Below are positions 1 through 64,000 of a stretch of DNA of 64,000 nt, piece after piece. The first letter of the stretch is position 1. Each line of letters starts with the position of its first letter. The notes beneath the pieces are model-generated. The model was given only the letters and a program-made list of their open reading frames with translations. It searched no databases and was not told the origin of the DNA. A program made the position numbers and the translations under genes. The DNA is from Mizuhopecten yessoensis (taxonomy: Eukaryota). Where the stretch lies: assembly GCF_002113885.1 (NCBI RefSeq), contig NW_018408866.1, positions 588,760 through 652,759 of the forward strand. Reading direction: 5' to 3'.

Positions 1-2870
1 GATTGTGGAAAACACTGATACTGACTGATGAAAACACTGGTACAGACTAGTGAAAACACTGGTACATAGTAGTGAAAAGACTGGTACAGATTGGGGAAAA
101 CTGAAAACACTGGTACAGACTGGGGTAAACACTGGTACTGACTGATGAAAACACTGGTACATACTAGTGAAAAGACTGGTACAGATTGGGGAAAACACTG
201 GTACAGACTAGTGAAAACACTGATACAGACTAGTGAAAACACTGGTACAGACTGGGGTAAACACTGGTACAGACTGGGGAAAACACTGGTACAGATTGGG
301 GAAAACACTGATACAGACTACTGAAAACACTGATACAGACTGGGGTAAATACTGGTACAAACTGGGGAAACACTGCTACAGACTGGGGAAAACACTGGTA
401 CAGACTAGTGAAAACACTGATACAGACTAGTGAAAACACTTGTACAGACAGGGGAAAACACTGGTACAGACTAGTGAAAACACTGGTACAGACCGGGGTA
501 AACACTGATACAGACTGGGGTAAACACTGGTACAGATTGGGGAAAACACTGGTACAGACTGGGGAAAACACTGGTACAGAATGGGGTAAACACTGGTACA
601 GACTGATGAAAACACTGGTACAGACTGGGGAAAACACTGATACAGACTGGGGTAAACACTGGTACAGACTGGGGAAAACACTGATACAGACTGGGGTAAA
701 CACTGGTACAGACTGGGGAAAACACTGGTACAAATTTGGGAAAACACTGGTACAGACTGGTGAAAACACTGATACAGACTTGTGAAAACACTGGTACAGA
801 CTGATGAAAACACTGGTACAGACTGGGGAAAACACTGGTACAGATTTGGGAAAACACTGGTACAGACTGGTGAAAACACTGATACAGACTTGTGAAAACA
901 CTGGTACAGACTGATGAAAACACTGGTACAGATTGGAGAAAACACTGGCACAGACTTGGGTAAACACTGGTACAGGTTGGGGTAATCACTGGTACAGATT
1001 GGGGTAAACACTGGTACAGACTGGTGAAGGGTAAAGACTGGTACAGACTGGGGTAAACACTGATACAGAGTGGGGTAAAAACTGGTACAGACTGGGGAAA
1101 ACACTGGTATAGACTGGGGTAAACACTGGTACAGACTTAAACACTGGTACAGATTGGGGTAAACACTGGTACAGACTGATGAAAACACTGGTACACACTG
1201 GTGAAAACACTGGTACAGATTGGGGAAATCACTGGTACAGATTGGGGAACACACTGGTACAGACTAGTGAAAACACTGTTACAGACTGGGGTAAACACTG
1301 ATACAGACTGGGGCAAACACTGGTACAGACTGGGGAAAAAACTGGTACAGACTGGGGTAAACACTGGTACACACTGATGAAAACACTGGTACAGATTGGG
1401 GAAAACACTGGTACAGACTAGGGAAAACACTGGTACAGACTGGTGAAAACGCTGATACAGACTTGTGAAAACACTGGTACAGACTGGTGAAAACGCTGAT
1501 ACAGACTTGTGAAAACACTGGTACAGACTGAAGAAAACACTGGTACAGATTGGAGAAAACCCTGGTACAGACTGGGGTAATCACTGGTACAGAATTGGGA
1601 AAACACTGGTACAGACTGATGAAAACACTGGTACAGATTGGGGAAAACACTGGTACAGATTGGAGAAAACACTGGTACAGACTTGGGTAAACACTGGTAC
1701 AGATTGGGGTAATCACTGGTACAGATTGGGGAAAACACTGGTACAGACTAGTGAAAACACTGATACAGACTGGGGTAATCACTGGTACAGATTTGGGAAA
1801 ACACTGGTACAGACTGGTGAAAACACTGATACAGACTAGTGAAAACACTGGTACAGACTGATGAAAACACTGGTACAGATTGGAGAAAACACTGGTACAG
1901 ACTGGGGTAATCACTGGTACAGATTGGGGTAAACACTGGTACAGACTGGGGAAAACACTGATACAGACTTGGGTAAACACTGGTACAGACTAGGGTAAAA
2001 ACTGGTACAGATTGGGGAAAACACTGGTACAGACTAGGGAAAACACTGGTAAAGACTGGGGTAAAAACTGATACAGACTGGGGTAAACACTGGTACAGAC
2101 TGGGGAAAACACTGCTACAGACTGGGGTAAACACTTGTACAGACTAGGGTAAAAACTGGTACAGATTGGGGAAATCACTGGTACAGACTAGGGAAAACAC
2201 TGGTAAAGACTGGGGTAAAAACTGATACAGACTGGGGTAAACACTGGTACAAACTGGGGAAAACAATGGTACAGATTGGGGAAAACACTGGTACAGACTA
2301 GTGAAAACACGGGGACAGACTGGGGAAAACACTGGTACAGACTGGGGAAAACACTGGTACAGATTGGAGAAAACACTGGTACAGACTGGGGTAAACACTG
2401 GTACAGATTGGGGGAAACACTGGTACAGACTGGGGAAAACACTGATACAGACTTGGGTAAACACTGGTACAGACTAGGGTAAAAACTGGTACAGATTGGG
2501 GAAAACACTGGTACAGATTGGAGAAAACACTGGTACAGACTGGGGTAAACACTGGTACAGACTGGGGAAAACACTGGTACAGACTAGGGAAAACACTGAT
2601 ACAGACTAGTGAAAACACTGGTACAGACTGGGGGAAAACACTGGTACAGACTAGGGAAAACACTGGTACAGACTAGTGAAAACACTGGTACAGACTGGGG
2701 GAAACACTGGTACAGACTGGGGAAAACACTGGTACAGACTAGTGAAAACACTGGTATAGATTGGGGAAAACACTGATACAGACTGGGGAAAACACTGGTA
2801 TAGATTGGGGAAAAAAGTGATACAGACTGGGGAAAACACAGGTACAGACTGGTGAAAACACTGATATATC
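1..2870. repeat. 22-bp minisatellite (ACTGGTACAGACTGGGGAAAAC variants), ~130 copies, intronic
   Basis: Continuous tandem units with variant cores (TGGGG/TAGTG/TGATG/TGGAG; AAAAC/TAAAC/TAATC); runs off the window start. The overlapping ORFs in several frames are repeat artefacts. Confidence 0.95.
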
Positions 2871-3063
2871 AGGAAAAACCTAAAACAGCCTGAGGAAAAT
2901 ACAGAAACAGACTGGTGATCATGAGAACACTGAAGCAGGCAGTGAGAAGACTGAAACAATGATGCTGATCAGCATCATTTTCTATTAGCTAGTGTTGATT
3001 AAACAGAATAAGATATAAGTGTTGAAGATTTAAAGAGTATGGCAAATAAAATATTCTCAGTCA

Positions 3064-3241
3064 AGAATGTAATTTACATGTACACCTGTGTGCTCAATTA
3101 GAATGTAATTAACATGTGTGCTCAATTAGAATGTAATTTACATGTTCTCAATTAGAATGTAATTTACAGGAGTGCTCAATTAGAATGTAATTTACATGTG
3201 TGCTCAATTAGAATGTAATTTACATTTGTGCTCAATTAGAA
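3064..3241. repeat. 28-bp tandem repeat (CTCAATTAGAATGTAATTTACATGTGTG), ~6 copies
   Basis: Directly visible tandem units ending ~15 nt from the splice donor at 3257-3258. Confidence 0.9.
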
Positions 3242-3258
3242 ACATCATTCAGACTTAC

Positions 3259-3483
3259 TATTGTCAAATTCCTTCGAGCAGACATGACATCCTGATCTTG
3301 TGCTGATTGATAACTGTACAGGATCAAAAGGCTCTAGTGGACAGAAATTACAGTCATAACACTCTATACCGCCCGCCTCCTCACTGTAGTCATTGCCCCC
3401 TATCCCCGGGAACACTCCTCCAGGAATCACGTCTTTCTGATCCCAGTACACCTGGAACTCATTATAGGAACCGTCATTCCAAC
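3259..3483 (-). CDS. CUB gene exon 5 (Gly/acidic linker and start of three-finger-like Cys domain)
   Basis: TGTTTCAG acceptor, GTAAGT donor, 225 nt; IECYDCNFC...GCHVCSK. Confidence 0.85.
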
Positions 3484-6400
3484 CTGAAACAGAACATTAT
3501 AATATCTCTTGTTGATTATATGCAAGATCAGCAGATATAACACTTGACAATACCTGTAAATTATGTACTACAGTAACTTTAACTGATAGTCCTTTAAAAA
3601 AACTAGTATTCTTCCTCTGACAGGATTATTTAAACAATGCAAAGTATATTGCAAGGCAATCCTTAGTCCCCAAACGGTAATGATTTCTATATTTAACAAA
3701 CAGTACACTTATGTCAGGAAGCATACATGTAGCTCACAGTAGTATAGGGTTATAGTGACCACCTTCTTGCATTCCGCCATCTCAAGATGTCTGTGTACAC
3801 CAAATTTGGATACTCCAGGTGAAAAAGTATAGATATGCCATGGATAGACATTTTCAAAAGTAAAAGTCAAAGGTCAAGTCATAGGCCACAATGACCAAAT
3901 TCTTGCATTCTACATTCCATCATCCCAAGATGTCTGTGTACACCAAATCTGGTAACTCCAGGTGAAATAGTATAGAACATTTGCCCGGACAAACATTTTC
4001 AAAAGTTTAGGTCAATGGTCAAAGCATAAATCACAATGAGGACTTATTTACGTAATTCTTGCACTTTGCACTCACGACTTCATCTTACGATGTCTTTGTA
4101 CACCAAATCTGGTTACTACAGGTGAAAAATAGAAGATATGTGGCGGACAAACTTTATCAAACAATGAGGTCAAAAATCAAAGCATATATCACAGTGACCT
4201 AATTCTTGCACTCTGCACTCCACCATCCAAAGATGTCCCTAATTGTATGCCCTATCTGGTTACCCGGGTTAAAATGTATACAAGATAAGGCCAGGTGAAA
4301 AAACTATTTTTTTAAAGTTAAGGTCAAAGGTCAAATTATAGGTCACAGTGAGCTAATTCTTGCACTCTGTCATCTCAAGATGTCCTTGTACACCGAATCT
4401 GGTTACGCCCATCAGGTGAAATAGAATAGAAGAAATGTGCCAGACAAACTTCTTCAACGGAATGACAGACAAACGGAGTGCAAGCCTATAGTCCCCTCCC
4501 CCTAAGAACCAGTGGGGAACTAACAAACTAAGTGAGTGCCTTAACTATACCTCCTAGGTTAGCCGCAGAGGGGTACAGGTTCACTGGTAAAATATACCAT
4601 AGAAAAAGTCAGTCATGATGATTTATGATTTCTGCTTTCTTACAAATGACTTTATGTAAAAAGTCTTCCTTTTAATGAAAGGATCTTTAGGTGGGTTCCT
4701 ATATATAGCTATGCTGTACCTCCTAAGTTACCCCCAGAGGGGTACAGGTTCCCTGCATTCGAGTATGGATACTGGGAAATCCTCAACTTGAACCCGCCAA
4801 AGCTCTCTTTCCGACCGTCGGTAACAAACTGGACTGTCAGATGGTTTTGAGTTGTCTTGAATATCTGGAGATCTGCCATGTCTGCAGGTGAATTCTTCTT
4901 CCCACATATACCAGCGGGAGGAATATTGGGGAACATCTTGGCATTGTCAGGTGTTGGACCTTAAAAACAATTAGGAACAGACATCTGTTTCATTTCTATA
5001 TGTAATTAACAAAAACACCATCTTTAATGTAATTTGATAATTTCCAAGAATATTCTTTACAAACATTTAGCGTTTAATTGAGATCAAAAGATCACGATAA
5101 AAAAGATTTCAATATTCATGTAATTTTAAAAATATGAAATAAAGTAAAAAATATACATTAGCATGCGCACTGGAATTTTGAAGATAATTTATCTTGTTAA
5201 CAGCCTTATCTGAATGAATTAAAGTAATCTCAAAACAAGGAGAAAACAATACTCAAAATACTTACCATTATAAAGCTTTAGATAATCATAGCAGAATTTA
5301 GGATATCCCCTATCATCCATCTCAGCATAACTGTCTATTGCAAGGTAATCAATTTGAACTTCAATCTGGTTGTTTGGATGAGCTTCTATAGATACAATAC
5401 AGTTCCTGCCATCTTGGTAGCTGGTGCCTACGTTGGAGTTGACATCTTCAAAATCGCGGTTGTAGAATTGGTATCTGGTGTTTACGTAGGCTGGATTTCT
5501 GCAGAACTCTTCATTGTAAGTACAGATTGAACAGTAGGAAGTAGACTGAACTATGATGTCAGCTGAAAGTGTAAATATTTAATTATAAGGATTAGAGTTT
5601 ATTCATAAACTGTACACAAAGTGTTCATTCTTAGTCAAAATTTGGTTAAGAATTTGTGAGCAATCTATATTTAGTCTCCTATACCTCCGGAAAAAGATTT
5701 GAATAAAAATATGTCGAGAACCATTGTGTATAATAGGAATAAGATCTGATTTCAATGTTTGATACTTTCCCATCCCAAAAAAAAATACTCTTTTACAAAG
5801 TTTGGTAATTGTATAGCTGACAGAGCATATATATCGAGATTGCGCTCAGAACAAAGTCATTTAATTTACAGTGAACAAAGTGTCATGATCACAATACTGT
5901 ATATATTGCTAAGTAGGGGACAAAAGTCATAAGACCCAACCAATCATGTGACACATGCACACTGCCATATAAAGATATGCAAAATCTGGCAATTGTACCA
6001 TAGCTAACTGAGCAATTACCGGGGTACCATATAAGTGCCAGAAAAAGTGATGTACAGATCTAGACTGACAGAGGGACAGAGTACAAATTAAACCTAAAGT
6101 TCCCCATGGCCACCTCCCTTGGTATGAGTGGGGGACTAATTTAATGACATTCTATCTTCAGATGTCTGATTTCCTACTAGCTCTAGATCTAAATACTAAG
6201 AATACTAAATATTCTTCGTTATATCAAATCTAAGGTAGGTCGTAAATCATTAATTAAAATATATATTGCATTTATAAGACCAATTTTGGAGTATGCAGAC
6301 ATAGTATGGGATAATTGCACCTTACAATCTATTGAATTACTTGAATCTGTACAACTAGAAGCAGCTAGGATTATAACTGGTCATCGTCCAGGGACATTAC

Positions 6401-9400
6401 ACAATAAACTCTATAATGAACTTGGTTGGGAAACACTGTTTGCAAGAAGGTATAAACATAAACAAATACTGATGTATAAGATAATGCATGGACTCTCACC
6501 TCAATACTTACAAGATGTCAAAAAACCTTTTATTAACAATTATACTAACAATCCCTACCAGACTCTTTAACCCACCTATGTGTAGAACTAATAACTATTT
6601 TGACAGTTTTTTCCCCTTTAAGTGCCGCCATGTAAACACTATGGATACTGACATGTTGAACTCTCCATCTCTTGTTCTGTTTAAACAATTACAAAATAAA
6701 GATAGTTAATGACAAAGAAGTAACTACAACTTTTAAAAACGACGGTGAAAGAATTTGAAGGGTAAATATTATTCTTTGCCAATTAAGAAATTCCTGTAGT
6801 AATTTAAATTCTGATTTATATCATGACCGTTTAATAAATAGTCCAACTTGTGCTTGTTCTTTTGAATACAAAACAGCCTCTCATTATTTCTTCAATTGTC
6901 GACTGTATATCGAACAACGAAATACTTTGTTTACTTCTTTGAATGATACTAGTAAGCATAGCCATATGGATTTAAAGATATTTTTCAAGGTTGTCTTACA
7001 TGTGATCTGAATATAAACAGACAGATGCTAAGTCATATTCAGATTTTTCTTTGAAAAACAAGGCATTTTAATTTTTATATGCATAGAAAGCCATGATGCA
7101 TTATACTGAGATATAGTAAATCAAATATATATATGTCTTATTTTAATCTGAATCAAATAACAAAGTACAAATTTTTTGATGCATAATGATAAATGAGATT
7201 ACAGTTGAGTAGGTTTGTTATATCTTGTTTATTTTCTGTTCAATATAATAAACAGAAAATAAACATAATAATATATTGCCTTTCTGTCACATTATTCAAA
7301 TGTGTATTTTAATATTTACTCATAGACAGTATTAATAATTAGTAGCAATGACCTGCATGTGCACATACATGCACATGGACTTTGGTCAAAGTCTACTCTT
7401 ACTGTACATATGATATACTGACTGTGACTTTGCTTTATTTAGTAAGAAAATAATTGTATGTGTTTGAATGTATGATTGTGAGTTGTTTGTGTATTGTTAT
7501 TGTGATGTCCTATGAGTTCATCCCCTTTGTGTTTATCATGTCGGTGTTATCTCCCCTGATCTTTTAATTATAGTATTACTCTTTATACATATGTAACTTT
7601 TCATTACATAGTATCCTTAAATTAATTAATCATTATTGTTGTAACTTCATTGTATATATATTTGATCAAATTTTGATACAACGTTTAAACAAAGCCTATA
7701 TCGTATCATTAGGTGTGGAAGTCAATCAGACTGAAGCTATATATAGCGTGTGTATATGTGCGCTGAGTACGAGAGGTCAACTGTTCGATTTCGAGCTATA
7801 TTAATATATACAGTATAAATGTTATTTACATTGTTTACGTTGAATTGTTGTTATACATGTGTAGTGTTTATGTTGAATTGTTGTGTTATACATGTGTAGT
7901 GTTTATGTTGAATTGTTGTGTTATACATGTGTAGTGTTTATGTTGAATTGTTGTGTTATACATGTGTAGTGTTTATGTTGAATTGTTGTGTTATACATGT
8001 GTAGTGTTTATGTTGAATTGTTGTGTTATACATGTGTAGTGTTTATGTTGAATTGTTGTGTTATACATGTGTAGTGTTTATGTTGAATTGTTGTGTTATA
8101 CATGTGTAGTGTTTATGTTGAATTGTTGTGTTATACATGTGTAGTGTTTATGTTGAATTGTTGTGTTATACATGTGTAGTGTTTATGTTGAATTGTTGTG
8201 TTATACATGTGTAGTGTTTATGTTGAATTGTTGTGTTATACATGTGTAGTGTTTATGTTGAATTGTTGTGTTATACATGTGTAGTGTTTATGTTGAATTG
8301 TTGTGTTATACATGTGTAGTGTTTATGTTGAATTGTTGTGTTATACATGTGTAGTGTTTATGTTGAATTGTTGTGTTATACATGTGTAGTGTTTATGTTG
8401 AATTGTTGTGTTATACATGTGTAGTGTTTATGTTGAATTGTTGTGTTATACATGTGTAGTGTTTATGTTGAATTGTTGTGTTATACATGTGTAGTGTTTA
8501 TGTTGAATTGTTGTGTTATACATGTGTAGTGTTTATGTTGAATTGTTGTGTTATACATGTGTAGTGTTTATGTTGAATTGTTGTGTTATACATGTGTAGT
8601 GTTTATGTTGAATTGTTGTGTTATACATGTGTAGTGTTTATGTTGAATTGTTGTGTTATACATGTGTAGTGTTTATGTTGAATTGTTGTGTTATACATGT
8701 GTAGTGTTTATGTTGAATTGTTGTGTTATACATGTGTAGTGTTTATGTTGAATTGTTGTGTTATACATGTGTAGTGTTTATGTTGAATTGTTGTGTTATA
8801 CATGTGTAGTGTTTATGTTGAATTGTTGTGTTATACATGTGTAGTGTTTACGTTGAATTGTTGTGTTATACATGTGTAGTGTTTATGTTGAATTGTTGCG
8901 TTATACCTGTGTAGTGTTTATGTTGAATTGTTGTGTTATACATGTGTAGTGTTTATGTTAAATTGTTGCGTTATACATGTGTAGTGTTTATGTTGAATTG
9001 TTTCGTTATACATGTGTAGTGTTTATGTTGAATTGTTGCGTTATACCTGTGTAGTGTTTATGTTGAATTGTTGTGTTATACATGTGTAGTGTTTATGTTG
9101 AATTGTTTCGTTATACATGTGTAGTGTTTATGTTGAATTGTTTCGTTATACATGTGTAGTGTTTATGTTGAATTGTTGTGTTATACATGTGTAGTGTTTA
9201 TGTTGAATTGTTTCGTTATACATGTGTAGTGTTTATGTTGAATTGTTTCGTTATACATGTGTAGTGTTTATGTTGAATTGTTTCGTTATACATGTGTAGT
9301 GTTTATGTTGAATTGTTTCGTTATACATGTGTAGTGTTTATGTTGAATTGTTGCGTTATACATTTGTAGAGGCCCTCGCTGGCGAGCCACTCATGGACAG

Positions 9401-12085
9401 AATGTATATAGCCTGTTATTCCATCCATTTGACTATTACATCTGTCAATAAAATTTCCTACTAGCTCTCCTAATAGGAAAAGAAACAATTAATAACAGTA
9501 TTTGTATTTCCTACAATGTAGGTTTTCTTGTAACATGACAAGTATTCTTGACGACCCCTACTCTCTCTCCCTCCCCCCCCTCCCCCTCCCTACCTCATCA
9601 ATGAATAATCACTGTCTGTCTACGCATCCACACTTTTGTTTCGCCAGAGATTCTTTGAATTAAAAAAACTTATCTTATTGAAATTTGACATGGTGATACA
9701 CTGGGTATAGTACTTCTACTTCTTCTAAATGGTATTGACCAACTTCAACAATTTGAAGATAAAATGTCAGACGAGGAGTGAAACATGGAAAGAGATTGTT
9801 TTTAAAAGATACGAGATGGTCTAATTTGCGTTTGATAGGTGACGGTAGAGGGCTGATTTGAATAATTCCGTTGTGGGGCTCGAAATAATGTCAGGTGGGA
9901 GTTTATTCCACTCGGGTATAGTTCGAGGGAAGAATGATGCCTTTCTGGTCTGGGTTTTTGAGTGGGGAATTTGATACGAAAACTGGTGGTTTGTTCGGGA
10001 TTTTCTAACTGTAGGGATTAATCTGTCTGATTTTACGATAGCGACTTTCTGGTTTACAATGTTATGAAGCATGGTCAGACGAGCATCTCTACGTCTATCT
10101 GCTAGAGGGCGCAGCTTTAGGTGGTCCAACATTTCTGACACACTGGAGGTACGATGGTTGTACCTGTGCTTATTGAGCACATAGCGCGCTGCCCTTCGCT
10201 GGACCATTTCCAACTTGTCAATATTTGTTTGGGTGTGAGGGTCCCATACTGTACAGGCATACTCAAGTGATGGTCAAACTAATGATTTGTATGCCTGTAC
10301 TTTGGCTGATGTTGAGCCAATTTTAAGATTTCGTCTTAAAAAGCCTAGCGTAGAATTTGCTTTTGGGCAGATAGTATTTATATGTGAATCCCATTTAAGG
10401 TCAGATGATAGTGTTACACCCAGATACTTGGCCTGACTAAGATGTTCCAGTATGTGTCCATGTAAGTTCAAGGGCAGTCACTAAAATTTGACTGGGAATG
10501 CCAAGAGGGATAGGAGTTACAATCCATATCTAAAAACCAAATTGATCAAATTGAAATTAGACACTGTGATATACATGAATATAATGTGATATTTAGGTGT
10601 GACATGCATGGTGATTGATATACTGTGATATTTAGGTGTGACATGGTGATGGATATACTGTGATATTTAGGCGTGACATGGTGATGGATATACTGTGATA
10701 TTTAGGTGTGACATGGTGATGAATATTATTCAATTATAGCCTTTGGCTGAGGTCGATGCCTGAATTTATCAACCCGAGAAAAGACATATTAACAGAGGAC
10801 GCAGTCCGAGATCAATATATCTTTTATCGGGTTGATAAATCCAGGTATTGACCAAAGTTAAAGGCTACATTTGTTTTATTATTTTCAAAACAGTGATGTT
10901 AGCAATCTGAAAAAAACATAGCAAAAAGCTGCGGAAGCGGGACGATACGTTCGTTTGGAGACACGTCATTAATCTATTTTTAGAAACACCCAGTCCTTCA
11001 ACAAAAATCACACGCTCCAAGTCAATATCGGTTTTTATCGGTGGACACATGATTCGCTTCTGGCCAATCGCTTGTCGGGAATTATATAAAAAGAAATAAT
11101 AAACTGTGATATTTAGGTGTAATATGGTGATGAATATACTGTGATATTTCGGTGTGACATGCATAGCACTAGGCTTTCTGTTTACTCTTGCAATTAATAA
11201 ATATCTAACAATTTAAGCAGTATTTTTTCCCCGAATTTTCGAGGGTCAAAACACATATCAAATAGACGTGTCCTTTCACCCAAGTGTTGAACCCTTATTT
11301 TGAACAAAGAATCGAAAAGATACTCTCAAGGTCCAAATGAAAGCATTGAATACTTATGATTGGGGTTTTAGGTGTAACTTTTTGATGAGGTCAATACATG
11401 TGCTCAAGTCACTCTAACGGTCATGTTATAAGGCTTATAACATGACAGTTAAAGCTGGGATGACTTCAAAACAAAAAGTGAATGACTGTTAGATTGAGAC
11501 ACTATATATACACATATACAAACAGAAAAAGCCCACTGTACATATATTTTAGTAGTTTTTAATATTCACCTGTACCATACATAATCCTTAGAATACGAAG
11601 TAATACCTGAATATAGAAAGAGTTCCAGCCGTAGGGTCTACTACAAAATGCCGCTGATTTCGCTTTCACTCAGTTTGGAGACTGCTTAATTTGGGTTTGA
11701 GGAAGGGGTAGGGGGGTCGGTTCCTATTTTAACGCGAAGACAGAAAAGATACGAAAGATGCATTTAGAGTATGAACTTTGGACTTTCCTTCCCTTTATAC
11801 ACCTCCACCATATATTTGTTCTGTCTTATAATTAGAACCGAACCTCATTTGGTCACCAGGGTTTAGCCTAACTTTACCTGTACTTTGGCGAAAAAAACCA
11901 CGTATAAAACCCCTAGCTGCCTGTTTGTAACGGTTTCCGTAAATCTCTCCCATCGTATATTGTTGCTATTGCAAACTTATCTCACACAGTTGTAATCTGA
12001 ACTATATTAACTATTTTGTTAAATTACCTTTGAGGTAGCCAATCCAGGTAAATACAATCAAAACAAACAACACTGCGGCATCCAT
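3259..12085 (-). CDS. Secreted or cell-surface CUB-domain protein with a downstream Ly6/uPAR-like Cys domain (3' partial, spliced)
   Basis: Exons 12085-12028, 5562-5266, 4959-4720, 4583-4551 and 3483-3259 all have GT/AG boundaries and phase-1 junctions, giving an uninterrupted ~284-aa frame: MDAAVLFVLIVFTWIGYLKADIIVQSTSYCSIC...RNCIVSIEAHPNNQIEVQIDYLAID...FCYDYLKLYNG...ICG...NHLTVQFVTDG...GFKLRISQY...IECYDCNFC...GCHVCSKEFDN. Confidence 0.85.
3630..4527. mobile_element. Non-autonomous Helentron/HINE-like element with internal ~130-150-bp tandem subrepeats
   Basis: Repeated GGTCAAAGGTCAA...CACCAAATCTGG modules and a terminal hairpin TAGTCCCC...GGGGAACTA; left end resembles 50400-50445 and 53385-53430. 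Confidence 0.6.
4551..4583 (-). CDS. 33-nt symmetric microexon (VNLYPSAANLG), paralogous to the 3' end of exon 3
   Basis: TTTTACCAG acceptor, GTATAG donor, frame-preserving; near copy of exon 3 end (GNLYPSGGNLG). Confidence 0.6.
4720..4959 (-). CDS. CUB gene exon 3 (C-terminal half of CUB plus linker)
   Basis: TTTTTAAG acceptor, 240 nt; ICG...NHLTVQFVTD...GFKL matches the CUB consensus. Confidence 0.9.
5266..5562 (-). CDS. CUB gene exon 2 (N-terminal half of CUB); absent from the ORF track
   Basis: TTTCAG acceptor, GTAAGT donor, 297 nt open; CUB motifs C-I-V-S-I-E-A and C-Y-D-Y-L-K-L-Y-N-G. Confidence 0.9.
6190..7060 (+). mobile_element. CR1/L2-group LINE 3' fragment (degenerate)
   Basis: IYIAFIRPILEYADIVWDNC...VQLEAARIITG...LYNELGWETL post-RT motifs, with frameshifts downstream. 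Confidence 0.8.
7837..9368. repeat. 35-bp minisatellite (TGTTGAATTGTTGTGTTATACATGTGTAGTGTTTA), ~44 copies
   Basis: Near-perfect tandem array; variants are concentrated after ~8850. Confidence 0.97.
9821..10471 (-). mobile_element. 5'-truncated non-LTR retrotransposon (CR1/L2-group) ORF2 C-terminus
   Basis: AKYLGVTLSSDLKWDSHI...ANSTLGFLRRNL...LEYACTVWDPH...EMVQRRAARYV...SFFPRTIPEWN. Confidence 0.85.
10561..11160. repeat. 35-bp tandem repeat interrupted by a ~380-bp fold-back insertion (10725-11102)
   Basis: TACTGTGATATTTAGGTGTGACATGGTGATGGATA units occur on both sides of an insert carrying an inverted repeat at 10737-10867. Confidence 0.7.
12028..12085 (-). CDS. CUB gene exon 1, signal peptide (MDAAVLFVLIVFTWIGYLK)
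   Basis: AAAAATG start context, hydrophobic 19-aa leader, donor G|GTAATT; phase 1 matches the acceptor of the 5562 exon. Confidence 0.7.
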
Positions 12086-12095
12086 TTTTAAATCA

Positions 12096-12111
12096 TGACG
12101 TCACCGGAAGT
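12096..12111. promoter_or_regulatory. Adjacent CRE (TGACGTCA) and ETS (CCGGAAGT) motifs just upstream of the CUB gene ATG
   Basis: Both consensus motifs are exact and abut, 11 nt 5' of the ATG at 12085. Confidence 0.5.
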
Positions 12112-12655
12112 ACAGGTAATTCTTTTGCCCTGTGCAAAATGATCCGACTCTCAACAGGGACAGATTTTTATATATTTGATAATAATAATAATAATATTTA
12201 TTCGGTAAAAGCAAGATACAGGTACAAATATCACATATGATCACAGATTTCAATTGCATAATAATCACAGATTTATCACAGTATTTAGCTTATTTTAATT
12301 ATCACATCAAAGTTAATATCACAAATTTTGGAGCACTATAATTACAATGTATCTGTTTGACTAAGCTTTAACCTAGGATATCCCATGAAAGCTGGGTGGC
12401 AGCTTATTTCCAATGGGGTCCTCTAGTATAGATCTTAATTACTTAGATAACAAAAGGTCCTAAGGATTTGACCTTATAATATGAATATAAGATGGTATAA
12501 TTTCTCGTAATAATATATATATGAATAGAATAAGTTGTAATTGGTCAAATATGATGATGATATATTATTTCATCAAAATAAGATGTTATTTTATTTGACG
12601 GTATAAGATGGAGTTGTCATTAGCAAATATGATTTCCTTCTGATAATATATATAT

Positions 12656-13359
12656 NNNNNNNNNNNNNNNNNNNNNNNNNNNNNNNNNNNNNNNNNNNNN
12701 NNNNNNNNNNNNNNNNNNNNNNNNNNNNNNNNNNNNNNNNNNNNNNNNNNNNNNNNNNNNNNNNNNNNNNNNNNNNNNNNNNNNNNNNNNNNNNNNNNNN
12801 NNNNNNNNNNNNNNNNNNNNNNNNNNNNNNNNNNNNNNNNNNNNNNNNNNNNNNNNNNNNNNNNNNNNNNNNNNNNNNNNNNNNNNNNNNNNNNNNNNNN
12901 NNNNNNNNNNNNNNNNNNNNNNNNNNNNNNNNNNNNNNNNNNNNNNNNNNNNNNNNNNNNNNNNNNNNNNNNNNNNNNNNNNNNNNNNNNNNNNNNNNNN
13001 NNNNNNNNNNNNNNNNNNNNNNNNNNNNNNNNNNNNNNNNNNNNNNNNNNNNNNNNNNNNNNNNNNNNNNNNNNNNNNNNNNNNNNNNNNNNNNNNNNNN
13101 NNNNNNNNNNNNNNNNNNNNNNNNNNNNNNNNNNNNNNNNNNNNNNNNNNNNNNNNNNNNNNNNNNNNNNNNNNNNNNNNNNNNNNNNNNNNNNNNNNNN
13201 NNNNNNNNNNNNNNNNNNNNNNNNNNNNNNNNNNNNNNNNNNNNNNNNNNNNNNNNNNNNNNNNNNNNNNNNNNNNNNNNNNNNNNNNNNNNNNNNNNNN
13301 NNNNNNNNNNNNNNNNNNNNNNNNNNNNNNNNNNNNNNNNNNNNNNNNNNNNNNNNNNN
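12656..13359. other. Assembly gap (704 N)
   Basis: Run of N. Confidence 1.
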
Positions 13360-13929
13360 TTTTTTTTTTCCTCCAAAATAATATGAAATAGCTATATAGG
13401 CGAGACTTAAACAGCGGGCATGAAATTTACACATGAAATAAATGTTTCCTACATAATTTAACAGTTAAATATTTGTACTTTCAGTAGAGGTTACCATGCA
13501 TCCAGTCCTCGCGGAAGGGTTACACCAGGATCCCCCATCCCCCATCCCCATCCCTCCCTTAACCCCTGCCAGCCTGCGGGTTTTTATTTCAAAAAATATG
13601 TTTCCATTTTGGAACAGGGGCAATTTCGGCCCATTTTTATCAAAGTCGTTCTGAACAATATGTCATATGTTAAAATCAACTTGGATTTGAAAGAGTTATA
13701 ATATATGATATTAAATGATGGCGCTCGGTGGTGGTGGCTGGTGAAGTGTGGGACGAACATTTTTAAGCTTTTAACTGCTTTTAAACTGCTTTTAATTTGC
13801 ACGGGTGGTAAGGAGGTGGTGTGAGGACAAAAGTCAACACTTGCTGATACTATTTTATTGATTATATTCAAGAACTGTAGGTTTTAGCATGGAATTAGAT
13901 TAGATGTTATCTAAGTCCGTGGTTTTAGT

Positions 13930-16900
13930 GACATTTTAAAATATAGCTCTGCCGAGTGAGCTCGGGTCGGTCCACTGGGTGGACTAAAAACCAATCTTTT
14001 AATCATTCCGTATATATTTTTATGTAATTTTATAATGTTTTATTAACAATCGGCGATATTACGCAGGTGTACCGTGTCTGCTATAGTATAGCAACTCTGC
14101 TTCATTTTATTGAATATTTTATTGGAAATCTAATGGTAGACATACATTTTTGGGTCACGTGACTGCAATTTCCCGCGCTAGCTATCGTGCAACTGCCGCA
14201 ATAATACAAGATGGCTGCCCCCATTGCAACCAGATCATCAGGCAGACAACGGAAGCCAACAACATATTTCACTCCGTGAAAAATCAGATATCTGAAACAG
14301 AGATGAAGCGACAACTGGTGCGAGGGAAGTTGGTTATACTCTTAATAAATGTTCTGCGATTAGAAAGAAAATCTCTGCCGGGTAAAGGAGCTTAGATTGT
14401 GAGGGAACCTCAACAGGCGGCGGGCTGGTTCTAAAATTCTCTGCTGCAGCCTACGAATTTTATCGGGTTCAGATGGAAAAAGCTGTTAAACTAACTGATG
14501 GTATCATGGTAGATAAAAGTGAGAGCTATGACAAGAGCGGTTTGTGTGTCCGTGAGCTGTGGAAAGTGTCGGACTCACAGGCGAGGAAACTCCTGCTAGT
14601 AAGATTTACTCTATCAACCTATATCATACTACTTATTCTGCCCTTGTAAATGGATGTGATCTTTGTATATTCGTGTCCTATTTCCGCTCTATTGTCAATT
14701 ATATGAACGATAAGTCATTCAAGCATTTGAACAATCAGATCTCAGAAAAATGTAGCGAGTTACTGGCTCAGATGGAGAGAAGAGCAAGCTCTAGTTCTAA
14801 TATCGTGCGAAACAGGACAAAGAGCGACAGTTCAAGTCAGGAACCCAGCCCTAGTCAGGTAGCCAATCGCGACCTTTGTACCACTAACGCAACAGCAAAA
14901 AGTCAACTTGTTTCATCTGCTCAGTATTCTTCTATTTCCAATAGTGAAGGCAACATCATACTGACTCCTCATGCTGATCATGCCTGCGTCAGAACATCAT
15001 AGACAGCAGCCTGCAGACCAAGCTTCCCGAAACTAGCGTGAGTCAAGTGGAGCATCTAAAATCACTACAGACCAATATGCAGACGAGTGTTGCAAATACA
15101 AGATGTGAGAACTTCTCAACCAACCTGTCTGCTCCGAAAAGTAACTCTATTATAGAGGGCGATGGGAAGTCCTGCTCAACAGACACCCCTACCTCTCAGT
15201 CTACTCATGAGTGCACACAGGCCCTGGGTAAAGACTCCAAGCAACTACGCCAACAAGAGCTGAAATTAAGGAAAAGAGAGGACGAACGCAAAAAAGAAAA
15301 GATGGCTGTAGGGGAGGTTACTAAAAATGTATCCAGACTTCACTCCCATATTGTACACCTGGAAGAGAAAATAAAAAACCTTGAGGATACAAACAAAATT
15401 TTAAAAATGAAAGTAAACTCATCTATGTCAGATAATACCTCACCATGTAATTGTAACTCTATCAGTGGCTGTAAAGTCAATGAATCACAGGGGACACCGG
15501 CCGGCTATGCGAAGGATGACTCTCGAGAGGTTAAAACCCATACTTCAGCAAGTGATAGAGTGAGTGATCTGGAAAATACAGTAATCGACTTGAAATTGGA
15601 GCAACTTTATCACAAGATCAGTTCACTAGAAGAACGAAGAAGTCTTGCAGGGAAAATTCAAGACATCGAGATGAATCAACTTATAGGTAGGATTGAGACG
15701 ATAGAGGGACTCGGCCAACCTCAGAACATACAGCAGTAGCCCTTTTTTGGACCATCCCCAGGGATGTATCATCAACACATACCACCCACAGCATATTATC
15801 AAGGACCTCCATTGATAAGAAAACCAAATATCAACCGGAACCAGTTCAAGGAAACAGGGGGACAGGAGAAACTAAATGTGTCAACAAAAAGAAAGACCTT
15901 CCAGCAAGCAGTCGATAAGGTTGCGGATGAAATAACTACTCGTGCATGGGTGTCCGGAAAAAATGTACCCCCGGAGCTACAGGCTTAAATAATTCCAACA
16001 ACTCCACCTCGAAACCTTTCACACAAGGAAGGAAAGAACATGCAGAGGATACGGGCATAGATAAGCTAGAGGAATCCATCATGTTAGTCACAAACACTAC
16101 TCCATGTCCTAACTCGATTGCAGTGTCTTTTTTTAGATGTCAGCCCAACACGAAGGACGCCAATATAGCAAAGCTAGGAACGGTTTCATATAATTGTAAA
16201 AACTTCCTCAACACCTTAGACTGTATCGAGAATTTGACCAATATGGCCTCAATTATTTGTTTACAGGAACATTGGCTCCTCTACCATGAACTGTATAAGC
16301 TGCGCAGTACGCGAAGAAAATTCTGCTGTTTAGGTAAATCTGTAGACCAACACAACCCACGTCCACCTACGCAAAGACCAAGGGGCTACGGGGAGTTGCA
16401 ATATTATGGTGTACAAGCATTGATCACCTAGTAACTGAACTAGAAGAATGAAATGAACGAAAAGTATGTGTGGAAGTCAAAGGCAAACCCCGCCCACTTG
16501 TTATTGTTTCCGTCTATATGCCATGCGGAAATTCCAGGAATTCAGATTCTATGTATGAGGACTGCTTGATCATCCTACAGGAGATTACAAGGAACTATTT
16601 TGATACACATGATGTTTTTATCCTCGGCGACATGAACTGTGATCTCACAAAGACCTCTCCTCGTCAGTCAATACTAAACCGATTTATGAATGAGTGTGGA
16701 TTCCAGACCGAGTACACCAAAGAAACCTTTGAGCATCCAAATGGCAGAGATAATTCGACTATTGACTATGTCCTAGTTCATCAAACGTACAGTCAGGAAC
16801 AGGGCATGCCATCAATCGTCAGAATGGACGATCTTACCAGTAATACCTCGGATCATCATCCAATTATGGTAGTTGTACTCTACAACACTACATCAAAGTC

Positions 16901-19900
16901 GGATAACACTACTACTGATATACCAGCAAATCCCAGAAGGATAAATTGGAAGAAAATGGACAAGGCCAGGTATCAATAGTTGCTGTCAAAAAACCTTGAA
17001 GGTATTGACTGGGGGTACCTCTCAACTGAACTCATCACACTTCAAATTCAGGACATATTCTCCAGCTCTGCAGTTAGTGTTGCTCCACATACCACCAAGT
17101 TAAAGAGAAGTAAGAGGCAGATTTGGAACATCAAGATTGAAGAAGCTACAGCTTCTAATAAGGCAGCTCTTAGGCTGTGGAAAGAGCATAAAAGGCCATC
17201 AAAGGGTCCGATTACTGACAGAAGGAGAGAGGCAAAGAAGGAACTTCGCAGACAGAGGGAAATTGAGATAGGAAGAAAAAGGGATGACTATATGGGGTAG
17301 ATTATGGAGGCGAGAACGGGAGATAGGAAAACATTCTACCGCCTTATAGATCTGGTAAGGTAGTTCACTTAGTGAACTGACAGTTGATGACAAGACATAC
17401 AGTAATCCCAACGACATCCTACTGGGATGGAAAGAACATTTTAGTAAATTAGCTAGACCAGACCCGTCCAAGGATCACACCGACCAATGCAGGATGGGTG
17501 ATATACAGTTTGACATCGAAGTAATAAAATCCATATGCCAGGGGCAAAATCCAACCAGCGATGAAATGATAGTCCCCAGGATAGTCGAGGATGCAGTCTC
17601 GAGCCTAAATACCAACAAGGCTGAGGATGTATTCAACTTATCCGCAGGACATCTCAAGTATGGAGGTATTAACGTTACTGAGGTACTTGCCACCCTATTT
17701 AACCTGTTTATAGCTGAAGGGAAAGTTCCAGACTGTCTGAAAATTGGCCAGCTTACTCCTATCTACAAAAAGAAAGGCAATAAGACAATTGAGGCAGTTT
17801 TACGGATAAGAATCCAACCTATATTTAAACCACAACAAAACGCGCTCCAACGGGACTTCACTAGAGGGATATCTCCCCTTCGTGCTGGTCTTATTCTGCG
17901 TGAAGCTTTAGCCAACAAACCTTCATCCAAAATATTTGTGGCGATGCTGGACGCTAGGGCGGCTTTTGACACAGTAAGTCATACTATTCTTGACAGGAAG
18001 CTATTTAACCTCGGCATCAAAGGAAAGATATGGGAGGTTGTTCATGATCTCAACGTCTCTGCAAAAACCTCCATCAAATGGGAAGGATCTATGTCCGACC
18101 ACATCAATGTCCAACAAGGAGTCCGACAGGGGGGATCCTGAGTACGGATCTATACAAGATCTACATTAACAACCTACTGGATCGTATTGAGAAGTCAAGC
18201 CTTGGATCCAAAATTAGAACCGTGCACTGTGCGACCCCAGCATGTGCTGACGATGTTACGCTAATTGACCATACACAAGTCGGGCTTCAAACTCTCCTGA
18301 ACATTGTGAAGAACTATAGTGAAGAACACTACTATACGCTCCAACCAGCCAAATGTGAAATTCTCTCAGCAAACTGTAAGCATTCAGTGGATGAATATGC
18401 TCTACTCATGGTCGATTGGTGAGGATGTGCTTCCTATTGCCACAGAGTCAACACACCTTGCGGTAATCCATCACAGCAACCCAAACAAATCGGCACCTGG
18501 CACCATACAAAAGAACATCAAGAAAGGGAAATGTACTGTTTATGGGCTCATGGGTACAGGGTTTCACCGGAAAAACGCGCGAAACCCATCCACAAACCTC
18601 CATATACTTAACACGTATGAAGTTCCAATTTTCACGTATGGACTGGAAATACTAGGCCCAACAAACAAGAACCTGGAACCTGTGGAAACCGAATTTTGGA
18701 AATTACTAAAGCAAATATTCTCACTCCCTGGAAACGTGGCAGACGTTGCAGTGCATGTACTCACGGGAACGCTCCCATTAAAAGCTAAGATACACAAGAA
18801 CATGCTGAACCTATTCGGGTCAATCGCGTTAAAGCCCTCAGTTGAGACGGAAATTGCAAAGAGACAATTACTTGCAGCTAACCCGAAATCAAATAGCTGG
18901 TTTGAAAAAATATCCAACTTGTTATCAATATATGACCTACCTAGTGCTCAGGATGTAATGGATTCCGACATGTCCTATACGCATTGGAAGTCTAGAATCA
19001 ACAGAAACGTCAACGCCTATTGGGAAGCTTAGATAGTCAGTCAGTCAAAGTATTTCAAGTCCCTCAAATATCTAAACTGTATTAACTATAAGGCCGGAGT
19101 AATGCACCCGGCGCTATCCACCGTATCATCTGACAGAGGAGACATTGGAATAATGCCAGTAAAACTACGGCTACTGACGGGTACCTATCTTCTGCAGAGT
19201 AACCGGAGTGCCTTCAATCAAAACACTGAGGACCCCACGTGCCTTCTCTGTAAGCAAGGAGCCGAAACAAGGGAGCATTTTATTATGGATTGTCCAACCC
19301 TTTTGTTTCTGTACGTCAATCCCACCTTGCGGAATCATCTCAACATCTAGGTGACAATACAAGGCTGAACATGTACATTGCAGTTATTCTGGACTCGACC
19401 AGTGTTAGTACGTCTGACCCAGATCTGCGTGGAAAGGTGGAATTCATCTCGAGGCGGTTGTGTTATGCTCTTCACCGGCAACGTGAACTGTTTTTATCTA
19501 AGCTACCAGCTAACAAAAAGAAAGGTCTATAAGATATTGTGCCAGACTCGTGTATAAATGTATTAGTACTGGAGAGACTTTTCCCAAACAGTACTGGACA
19601 CCAGCTATTCGAGGAGACCCAGGTTGTGTGTATATGACATTGTGCGTGTTTTTTATAGAGTAATAGTTTTATCACATTCCTGCCGCATGCGTGTATATAC
19701 ACTCCGCTATCGTACGCCTCACTAACCTACATTTCCAGCACACACGCAGGTGCACACGCAGGCATACGCACACGGGGAGATATTAGCCAGGTGGCAAAGG
19801 GATAGTAGTTAGCGCCTGATAAAGCAGCTCCTGCGAATTCCTCATAATTTTTTTTTTATTGAATTAATGTTATGCTAATGGTATTAATTGTATATCTATG

Positions 19901-19960
19901 TACCGTAAAGCGCTTTAGAGTGGCTTATGTTAGCTAGATAGGGCACTATATCAAATGTTG
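13930..19960 (+). mobile_element. Near-full-length degenerate LINE (RTE-X-like, clade tentative): ORF1 plus APE-RT ORF2
   Basis: ORF1 remnants with CxxC and coiled coil (14150-15990); APE motifs SYNCK, CLQEHWL, SVYMP, LGDMN, TIDYV, SDHHPI; RT motifs LDARAAFDTV, GVRQGG, CADDV; C-terminal CLLC..ETREHFIMDC; many stops and frameshifts. The stem-loop tail near 19900-19960 may belong to another element. Confidence 0.9.
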
Positions 19961-22900
19961 TATATATGGATATATAGAGATATTCAATGTTTTTCATAAA
20001 ATAATAACAAAAGAGCAATTGACCATCTGTATTTGGAGAATCGTTCAACTTGTTCATGTCGGATGATTGGATGACCGAATGTGCCCAGCCCTTGTGTAAG
20101 TTTGGCTCCCGCACTGGATCAGCCCTGGTTTGTTGTTTTTCAAAGCACCTTAGAAACACTTACAAATTAGATATTGGGAATATTAAATCACTCATCTAGA
20201 TATGTCATCTGCATAGTGATAATTAACTGAAATCGATCTGCCGTCCATATTGAAATGTTTTTTACCCTTATCTATTTTTCCTTCATCTTTCTTAATTAGC
20301 TGTTGCGATGATACAAAACTCTAAACAAAAGAAGTTCATAGATTTGTTTTGTATCTGTAATTACTCCATTCCATTTCTCAATGAAAAATTGAATTAAAAT
20401 GATTAAAATCAGTCTGTTTAAAAGTGATGATGACGTTTCATGCTGGGCAATCGTAGCAATTTCAATGAAGACAGTCTGCGAAGTATTATTCTGATGCCAA
20501 TAGTCATCACATACATTGTAACAAAAACATATGTACACAATTATTAATTTACTGTAAGAGAATTTACTGCATATTTTTCTCCAAAATAATTTGGTAAGGT
20601 GAAGAAACAAATGACGCAGCAAAATGCACCTTTTTAGAATAAATCATATTGTGTTAAATCAAGTAACATGAAAATATGACAGTATTCTGAGATGAAAACG
20701 CAGAAAAAATTATCGTTGTGTTTGAATATTCAGAAACTTTTTTTTTTATTTGATAATTGTGATAAAATTACTTCAGAAGAACTTTTTAAAAGTAGCACAA
20801 ATGCCTGAAATACGTACTATAACGTCACATCAAAGATATCATTTATGTGAACCTGCCTACACTACAAAGTAAAAATGAGCACTGAACAGTAGGGATATGA
20901 ATAAACAAAAATCAAAATATTCTTCATAATGTGGTATAGCTGCAAAAAATTCGGGTTGACTTCAGTGAATGTATTGTCAACACTACGATGACGCGTGTTA
21001 ACAGTGACGTCACAGTCGCGTCACAACATGTTGTGAGCGTCAATTTATCATTTCAGAAACAGCAATTACGTGTGACTGGTATATAATATATATATATACG
21101 GACTTACCAGCATCAACTGATGTCATTTTGAAGCTAAGGACAAATAACCAAGCACATGTACCACATTGAAATAATTTTCAATTCGAGAAAAATGAAAATA
21201 TCAAAATAATACATCGAAAAATTTCAGCAGTAAAATACAAGGTGTTCATTGAAGATGACAAATTAATTGTTTGTGCAGAAAAAGAACGCCAATGCAGTCA
21301 CGGAGCAACGCATGTTGCCGGTTTTTGCGAGCCTGTACAGTACGACCGGAAGGACGAAATATTTTAAAGCCTTCATATTACGTCTTTGCGTATTGCAAAG
21401 TTATCTTCTCTTGAGAACATGTATTGATTGTTACGTCATTGGTTTGTGTGAGAAAATTGTGTCGTTTTCTCAAAAATTGATGACGTTACTCTCACAAACA
21501 AATGACGTAACAACCAATGTCTGCTCTCAAGAGAAGATAACTCTGCAATACGCAAAAGCGGAATAGCATAGAACCCATTCACTGTCATTTTCCCGTAATT
21601 TCCGTACATGTGTTGCCTTAACGGCTCGCACTGCAAAGCCTTAAAAGAGCGAAGCTTTTGTTGATCTCCGATATTTAATGATTCAGAAACTGAATGAGAT
21701 AATACTGCTTTCAGAATGAGGCAAGATAAAATGTATTTAAAGTGGACTAGTCGAGGGATAACAATTAAACATAAACTCTAATGAGGTTAAGAACGACATA
21801 ACAATAGGGGAGATCGGGGCAAATTCGGCCCATTTTTATTAAAGTCCGTTCTGGGAAGTATGGCAGCACGTCCGTTTTTGAACATTATTTAATTTTCCCT
21901 GTCGAATCAGCTTAATTATGATGTTATAAAGCATGCATCTTCAGATTAAACCGCCACTTTTACAACTTTTTATGCGTTACATGGGCCAAACTTGCCACAC
22001 GGTATCATTGACCTATTGCTTTAATGCGGCTCTTTTTGAACATATATTCCAGTAGAAATATTAACAGAACCTGGTTGATGACAAAAAGGATCTTCAGAAA
22101 ACATCCGCAAAAACTGAAATTAAAAAGTCATGAAGCACCGACAAAGAGATAAATGCAACGGCAATCAGTTCCAAGATTTTCCGGTTATCTTTTATCCTTC
22201 CGGAAATAACCGATGAAGGCCGATGGAGTTTGACGTTCTTGTGAGGTCAGAGTATGATAATCTCTGAGCGACGTTTCATGCCTGCTAGTATCAAAATTTA
22301 TGTGATAGATTTTTTCACTCAGAATGTATATCATTTGTTATCTAAATAAACAAGTAATAAAATCTGAAGATGGTTTTCACTATATGAAGATATTCATGTA
22401 TGGGTTGAAACACAATTGTCTTCGCTTCAAGGATGCACTTCCTGTTTTCCCACTGGACGTCTGCTTCCGGACGAATTTTTTTAAAGGCAACGGGTAGAAA
22501 AGGGAAGCAACTTTGTTTACGCACGCATGTGTTACCATTAAAGAGCTTCGCTCGGGCGCCTACAGCCCCCGAGAGCTACGCTCTTATTAATGATATATTT
22601 CCCAATAAACTATCAAGAAACCAAATAACCCAAAGTTTATATTTTTTGATTCCTTAATAAGAAATGCTTCAATTTAAGTATATTATCAAAAACATATGCA
22701 TAGATGTTTTTTTTCATATAATATACTCACGGGGGTTAGATACAAATGTCTGAAAATACACATATATATGCTATACTGATAATGATTACAGTGTATGCGT
22801 AGGTGTGCAGTGGCCCACATATGTATAGCATATGTGTATCTTAAACATTGTTATAACGAAACCCTAGCTATGGTGATTTCCAAGCACTAATTTTGGAATG

Positions 22901-23559
22901 GGTGTAAAGAAAACGTACACATTTATTGTGCGATGCACACATTTCATCGTATGATTTATAATGTCAGCTTTTTGGATATGTTTGTCACAAGTATTACAAT
23001 GTAGAAAAAGGCATTGATAGTAAAATTTATCATGAACTGGAACAGGTCGGTCTGACATTTGGATAACTCTAACGTCTCTGTCTAAGCACATATTTATTTT
23101 ATTATATTTTCAAAGGTAAAAATGAAAAGAAAGTTGATATTTTTCTACAGCAATTCAAAACATTTTTTGTTGTTAATTTCACGCCATAGATTTAAACTAA
23201 ACGTAACATTGGAATGTTACAATAGAATATTGACTTTGCCTTATACAGTGATGTCGCTGATTCAGCATGCTTTGTATCAACGTTTTTATGGCAGGAGAAA
23301 CACTATATGTTCACAAAAACTAATAGTCTTTATAAACACAAATGCCCAATTTGGCGACCATTTGAAAAATGAATTTGTTAAACCTCACCCAACATCAAAG
23401 TTTCAGCTTTTTTGATACTTGATAAATCACTAAATGTCTCATTATAGCAATACAAAAACATAACACATTCAGTTAGTCATCAGCTGGTGAGAAATAATGA
23501 TGATTTTTTTAATTTAAAAATATGGGGTAGGAGTAGCCTAAACTGATCAAAATATTATT

Positions 23560-24690
23560 TTGAAGACACAATTAAGAAGAAAATAATGTTTTGTGCAAAC
23601 ATTCCTAGATTTTCAGATAACACACTTGGAAGATAATGTTTTTTTTTGTGATATCTAGAAGGCTTTCATGAGGGAAAATAAGCAAAATTTGAATCTTGCG
23701 GAATCAAGGGAAATTACAAATGTTTTTATTAATATTTCATTTTTTTAAAGCAAGTGTATATCAATGCTGGCATCCTCAGGGTCCCGTCTTTTGACCCCTT
23801 CTATGTTTAATATATATTGGTGATATATAGGAAAGTATTTCCGATCACTTTGTTGATGACACATTTCCCCTGTAATCTACATACGTAGTTCATCATGCTT
23901 AATGTCAAAATAACTTTTAATGTTGATATTTATTTCTGGGTAGTAAGTTCAGGATTACAAACTAAGGCAAAAGCATGTCTGATTTCAAACACGGGAACCT
24001 GACAATTTGTTAAAGCCACATATATATTTTGACCTTAAGTAAAGTAGGGTAATTTTATACGTTTTAGGGGTTTAGATCGACTTTCGGTAAAAACACCACC
24101 CTCAATGATTGTTTATATGTCATTGGGGATGGCATTTTTACCGAATGTAGATCTAAACCCCTTAAACGTGTAAAATAACTGGAATCTCGGAAAAATTGTC
24201 GTCTCGAAGCAGCTATTATAAGTTAATTATTATATACCATTAGAACTCACTTAATACAGAAAAAGGATGGAACATCTGCCTTACTTTGTACTCATAAAAA
24301 AACGCAACATTTCTCTAAAAATTAAAGGAATCGAGTCCCTCATTATCTATCTGATATTGTACCAGCTATAAGCATCTCAGACAACTAAAATTGTTAAAAC
24401 AACTTAAGAAACTAGCAAAAGTACATACTGGAGAAAAGTACACATTTATAAGTGATATGCCTTTGTTAGGTAAGCCCATATATTATGGAATATGTTTGAT
24501 AATGGCCTTAAAACTGTCACCTTTCTATGAAACTTTCAAAAAAGTCGCTTTTTACTTCGAACTACGTGATAAAAAATCTAATGCACTTTTGATAAAACTG
24601 AGGTATAAATGTGGTTCACTAAATTCAAATTTGTTTTACTGCAACTTAATTGATTCGCCGCCATACAGACGACCTATTAGTGTCAATTGA
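23560..24690 (+). mobile_element. Highly degraded CR1-like LINE remnant
   Basis: Traces of FCDISKAF- and GxPQGSVLGP-like RT motifs, and an LRYKCGSLNSNLFYCNLIDSP tail. Confidence 0.55.
24049..24179. mobile_element. ~130-bp fold-back palindrome (MITE-like)
   Basis: GTAATTTTATACGTTTTAGGGGTTTAGATC...GATCTAAACCCCTTAAACGTGTAAAATAAC pairs over ~55 bp. Confidence 0.7.
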
Positions 24691-27600
24691 AAAAAAAAAA
24701 AAAAAAAGGACACTCGTTAGGGCAAAACAAAATTTGTTTCGGGTAACATGCCTGAAAAATAGGGTAGGTCGGTAGGCAAATAATTATTTTTAATTGTTAT
24801 TTTATTTTCGTGAATTATTATTATGCTTTATTCCAAATTTCACAATAGCTTTTAATTTGTCAAGAATTGGGCAAGACTCAAAGAACAGGAAAAAAGTACA
24901 CTTTCATGAGTGGCTGTGAACTTTGCTTGGATAATAAATGAGTCTAAGATAAAAGTAATTGAAAGGGTCGGCAGTAAAATCTAGGGTAAGTCAGGATACG
25001 TGAAACACATTTATTTTGACCTAAGACATTCTCTATGTCGTTGACTATCATAAAGCTGTTGCCATCCGCAAGAAAATTCACAACGGAATCATCTCTCTTG
25101 CAACAAAGTAGTAAATGATCAGGAATGACGTTATAAAGATTATATAATTAGCAGTCTATCTTTCCTTTTCTGCTGCTGTGCGGAGACGAGGAACTATGGA
25201 TGACGATAACACTTCTCCCCTCATTCCTACAGTTTGTTTCAGAGCCTCAACGTTTCTCCTAGATCTCGTATCTTCTCTCCTTTACATTTCCTCTCTTCAT
25301 TCAAAAGATCCATTGTTTTTTCTTATATCGTAGCCATTCTAAATGTTTTTTTTAGGTATTATAAAAATAATTCAACTAAACTGTGAATCAATATTAACAT
25401 AATAGTCATAGAATGTTTTATAAAAGACCAATAACACAAAATGTATATCCATTTATTTTATAATCAAAAGTAACAATCATTAAAGAAAAATATGGAAGTA
25501 ACTTCTAAAAGGAGAAGCTCGAGCCAAACAAACTACAAATTCCCTGTTTCGTGACAACATTTGAACCAGTATAATGTGCATGATCTATTTATCAAAATCG
25601 CGTCTATTAACGATAAAAAAGATACTTCAGTCAAAAGTTTCATAAAAATTAGCCGAAAAAGAATTTAATGACGGACATTTATATAACTTTCAATCGTGAT
25701 AAAGATCGAAACAAAATACTGCTACATGATCAACACACATACGGGAGAGAAATTGCAATTTCTTTTCAACAAAACGACGTCTAGCCCTAGTTTTTAATAG
25801 AACTGGATCACTACATTGTGTCCATCGCGATCATACCACAAAGCCATCCCACTCCAATACCAATCTAGCGTGTACGAGTAGGTTCTGCTAATTAAGGTTC
25901 ATTACATGAGGTCACAGGGAATTATTCATAATGAAGTAGACAGTATACCAATTTCGAAAATGAGTGGGATCCGTCCCGAATTAAAGAGGCTGCAGGTACG
26001 TTTTGAACTCTGATTGTTTGATTTTACCCATACAGGTTCACTTGATTATATCTATCTGCGGATGCCACAGCGGGGGACGTTAATTCGACGGATTTTCTTG
26101 TTGACGTTATTATCATGATCTCTTTGAAAAAAACCAACAACACGTTATTCATGCTCACATGATTATCTACTTAATTCAAGTGTATACAAACGCTGATTTT
26201 ATAACAAAATATTGATTGTTGAATGTTGATGAACTGAACTCTTGTCTCTTTTACTTCAAAGTTGGTGATCGAAAATCTAACGCATTTTCGATAACAATGA
26301 GGTATAAATGTGGTTCACTAAATGCAGATTTTTTACTGCAATTTAATTGATTCGCCACCATACAGACGCCTATAAGTGTCATTTGAAAAAAAAGTCAACA
26401 CGTTAAGGCAAAACAAAAGATTGTTTCAAGTAATATGCCTGAAAAAAATAGGGTAGAGCGGTAGGACATAACCAATAACACAAAATGTCCATTTGTTTTA
26501 TAATCAAAAGTAAACAATCACTAGAGAAAAATATGGAAGTAACTTCTAAAAGGAGAAGCTCGAGACAAACAAACTACAAATTCCCTGTTTCATGACAACA
26601 TTTGAACCAGTATAATGTGCATGATCTATTTATCAAAATCGCGTCTATTAACGATACAAAAAATACGTCAGACAATAGTTTCATAAAAAGTAGCCGAAAA
26701 AGATGGCTTTGAATGTCGACAATATTATATGAAAAAAATAATCAATGACGGACATTTATGTAACAGTTTAATCGTGACAAGGATCGAAACAAAATACTGC
26801 TACATGATCAACACACAAACGGGAGAGAAATTGCAATTTCTTTTCAACAAAACGACGTCTAGCCCTAGTTTTTAATAGAACTGGATCACTACATTGTGTC
26901 CATCGTCATCATATCACAAAGCCATCCCACTCCAATACCAGTCTATCGTGTACGAGTAGGTTCTGCTAAGTTTCATTACATGAGGTCACAGGGAATTATT
27001 TATTATGAAGTAGGCAGTACACCAATTTCGAAAATGAGCGGGATCCGTCCTTAATTAAAGAGGCTGCAGGTACGTTTTGAACTCTAATTGGTTGATTTTA
27101 TCCATACAGGTTCACATGACCATATCTATCTGCGGATGCCACAGCGGGGGACATTAATTCGACGGATTTTCCTGTTGACGTCATTATCATAATCTCCTTG
27201 AAGAAAAAAAAACCACCCACGTCGTTCATACTCACACGATTACGCTGATTTTATAACAAAGTATTGATGGTTGAATGTTGATAACCTGAACTCTTGTCTC
27301 TTTTACTTCAAAGTTGATGACAAATCTAACGCATTTCCGATAATACTGAGGTTTAAATGTGGTTCAATAAATTCAGATTTGTTTTACTGCAACTTAATTG
27401 ATTCACCACCATACAGACGCCTATTAGTGTTATTTGAAAACAAATGTCAACACGTTAAGGCAAAACAAAAGTTTGTTTCAGGTAATATGCCTGAAAAAAT
27501 GGGGTAGAGCGGTAGGACATTGTTTTAATGAATTAATATTATGCTTTATTTCATATTTTGCAATGTATATCCACACATTACAATGGCTTTTAATTTGTCA

Positions 27601-28860
27601 AGAATAGGATCAGACTCCCAGATCAGGAAGGAAGTACATTTTAATGATTGGCTGTGAACTTTGTTTTGATAATAAATTAAACTTAGATACAAGTAGCGGA
27701 TAGGGTCGACAGTAAAATCTAGGGTAGGTCGGGATACATGAAACATATTTATTTAGCATCAGGCATTCGCTATGTCGTTGATCATCATAAAGCTGTTGCC
27801 ATCCGCAAGAAAACTCACAACGCAATCATCTCTCTTGTAACAAAATAGTAAATGATCAGGAATGACGTTACAAAGATTATATAGTAGCAGTCTATCTTTC
27901 TTTAACTGCTGCTGTGCGGAGACGAGAAACTATGGATGACGATAACACTTCTCACCTCATTCCTACAGTTTGTTTCAGAGTCTCAACGTTTCTCCTAGAT
28001 CTCGTATCTTCTCTCTTTTACATTTCCTCTCTTCATTTAAACGGTCCATTGTTTTTTCATATATCGTAGTCATTCTAATTATTTTTTAGGTATTATAGAA
28101 ATAATTCATCTAAACAGTGAATCAATATTAACACAATAGTGAAAGAATGTTGTATAAAAGACCAATAACACAAAAGTAATGTCCATTTGTTTTGTAATCA
28201 AAAGTAAACAATCACTAGAGAAAAATATGGAAGTAACTTCTAAAAGGAGAAGCTCGAGACAAACACACAACAAATTTCCTGTTTCATGACAACATTTGAA
28301 CCAGTATAATGTGCATGATCTATTTATCAAAATCGCGGTACAAATGATAGATCAAACACAATTTTCATCAAAGAGTAGCTGAAAAAGATGGCTTCCAAAT
28401 TTCGACAATATTCTATGGAAAAAATCAATGACAGGCAATTATGTGACTTTCAAATATATGATAATCGTGACAAATATCAAAACAAAATACTGCTACATTA
28501 TCAACACACAAACGGGAGAGAAATTGTAGTTTCTTTTCAACAAAACGATGCTTAGCCCTAGTTGTTAATAGAACTGGATCAATACATTGTGTCTATCGTG
28601 ACCATACCACAAAGACATCCCACTCCAATGTCAGTCCAGCGTGTACGAGTAGGATCTGCTAAGCTTCATTACATGAGGTCAACACTGATTAGTTAATTTT
28701 ATCCAAAAAAATTCCCATGGCTATATCTATCTGCGGGTGCCACAGTGGGGGACGTTAATTCGACGGATTTATTTTGTTAATGTCATAATCATTATCATTA
28801 AAAAACGCTGACTATATAACAACATTGATGGTTGAATGTTGATGACCTGTTCTCGTGTTT
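24545..28860. repeat. Tandem triplication of a ~1.7-kb unit; middle copy lacks ~0.65 kb
   Basis: CR1-tail block at ~24560, 26265 and 27315; second block at ~25430, 26470 and 28160; MITE-plus-flank block at 24718-25430 and 27455-28160. Confidence 0.9.
24718..25024. mobile_element. MITE with GGC(C)AAA-type TIRs (Zator-like, tentative); second copy ~27455-27760
   Basis: TTAGGGCAAAACAAAA...TTTATTTTGACCTAA ends with internal AGGGTAGGTCGG motifs. Confidence 0.5.
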
Positions 28861-29069
28861 CGTGTGCCGAGAAATTCGAAATCTCGTTCTATATCAGGTG
28901 TCTCATATAGCAACGAGATTTGAGGATATACCATATATCTCATATATTATTTATATGCTATCTTCTTTAGAAAGTTATATTTCTGATATAATTTGTATAT
29001 CTTATATACTATGAAAGATATATCACATAGTATCACATAGTATCACATAGTATATGAGATATTGTATAA

Positions 29070-30110
29070 GTGTGTTGGGCAAATGATAAGCACGGCAGAT
29101 GTTTCAAAGGTGCCCAATACAAATTCTTGCATGGCCGCATAATCTGTGGAGGCAAGCATCAGCAGCGTAACTGTTCCAATGCTGCCCAATCTGGGTTACG
29201 ATCCGAAACCAAGCAAAATTCTGGCTCGGTCAACACCCGACCATCCCAACTACCTAACCAGTCCAATAACAGACAACAACGTAAGGCCCCTCAATAGTAA
29301 GCCTTTACCTACCCTATTGTTATTGACAAGTTTTTAACCTAACTACAGGGTTAAGATAAGTCAAAACTAAAGTTTCTCCGAGATGGTTTTAAGCATGGTT
29401 TTAGGTTGCAATATGAAGGGCCTCGCGTATTTCGTGATTCCAGAAATCTTAAGTCGGCTTTAGATGACATGCAAATGCTAAAAGCTAAACTTCAAAGAGA
29501 GATTTATCATGGGCGTTGTTTTGGACCCTACCCTACACCACCTTTTACTAATTTGCAAATCTCTCCACTTGGTTTAGTTCCCCAAAAAGAACCTAATGAA
29601 TTCAGAGTTATACATCACATGTCCTTTCCAGAAGGTTCCTCGACCAATGATGGCATCGCTCCAGATAATTCCACGGTTGTTTATCAAACGATCGATCAAG
29701 GATAAAATTAATTAAATATCATGGTCATATTCATTTCTGGCAAAGACTGATATTGAATCAGCATTTCGTTTAATTCCGATTCATCCGAATGATTACAAAC
29801 TCTTGGTCTTTAAAATTTATGACAAATTTTATTTTGACCGTGTCCTGCCAATTTGTTGTTCTATTTCATGTCGTTTGTTTGAAGCATTTAGCTCAGCCAT
29901 TCATTGGACTTTAGAACATAAATTTAAAGTTTCTCGAGTTGTACATGTTTTGGATGATTTTCTATTTGTAGGCCCCCTGACTCTCGCAAATGTCTGGATG
30001 ATTTAAACAATTTCCTGACATTTTGTTCCGACACGTCTATTCGCATAGAGCAAAGTTAAACTGAACTGCTCACAACAATTCTGACTCTTCTTGGCATTAC
30101 TCTTGGTTTA
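29070..30110 (+). mobile_element. DIRS/Ngaro tyrosine-recombinase retrotransposon fragment (gag Zn knuckle and RT)
   Basis: ISPLGLVPQKEPNEFRVIHHMSFPEGSSTNDGI; AKTDIESAFRLIPIHP; FDRVLPICCSISCRLFE; HVLDDFLFVGP; disrupted by stops. Confidence 0.9.
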
Positions 30111-31887
30111 GCAATAGTAACTCGTGTGTACACGTGAAATTATGATAATTAATAACTATATTTATGTTTTGTTTGTGTGTGTCTGTGTGTGTACGTCCTA
30201 TGTTGTATTGTAAATAATCAAAAGTGAGTTACCTCCCTTTAACTACTTTATCGTTTACATTTATGTATTTTCATTTCAAAATATCTATAAAATGTATATA
30301 GCTATAGTTCTATAATATTATTGTAATACTCTAGCCACCTATTGGGAATAATTTATATAGGCTTGACCATAACACCATGTCAATAAAATCTGTGGAAATG
30401 AAAGAAATGAAAAGTGGACCACTTAGCTCTTTCATCTTGGACTGTAGAAAGATAACAGAATTCCACAGAGGACTTATCGTACACAATGGTTATATGGAAA
30501 TTGAAAATGCAATGAACTATATTGTTTGATATACAGTGCATACAATTGTGTTTTATTATATCAGTACATGTACGTTCTTAATATTTCCATGAACATTTTT
30601 TGCTATTGTAGGCTGCTGGGCATTGGACCGGGTTGCTATTTGTGGTTCTTATACAAAATTTTAGTAGCCAGATTGGTGAACGTTCTAGATAACTGATGTT
30701 AATCAGTTTTGTTTATTTTATATGAAATGCATATAACTTTCATTTCCATATGCGTCATCTTATATTTATTTGTTAAAGATTCGAGTATATCGCATCATTG
30801 TTTTAGATTTGGCAAGTTTAGATATTTACCTGTATAGTGTGTGTATGTATATGATTACAGTACCAAGGGTTTGAAATCTCTACGTTGTTTTCCTAACCCA
30901 TTTAAGACTTTAAGTGCATTGGACAAAAACTTTAAAAAATAAAGTTTTTATATAAAAATGTCGTTTATAAAAAAAATTGAAAATAAATATGGTTTGATAA
31001 CTTTCAGAAGCATGTTGAGGTCATTTTTGTTTCCTTCTTGTACAAACGTACATGTGAACATTAATTCAAATGCTATTGTTTGAGAAAAGATAAATGTACA
31101 TATTATTAAAACGACTTTTCACCAAATCCATAAAGATCCACTTGTAAGTATTGTTAATGTAGTAAATTTCCAGATCATTTTCCCTTGCAACATGATTTGT
31201 ACTGAAAATATAAAATTAAGATATATCGTCATTCTTGATACGGATTGTCAGTCATATCGTACGCGTATAAACCATACATATATCAGTTGCGTGTCTTTAT
31301 CGGGGTCCTCCGTTTTTCTATGAACTAGCGACGTAGGTACACTCACGCCAAACTGGTCGAAGGCTGACGAAAAGCGAACCACCGATTCATTTTATACCAA
31401 GAGTTTTCCTTTGTTCAATTATGGCACATGACAGCGACACCAATGTGTATAGCATCGACGGTTGAAATCTTGTATATTTTTATCCTATCCTTAATTTCAT
31501 TTTTATTCTTGATTTTCATACTTCGTAAAGCCTTTCGTGGCACCAACTCCTGTGCTGACAGTAATGGGATTTATCCACTGATTAATCAGTTGTAAGTAAC
31601 TTCTGACAGGTAGGAGTGTTGTGCTTGGTACTTCGGCATGGTATTCCAGTGAGGTAGCACTTTAACGTTGGGATACTTTCTGTCCATGTATTGTTGTTTT
31701 TATTTTGTTGTTTTTGTACAAAATAAGAGTATTTCACTTCAAGCTTAATTTCACATGTAATATCTTCAACGCTACCTTTCCATTTAGGCGTTATCATGTA
31801 TACAATAGATGTGGCTGGTACAATGGCTGTTTGCCTGCTTACCTGAATCAGAACATTTCGTAAGGAGTAACATATTTCAGTAACATA

Positions 31888-32010
31888 TGTGGGTTTTCTC
31901 TGGGTACTCCGTTTTCCTTCCACATTACGACCCTCGCGCGCGTAGATCCGGGCTAATACGAGTGATCAATATAAATTGTAAAAACTTGTTTCAATATTGT
32001 TGTAAAATAA
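31888..32010 (+). mobile_element. 5'-truncated SINE (Meta-SINE-like core)
   Basis: GGGTTTTCTCTGGGTACTCCGTTTTCCTTCCAC core and A-rich 3' end. Confidence 0.6.
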
Positions 32011-32377
32011 ATTCAGTGGCCGACATATGTCTCTTAATCAGATGTGTGTCCACGTGGAATTAAAAGGGACTCGTTAAGAAACCACAGCTGAAAAACAGAC
32101 CTTGAAATTAAAGATGAAGGCTGTTATGTGAATAGTAGGCCATACTTGCCATACTTTCACAAATAAACAAATCGGAGATTGCATTTGTTTCAATCATTCT
32201 TAACTTTAATAAATAAATCTTGATTTACCTTGTAAATTATATTATACACATGATTTCATAATTGATTAAATTCGTATGCGTATACAGCCGCCAATAATTG
32301 GGCAATGTACCAATACGCTTGATATTTCGTTGTGTTGACCATGCGGGAGTCGGGCTTTCTTCGTCAGAGAGGTCCTC

Positions 32378-35300
32378 TTATTTGGAATCGCAGGATCCTT
32401 CATGGACATTGTTCACTCCCCTTGAAAAGAATTACAATATGAGAAATAAAATGTAATAACTATGATATGAATACAGATATAAATAAGAAATGTTATACAT
32501 TTTGTAATACACAATCAAGTACTTTCATTATATTATTGATTTAGCCATAAATTATAAAATGTATATATAAAAAGCCGTTGTTCTAATTTTCTATAGTAGC
32601 AGTCTACTGCAATCCTCATACAACATACATTCCCTTTTTATCTACAAACTATAACTGTCATTTTAAGAACACTATAATTCATGTGCTGTAAAGCTCCTCA
32701 GAGTAATTTTACAGATTATATAGGGCGTTATATAGATGCTGTATATTATTATTATTGAGATATTTTTTCCTGTATCAAAAACTGTGAATTACGACACATC
32801 ATATGTGTATAAATTATAAAAAAGCGCTAGAAGAAGAAGCGACGCTAAACGTTAATTCTTATGCATCTTTGTATGGAAAACTAAACACTTAACTTATCCT
32901 TAATTCGAGTAAAATTCAACTTTTTCACACGAACAGTTTTTATCACACGTATATATATTACTAGTGTGTCTGTAATACCATAATGTAGAAAGTTGTGTGT
33001 GGTCGATAAAGGCACTAGAGAACGACCATTTTGTACTACAAATCACTTGTCATATCCGATATGTATACTTTTGCATGTTTGTTTTTCATATGTCCACATT
33101 GATTGCATATTTTATAATAACGCAATCTGTGTTTATTCAGATTCATGAAAACAAGAGAATGTACACATACTGTTTATAAAACAAGAGAATGCACTCATAT
33201 TGTTTAATCTAATTAATTTGAAATAAGTCGCTTTCACCACATTCGAGAAAATAGTTTTCGACAAAAGTAAATTATTTGCTCTGGGGGAAATTTGTCAGAT
33301 ACATATATCACTGAAGGATTATAACATTGTTGCCATGTATGTATACATACGCGCATTCTCTACTGCAGTCGTTGGAGTAGGTAACATCGTCATCGCCACA
33401 AACAGGCCGGTAGTCTTGGTTACAAACACATTCGTCTTCTTCTTCACACTCTCCTTCGTGAAGCAGATGGATATTGCTGAAAAGTGTAATTTCAGATGCT
33501 TCTAGTTGTAGTTAAAACATATATAGAATATATGTATAAGTAATGATAATGTAGATTCATTTAAACTTTTTTACAAACTGAGTACGCGATATTTCATTAG
33601 TAGATTTAAGAAATAACACTGTATGTGGGTGCATTATGGTGGAATATATAAAATATAACGAGCGTGAAAAAATGTTGGAAAAATAATTAACGAGTTATTG
33701 TTTCAACTATTATATTTAACCATTTGTTGATTTATCTATTCTACCAAGTAAAATGTAACGAGATCATATGCCTTTGATAAGCAAGTAAATTAAGCTGTTC
33801 TTTTGCGCGCGCTAACATTGGTCACATTTGTCACATGGTCTTTATGTCTACATTCTACACAACAGGCTGCGTGTTTTATCATTTCTGACCCTCTGCTCAT
33901 TTAGAGCAGTTGTCGTATTTTGTCCATTTCTATTTCTATTCGGTCGACAGATGATAAANCCACATTGATTGCATATTTTATAATAACGCAATCTGTGTTT
34001 ATTCAGATTCATGAAAACAAGAGAATGTACACATACTGTTTATAAAACAAGAGAATGCACTCATATTGTTTAATCTAATTAATTTGAAATAAGTCGCTTT
34101 CACCACATTCGAGAAAATAGTTTTCGACAAAAGTAAATTATTTGCTCTGGGGGAAATTTGTCAGATACATATATCACTGAAGGATTATAACATTGTTGCC
34201 ATGTATGTATACATACGCGCATTCTCTACTGCAGTCGTTGGAGTAGGTAACATCGTCATCGCCACAAACAGGCCGGTAGTCTTGGTTACAAACACATTCG
34301 TCTTCTTCTTCACACTCTCCTTCGTGAAGCAGATGGATATTGCTGAAAGGTGTAATTTCAGATGCTTCTAGTTGTAGTTAAAACATATATAGAATATATG
34401 TATAAGTAATGATAATGTAGATTCATTTAAACTTTTTTACAAACTGAGTACGCGATATTTCATTAGTAGATTTAAGAAATAACACTGTATGTGGGTGCAT
34501 TATGGTGGAATATATAAAATATAACGAGCGTGAAAAAATGTTGGAAAAATAATTAACGAGTTATTGTTTCAACTATTATATTTAACCATTTGTTGATTTA
34601 TCTATTCTACCAAGTAAAATGTAACGAGATCATATGTCTTTGATAAGCAAGTAAATTAAGCTGTTCTTTTGCGCGCGCTAACATTTGTCACATTTATCAC
34701 ATGGTCTTTATGTCTTCATTCCACACAACAGGCTGCGTGTTTTATCATTTCTGACCCTCTGTTCATTAAGAGCAGTTGTCGTATTTTGTCCATTTCTTTT
34801 TCTATTCGGTCGACAGATGATAAACACTGACTGACGTTATGCTTTATGCAAAATGTTTATTTCAATCAATCAAACCCTTTAGCCTATCGACACTGCTCGT
34901 CAACACATTAAATCAGCATTTGATAGATTAACAAACAATATTTCAAGTCACCTCCGCGGTAAATTCAGCCGATCATTAAGTAGATATAGAGGTTTGTCAG
35001 CTAGCAAATCTTTAAATACATAAAATTAAATGGGGGTACCCTCATTCGACATTCCGAATAGAGTTGGTCTGTTTGAAAATAATACACGAGCGCGCATGGT
35101 CTATCGTCCAATAATCCATAGTTATTAACCATTGAAAGTTGGCGTTACATCGAATTGTAAATAACGGTGAATATTCTCCTTTGTTTAAACTATAATAAAA
35201 AGGACTAGTGAAAATAACTTAATAACCCTTGCTTATCGTCAATCGGAACTTAAATACGTGTTTGTTTAAAAATTGACAATGTTAATGTCATTCCATTCAA

Positions 35301-35762
35301 ATGCGACGGTGAAACACGTATATCATTAACTTTTGTGACTTTTGATCGAAATTAACGTATAGTTTATCGACTATTAAATGAAGGTAATTTCAAGACTTCC
35401 TAAATAATAAAAGATATTTGAGTTTTGGAAAAATGGCGTCAATATATACCTTTAATTTATGTATTTTGATAATCAGCATTTGACAGATTATGAATTAGTG
35501 CATTTTAAGTGCAATTTGATCAAAGTGAGTAATTGAAGAATAATCATTTGTAAAGAAAAAGTCTTGCACTGTTCAACCGAATAACTTGGCATACTTACTT
35601 CTTACAATTTCTCATGCAATCGTTTCCATAAGTTTTGCGGTCTGTACCACATACAGGTTTGAGGTCCATTGAACATGCACATGCTCTATCCGGTTCTTCG
35701 TCGACAGTCGCTGTGAGGGCGACAGAAACACAGACCGCAAAGATTACCAATGTCAGTTTCAT
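32378..35762 (-). CDS. Secreted two-domain Kazal-type serine protease inhibitor 1 (~110 aa; P1 Met, Gln)
   Basis: Coding exons 35762-35599, 34342-34217 (duplicate at 33476-33351) and 32420-32378 with phase-2 junctions: MKLTLVIFAVCVSVALTATVDEEPDRACACSMDLKPVCGTDRKTYGNDCMRNCKNNIHLLHEGECEEEDECVCNQDYRPVCGDDDVTYSNDCSRECAGVNNVHEGSCDSK*. Confidence 0.92.
33095..34825. repeat. 866-bp direct duplication joined by a single N (33959), containing Kazal-1 exon 3
   Basis: Two near-identical copies at an 866-nt offset with a few substitutions; probably an allelic overlap artefact. Confidence 0.85.
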
Positions 35763-36107
35763 TATGAGGATGAGTCTGTCGGGATAATACCTGAAAAATA
35801 AGAATAATATATCAACATAGTCTACCATACAGTCGATTTAAAGAGTTGATAGACAAATTGTCAATGGAAATGACCCTAGATTAGTAAACTATTTTCACAT
35901 TTCTGAAAAAGGAAATTAAATAAGTAAATAGATGAATAACTATATACATTGTGTTTAGTTTTGCGGATCACACATTGTACATTGTTCTGTCCTACACCAT
36001 TAGAACTGACTAACAGTACATAATTTAACACATTTAGCATCTCAATGATGAAACAATATTAAGTGGTACAATGTCACAATGTATAAATGCTATACTGTTT
36101 TACAAAC

Positions 36108-36255
36108 CTGTACTGGTAGTCTTCAGATCACTTGAGAACGTTTACTGGTCACCCCAGAGTAGCACTATTTATAGGCAGTCATTTCAGTTCATCATCAATT
36201 ATATACAGATGATACACGTTTATGAATATAAACATTGGTCAGGCAAGTAACATAC
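36108..36255 (-). promoter_or_regulatory. Kazal-1 TATA promoter and non-coding exon 1
   Basis: TATAAATA at 36173-36166 and CAG|GTTTGT donor at 36107; conserved in all three Kazal genes. Confidence 0.75.
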
Positions 36256-38872
36256 TTACAAAAGCCTCGGGCCCCTTGGCTTGTTTACATGGCAGCACAT
36301 TTAGATGTAAGTGTAACACATTTGAACCCCAAACAAAACCACGATGTATTGTATCAAGTTACAGATTTTTTCAGGTAGCTTTTTGTTGTTTTGAAATTTG
36401 AATTTTTCATCATCTCCTGTTGTTAAATACTTTATTGATTTAGACCTTGTGTTTTGTCGCTGAAATATTAAATTACTCCATTTTATTTAGTTTAAGCATT
36501 TTAATGCAATTTCACAGGTGTTATTGTAACCCGATTTTCGATTATTTGACGTCAGTGACTGACAAGATTAAACTAGTATTCAATGTTACTTCATTTGTTG
36601 GGGACTTTCCTGATTGTACTGATTTCCCCATAATGTTTGTGTGGGTTGATTATTTTCAGATTTTTATTGCTGATATCTCCTTACCTTTTAAAATTGATTA
36701 TTTTTTATCATTTCAAGTTTTATTTTTTTTGTTGTGTGTCACTTAAAGAATACATTTGTAACGCTCTTTTACAAAATGTTATTCTTTAGTCGAGGGGTTA
36801 TTGCCTTTTGAAGTGTAATGCTTTACGTTCCCACACAATTGTCCTTAAACTGGTTTGGTGGGGTAAAGGGGAGGGAGGGAGAGGTTGTCAAAAGAAGAAG
36901 ACCTCAATCTTTACATCGGACATTGGAAGACAAGTGTCCTCATTGTTTGTGATGATATAACCATATATTTAAGCATTTGTTTAGAAGTGGTTATAGTTAT
37001 GAGCCTCATCAAAACGATATGACATAAAAATGTAATAAATTCAAACATACTGTTGTGTGCTTGCATACAATGAAACACACGTTTTCCTCACCAACTGTTT
37101 TTGTCACCTACCAGCGTCATATTTAATAACATTTTTTTCTTTTTATCTGCAAAAATTAAAACATCATAATTTTCGTACAAAATGCATGAAATAAATGCAT
37201 ATATTACAGACCTATTTGCTTACTAGTCTATTGTATCGGGTTTTGGTTTAGGGAACTCGTAATCGCCTTGATAATAAAACCAAAATGTCCTCCTTACATT
37301 ACCCTCATATATACGTGTAGGAATACTTGTAAATGTATAGATTAGGTAATGCTATGTATCGATAACCTGTACAAAGAATTTTCGATTACTACGCTCTTAA
37401 GTAAGATTATGTTGCTAGCAAAAAATAAATCAGAAAGAGACGACGATGATTCTGTAGTGAGGTTGATTTGTTAATCGACTAAGATAAGGAGTAATAACTT
37501 AGTATGTCATTGATTGGTGTTAATTGAGTGTCATCTGTAGTTATAAACATATTTTCATAAAAAATCACCTATAATAAAAATGCAATGAATATTCATATTA
37601 TTTATTCTTATATTAAATATGAGATGTATGAAAAATTCAAAAAAGAAAGTTTAATTTTTATTTATTATTTTACATTCTTAGTTTTGATTAGTTTTGTAGA
37701 CAAAATCAGAACATAAAAAACATGTATATAATTTCATTGCTAAACAGTTATATTTCTGTTAACATCACTGATATATCTCCGCCTATTCGGTTGTTTTAAA
37801 CTTTGGTCTTTTACTAATATCTGCCACTGGTGTGGCTTAGTATAAACATTTTCACGAATGCGATTTTTTTTGTGACATAACTCACAATTTTATAAATGTG
37901 AACCAATTTTTATGTTTCAAATGGACAAGTCTTGATCCGTCATTACACGATATTATGAGCCGTCATTGGCAATGTTTGAATTTCATTTCCTGCTCGGCGA
38001 TTTTATAAGTCTAAAGTCTGCTATTTATTTGAATTATATTCAAACGTACACAGGTAATATTTCATTGTTCGCACACCTGTAGAGCTGATTCGACGTGTTC
38101 CCCTGACCCGAAAGTTTATATTTGACATTGGTGACACATTCAGACGATTATCTCAAGAAAAAGAGCCAACATGCTATGTTGAAATTTTGATATGTTACTC
38201 CAAAGATGTTGCTCTTGACCAGGTTAGATGGAAAGTTGGCTATCACATATTGGGAATTGAAATTAATTGTTACAATGAAACATATAGTATATATAAACGG
38301 GTGCTTAACGGGAAAAGTTACTCTCTACAAAGTACCAGAAAAGTGAGGTTGTCTCTGTATGTCAATATGCTGATTACTTGCTTGTCTACTACCCATCCTT
38401 CCATAATTTGTTTATCTAGTTCGTATTTGAACACATCTTTTCATTTTCAGTAATTCTTTTTTGTATTTATTAATTTGTTAGTTAACGTTTACTCTTACAT
38501 AATAGTCATTGAAATTTACGTAACTATCATCGTTTCCTTTAGGAATAATGAAAACTAGATTCATCATATTTCTCATGTCGATTTCGTACTGATCACATTC
38601 CAAATATACAGGGGGTACTTGTGATATCTTTGATTGAAATGGTATGTAAAATATCGATTAATCAAGAATAATTTAATCAGGATGTACATTGTCAGATATC
38701 AAGTCCCGAGTGATTGGTGATTTATTAGCATTTTTTATACTATATACAGATTATTGAATAACTATTTAACAAGACGGTTGAAGCCAATGTGCCTTAAGTG
38801 ATTATCTTTTTTCTGATGCTTTCGATGTTTGTCTTTTTTCAGCTTAATGTTCATACTCATTTTTTCCTAATC

Positions 38873-38944
38873 AGCAGAGTGGCGCAGTGGAAGCGTGCTG
38901 GGCCCATAACCCAGAGGTCCGAGGATTGAAACCTCGCTCTGCTA
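38873..38944 (+). tRNA. Initiator tRNA-Met(CAT), T-loop variant (GATTGAAA)
   Basis: AGCAGAGTGGCGCAGTGGAAGCGTGCTGGGCCCATAACCCAGAGGTCCGAGGATTGAAACCTCGCTCTGCTA; A1-U72 pair, oligo-T terminator; one B-box change relative to the 63672 copy. Confidence 0.8.
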
Positions 38945-39878
38945 AGATACATTGTGTTTTTTTTCAATTTATTTATTCCTCTTCAACAATATATACACAT
39001 ATCACGGACTTATTTTCAAACATTCTGAATAAATAAGTATGTCGAATATTGAAAGGATTTTTTTCAAAATAAGATCTTTCATAATTATCCAACACTTTCA
39101 TTTTACTCTTCAGTGTAGAAAAAGAACATTCTTACTGGGCGATGAACATCAACAAGTTTTCATAATCAATGCAAAATTCCGTTCCTTTACTGTTCACATT
39201 GATATCACTTTGATGAATTTACAATGACAATTAAATGCAAAGTTACAGATAGTGTATACTGAAAAATAATGTTACTTTTAACAACATTTTAATTCAATAA
39301 TTACATGTACAACATCATTCATACAAAATCGCATGCGGTAGATGAATAAGGATTAGACAGCAAACTCAAACTGTAGGTATGTCATCTCCCTTAGTTTTGT
39401 CTGCATGTATGGATATAATGAGTAATTTTGTTTAACATTGAAAAAAAAAAAAAAAAACTGATTGAAAATGACAATAAGATACGTAGTACATGTACATGTA
39501 GTCATTGAAATTTACATATCTATAATCGTTTTCCTTTAGGAATTATCAAAACTAGGTTCATCATATCTCTAATGTCGATTTCGTACTGATCAGATTCAAA
39601 ATATATACCTATTTCTTTTACTTACATATGTAGCGAGTACTTGTGATATCTTTGTTCGAAATGGTATGTTAAAAATAATTAAAGAAAGAATTGATAAGTC
39701 AGGATGTACATTGTCAGATTTAACTCCCAAATGATTGGTGATTTATTAACATTTCTTATACAATATACAGATTATTGAATAACTATTTAACAAGACATTT
39801 GAAGCCAATGTGCCTTAAGTGATTATCAATTTGGCTGACCCACTTCAGCTAAATGTTCCTAATAATATATTCGTAATC

Positions 39879-39950
39879 AGCAGAGTGGCGCAGTGGAAGC
39901 GTGTTGGGACCATAACCCACAGGTCCAAGGATGGACACCTCGCTCTGCTA
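39879..39950 (+). pseudogene. Initiator tRNA-Met pseudogene
   Basis: 72-nt copy with anticodon-arm and T-arm substitutions (T-loop GATGGACA). Confidence 0.8.
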
Positions 39951-40182
39951 ATATACACATTTGTTTCGAATTTAGTTCAATCCTTTCCATTTATTAAATG
40001 TCAAATATAGGACATGATTTCATAATTTCCTTGAAATGCACCGCGTCCAGTAATTAAATCTCGTTTCAAAATGATATCTCTCAACAATCCAATATTTTCC
40101 AAATGATATTTTGACTAATCAAATCCACACTTTCTTTTATTTTCCAGAAAAAATAGTTGTCATTCATAGAAAAAACACAGTA

Positions 40183-40228
40183 AGAAGAGTGTCGCAGAGG
40201 TCCGAGGATCGAAAACTCTGCTTTGCTA
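40183..40228 (+). pseudogene. Internally deleted tRNA-iMet remnant
   Basis: 5' part (…GTCGCAG) joined directly to AGGTCCGAGGATCGAAA; D-loop through anticodon arm is missing. Confidence 0.65.
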
Positions 40229-40589
40229 AGATACACAATTTTGAGGATTATCTGTGTCTTGTTAAGAAAGACGTGCGGGTCTCTAGCATTTGAAGTGAAT
40301 ATGCTTTCAGGATAGCACTTGAAAAATGGCTAGAAGTTTTGAGGTGTTAAAGGAAACAGTAGTGGTACCAAAAATTTCGTAATATACATTCAAAATCAGC
40401 ACAGGCTGTAAGATACAATCAGCACATGGAATTTATAATTTAGATACAGGTGTTTTTATGAACTAGGAGCTTGCAAATAAAATTAGTTCGAAGCCAACAG
40501 AGAAGAACATAATAAACAGTCATGATATATGAACTTACCCAGGTTAATTAATTCTTTGATATTGACGGTTGATAATATTTTTTTCTATG

Positions 40590-41350
40590 CCTTCCAGTTT
40601 CTATTAAAAGATTGTGTGAAGAGTCGTATTTTGACAATTGCTTTTTTGTACTTTACAGGAATAGGTTAACACCCTGCACTTAGTAGAGGTGGAGAAAAAC
40701 GTCTCACAGTCTTGTTTGAATATATCTAACAATCTCTGTTTTACTAAAACCAAAACATGATGTGTATTGAAGCCACCCAGTGCTTGCCAGTACTCCGACA
40801 TACCAGTAGAACAGAATTCTTGTTGAACAGAAGCCATCCAATTTTTACAATATGTGTTCGATTCACACTCATTGTACATATCTTGATAACATGCATTTAA
40901 AATACAGTTGCTAGAAGTCAATAGTTTATACCACTTCAAAATTCTGATTTTCCTCGAAATGATAAGAGGATATCTAACCAGTTCAAAATAGATCATTGAG
41001 TTTGGTGTAGATTTTCGAACTCCTACAATATTCTTACAAACTATTCTAGATGTAGTTGTTCGATATAAGGCGCTTTGTGTAAACCCCACACTTCGCAAGC
41101 ATAGTTGGCTACACTGCCGACATACGTGTCAAAAAGTGACAACAGTGTGCAAAAATTTAACAACATAGATTTCCATATCTTTTGAGAGAAAAATGAGCTT
41201 TCCTACCCTTTGACGCTAATTGTTTCTGCGTTAATTTTAAAATTACCATTACAATTGAGTTTTATTGATTTTCTGAAAACTACAATTTTTGTTTTTTTCA
41301 ACGTTAACTGTTAGAGACCACCTCCTAGTATATAATAACAATTCATCTAA
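40590..41350 (-). mobile_element. LINE ORF2 3' remnant (mirror copy ~60760-61520, + strand)
   Basis: GVRKSTPNSMIYFELVRYPL...NCILNACY...NWMASVQQE...VKQRLLDIF. Confidence 0.7.
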
Positions 41351-41779
41351 CATTTGTGTTGTTGGCCGTCAACACTTTCCGGAGGTGTTAAGGGAAACTG
41401 ACAAAGAAATACAAAGAGCTTACTATAAAAATAATCAATTTGAAAGAGGAGTGTAACGTACTTACAAAAACTACAACTTGAGTGAACAGAAAGGTTACAA
41501 ACATAAAAAAACGATTAAAATAAAAGAGAGAACTCTTAAGAAAAAAGTTGATTACTTTTAGGACATAGGTGTCTCAAACAGATACATTCCTGGCATCCCA
41601 AAAACATGGCCTCCGAATCAGCCATGCGCGACTTCGTGGAAGAAGCTTGTGTGCATGTTATTTATGAGATACTTGGAACGTCGTAAGAAGAGCACAGCTT
41701 CGGCACAGTTAAACATCCTATCAGAGAATGCTGACTTACTTTTGGCCCGACGGCTTAAGTACGAGACCATGGGTTCCAG

Positions 41780-41985
41780 GTGCAGTATTTCCTTGTGAAC
41801 ACAGACCGGATTAAACTGAATGTTATGTGTTGGAACATTGAGGGGCTTATGGCGGAAACTCCGTACCTGATAAGCTGTCTAGAACAATTTGACAATGACC
41901 TGTGTGGTATATATGAACATTTGATTTGGGAACATAACTCATCATTCTTTAGTACATTTGAATCGTCGGGTAATAGTGTAATAGT
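41780..41985 (+). mobile_element. LINE endonuclease N-terminal remnant, split by nested insertions (resumes ~43390 and ~44480-44600)
   Basis: VMCWNIEGL...LCGIYEH APE motifs, with LGDIN near 44580. Confidence 0.55.
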
Positions 41986-41987
41986 AA

Positions 41988-42210
41988 GGGGCCGCGATGG
42001 ATGGCCAAGTGGTTAAGACGTCGGACACTCTGCTACCATTAGCCCTCCATGGCTTGGTCGAGGGTTCGAGATCCACGTGTGGCGGTCACCAGGTACAGGC
42101 CGTTGGTCGGTGGTTTTTCTCCGGGAACTCAATCATTCCTCCACCACCAAAATCTGGGACGTCCTTTAATGAATATTTCTGTTAATATGACGTAAAACAC
42201 AAACAAACCA
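41988..42210 (+). mobile_element. tRNA-derived SINE (Meta-SINE-like)
   Basis: A box TGGCCAAGTGG, B box GGTTCGAGATCC, GGTTTTTCTCCGGG core, (AAAC)n tail. Confidence 0.8.
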
Positions 42211-42253
42211 AAAGAGTATAAGTAAAACCTGTTTACTAGTTGGACACTTTTAA

Positions 42254-43382
42254 AGGGGCATCACGGTGAAGTAACTTTATTTTTTGTCTTTTTTTTCAAA
42301 TACTACATAAACATATCAAGTGAGACTCCTTATGGAAAATAACGATCGGATTTGGCTGAAATAGATTCATAAAAATGATTAAATCTAAGAAAATCATCGG
42401 TATTTCTACCTGTCTGACCAACGATTTGTTCTGGGATTTCCCTTTACTAGCGCATGCGCATAACACACCATTTCTTTGTAAACAAAATGACTGGCCGTGT
42501 GAAGTAAGCGAAAGAAAAGTGTTGTACCGTGTCAGCTACGAAACGAAAAGTTGCCAAATGGTCAAAAGATAGCGCAAGGAGTACGTTACGAAATCATTAG
42601 TGAGGGTGGGCAGTATTCAAAGGAGAAAATAACTGCCGTAGCAGTTAGTACGGTGCATGTATTCTTCCGGATAGCCGGTTAAGCTGAAATGGAATCGACA
42701 GAAATGCTAGCGCTGTTTATGTTATGAATACATATCTAAAACTATTAAGCTCGCTAGTATCTTTGTCTGAGTTTGAACACAGATGAACTTAGTTCAATTT
42801 GTTAATGGGCATGTAACGGAGAGAGTTTACTTTGTGTTTCTATAATTATACAGTGGTTTATGCGAAAGGAAAAAATAAGTGACTGGTTAGTTTGATTTTG
42901 CCATGAGGCCCTCCAAGGGATAACTGTTGTGATGGCCCACGGGGTATTTTTTGGGTCACCGAGATACGTGTTATCGAAGTCCGTGGATTTACATAATTTA
43001 TAATATTACCGGGTTCAATAAAATGGTATGATTTAATTATATTGCTGAATTAAACGATTATTTTTGTTTTTACATGCAAGATTTAAATTAGTACTAATAT
43101 GAATACCCGGCCTCCCCTGCCCCGGCAATATATATAAAAAAAAAACCAGAAAGGTTTGTCCCTTGGAAACCGTTTCATCTCGCTCGCACCACTTGTGTTT
43201 ACTGCCTAGTCAGGTGACGTTATCGGCGCTATTTTTAGCAGGACTTTCCCGAACAATTCAAGTGGTCAAACTGGACATTTGGAACGGACTATGAATATGG
43301 GGATAGCGAGGTAACATAAGTGGAAGTGCATACAATACATACATTCATTAAAAAAATAAACGCCTTTTCACGTGATGTCCCT
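42254..43382. mobile_element. Non-autonomous DNA transposon with TTAA target-site duplication (Kolobok-like)
   Basis: TTAA|AGGGGCATCACGGTGAA ... TTCACGTGATGTCCCT|TTAA. Confidence 0.75.
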
Positions 43383-45675
43383 TTAAGAATAGATGGAGTG
43401 CTAGAAGCAGAATGGCTATCCTGTCCAAGGAGTCCCGCTATCGCGTACGGGATTTTGAGATAGATAACCCAATGATAGTAGGCAGGCATATATGCATGGG
43501 GCCATTACATTGGCATTGGTAATATAATCAAATAAATTACACACTACAATAGAAAAGTAGCATTACCATAACATGGTTTTAGTAATTTAATCAATTATAT
43601 TACAATTACATTGCCAATGTTATTAATTACTTTTACTTATTTCTGTTTTTTTTTTACAACAAGTTATAAACATGAATGCACTCCAATGCTAGTAGGCATG
43701 CATTGGGCCATTACATTGGTAATATAATTAAATAAATTACACACTTCAATAGAAAAGAATCATTACCATTACATGGTTTTAGTAATGTAATTAACTATAT
43801 TACAATAGCATTGCCAATGTTATTAATTACTTATTTCTGGTGGTTTTTTTTTATACACGAGTGAATGAGTCACATACACATTGGACACTACATATGCATT
43901 ATAAACATGAATGCACTTCATATACCTGTTCCGTGTTACTACAAGTTTGAAAAAATATATTATCATGATTACACACGGTAGTTTCACTTTGTTCAAACCT
44001 TCAGTGCTGGGAATGTTCCAGGTAATGTGGTTATTTCAAATTTAATTGTCATGTAGTATTCAGTGTAAGTGTAGAACATTATAACACGAAACCAACAAGA
44101 CAGAGTGTTTTGCAATTACCAGGCATAATGACAGGACTTCTCTTTGGACAATCCATTGTTCTTAAATCACAAGTTACCTGTCGGCTGAGAAGGACAATAG
44201 CAAAGGTGTGAATAGAGGATTGCAGACTGGCAGTTGTTTGACATTTCACACTAGACACAGGGTTGTGTACTTAGAATACACAAGGTGTATTTGTATAGTT
44301 ATACAGGTGTAACATGTCACTGGTAAGCTTTATTTTAACATAAATCTAATTGAAAAGCAATTAAAATTATTAGGCATTGCATGTATTTTACAATGATATT
44401 AATTAAATGACCATTACATGTAATAGGAACATTCATCAATTACATATAACATCCAATTTCTTAAGAAAACGTAATTAATTGTTCCTGTGTATATATTCCA
44501 GTATTCTCGAGAGCTTTCGATGTGTTCAGTAATAATGTAAGTGTGCTGTTATTCAGAGAGAGGGAAGGTTATCTTTCTTGGGGATATTAATGTAACCTGC
44601 AAAGAAGCACAATGTATTTTGACTGAAATCATCGTTTCGGAGGTTTTAAGGGGTATAAGACAGGTCTAATTTCATGTCATGCTGCATTCCTTTTGGTAAT
44701 TTTTCTCTCAAACACGGATATTGTACAGAAATTGGCCATGCAATTATTGAATCGAGTATATTATGTTTGACCTGGTAAATAACATTAAACCTGTCGAAAC
44801 ACCTAAATATAATTTGATCTTTAAATGTTACAACGTGTCTATTCCAATCTAACACTAGATTTATTTGGCAGAAAGCTGTGTCAGAGGGAAGTTTACAGAA
44901 AGATAAATTATCACAGTATGATAGGTTGTCCAAAATAAGTGTAAAAGATCATGGAATAATAGTACAGGTTGGAATTTACATAATGTATACAATAACGAAA
45001 TTGTATCAGCATTACTTAGTTTGTCGAAAGATAACTGAAGTAAAAAGAAAAGCAGACCCCTGTAGCTCTCTTATGTGCCACCAAAATCATTTGGCAGGTA
45101 TGTATCTGTGAATCGAGACAGTTGTCACTAGAGTTTGACCTTTCAATATTAACGCTATTAGCTCAAAAGCTTATTAATAACACATAGTAAATGATTTAGT
45201 TGTGTGAGCACTGAAGATAAGATAAGGAGCGCAGACACGTAGAGACGCAGAGGGGAGTTTACTCCAGGTTCCACACTTTGCAATACGATTATAGTTTGAA
45301 TTTCATTGATACATACAAATGTATAATGCTTGTGTTTTGTCAATTTTCAATGAATGTCTTTTTACATTTTATATTGTTCCCATTGTAAATCCTCGATCGG
45401 GCGAGAATAATGAGATTACTTAAAATGATAAAAGCTGAAATACAGGTATTAAATAAACAAATCAGAGACAGCATTTGTTCCAATCATTTTAAACTTTAAT
45501 TAAAAATCCTGATTTACTTTGTAAATTATAACATTAAATTGAATGCATGATTGATGATAATCGTATGTGAATACACCCGCCAAAAGTCGGACTAGATAAA
45601 GCAATGGACACGTATGCTTGTGATTTCGTTGTGTTAATCATGCGGTAGTCAGGCTTTCTTCGTCACAGAGGTCCT

Positions 45676-47544
45676 CTATTTGGAATCATCGCAGATGCCA
45701 TCGTGAGCATTATTGGACCCCCTAGAAAATGAAAACGGATGTATGTTAGAAATGCAATAATTTGGTTACATGAAATAAAATACATTTGTTATATATTAAT
45801 TCATTAATCGATCAATCATTATTTCGTAAACTTTAAATAAAAAGCAAGGCAGTGTTCTAATGATTACTACATTATTATATTACTTATGATACTGAACTGT
45901 GCATATAATTCTACTGCAATTATCATTCAAGCCTCAGATCACATACTTATTGTTATGCAATGAAGATTATGTTATCTTTTAGAGGAGATATAAACAAATA
46001 ATTCACAATCAATTCAANGGAATGTTGTCTCATTTTTGCGATTGCAAAAACCCGTGTTAAAAAATATATTTATCGACACGTATGCCTTCCATGTCTCTAT
46101 CATACACACGTAGGAAGTTATTTTAGAAAACTATTCTCCATCGTACATATAAATATANAATATATGTTGTAGACCAAGCCAACTATAAGTTCGTAATACA
46201 AGTTTAAAATGTCATAACTATGCATTTTATATATTTATCAAGTTTATCTGATATGTATTAGTACTCGCAGAAAAAACAAAGGAAATGCGACATCTTATGC
46301 ATATCCGTGTTTGGAAAATTAAACACTTAACTTATCCGTACTTTGTGTAAAATCAGCTTACTCTCAACTAAAGATATGTCAAACATACATATATTAGCCA
46401 AGTATCTGTATTACCATAATTAAGACGGTTGTTAATGGTGGACCATTTTGTACCACAAATCGGTTATCATATCTGATATGTTTACTTTAGCGTGTTTTGC
46501 ATGTAATCGCATTAGTAGAAAATTTTAAAATACCGCAATTTGTGTTTATTCAGATTCCGTAAAACAAGCTAATTATGCACTTATAATGTTTTAACAAATT
46601 TAGGCATATTCGAGAAAATAGTTTTCGACAAAACCAAATGATGTACTGTGAAGAAAACCTGTCAGATACATATACCACTGAAGACTTATATCAGTGTTGC
46701 TATGTTTGTATACATACGCGCATTCTCTGCTGCAGTCGTTAGTGTAGGTTACTCCATCATCACCACAGACAGGCTCGTAGTCCATGGTACAGACACACAG
46801 GTCGTTTTCACACTTTCCACTGTGGAGCAGGCGGACATCGCTGAAAAGTGTACATTACAGAAGATTCTAGTTATAGTGTTTAACATGTATAGTATACGGA
46901 GTAATAATGTAGATTCATTCGAACCAATTTCCACCAAAATTGATTACATTGTATTGTATCTGTATATTTGTAAATAACTCGGATCCTCCTCCTAACTATA
47001 TTATGAAGAAGCTATGAAAATAGGTAAGTTACATTGTCATTGTTTTTCTAACACCTGCTTATAGTCAATTTGTTATTAAAAGTGTGTCTCTTAAAAGATA
47101 AATAAAGTTAATGTAATTCCAATCAAATGTACCGATTAAACATTTATATCATTACCATCTTTTGCTTTTGGTCAAAATGCACGTGTAGTTTTAGCGATCA
47201 TTAAAAATATCCAATTATATTTTAGTTTTGAAAAATGGCTTAAGCATGAACCTTTGATTAATGTGTATGTAGATATATGAACTAGTGCAGTGGAATCAAA
47301 ATACGTTATTGAAACAGATTCAACTGTAAAAAGAAGAGCCTGAACGTTTCAACCCGATCCAAAAAAAACTGTATACTTACTTGCACTTTCTCATGCAATC
47401 GTTTCCATAAGTTTTACCGTCAGCACCACATACAGGAGTGTGGTCCATTGTGCATGCACATAAAGGCTTCTCTTTTTCTTCTTCGATAATCGCTGTCAGG
47501 GCGACAGAAACGCAGACGGCAAAGAAAACCAATGTCAGCTTCAT
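45676..47544 (-). CDS. Secreted two-domain Kazal-type serine protease inhibitor 2 (~110 aa; P1 Met, Met)
   Basis: Exons 47544-47381, 46840-46718 and 45721-45676: [110 protein letters not shown]. Confidence 0.93.
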
Positions 47545-47904
47545 GATGAGGATTAGTGTGTCGGGATAATACCTGGGAAATGTGAATTATATGTTATTAT
47601 TGGATATAAAATAATACATCTAATACATTTTGATAGCCAATATGTCAATGATTATGACCTAGATGAGCTATCCATTTTCACTATTCTGAATAAGTCGATA
47701 TATATATATGTGGATAGATAAAGTAATTACGCTTGTTTGTTTTGCGGATCATTCATTGTAAACGGTTTTGTCATACAATATTAGAACTGACAAACTGTAT
47801 ATAATTTAACACATTCAGTGTCTCAATGATGAAAGCATTATTCAGTGGGAAAAGTACTTGTTACAGTGATAACAATGTAGAAGAATCTATACTGTTTTAC
47901 AAAC

Positions 47905-48050
47905 CTGTACTGGTGGTCTTCAGATCACTTGAGAGCGTTTACTGGTCACCCCAGAGTAGCACTATTTATAGGCAGTCATTTCAGTTCATCATCAATTATA
48001 TACAGATGATACACGTTTATGAATATAAACAATGGTCAGGCAAGTAACAT
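47905..48050 (-). promoter_or_regulatory. Kazal-2 TATA promoter and non-coding exon 1
   Basis: TATAAATA at 47970-47963 and CAG|GTTTGT donor. Confidence 0.75.
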
Positions 48051-51000
48051 TTTGCCTCCGGCCTGTTGATCTGTTTACATGATAGCATGTTTAGATATCA
48101 ATGTAAAACATTTGAACCTCCACCAAATCGACGATGTATTGTATTGTATTTATCGTGTGGTCTAGCATTGAGTTCTTATAAAAACGAAACCTATCAGAAG
48201 ACGTAAGTCAGTTGTATTATACAACCATGAAAAGTTTCAAATTATAGATTGTTAAGCTTTAACTTACATTTTATGTATCAATATCCGCACCAGTTAGAGT
48301 ACAAATGAAATGAAACAAATAGCAATTTAAATATAACATTTACGAGGTAAGGAAGTCGTTATAGAAATTGCACTCATGCATTTTAGAGCCATTTACTATT
48401 TCTTCAATATATATGTTCATTAATCTGATCATCAAAAGTTGCGATATTACCATTTGCCTTGTCAAGTTATGGTGAAAATGTATGCTTGTGTCTTTTTGAA
48501 ATTTGAATCAAACTGTTTCCTAAATATACTGCAAAAATACAGAATTGTCAACACTTTGAATTTACGAATATATCTATGTTTTTGATTTTGCCTCCACTTT
48601 TATATAGAACTAATGATTTCTGATATTTCATGAATTTTTGTCGTTGTTTTCTTAAATTGCTTCATTTTACCTTAGTTTTACGATTTATACATTCTGCAGG
48701 CGTTTTTGTTTCTTGAAATCTGATTTCCTTGGATGCCAGTGTCTGTCAAGATTAAATAAATATTTCAATTTGTCTTAATTCGTTAGAGACTTTTCAGGAT
48801 TTGAAAGGAAAAGGAAACAGCAAAACATCCCCCTATGTTTAAGTAACTTACCTCCAATTTGTTTTTGTTTTAGTGGAATGATTATTTCACTATATTTTTG
48901 TTGATGTCTCCTTAGTTCTTGTAATTGTTCTTCTTTTTGATGGTTATGAAATAGCTTTTTACGTCTTACCTTCTGTTGTGCGTCACCTAAATTTTACAAT
49001 AGTAACACTATCGTGGCACTATTGTAACGTGTGTAAAAATCATAAATGCACAAATTCCATACAAAAAAATTGGCAAACCAATCTATTGTATCAAGTTTTA
49101 TGTCAAAGAAATAGTAACCGCTATGATAACAAGAGGTCAAGGGCCAACTAGTTCTCTGGAAATGTTACTGAAGAGCCTGAACTGCAAAATGAATTTGTTG
49201 TGTACCAATTCTGTCTTGGCAGGTTACGTAAGCAATAATTCAACATTAATATAATTGTTTTATTCATTCATTTATTTATGAAATGGATAACTAGACAAAT
49301 TTATGTTATTGGTCGTTTAAACCCCCCCCCCCCCCCCCCCCCCAAGATTTTCATTCTACTGGCAGTAATACGTCGTGCAATGCTAAAGCGATACTCTAGT
49401 CAAGGTACAAACATTTCCTTTGATCTTGATATTGATGACATTTTTGTTCCCCGATATTTATCTGCATACAATTGTTAAGCCTTTTCTGCAAACCGGAATA
49501 CGGAGACTAAGGCCATGGATCTTCAATTTTGTCAAAGGTAGGGTCAACGCCTATGGATATTTAACATTAGTGTCGGCCCGCACTTGGAATTTCAAAACAA
49601 GATAAATCTAAAAAGGTATGGGTATAGGAAGCTTAAATCAGGAACAGTCAGTTTCAGAATTCATTTTATGATAAATGGGACCTCATTGACTTTCACTTGT
49701 GTGGATATTAAAGGTGCGGTAATACAATTCATCCTAGAGCATTTAAATGATGCAATAACTGTAAAATGATATCATCATCGTGTGCAACAGATTCCAACCT
49801 TTTTTTTGATACCGAATATTACACTATTTCAAGATAGAATTGTTCTTTTTATTGAAGATTTAAGCAGAAAAATATGTGAAATTTTATTACTAATGAGAAA
49901 ATTGCCATTTTCGACAAGTTAATTTACATAGTTCTAAACCGAGTCTATTTTCCATACTTGCTTAAAATTGGCTACTAATAATACCTTTTAACCTCAGGAA
50001 TTTCAAAACAATTGACAACCGGTAGATTGATTAAAAAAACCCAAAAAACATAGCGTTCTTTCCACTTTTCTATTAACTTGTGAATCTTCATGACCAAAGG
50101 TCTTTGAGTCTTGATATTTGGCAAGTAGGTTGTTTATGTGAATGGATTTAAGTTTTGTAAATGTTGATGACCGTGACCTTCGTTCAAGTCAGAAAAATCA
50201 AATGTACTAAAATATTTGGTATGGGGAGTCAGACAAGATTAGCTTTCCTTGTTTTATTTGTTTAGAATTAATATTCCTTCATATTTTATTGAATGAATGG
50301 ACACAAGGCAAAAATAAAATAATAACTAGAACTGTAAGCCAAAGGCTAACTAATACATGTACCCTCGCTCCTATATAAACCAGAAATGTAAACTAAAGGC
50401 AAACTAAGGCAAAGTATTACAGAGCAATCCATAGTCCACCACCAGTAATTATTTAAGTATATAGGTCACCGATATTAACCGATATTATAAAAACATAAAA
50501 CTTGGATGCACAATGGTAGGGGGCAGTTACCATATCTGTAAACATCCGTTGACATTGGCCCCATAGTTTTGCAGGAGTTGTCTGGACAATTTAAAAAAAT
50601 ATATATATATTTTTCACAATTAAAGAGGCTACAGTTTCTTTTTCAACTCTGATATGTTGATTTTATCCATACATATCCACATGACAATATCAATCTGCGG
50701 ATGCCACAGCGGGGGACGTTAATTCGACGATTTTTCTTGTTTTGGTCATAATCATTATCTATCTGATTTTTTTTTATAACAAGATATTGATGGTGAATGT
50801 TGATGACCTGTTCTCGTGTTTCGTGTGCCGTGAAATTCGAAATCTCGTTCTATATCAGTTGTCTCATATAGCAACGAGATTTGTGGATATACTATATATC
50901 TCATAAATCATATAGCTATCTTCTTTAGAAATTTATGTTTCTCATATAATACATATATCTTATATACTATGAAAGATATATGACATAGTATCACATAGTA

Positions 51001-52751
51001 TCACATATTATCACATAGTATATAAAATATTTTAAATACAATACATATCTTATACATAATATAAATACAAATTAAACCTTTAATGTAATTTATGAATATG
51101 CTAGTAATATTTTGTTTTTGTTATGTTTCAATATTACGAATGTTAAGGTACTGCACTAATTGTATCTATTGTTGATATGAGCGGGCGGTATCCATTAGAA
51201 GGAGGTGAGAAGGTCAAAAGCCGAATGAATTTGTGGCTATTTTAGCACCCTATATAAGAACGTGCACTAGCTGACCATAGGTCACAAGCCTGCTGAAGAT
51301 GATGGAAGAGCAAGGTGTGCACCTTTTTTTTTACACCATGATCTAATCTATGTGCATTCGTTGATGGTTCCAAACCTTTCGTGAATTTGATTGGAGACAT
51401 TCCAGAAACACGATCAGTGTTATTCAATAAACTATTTACTGGGGAATTTTCATCCAGTCAACTTTCGTCTTTCGCCGGAAAAATCCATATTCTCCCTGTG
51501 TTACGTTCTCTGTTATTATTTCGTTTACTAATGATACATTCTGTCATGACACATTCACCCTAATTACGCGGGGCGATACAGGTGCAAATTAAAGTGTAGC
51601 AAACATGTTCCCGTGTACAGTATAAGAGTGTGCTGTGGAGGCTGATGATATCACTGTAAACTTTAAAAATTAATTACTTTATCCCGACCAAGCTTATCAG
51701 TTCACCTTGAAAGGTTAAACGCTTGGTCAACAAAACACATATAATAAATCTATTTAATTTTCACGCTGGACCGTCAAATATAGCAGACGACATATGTTGT
51801 ACCACCAATTCTTGCTACTAAATACAGACATTTATACCTATATTTTAGTTAATTACCAGAGTGGCAATTAACAAAAAAGTCACTTGTTCAGGAAATTGAA
51901 CAACAATGGTATCAAGCCTACAATCAGGCCTCACAACATACAACCAAAGATACATAGTAAGACCGCAAAATGCGTTTACAAGCGAAGGGTGGGGTCGAAA
52001 TTTGGCCCACCACTTTGAATCTTTTATTCTTTCGCCATATGTAGATACATAAAAATTATCAATAACTGCATAAATGATTACTCCTAATTACTACTGATAA
52101 CCGTAGAAGACCTCCTTGCATAACACCAGGATGAGTGACGGAAGCATCCTAACAAAATGTCAGATAAATATAACAGGGGAATGTTATTTTGAAAATGAAT
52201 TATGATAGTGTATACAGAATAAAATTACTGTTATTTGGATATTAAATATGTCATATTGGTATACATGAAGTAAGCTTAGTGATACTTTTGATTAGAAAAA
52301 CATGCTAAAAATTCACAAAATTTAAAATATAGCCAACATTGTCAACTTGCCTATATATAGTTACAATGGTAGTCTATATTTCAAACTTCTTCAAAAACTT
52401 TCCATATATATATTCTGTCTAAAAAATCATTTGTATGTAATATCAAAACCGGAAAAGTACTTAACATGCCAAACATGATCAATGACCAATTTCACATGAT
52501 CATGGAAATTTGATTATCAATGTTTATTATGGTAAATACCGATACAATTTCTGTTTTTGTATCATACCAAAACACTTTATTATATTATGCATGTTTTAAA
52601 GTTATGTACAGCAGTAATAACCCATGAATATGTATTCTGCCAAAGTAATCTTTCCTCTGGAGAACTACTTCAGGTTGAGATTGTGTTATAGACAAAGATA
52701 TGCAATTATATATAAACAATAAAATCATCTTAATAGTAAACTATTATGCAC

Positions 52752-53505
52752 TTTATTATATCCCCTGCAACGAAGTTAGGGGGTATACTGGAATCAGCTT
52801 GTCTGCCAAAGTTTGTCCGGACAACTCCTTCTAAAGTCAAATTAGACAAATTTCAACGAAAGTTCCCGGATATGATAACAACCACCTGATATTGTGAATC
52901 CAGGTATTTTTTTTTTCAATCTGACCCCTTTTACGAAGTAATAGCCCTTTGTTGAAAAAACTCCTTTAAGACTATGTGGCCTATTTCAACGGAAGTTTAC
53001 AGATACGGTAACTGCCCCCTGACATTATGCATCCAAGTAGTATGTTTTTATTCCGACCCTTTAAAAAGGAGTTACTGTCCTTTGTTGAAAAAAACCATTT
53101 GTGTGTCTCATTAACTACTTGGCCGATTTTAATAAAAGTTTACTACAGATATGGTAATTACCCCCTGATGTCGTGCATCAGGGTATCATTTTTTAATTTC
53201 AACCAATTTTAGGGAGTTATGGTATTTTGTTAAAAATCTTTGTCTTGACAACTCTTCCTTTACTACTAGGACGATTTTAGCAAAACTGGTTCATCAAGAC
53301 TAGGAAGATTTGCAAGTATGTTTTGGCATCGGGAGGGAGTACAGGAAGTATATCAGTGACCTTTATACATAAATAATTACTGGTGGTGGACTATGGATTG
53401 CTTTGCAATACTTTGCCTTAGTTTGCCTTTATCTTACAGTTCTGGTTTATATAGGAGCGAAGGTCCATGTATTAGTTAGCCTTTGGCTTACAGTTCTAGT
53501 TATTA
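52752..53505. mobile_element. Helentron/HINE-like element with internal subrepeats; inverted partial copy ~50325-50600
   Basis: 5' hairpin TATATCCCCTGCAACGAAGTTAGGGGGTATA and ~140-bp subrepeats (…TTTACAGATA(C/T)GGTAA…GCATC). Confidence 0.6.
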
Positions 53506-55654
53506 TTTTATTTTGCCTATTGTCCATTCATTAAACAAAGTATGTAGGAATTTTAATTCTAGACAAATAAAACAAGGAAAGCTAATCTTGACTCCCCTTA
53601 CAATTATTTATTTTAGTACATTAGATTTTTGTGACTTAAACGAATGTCAAGGTTATCATTACAAACCTTAAACCCATTCACATAAACAACCTACTTGCCA
53701 AATATCAAGACTCAAGGACCTTTGGTCATGAAGAAACACAAGTTTTTCACATATTTTTTAGATAATTTTTCAATAAAGAGAACAATTCTATCTTGAAATA
53801 GTGTAATATTCGGTATCAAAATAACAGTTGGAATATATTGCTCAAGATAATAATATTATTTACAGATATTGTGTCATTTAAATGCTCTAAAAGAATTTGT
53901 ATTACCGCACCTTTAATACCCACACAGGTGAAAGTCAATGAGGTCCCATTTATCATAAAATGAATTCTGAAACTGACTGTTCCTGATTTAAGCTTCCTAT
54001 ACCAATACCTTTTTAGATTTATCTTGTTTTGAAATTCCAAGCGGGGCCGACGCTAATGTTAAATCTCCATAGGCGTTAACCCTACCTTTGACAAAATTGA
54101 AGATCCATGGCCTTAGTCTCTGGGCTATAAATAACCCCTAGAACTGAAATCCGTATTCCGGGTGTGCAGAAAAGGCTTTACAATTGTATGCAGATAAATA
54201 TCGGGGAACAAAAATGTCATCAGTATCGTTTTAGTAGTTCACGAAGTGTTACTGCCAGAAGAATGAAAATATTTGAGGAAAAAAGTTTAAACGACCAACA
54301 ACATAGGTTTGTCTAGTTATGCATTTCATAAATAAATGAATGAAGATAACACAATTATATATTATTGAATTATTGCTTACGTAACCTGCCAAGACAGAAT
54401 TGGTACACAACAAATTCATTTTGCAGTTTCAGGCTCTTCAGTAACATTTCCAGAGAACTAGTTGGCCCTTGGCCTCTTGTTATCATAGCGGTTACTATTT
54501 CTTTGAAATAAAACTTTATACAATAGTCTGTTTTGCCAATTGTTTTGTACGGAATTTGTGCAATTATCAATTTTAGAATAATTTGAACATAATGAAGCTG
54601 AAGCTGACATTTGATAAATAAGGGCCTATATTAAATGTATGGAAACAAACAATAGTATGTTTGAGTCACGTTACAATAGTGCTACGGTAGTTTTACTATT
54701 GTATGATTTAGGTGACGCACAACAGAAGGTAAGACGTAAAAAGCTACTTTAAATAAATCCAAAAAGAGGACAATTATAAGAACTAAGGAGACATCAACAA
54801 AAAAAAATAAAGTGAAATAATCATTCCACTCAAACAAAAACGACTGGGAGGTCAGTTGATTTAGCATAGGAGGGATGTTTTGTTGTTTCTTTTAAAATCC
54901 TGGAAAGTATCCATTGGATGAAGACAAATTGAAATATTTCTTTAATCTTGACAGGCACTGACATCCAAGGAAATCAGGTTTCAGGAAACAAAAACGCCTG
55001 CAGAATGTATAAATCGTAAATAAAAAAGCGTAACTAAGGTAAAATGAAGCAAGAAAACAACGACAAGAATTCACGAAATATCAGAAATCATCAATTCTAA
55101 ATACAAGTGGAGTCAAAATCAAAAGTATAAATGTATTCGTCAATTCAAAATGTTGACAAATGTTGTATTTTTGCAGTATATTAAGGAAACATTTTGATTC
55201 AAACTTCAAAACGACACAAGTATACATTTTCACCATAACTTGACAAGACAACTAATATTATCGCAACTTTTGTTGATTAGATTAATGAACATATATATTG
55301 AAGAAATAGTAAATGGCTCTAAAATTCATGTGTGCAATTTCTATAACGACTTACCTCGAAGATGTTTTATTTAAAATGCCATTTGCTTCATTTAATTGGT
55401 ACTCTAACTGGTGCGGATATTGATACATAAAATGTAAGTTAAAGCTTAATGATCTATGTTTTGAAACGTTTCATGGTTGTATGATACAACTGACTTACGT
55501 CTTCTGATAGGTTTCGTTTTTATAAGAACTCAATGCTAGACCACACGATAAATACAATACAATACATCGTCGATTTGGTGGAGGTTCAAATGTTTTACAT
55601 TGATATCTAAACATGCTATCATGTAAACAGATCAACAGGCCGGAGGCCTTTGCA

Positions 55655-55807
55655 AATATGTTACTTGCCTGACCATTGTTTATATTCATAAACGTGTATC
55701 ATCTGTATATAATTGATGATGAACTGAAATGACTGCCTATAAATAGTGTAACTCCGGAGTGACTAATAACTAAACGTTCCCAAGTGATCTGAAGACCACC
55801 AGTACAG
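55655..55807 (+). promoter_or_regulatory. Kazal-3 TATA promoter and non-coding exon 1
   Basis: TATAAATA at 55738-55745 and CAG|GTTTGT donor at 55808. Confidence 0.75.
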
Positions 55808-56166
55808 GTTTGTAAAACAGTATAGTATCTTCTACATTGTTACACTGTAACAAGTACTTTACCCACTGAATATTGATTTCATCATTGAGACACTGAATGT
55901 GTTAAATTATATACAGTTTGTCAGTTCTAATATTGTATGACAAAACCGTTTACAATGAATGATCCGCAAAACAAACAAGCGTAATTACTTTATCTATCCA
56001 CATATATATATATCGACTTATTCAGAATAGTGAAAATGGATAGCTCATCTAGGTCATAATCATTGACATATTGGCTATCAAAATGTATTAGATGTATTAT
56101 TTTATATCCAATAATAACATATAATTCACATTTCCCAGGTATTATCCCGACACACTAATCCTCATC

Positions 56167-58183
56167 ATGAAGCTGACATTGGTTTTCTTTGCCGTCTGCG
56201 TTTCTGTCGCCCTGACAGCGATTATCGAAGAAGAAGAGAAGCCTGCATGTGCATGCACAATGGACCACACTCCTGTATGTGGTGCTGACGGTAAAACTTA
56301 TGGAAACGATTGCATGAGAAAGTGCAAGTAAGTATATAGGTTTTTTTGGATCGGGTTGAAACGTTCAGGCTCTTCTTTTTACAGATGAATCTGTTTCAAT
56401 AACGTATTTTGATTCCACAGCACTAGTTCATATATCTACATATGCATTAAGCAAAGGTTCATGCTTAAGCCATTTTTAAAAACTAAAATATAACTGATTG
56501 TTTTTAATTGGTCGATAAAACTACACGTGCATTTTGACCAAAAGCAAAAGATAATAATGATATAAATGTTTAATCGGTACATTTGATTGGAATAACATTA
56601 ACTTTATCAATCTTTCAATAAACACTCCTTTAAGAACAAAATGACTATAAGCAAGGATTAGAAAAACAATGTAAATTACCTGTTTTGATTGCTTCTTCAT
56701 AATATAATTTAAGTAAAGGAGGCAGATCCGCGTTATTTACAAATATACAGATACAATACAATGTAATCAATTTTGGTGAAAATTGGTTCGAATGAATCTA
56801 CATTATTACTCCGTATACTATACATGTTAAAAACTATAACTATAATCTTAAGTAATATACACTTTTCAGCGATGTCCGCCTGCTCCACAGTGGAAAGTGT
56901 GAAAACGACCTGTGTGTCTGTACCATGGACTACGAGCCTGTCTGTGGTGATGATGGAGTAACCTACACTAACGACTGCAGCAGAGAATGCGCGTATGTAT
57001 ACATACATAACAACACTGATATAAGTCTTCAGTGGTATATGTATCTGACAAGTTCACATTACATCATTTGATTTTGTCGAAAACTATTTTCTCGAATATG
57101 CCTAAAGCGACTTTTTTTCAAATAAATTTATTAAAACATTATAAGTGCATAATTAGCTTGTTTTACGGAATCTGAATAAACACAAAATGCGGTATTTTAA
57201 AATTTTCTACTTATGCGATTACATGCAAAACACGCTAAAGTAAACATATCGGATATGATAACCGATTTGTAGTACAAAATGGTCGACCATTTACACTTCA
57301 TTATGGTAATACAGATACTTGGCTAATATATGTATGTTTGACATATCTTTAGTTGAGAATATGTTGATTTTACACAAAGTACGGATAAGTTAAGTGTTTA
57401 ATTTTCCAAACACGGATATGCATAAGATGTCGCATTTCCTTTGTTTTTTCTGCGAGTACTAATACATATCAGATAAACTTGATAAATATATAAAATGCAT
57501 AGTTATGACATTTTAAACTTGTATTACGAACTTATAGTTGGCTTGGTCTACAATATATATTGATATGTACGATAGAGAATAGTTTTCTAAAATAACTTCC
57601 TAAGTGTGTATGATAGAGACATGGAAGGCATGCGTGTCGATAAATACATTTTTTACACGGTGTTTTGCAATCGCAAAATGCGACAACAATCCAATTATGT
57701 GTAACGAAAAGTCAAAATTTCACATATCACTGATGAAAGACAATTAATCCTCTTTAAATTTCCTTTAATATTTGAATAAACCTGTGTGGAGAAGCTTCGG
57801 AATGAGAAATATTCCTTCCTCGGCTATGATAATATCTTTTTAATTTGAATTGATTGTGAATTATTTGTTTACATCTCCTCTAAAAGATAACATAAGCTAC
57901 ATTGCATAACAATAAGTATGTGATCTGAGGCTTGTATGATAATTGCAGTAGATTTCTATGCACAGTTCAGTATCATAAGTAAAAAAATAATATAGTAATT
58001 ATTAGAACACTGACTTGCTTTTTATATAAAGTTTACGAAATATTGATCGATTAATGAATTAATATAAAACAAATGTATTTTATTTCATGTAACTAAATGT
58101 ATTGCATTTCTAACATACATCCGTATTCATTTTCTAGGGGGTCCAATAATGCTCACGATGGTATCTGCGATGATTCCAAATAG
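56167..58183 (+). CDS. Secreted two-domain Kazal-type serine protease inhibitor 3 (109 aa; P1 Met, Met)
   Basis: Exons 56167-56327, 56870-56992 and 58138-58183 total 330 nt: [115 protein letters not shown] near 58360. Confidence 0.93.
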
Positions 58184-58474
58184 CGGACCTCTGTGACGAA
58201 GAAAGCCTGACTCCCGCATGATTAACACAACGAAATCACAAGCATACGTGTCCATTGCTTTATCCAGCCTGACTTTTGGCAGATGTATTCACATACGATT
58301 ATTATCAATCATACATTCAATTTAATGTTATAATTCACACAGTAAATCAGGATTTATTAATTAAAGTTAAAATGATTGGAACAAATCCTGTCTCTGATTT
58401 GTTTATTTAATACCTGTTTTTCAGCTTTTATCATTATAAGTATTCTCTTTATTCTCGCCCGATCGAGGATTTAC

Positions 58475-59665
58475 TTAAGCACTGAACTGTTTTTGTATGG
58501 TATTTATGATCTATTTGAATGACACAGCTTTGCAAGCAAACAAATCCTAATGCGCGCTAATATATCATAAATACCATATAAAAACAGATCAATACTTATA
58601 TTTGCGTTTTCTCTACGTCTTATGTCCTTTTTTCACTTATAATTTATATTTAAAATTAAAAACGCCCGCCTTATCGACAGTCCACACAACTTCGTTCAAT
58701 AGGTTGAACAGCGAACTGTCGTGTGCTGATTGGTAAACAAAGTAGTACTTTGAAATTTCAACAAACACTTCAATTTTATTCCACAATTCAGTATCAATAC
58801 AAATGCGTATGATATGTTTAAAGGGTGATTTAAGTTTATCAATAGAACTCTGAGCTGAAAGTTAGATTCTAAATTGTTTCGATTTTCCCCCGGAACAAAT
58901 TTCACACAAGGACAAATACAGTGAACACCGTAAATCCGACCTTGCCCTCATCAAGGGAGTTATTTTTGGAAGGTAATTCGAACTTTTCTCTTTGCTAATT
59001 TTGTGAAGAATCCAGGCGTGAATTTATTTGTAGATTGTATTGGAACCTGACAACAGTCAGTAGATTCTATAACAGCCTCGTTATTTGACATGTCGTCAGA
59101 AACTGAGGAACCGTGGATTCCAGACGCGTGAAACTGATAGCGTTTGAAGTGAGTGATCTTGCGACGGAGCAAAGGTTCGTTACACATTTCTGAAATGTTT
59201 ATGTGTGCTGTGACTCATATCAGTAGGTCTGTAACATATGTGTCAGTAGGTCTTTAGAATATGTGTTTTTCAGACATTTGTAACGAACCCCTGTTGATTA
59301 GTGCAGTGTAACAGCCGATATTTCTGATAAATTGCATGAGCGTTAAAATTGTTTCCATTGCCGGCATTGGTGATTTAAACCTATGTGCATTTTGTACGAT
59401 ATTGCAGACGTTGGTCTTGTTTTCGTTGTAATAAAGGTGTTTTTTTATTTTTTTTATTTTGCACATAAATTTACAATGACATTGTCAAATCTCACAATGC
59501 CCAGCGATATTTCAGCAGCCGTCATGTTTATTTATATTGGATATTGTAGTTCCGGTCAGTGTTGTATTAATACGCTAAGAATTGTGTCTCGAGATGCATG
59601 GTATTCAAAGTCCCATCAACGACTCAGCTTTCAAAGAGGCTATATAGTGACAATGCCATGCAAAT
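58475..59665. mobile_element. Right-arm-specific ~1.2-kb insertion beginning with a long hairpin (58476-58598)
   Basis: The flanks are contiguous in the left arm (CCCATTGTAAATCCTCGATCG, ~45380-45400). Confidence 0.6.
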
Positions 59666-62368
59666 GTAAATACAATGGGAACAATATACTCTGTAAAAAG
59701 ACATTCATTGAAAATTGACAAAATACCAGCATTATACATTTGTATGTATCAATGAAATTCCATCTATAATCGTATTGCAAAGTTTGGAATCTGGAGTTAA
59801 CTCCCCTCTGCGTCTCTGCGTGTCTGCGCTCCTTATCTTATCTTCAGGGCTCTCACAACTAAATCATTCAATATGTGTTATTACTAAGCTTTTGAGCTAA
59901 TAGCGTTAATATTTGAAGTTTAACACTAGTGACAACTGTCTCGATTCAAAGATACATACCTAGCAAAGGATTCAAAAGGCAATTTTTGGTGATTTTGGTG
60001 GCATATAAGAGCGCTACAGGCGCCTGCTTTTGCTTTTTACTTCAGTTATCTTTTGACGAACTAAGTAATGCTGATACAATTTCGTTATTGTATACATTAT
60101 GTAAATTCCAACCTGTACTATTATTCCATGATCTTTTACACGTATTTTGAACAACCTATCATACTGTGATAATTTACCTTTCTGTAAAATTCCCTCTCAC
60201 ACAGCTTTCTGCCAAATAAATCTAGAGTTAGATGGGAATAGACACGTTGTAACATTTAAAGATCAAATTACATTTAGGTGTTTCGACAGGTTTAATGTTA
60301 TTTACCAGGTCAACCATACTCGATTCAATAATTGCATGGCCAATTTCTGTACAATATCCGTGTTTGAGAGAAAATGTACAAGAGGGGTTGCTGCATTTGT
60401 GTTGAACATTTGCAGACATGAAATTAGACCTACCTAATAAGCCCCTCAATGTTCCAACACAAAACTTTCAGTTTAATCAGATCTGTGTTCACAAGGAAAT
60501 ACTGCACCTGGAACCCATGGTCTCGTACTTATGCCGTCGGGCCAAAAGAAAGTCAGCATGCTCTGATAGGATGTTTAACTGTGCCGAAGCTGTGCTCTTC
60601 TTACGACGTTTATGTTTGTAACCTTTCTGTTCACTCAACTTGTAGTTTTTGTAAGTGCGTTACACTCCTCTTTCAAATTGTTTATTTTTATGGTTAGCTC
60701 TTTGTATTTCTTTGTCAGTTTCCCTGTACACCTCCGGAAAGTGTTGACGGCCTACAACACATGTTAGATGAATTGTTATTATATACTATGAGGTGGTCTC
60801 TAACAGTTAACGTTGATTTGTTTTTTTGTAGTTTTCAGAAAATCGGCTGTATTACATGCAAATGAAACATGGCAGTCTGATGGTGTCACACTTGAGTCTG
60901 TAAATTCTTTTTCTTATTTGGGGGTAAAACTCAATTATAATGGTAGTTTTAAAATGAACGCAGAAACAATTAGCGTCACAAGGTAGGAAATCTCATTTTT
61001 CGTCTAAAAGATCATGCAAATCTATCTTGTTAAATTTCTGCATACCGTTGCCACTTTTTGACACATATGTCGGCAGTGTAGCCGACTACATCTAGAATTT
61101 TGTAAGAATATTTTAGAAGTTTGAAAATCTACACCAAACTCAATCATCTATTTCGAACTGGTTAGATATCCTCTTTTCATTTCGAGGAAAATTAGAATTT
61201 TGAAGTACTGGTGTAAACTATTGATTTCTAGCAACTGTATTTTAAATGCATGTTATCAAGATATGTACAATGAGTGTGAATCGAACCCATATTGTAAAAA
61301 TTGGGTGGCTTCTGTTAAACAAGAACTATGTTCTACTGGTATGTCGGAATACTGGAAAGCACGGGGTAGCTTCAATACACATCATGTTTTGGTTTTAGTA
61401 AAACAGAGATTGTTAGATATTTCAAAACAAGACTGTGAGAAGTTGGAAGTACAAAAAAGCAATTGTCAAAATACGACTGTCTTCACACATTCTTTTAATA
61501 GAGACTGGAAGGCATAGACAAAATATTATCAACCGTTAATATCAAAGAACTAACTAACCTGGGTAGGTTTATATATCATGCATGTTTACTATGTTCTTCT
61601 CTGTTGGCTTCTAACTAGTTTGATTTGCATGCTCTTAGTTCATAAAAAGACATCTGTATCTAAATTATAAATTCCATATGCTGATTGTATCTTACAGCCT
61701 GTGTTGATTTTGAATGTATATTATGAAATTTCCTTGGAATCGATGAGATTTATATACTCAAAATGAAATAAAGAATTTGAATTTGAATTTGAATTGATGA
61801 AGGTCTCGTTTTGGTACCACTACTGTTTCCTTTAACACCTCAATGCCTGGCACTGCTGGGTCTGGTTTGGATTATGCACCATCAGGGCGCTTCTGTGTAA
61901 CGAACTACGGGTGACCGGTGTTGCTCAGCCGACCCGCACCCCATAATTCAATCTCACAAAGAATAGACTACCGCTTCGCTAGCAGATTCCAATATTGATA
62001 TATAATATAGATATAGACATAGATATAGACGACTAGTGATAATGGCAGCTCAGACGGAAATATAATTCAACAGTTGATTATGACAGAAAAAAAACCCAGT
62101 TTACAACATGCGCAGAGACATAATGGCTAAACTTTGTTTAAACTACTTTACATTAAGCAATTGATACAGATCCTATTAAAACTTTTTTGTACTATGGTTT
62201 TCAAAATGTGTATTAATGAGATATTATCTGGCGGCCTCGCTACCAACATGCTCCAAAGTTAACCCTGACATTTTTTTACGTTCTATAAGTGAGCTATGAG
62301 CCGACAGTTCTTAGAAACCATCACTAAACGTCCTACAAGATAAACTTCTAGCTCAAAATTGTGTATCT

Positions 62369-62418
62369 TAGCAAAGCTGAGCGAAGTTTCGATCCTCAGA
62401 CCTTTGCGACACTCTTCT
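62369..62418 (-). pseudogene. Internally deleted tRNA-iMet remnant (mirror of 40183-40228)
   Basis: Same deletion junction on the reverse strand. Confidence 0.65.
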
Positions 62419-62653
62419 TACAGTGTATTTTCTATGAATGACAAAACTCGCTTTTCTGGAAAATAAAAGAAAGTGTGGATTTGATTAGTCAAAATATCAA
62501 TTGGAAAATATTGGATTGTTGAGAGATATCATTTTGAAACGAGATTTAATTACTGGACGCGGTGCATTTCAAGGAAATTATGAAATCATGTCCTATATTT
62601 GACATTTGATAAATGGAAAGGATTGAAATAAATTCGAAAAAAAATGTGTATAT

Positions 62654-62725
62654 TAGCAGAGCGAGGTGTCCATCCTTGGACCTCTGGGTTATGGGCCCAG
62701 CACTCTTCCACTGCGCCAATCTGCT
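62654..62725 (-). pseudogene. Initiator tRNA-Met pseudogene (mirror of 39879-39950)
   Basis: Shares the GATGGACA T-loop lesion and has its own acceptor- and D-stem changes. Confidence 0.8.
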
Positions 62726-63671
62726 GATTACGAATATATTAGTAGGAACATTTAGCTGAAGTGGGGCATAAATCGATTGCGTCAGCCAAATTGATAATCA
62801 CTTAAGGCACATTGGCTTCAAATGACTTGTTAAATAGTTATTCAATAATCTGTATATTGTATAAGAAATGTTAATAAATCACCAATCACTTGGGACTTAA
62901 ATCTGACCATGTACTTCCTGACTAATCAATTCTTTCTTTAATTATTTTTAACATAACATTCCGATCAAAGATATCACAAGTACTCGCTACATATGTAAGT
63001 AAAGGAAATAGGTAGATATTTGGAATGTGATCAATACGAAATCAACATGAGAGATATGATTAATCTAGTTTTGATAATTCCTAAAGGAAAACGATTTTAG
63101 ATATGTAAATTTCAATGGCTACATGTACTACGTATCTTATTGTCATTTGCAATCAGTTTTATTTTTTTACAATGTTAAACAACATTACTCATTATATCCA
63201 TGCATGCAGACAAAACTAAGGGAGATGACGTACCTACAGTTTGAGTTTGCTGTCTAATCCTTATTCGTCAACCACATGCGATTTTGTATGAATGATGTTG
63301 TACATGTAATTATTGAATTTGAATGTTTTTAAAAGTAACATTGTTTTTCAGTATACACTATCTGTAACTTTGCATTCAATTGTCATTGTAAATTCATCAA
63401 AGTGATATCAATGTGAAAAGTAAAGGAACGGAATTGTGCATTGATTATGAAAACTTATGTAAATGTTGATGTTCATGGCCCCGTAAGAATGTTCTTTTTC
63501 TACACTGAAGAGTAAAATGAAAATGTATGATAATTATGAAGGATCTTATTTTGAAAAAATCCTTTCAATATTCGACATACTTAATTATTCAGAATGTATG
63601 AAAATAAGTCCGTGATATGTGTATATATTGTTGAAAAGGAATAAAATAATTGAAAAAAACCCAATGTATCT

Positions 63672-63743
63672 TAGCAGAGCGAGGTTTCGATCCTCGGACC
63701 TCTGGGTTATGGGCCCAGCACGCTTCCACTGCGCCACTCTGCT
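63672..63743 (-). tRNA. Initiator tRNA-Met(CAT), intact
   Basis: AGCAGAGTGGCGCAGTGGAAGCGTGCTGGGCCCATAACCCAGAGGTCCGAGGATCGAAACCTCGCTCTGCTA; A1-U72, three G-C anticodon-stem pairs, GATCGAAA T-loop, T7 terminator downstream. Confidence 0.95.
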
Positions 63744-64000
63744 GATTACGAAAATATTAGTAGGAACATTGAGCTGAATTAAGGCAAACATCGATTGCAT
63801 CAGAAAAATAGGCACATTGGCTTCAAATGTCTTGTTAAATAGTTACTAAATAATCTGTCTATTGTATAAGAAATGGTAATAAATCACCAATCACTCGGGT
63901 CTTGATATCTGACAATGTACATCTTGATTAAATTCTTCTTGATTAATCGATATTTTACATACCATTTCAATCAAAGATATCACAAGTACCCCCTGTATAT

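Follow-up and report, generated by a model that had tools for sequence, protein, structure and literature searches.

Gene structure, transcription and conservation of LOC110465388

LOC110465388 of the scallop Mizuhopecten yessoensis is a single-copy, expressed gene of six exons on the minus strand. Four exons lie within positions 3259-12085 of the window, by which we mean the whole stretch of 64,000 nucleotides analysed, and two lie to its left. Exon 1 (12085-12028, minus strand) opens with the ATG, reads MDAAVLFVLIVFTWIGYLK and supplies the signal-peptide part of the protein, residues 1-19 together with the first base of codon 20. Its translation equals residues 1-19 of XP_021376841.1 and its donor, as read from the sequence, is the phase 1 GT at 12027-12026. 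Exon 2 (5562-5266, minus strand; 297 nt, phase 1-1, residues 20-119) holds a CSICx6C edge and the N-terminal half of a CUB domain, the C-terminal half of which is encoded by exon 3 (4959-4720, minus strand; 240 nt, phase 1-1, residues 119-199). Within exon 3 the CUB match runs down to 4784 (residue 177), and 4774-4720 encode the first part of a conserved Gly/Asn/Pro/Tyr segment, the start of the linker. Exon 4 (minus strand) carries the second half of the linker at 3483-3371 (residues 199-236, WNDGSYNEFQVYWDQKDVIPGGVFPGIGGNDYSEEAGG) and, at 3370-3259, the start of a Ly6/uPAR-like (LU-like) domain (residues 237-274, IECYDCNFC...GCHVCSKEFDN), which contributes cysteines 1-5 of 10 and is followed by a phase 1 GT donor at 3258-3257. 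Exon 5 (L004 3367-3296, minus strand, left of the window) is a 72-nt phase-1 exon bearing cysteine 6, and exon 6 (L004 2992-2814, minus strand, also left of the window) encodes cysteines 7-10, the Asn, a GPI-type tail and the stop. Exons 5 and 6 sit approximately 6.6 and 7.0 kb past 3259, on the far side of a 22-bp minisatellite and of 5.3 kb of N. All exon boundaries in the window are GT..AG and all five introns of the gene are phase 1, as expected if the protein was assembled by the shuffling of 1-1 modules.

Four RNA runs were used, two as contigs and two as raw reads. The junction 3483/4720, which links the CUB exons to the Ly6-like exon as a sequence-only reading had anticipated, has 17 and 31 reads behind it, together with a contig from each of the contig runs. 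The junction 4959/5266 is present in all four runs (45 and 20 reads, plus contigs). A loose RNA end at 5564 is letter-identical to the end of exon 1 (window 12030-12059), and another at 3257 (82 reads and two contigs) is letter-identical to L004 3336-3365, left of the window. The junction between exons 5 and 6 does not appear in the scallop reads; its basis is the RefSeq model, splice sites and phase, and the orthologues. Exon depth is approximately 23-28 reads per kb per million, introns are without depth apart from repeats, and exon 4 shows two polymorphisms, each of them synonymous. Splice sites, intron phases, RNA junctions and loose ends thus agree that the spliced gene proposed from the sequence is real, with one transcript uniting the CUB domain with a cysteine-rich C-terminal domain of Ly6/uPAR-type signature.

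The features quoted in the sequence-only reading are all present, from CxxCx6C through the CUB domain and the Gly/Pro/aromatic stretch to IECYDCNFC...GCHVCSK. Its count of five exons in 3259-12085 falls to four, the CxxCx6C segment being the start of exon 2, over which RNA contigs are unbroken (5264-5564). A fifth exon within 5565-7800 was rejected: exon 1 joins exon 2 directly, and RNA depth in 5565-7800 is absent except for a repeat-derived signal at 6290-6750. An alternative exon 3 donor at 4732 (GGG G|GTAACT, also phase 1) was likewise discarded, as RNA reads use 4720 (GGA G|GTACAG). A model splicing exon 4 straight to exon 6, with nine cysteines, was abandoned when the loose RNA end at 3257 revealed the 72-nt exon 5, which supplies the tenth cysteine. 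The two exons to the left of the window carry the remaining cysteines (10 in total), the CxCxxxxC-N end and the hydrophobic GPI-type tail.

The six exon translations occur in order in XP_021376841.1 (356 aa, LOC110465388), with one split codon between neighbours. The gene had been described as hidden, which is true of a plain ORF list, by which it is missed, but this exon-by-exon match means that it is not hidden from annotation, a public RefSeq model already existing. The view that it does not belong to a described family has held: public records name the protein "uncharacterized" or "CUB domain-containing", literature searches gave no match, and no paper in the literature searched mentions the accession or the RNA run numbers. 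With exon 2 alone, a word-index protein search limited by its length window gave a single exon fragment. A HMMER protein scan with exon 2 returned eight proteins, the public full-length model among them, and protein searches with the full protein and a 6-sequence profile returned only three 90% clusters. When exons 2 and 6 were used to look for paralogues in the scallop genome, the sole match was the gene itself.

Orthologues of the same architecture, which the sequence-only reading had suggested looking for, were found in six bivalve species: four scallops, a pearl oyster and the Pacific oyster. In the Pacific oyster, RNA-derived contigs carry the orthologue as a single unbroken ORF of 385 codons, and Pecten maximus has the same six exons. 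A distant homologue (contigs L010/L011) is 30-45% identical and retains the same three intron positions and phases, and on L010 the first five cysteines of the LU-like domain recur. Together, the single oyster ORF, the six exons of Pecten maximus and the introns of the distant homologue argue that the fusion of CUB and LU-like domains is not an artefact. The earlier description of the protein as lophotrochozoan was too broad, since full-length relatives were found only in pteriomorph bivalves, plus the one distant homologue. Two further exon-like fragments, P0003 and P0004, lie on contigs too short to show their architecture.

The CUB domain and the conserved linker

The protein contains one CUB domain, spanning residues ~40-180. 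The whole protein matches Pfam PF00431 above threshold (27.9 bits, cut-off 21.4, E=3e-6), over residues 62-177 (residue 62 lying at 5437) and profile positions 15-108 of 110. Exon 2 alone matches at E=0.0077, an exon 66% identical to it (P0001) scores above the CUB cut-off, and all six orthologues match, the best at E=3.5e-8. The CUB part of the full-length AlphaFold model is of moderate confidence (pLDDT 55-67). When the model was compared with the PDB by Foldseek, 63 matches reached E<=0.001; nearly all of the approximately 45 listed are CUB-containing and include TSG-6, spermadhesins, neuropilin and PCPE (E=1.6e-6, target TM ~0.7), with the TSG-6 CUB at E=2.2e-6 and a target TM of 0.71 and the spermadhesins at TM 0.70-0.74. 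Residues C40, C74, C110 and C137 and the motif CYDYLKLYNG are invariant in the alignment of six orthologues, and by the family pattern the four cysteines would form two disulfides. Invariant too are D96, D112 and D166, which we take to correspond to the calcium site of Ca-binding CUB domains; the D-x-S-N context after them is not kept. In pteriomorph bivalves the CUB domain is preceded by an extra CxxC pair.

Between the CUB and LU-like domains lies a 56-residue segment (181-236) rich in Gly, Asn, Pro and aromatic residues, and no other part of the protein is as well conserved. Compared with oyster or pearl oyster, the scallop segment is 69-71% identical, 33 of 56 columns are invariant, and its consensus reads QYPYSNxGNLYPxGxNxGGWNDGSxNEFQ...IPGG...GNDY. 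Immediately before the first cysteine of the LU-like domain it presents an acidic, Tyr-containing stretch, GGNDYSEEAGG. This strikingly conserved segment has no known counterpart. A far-reaching reading is that CUB-linker-LU proteins constitute a class of GPI-anchored auxiliary subunits of receptors or channels, present in bivalves and possibly in lophotrochozoans more widely, in which the linker is a new binding or structural element coupling the two modules. We consider this a long shot; were it true, LU would act as a true mobile 1-1 module, a status doubted in reviews.

The cysteine-rich C-terminal domain and its hydrophobic tail

Ten cysteines (C240, C243, C246, C264, C267, C282, C308, C322, C324 and C329) and N330 are invariant in the six species. 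The domain they define extends 91 residues from the first cysteine to the Asn (240-330) and ends in Cys-Asn, as CxCxxxxCN. LU domains are characterised by 60-90 residues and ten plesiotypic cysteines, the last of them followed by an Asn (PMC6600238), and the scallop domain shares this signature of size, ten cysteines and Asn. In LU genes phase-1 introns bound the set of exons, the last of which carries the GPI signal (PMC6600238); the same layout is seen here, with five phase 1 introns and the tail in exon 6, although the scallop domain is distributed over three exons, the first of which also codes for half of the linker. The spacing of the cysteines is unusual for an LU domain, being C1-x2-C2-x2-C3, with x17 before C4, and C8-x-C9. 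Classic LU domains have CC where the scallop has C8-x-C9.

Profile searches point in the same direction at sub-threshold scores. The only three-finger (LU-clan) family reported by Pfam is QVR, which aligns over positions 1-86 of 86 in both scallop and oyster. Against a cut-off of 27.3 bits, QVR scores 8.2 bits (E=7.1) with the scallop whole protein, 10.9 bits (E=0.98) with the oyster domain alone and 15.8 bits (E=0.028, positions 59-86 of 86) with exon 6 alone, and it is reported below cut-off for three of six orthologues (best E=3.3). No LU-clan Pfam family rose above its cut-off in searches with the scallop protein, the orthologues or the exons. A QVR search of the scallop genome produced a single half-domain match, too little to serve as a comparator. 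Neither Ly6 nor CUB chains turned up when PDB sequences were searched with the profile, with exons 2 and 6 and with the LU stretch of exon 4. One match, to a designed Kelch-type repeat protein (E=2.3e-7), was set aside as spurious, its score being the sum of six 5-bit repeats, and a zf-Vps39_C match (E=0.026) as a coincidence of CxxC type. In the ESM Atlas the top feature matches of residues 234-356 are all QVR/Ly6-clan clusters, at a score of 0.89 that falls in the range the tool calls leads only.

Structure prediction gives a comparable picture. In the full-length AlphaFold model (pLDDT 43.8) the C-terminal domain has a pLDDT of 25-49. A domain-only model built on the oyster mRNA reference has a mean pLDDT of ~52 (52.2) with its first 31 residues unresolved, and shows two beta-hairpins where fingers II and III would be expected, at low confidence and from an alignment of six sequences. 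Approximately 14 of its best 35 weak Foldseek matches are three-finger folds (the ectodomains of TbRII, BMPRII and AMHR2, LYPD6B and a cytotoxin), all non-significant: the best E-value is 0.15, the top TbRII, BMPRII and LYPD6B matches range from 0.15 to 1.4, and the rmsd is ~10 A. VIA-align gave Z <=3.2, with Lynx2, CD177, TEX101 and bucandin mixed with unrelated folds.

Read against the LU assignment, the low-confidence models, the lack of a significant fold match, of an LU-clan Pfam model at cut-off and of a PDB sequence match, and the atypical spacing of cysteines 1-5 could mean that the C-terminal domain adopts another, possibly lineage-specific, disulfide-rich fold in which the CYxC start and C-N end are shared by chance, leaving a CUB protein with a novel module. 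We judge this unlikely. Ten cysteines and an Asn are all invariant within an LU-sized domain, in keeping with the published signature (PMC6600238); QVR is the sole LU-clan family to appear, with full-length alignment in three orthologues; the neighbours in the ESM Atlas belong throughout to the LU clan and three-finger ectodomains are strongly over-represented among the weak Foldseek matches; and a GPI-type tail adjoins the domain, with phase-1 introns as in LU genes. Residues 237-330 are therefore likely, but not proven, to be a Ly6/uPAR-type (Quiver-like) three-finger domain. Of the original proposal of a Ly6/uPAR domain, the cysteine signature stands, while QVR scores of 8-16 bits against 27.3, a pLDDT of ~50 and a best Foldseek E of 0.15 fall short of confirming the fold.

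Only two hydrophobic windows occur in the protein, at its two ends (residues 1-18 and 338-356). By inspection the C-terminus reads C-N-S-S-T-T-L-L-Y-N-W-T followed by FLLLCVIATAVWPSLL. The tail is 16-19 residues long, starts 8-10 residues after small residues (N-S-S, N-G-G) and is without a cytoplasmic domain. The scallop tail is 16-27% identical to that of oyster or pearl oyster, compared with 50-71% for the rest of the protein. A tail that directly follows the Cys-Asn, runs to the C-terminus and is the least conserved part fits the pattern of a removed signal, and a GPI anchor most likely takes its place. In oyster and pearl oyster the tail closes with basic residues (KRLR or YYRL), which leaves room for a short membrane anchor. 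In a wider alternative the protein is not GPI-anchored at all and is either held by such a short transmembrane anchor or secreted to the extracellular matrix, for example as part of the mantle or shell matrix. Both CUB proteins and stretches rich in Gly, Tyr and Asn are present there, and the Gly/Asn/Tyr-rich residues 181-236 resemble matrix proteins. This segment is, however, kept residue by residue, unlike low-complexity matrix repeats, and the length of the tail, its small residues, absent cytoplasmic domain and lowest conservation are the usual features of a GPI signal, such that we regard the alternative as improbable.

Proposed function and comparison with known systems

Taken jointly, the data are best read, with a probability of about 0.7, as LOC110465388 encoding a signal peptide, a CUB domain, the conserved linker, an LU three-finger domain and a GPI tail, in a protein with a surface-binding co-receptor or auxiliary role. 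In such a protein the signal peptide (1-19) would be cleaved, the C-terminal hydrophobic tail would be swapped for a GPI anchor and the mature protein would reside on the outside of the plasma membrane. In that position its CUB domain, linker and LU domain may bind extracellular or membrane partners, and the protein would act as a co-receptor or auxiliary subunit rather than as an enzyme or channel. As a best guess, it is a co-receptor or binding protein held at the cell surface by a GPI anchor.

A narrower version of the auxiliary role, by analogy, is that of a subunit of ion channels or ionotropic receptors combining a CUB domain like that of NETO, SOL-1 and LEV-10 with an LU domain like that of Lynx1 and Sleepless. 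Among the whole-protein neighbours in the ESM Atlas is a CUB cluster of arthropod 'suppressor of lurcher 1', at a score of 0.84 that again counts only as a lead, the C-terminal neighbours are 'sleepless/qvr' clusters, and the Neto2 CUB is among the Foldseek CUB matches listed. However, CUB and LU domains serve many unrelated roles (complement, BMP/TGF-beta signalling, septate junctions, fertilisation), and the top weak fold matches are TGF-beta-family receptor ectodomains rather than Lynx-type toxins, so that a channel-specific function appears very doubtful. NETO1/2, SOL-1, SOL-2 and LEV-10 do resemble the scallop protein in having an extracellular CUB that is membrane-tethered, as is predicted here. 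They differ in being type I transmembrane proteins with LDLa or several CUB domains and a cytoplasmic tail, and without an LU domain or GPI signal. The scallop protein lies outside this group, with a single CUB, no Pfam LDLa match and no internal transmembrane segment, and no specific sequence kinship with NETO, SOL-1 or LEV-10 was found beyond the general CUB fold.

The type II receptors of TGF-beta, BMP and activin are multidomain membrane proteins with ectodomains of three-finger fold, as predicted here, and share with the domain-only model a helix-containing region between fingers. They also possess a transmembrane helix and kinase and other disulfide patterns. With E-values of 0.15-1.4 and an rmsd of ~10 A, the likeness is at most a general resemblance of fold. 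GPIHBP1, like other LU proteins that carry a non-homologous N-terminal extension, offers a parallel in having a GPI-anchored LU domain, as predicted in the scallop, after a functionally important non-LU segment encoded on the LU side, for which GGNDYSEEAGG is the scallop candidate. GPIHBP1 differs in that its extension is disordered and acidic, it has no CUB domain, it is restricted to mammals and there is no sequence similarity.

Quiver/Sleepless proteins (PF17064 QVR, CL0117) share with the scallop protein a domain of approximately 90 residues and ten cysteines with a CYxC start and a C-x4-C-N end, a hydrophobic GPI-type tail directly after the domain and in the last exon, and flanking introns of phase 1. 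Known members are single-domain proteins of 120-150 residues in which the domain is spread over two exons. In the scallop protein, by comparison, a CUB domain and the conserved 56-residue segment precede a domain spread over three exons; the protein has the C1-x2-C2-x2-C3 and C8-x-C9 spacings and scores far under the QVR cut-off.

LU domains are found almost always alone, in LU tandems or on TGF-beta-family receptors, for which reason LU has been called only a 'proto-module' (PMC6600238), and no family combining CUB and LU was described in the literature searched. The finding of a gene with a CUB and an LU-like domain does not in itself open a long-standing question, and its practical value is modest, in that several bivalve proteins listed as 'uncharacterized' gain a domain annotation. 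Should the three-finger fold be confirmed, however, the gene would represent a conserved, expressed LU domain shuffled via phase-1 introns beside CUB, a classic 1-1 module, and a data point on the diversification of mollusc surface-receptor repertoires. A 2026 survey of invertebrate LU architectures does not have CUB among the partner domains it gives (PMC13719153); as that screen was Pfam-based and the scallop LU-like domain reaches only 8-11 bits against QVR, it may have been missed. The survey does describe non-standard architectures in molluscs and arthropods in which LU is joined to C1q, fibrinogen-like, MAM, Ig, 7TM and other domains (PMC13719153), and the scallop protein is like these in combining a predicted LU domain with another extracellular module in molluscs.

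Gene model and transcripts of LOC110465388

On one transcript, LOC110465388 of Mizuhopecten yessoensis encodes a secretory-pathway protein in which a conserved linker connects a single CUB domain to a cysteine-rich domain of the Ly6/uPAR (LU) type, and this architecture is kept across six pteriomorph bivalve species (scallops, pearl oyster and oyster). The gene runs on the minus strand and has six exons. Sequence reading places E1 (12085-12028, 58 nt; the ATG and MDAAVLFVLIVFTWIGYLK), E2 (5562-5266, 297 nt), E3 (4959-4720, 240 nt) and E4 (3483-3259, 225 nt) within the window, and their introns are all GT...AG with the codon split after the first base (phase 1). E5 and E6 lie to the left on the adjoining 20-kb stretch, L004, where a run of 5,311 N directly beside the window is followed by the resumption of a minisatellite and then by the two exons. 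Both have an AG acceptor in phase 1 and lie on the minus strand, E5 at L004 3367-3296 (72 nt; SYQNARRQCYSQTDYTYLLESLSD) and E6 at L004 2992-2814 (GIDKVESYSGCKQFVTQYGRTVNYCFCQEDKCN, then SSTTLLYNWTFLLLCVIATAVWPSLL and a stop).

Two contig-form and two raw-read RNA runs were mapped on window 3230-7800, where RNA depth is exon-limited with the exception of interspersed repeats. The junction 3483/4720 is spanned by one contig per contig run as well as 17 and 31 reads, and 4959/5266 by 45 and 20 reads together with contigs. Reads leaving E2 at 5564 continue with 30 letters identical to window 12030-12059, the end of E1, and those leaving E4 at 3257 (82 reads and two contigs) with 30 letters identical to L004 3336-3365, so that the E4-E5 join is demonstrated directly. 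These RNA junctions and letter-exact continuations uphold the splicing proposed in the earlier, sequence-only reading, although of the five exons it placed in 3259-12085 four were found, its separate 'CxxCx6C segment' being the start of E2. A phase-1 donor at 4732, considered as the end of E3, is unused in the RNA reads.

Each exon was searched separately. The six translations line up one after another, each separated from the next by the single residue of the split codon, in the 356-residue protein P0002 (XP_021376841.1 / OWF39172.1, 'uncharacterized protein LOC110465388 [Mizuhopecten yessoensis]'; UniProt A0A210PRU4, 'CUB domain-containing protein'), which an HMMER scan of the whole library recovered with E2 alone as query. 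Since P0002 is public, the gene that had been called hidden is missing from the ORF list only and not from public annotation. It is single-copy in the scallop genome at the sensitivity of the search. All whole-protein analyses were performed on the database entry P0002.

Fourteen small RNA runs from eight studies contain about the exon share of query words. Exon depth in the two raw-read runs is approximately 23-28 reads per kb per million. This value is a rough upper limit, since a few mapped reads derive from intronic repeats. Two RNA-read polymorphisms in E4, at window 3332 and 3401, are both synonymous (E249 GAG>GAA and I226 ATA>ATT).

The locus is rich in repeats. A 22-bp minisatellite within intron 4 occupies window 7-2863 (~125 copies, 85% matches) and resumes at L004 ~3400-4689, flanking the 5.3-kb N run; its minus strand yields many long cysteine-containing fake ORFs (SVPVFSPVCTSVFPSLYQCFPQ...). 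A 28-bp tandem repeat (window 3087-3241, 5.6 copies) starts 18 bases past the E4 donor. Intron 3 holds an interspersed repeat (window ~3634-4500) with at least 45 genome copies at 73-80% identity, and RNA contigs of other copies accumulate at 3842-3994 with a word depth of up to 4450. In intron 1, a very regular 35-bp tandem repeat (window 7832-9369; 44 copies, 98% matches) explains the strong GC skew seen in the 8-10 kb bin, and LINE-type tail fragments lie at 9824-10273 (minus) and 6286-6570 (plus). Upstream of the gene are a run of 704 N (window 12656-13359, ~0.6 kb from E1) and a degenerate non-LTR retrotransposon split into several ORFs (window 14500-19100, plus strand), with an endonuclease match at 16470-16976 and a reverse transcriptase match at 17494-18138. 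A perfect palindrome, TGACGTCA, the consensus cAMP-response element, lies at window 12096-12103, 10 bases before the start codon, and overlaps a two-codon upstream ATG. An RNA contig reaches 183 bases past E2, which would place the palindrome in the 5' UTR if E1 is continuous.

The CUB domain and the conserved linker

Pfam places a CUB domain at residues 62-177 with 27.9 bits against a curated cut-off of 21.4, and the match recurs in all six orthologues (best E=3.5e-8). AlphaFold modelled the full-length protein poorly as a whole (pLDDT 43.8) and with moderate confidence in the CUB part (55-67). In Foldseek the model matches solved CUB domains from TSG-6, spermadhesins, neuropilins, PCPE, C1r/C1s/MASP and Neto2, with a best E of 1.6e-6 and a target TM of ~0.7 against isolated CUB domains. 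The positions of C40, C74, C110 and C137 fit the two CUB disulfides. C30 and C33 form an additional CxxC pair, in place of which a distant homologue on the genomic contig L010 has a canonical C-G-x-x start. D96, D112 and D166 are invariant acidic positions of the CUB part, which correspond to the calcium site of calcium-binding CUB domains; the residues usually found after the third are not conserved here, so calcium-dependent binding is only a possibility.

Between the CUB and LU-like domains lies a linker of residues 181-236, QYPYSNAGNLYPSGGNLGGWNDGSYNEFQVYWDQKDVIPGGVFPGIGGNDYSEEAGG (window 4774-4720 and 3483-3371, minus strand), which has no family match in Pfam and is disordered in the structure model. 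It is the best-conserved part of the protein: comparing scallop with oyster or pearl oyster gives 69-71% identity here, against 50-55% for the CUB and C-terminal domains, and 33 of its 56 columns are invariant. Such conservation, despite the lack of a family match and the modelled disorder, presents a small puzzle.

The C-terminal ten-cysteine domain and proposed membrane anchoring

Residues 240-330 contain ten cysteines spaced C-x2-C-x2-C-x17-C-x2-C-x14-C-x25-C-x13-C-x-C-x4-C and followed by Asn, and all 11 positions are invariant in six species. Leth et al. (PMC6600238) describe the LU signature as 60-90 residues with ten plesiotypic cysteines and an Asn after the tenth, and LU genes as having phase-1 introns that flank the exon set and a GPI signal in the last exon. 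Judged by sequence, residues 240-330 carry this signature. The exons downstream of the window, to which the sequence-only reading had looked for the missing cysteines, therefore do supply them, together with a terminal CxCxxxxCN motif and a tail signal.

Statistical support from profile and structure comparisons is weak. The Quiver/Sleepless-type family QVR is the only three-finger (LU-clan) Pfam family reported and aligns over its full profile length, at 8.2 bits for the scallop protein, 10.9 bits for the oyster domain alone and 15.8 bits (E=0.028) for the last exon alone, against a cut-off of 27.3. The protein fits the descriptive LU definition and falls short of the profile thresholds. In the ESM Atlas, the feature neighbours found for residues 234-356 all belong to QVR/Ly6-clan clusters, with a score of 0.89 that the tool itself rates as a lead only. 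A domain-only structure model, built from an oyster mRNA contig (L013:1528-1821), has a mean pLDDT of 52, with hairpins at the expected fingers II and III and a first finger without resolved structure. Foldseek gave this model no significant match; three-finger ectodomains and toxins (TbRII, BMPRII, AMHR2, LYPD6B, cytotoxin) make up about 14 of its best 35 rows. VIA-align Z scores reach at most 3.2, and Lynx2, CD177, TEX101 and bucandin occur there interspersed with unrelated folds. Overall, we put the probability that the C-terminal domain adopts a true LU fold at roughly 0.8.

Hydrophobic stretches occur only at residues 1-18 and 338-356. After the C-N end come small residues (S-S; G-G or S-G in orthologues), 8-10 polar residues and a hydrophobic run to the C-terminus, and GPI anchoring is inferred. 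Conservation is lowest in the tail and the N-terminal signal. Comparison of scallop with oyster or pearl oyster gives 16-27% identity for the tail and 37% for the signal peptide (the Pinctada model is without its N-terminus), as opposed to 50-71% elsewhere. Such low conservation would be consistent with the removal of both.

Distribution, novelty and proposed role

Orthologues in Ylistrum balloti, Argopecten irradians and Pecten maximus are 85-91% identical, and in the last-named species the same six exons are spread over 21.5 kb. Identity is 52% for the Pinctada imbricata orthologue and 51% for that of the oyster (LOC105347086), which forms an uninterrupted 385-codon ORF on ~2.1-kb contigs assembled from sequencing runs and is independent evidence of a single CUB and LU-type mRNA. 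A genomic homologue, 30-45% identical, is present at L010 3795-5736 and, on a second contig, at L011 1075-3012. It has E2-, E3- and E4-like exons whose three intron positions and phases agree with those in scallop, the linker motifs, and INCYVCNSCP...GCYRCGK with the same first five LU cysteines; both contigs stop short of the last exons. Against 1.84 billion cluster representatives, E2 found only eight proteins at E<=0.001, six of them exon fragments, and among 5.8 billion, searches with the full protein and with its profile matched only three 90% clusters. Thus, full-length members were found here in pteriomorph bivalves only.

A 2019 review (PMC6600238) describes LU domains as nearly confined to single occurrence, tandem arrays and TGF-beta-family receptors, and terms them a 'proto-module'. 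A 2026 survey of invertebrate genomes gives 7TM, C1q, fibrinogen-like, MAM, Ig, Kunitz and other partners in molluscs and arthropods, and CUB is absent from the partner domains it gives (PMC13719153). Full-text literature searches on CUB paired with an LU domain, and on the accession numbers, returned no description of the protein. This predicted protein, already public but unnamed, is therefore taken to combine two known modules in a new way. The finding contributes to what is known of LU-domain mobility.

Neither CUB nor LU domains have catalytic activity, and both are protein-binding modules; the protein therefore seems most likely to function as a co-receptor, as an auxiliary subunit, or in adhesion or recognition. 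The signal peptide would be cleaved and the tail exchanged for a GPI anchor, and the mature protein would then bind partners at the outer leaflet through its modules. The sequence-only reading proposed one instance of such a co-receptor or auxiliary role, an ion-channel auxiliary factor. That narrower function is argued for solely by analogy and two language-model neighbours, and we consider it improbable. Unlike the NETO, SOL-1 and LEV-10 group, the scallop protein carries a single CUB domain, with neither an LDLa module nor a transmembrane helix, and stands outside that group.
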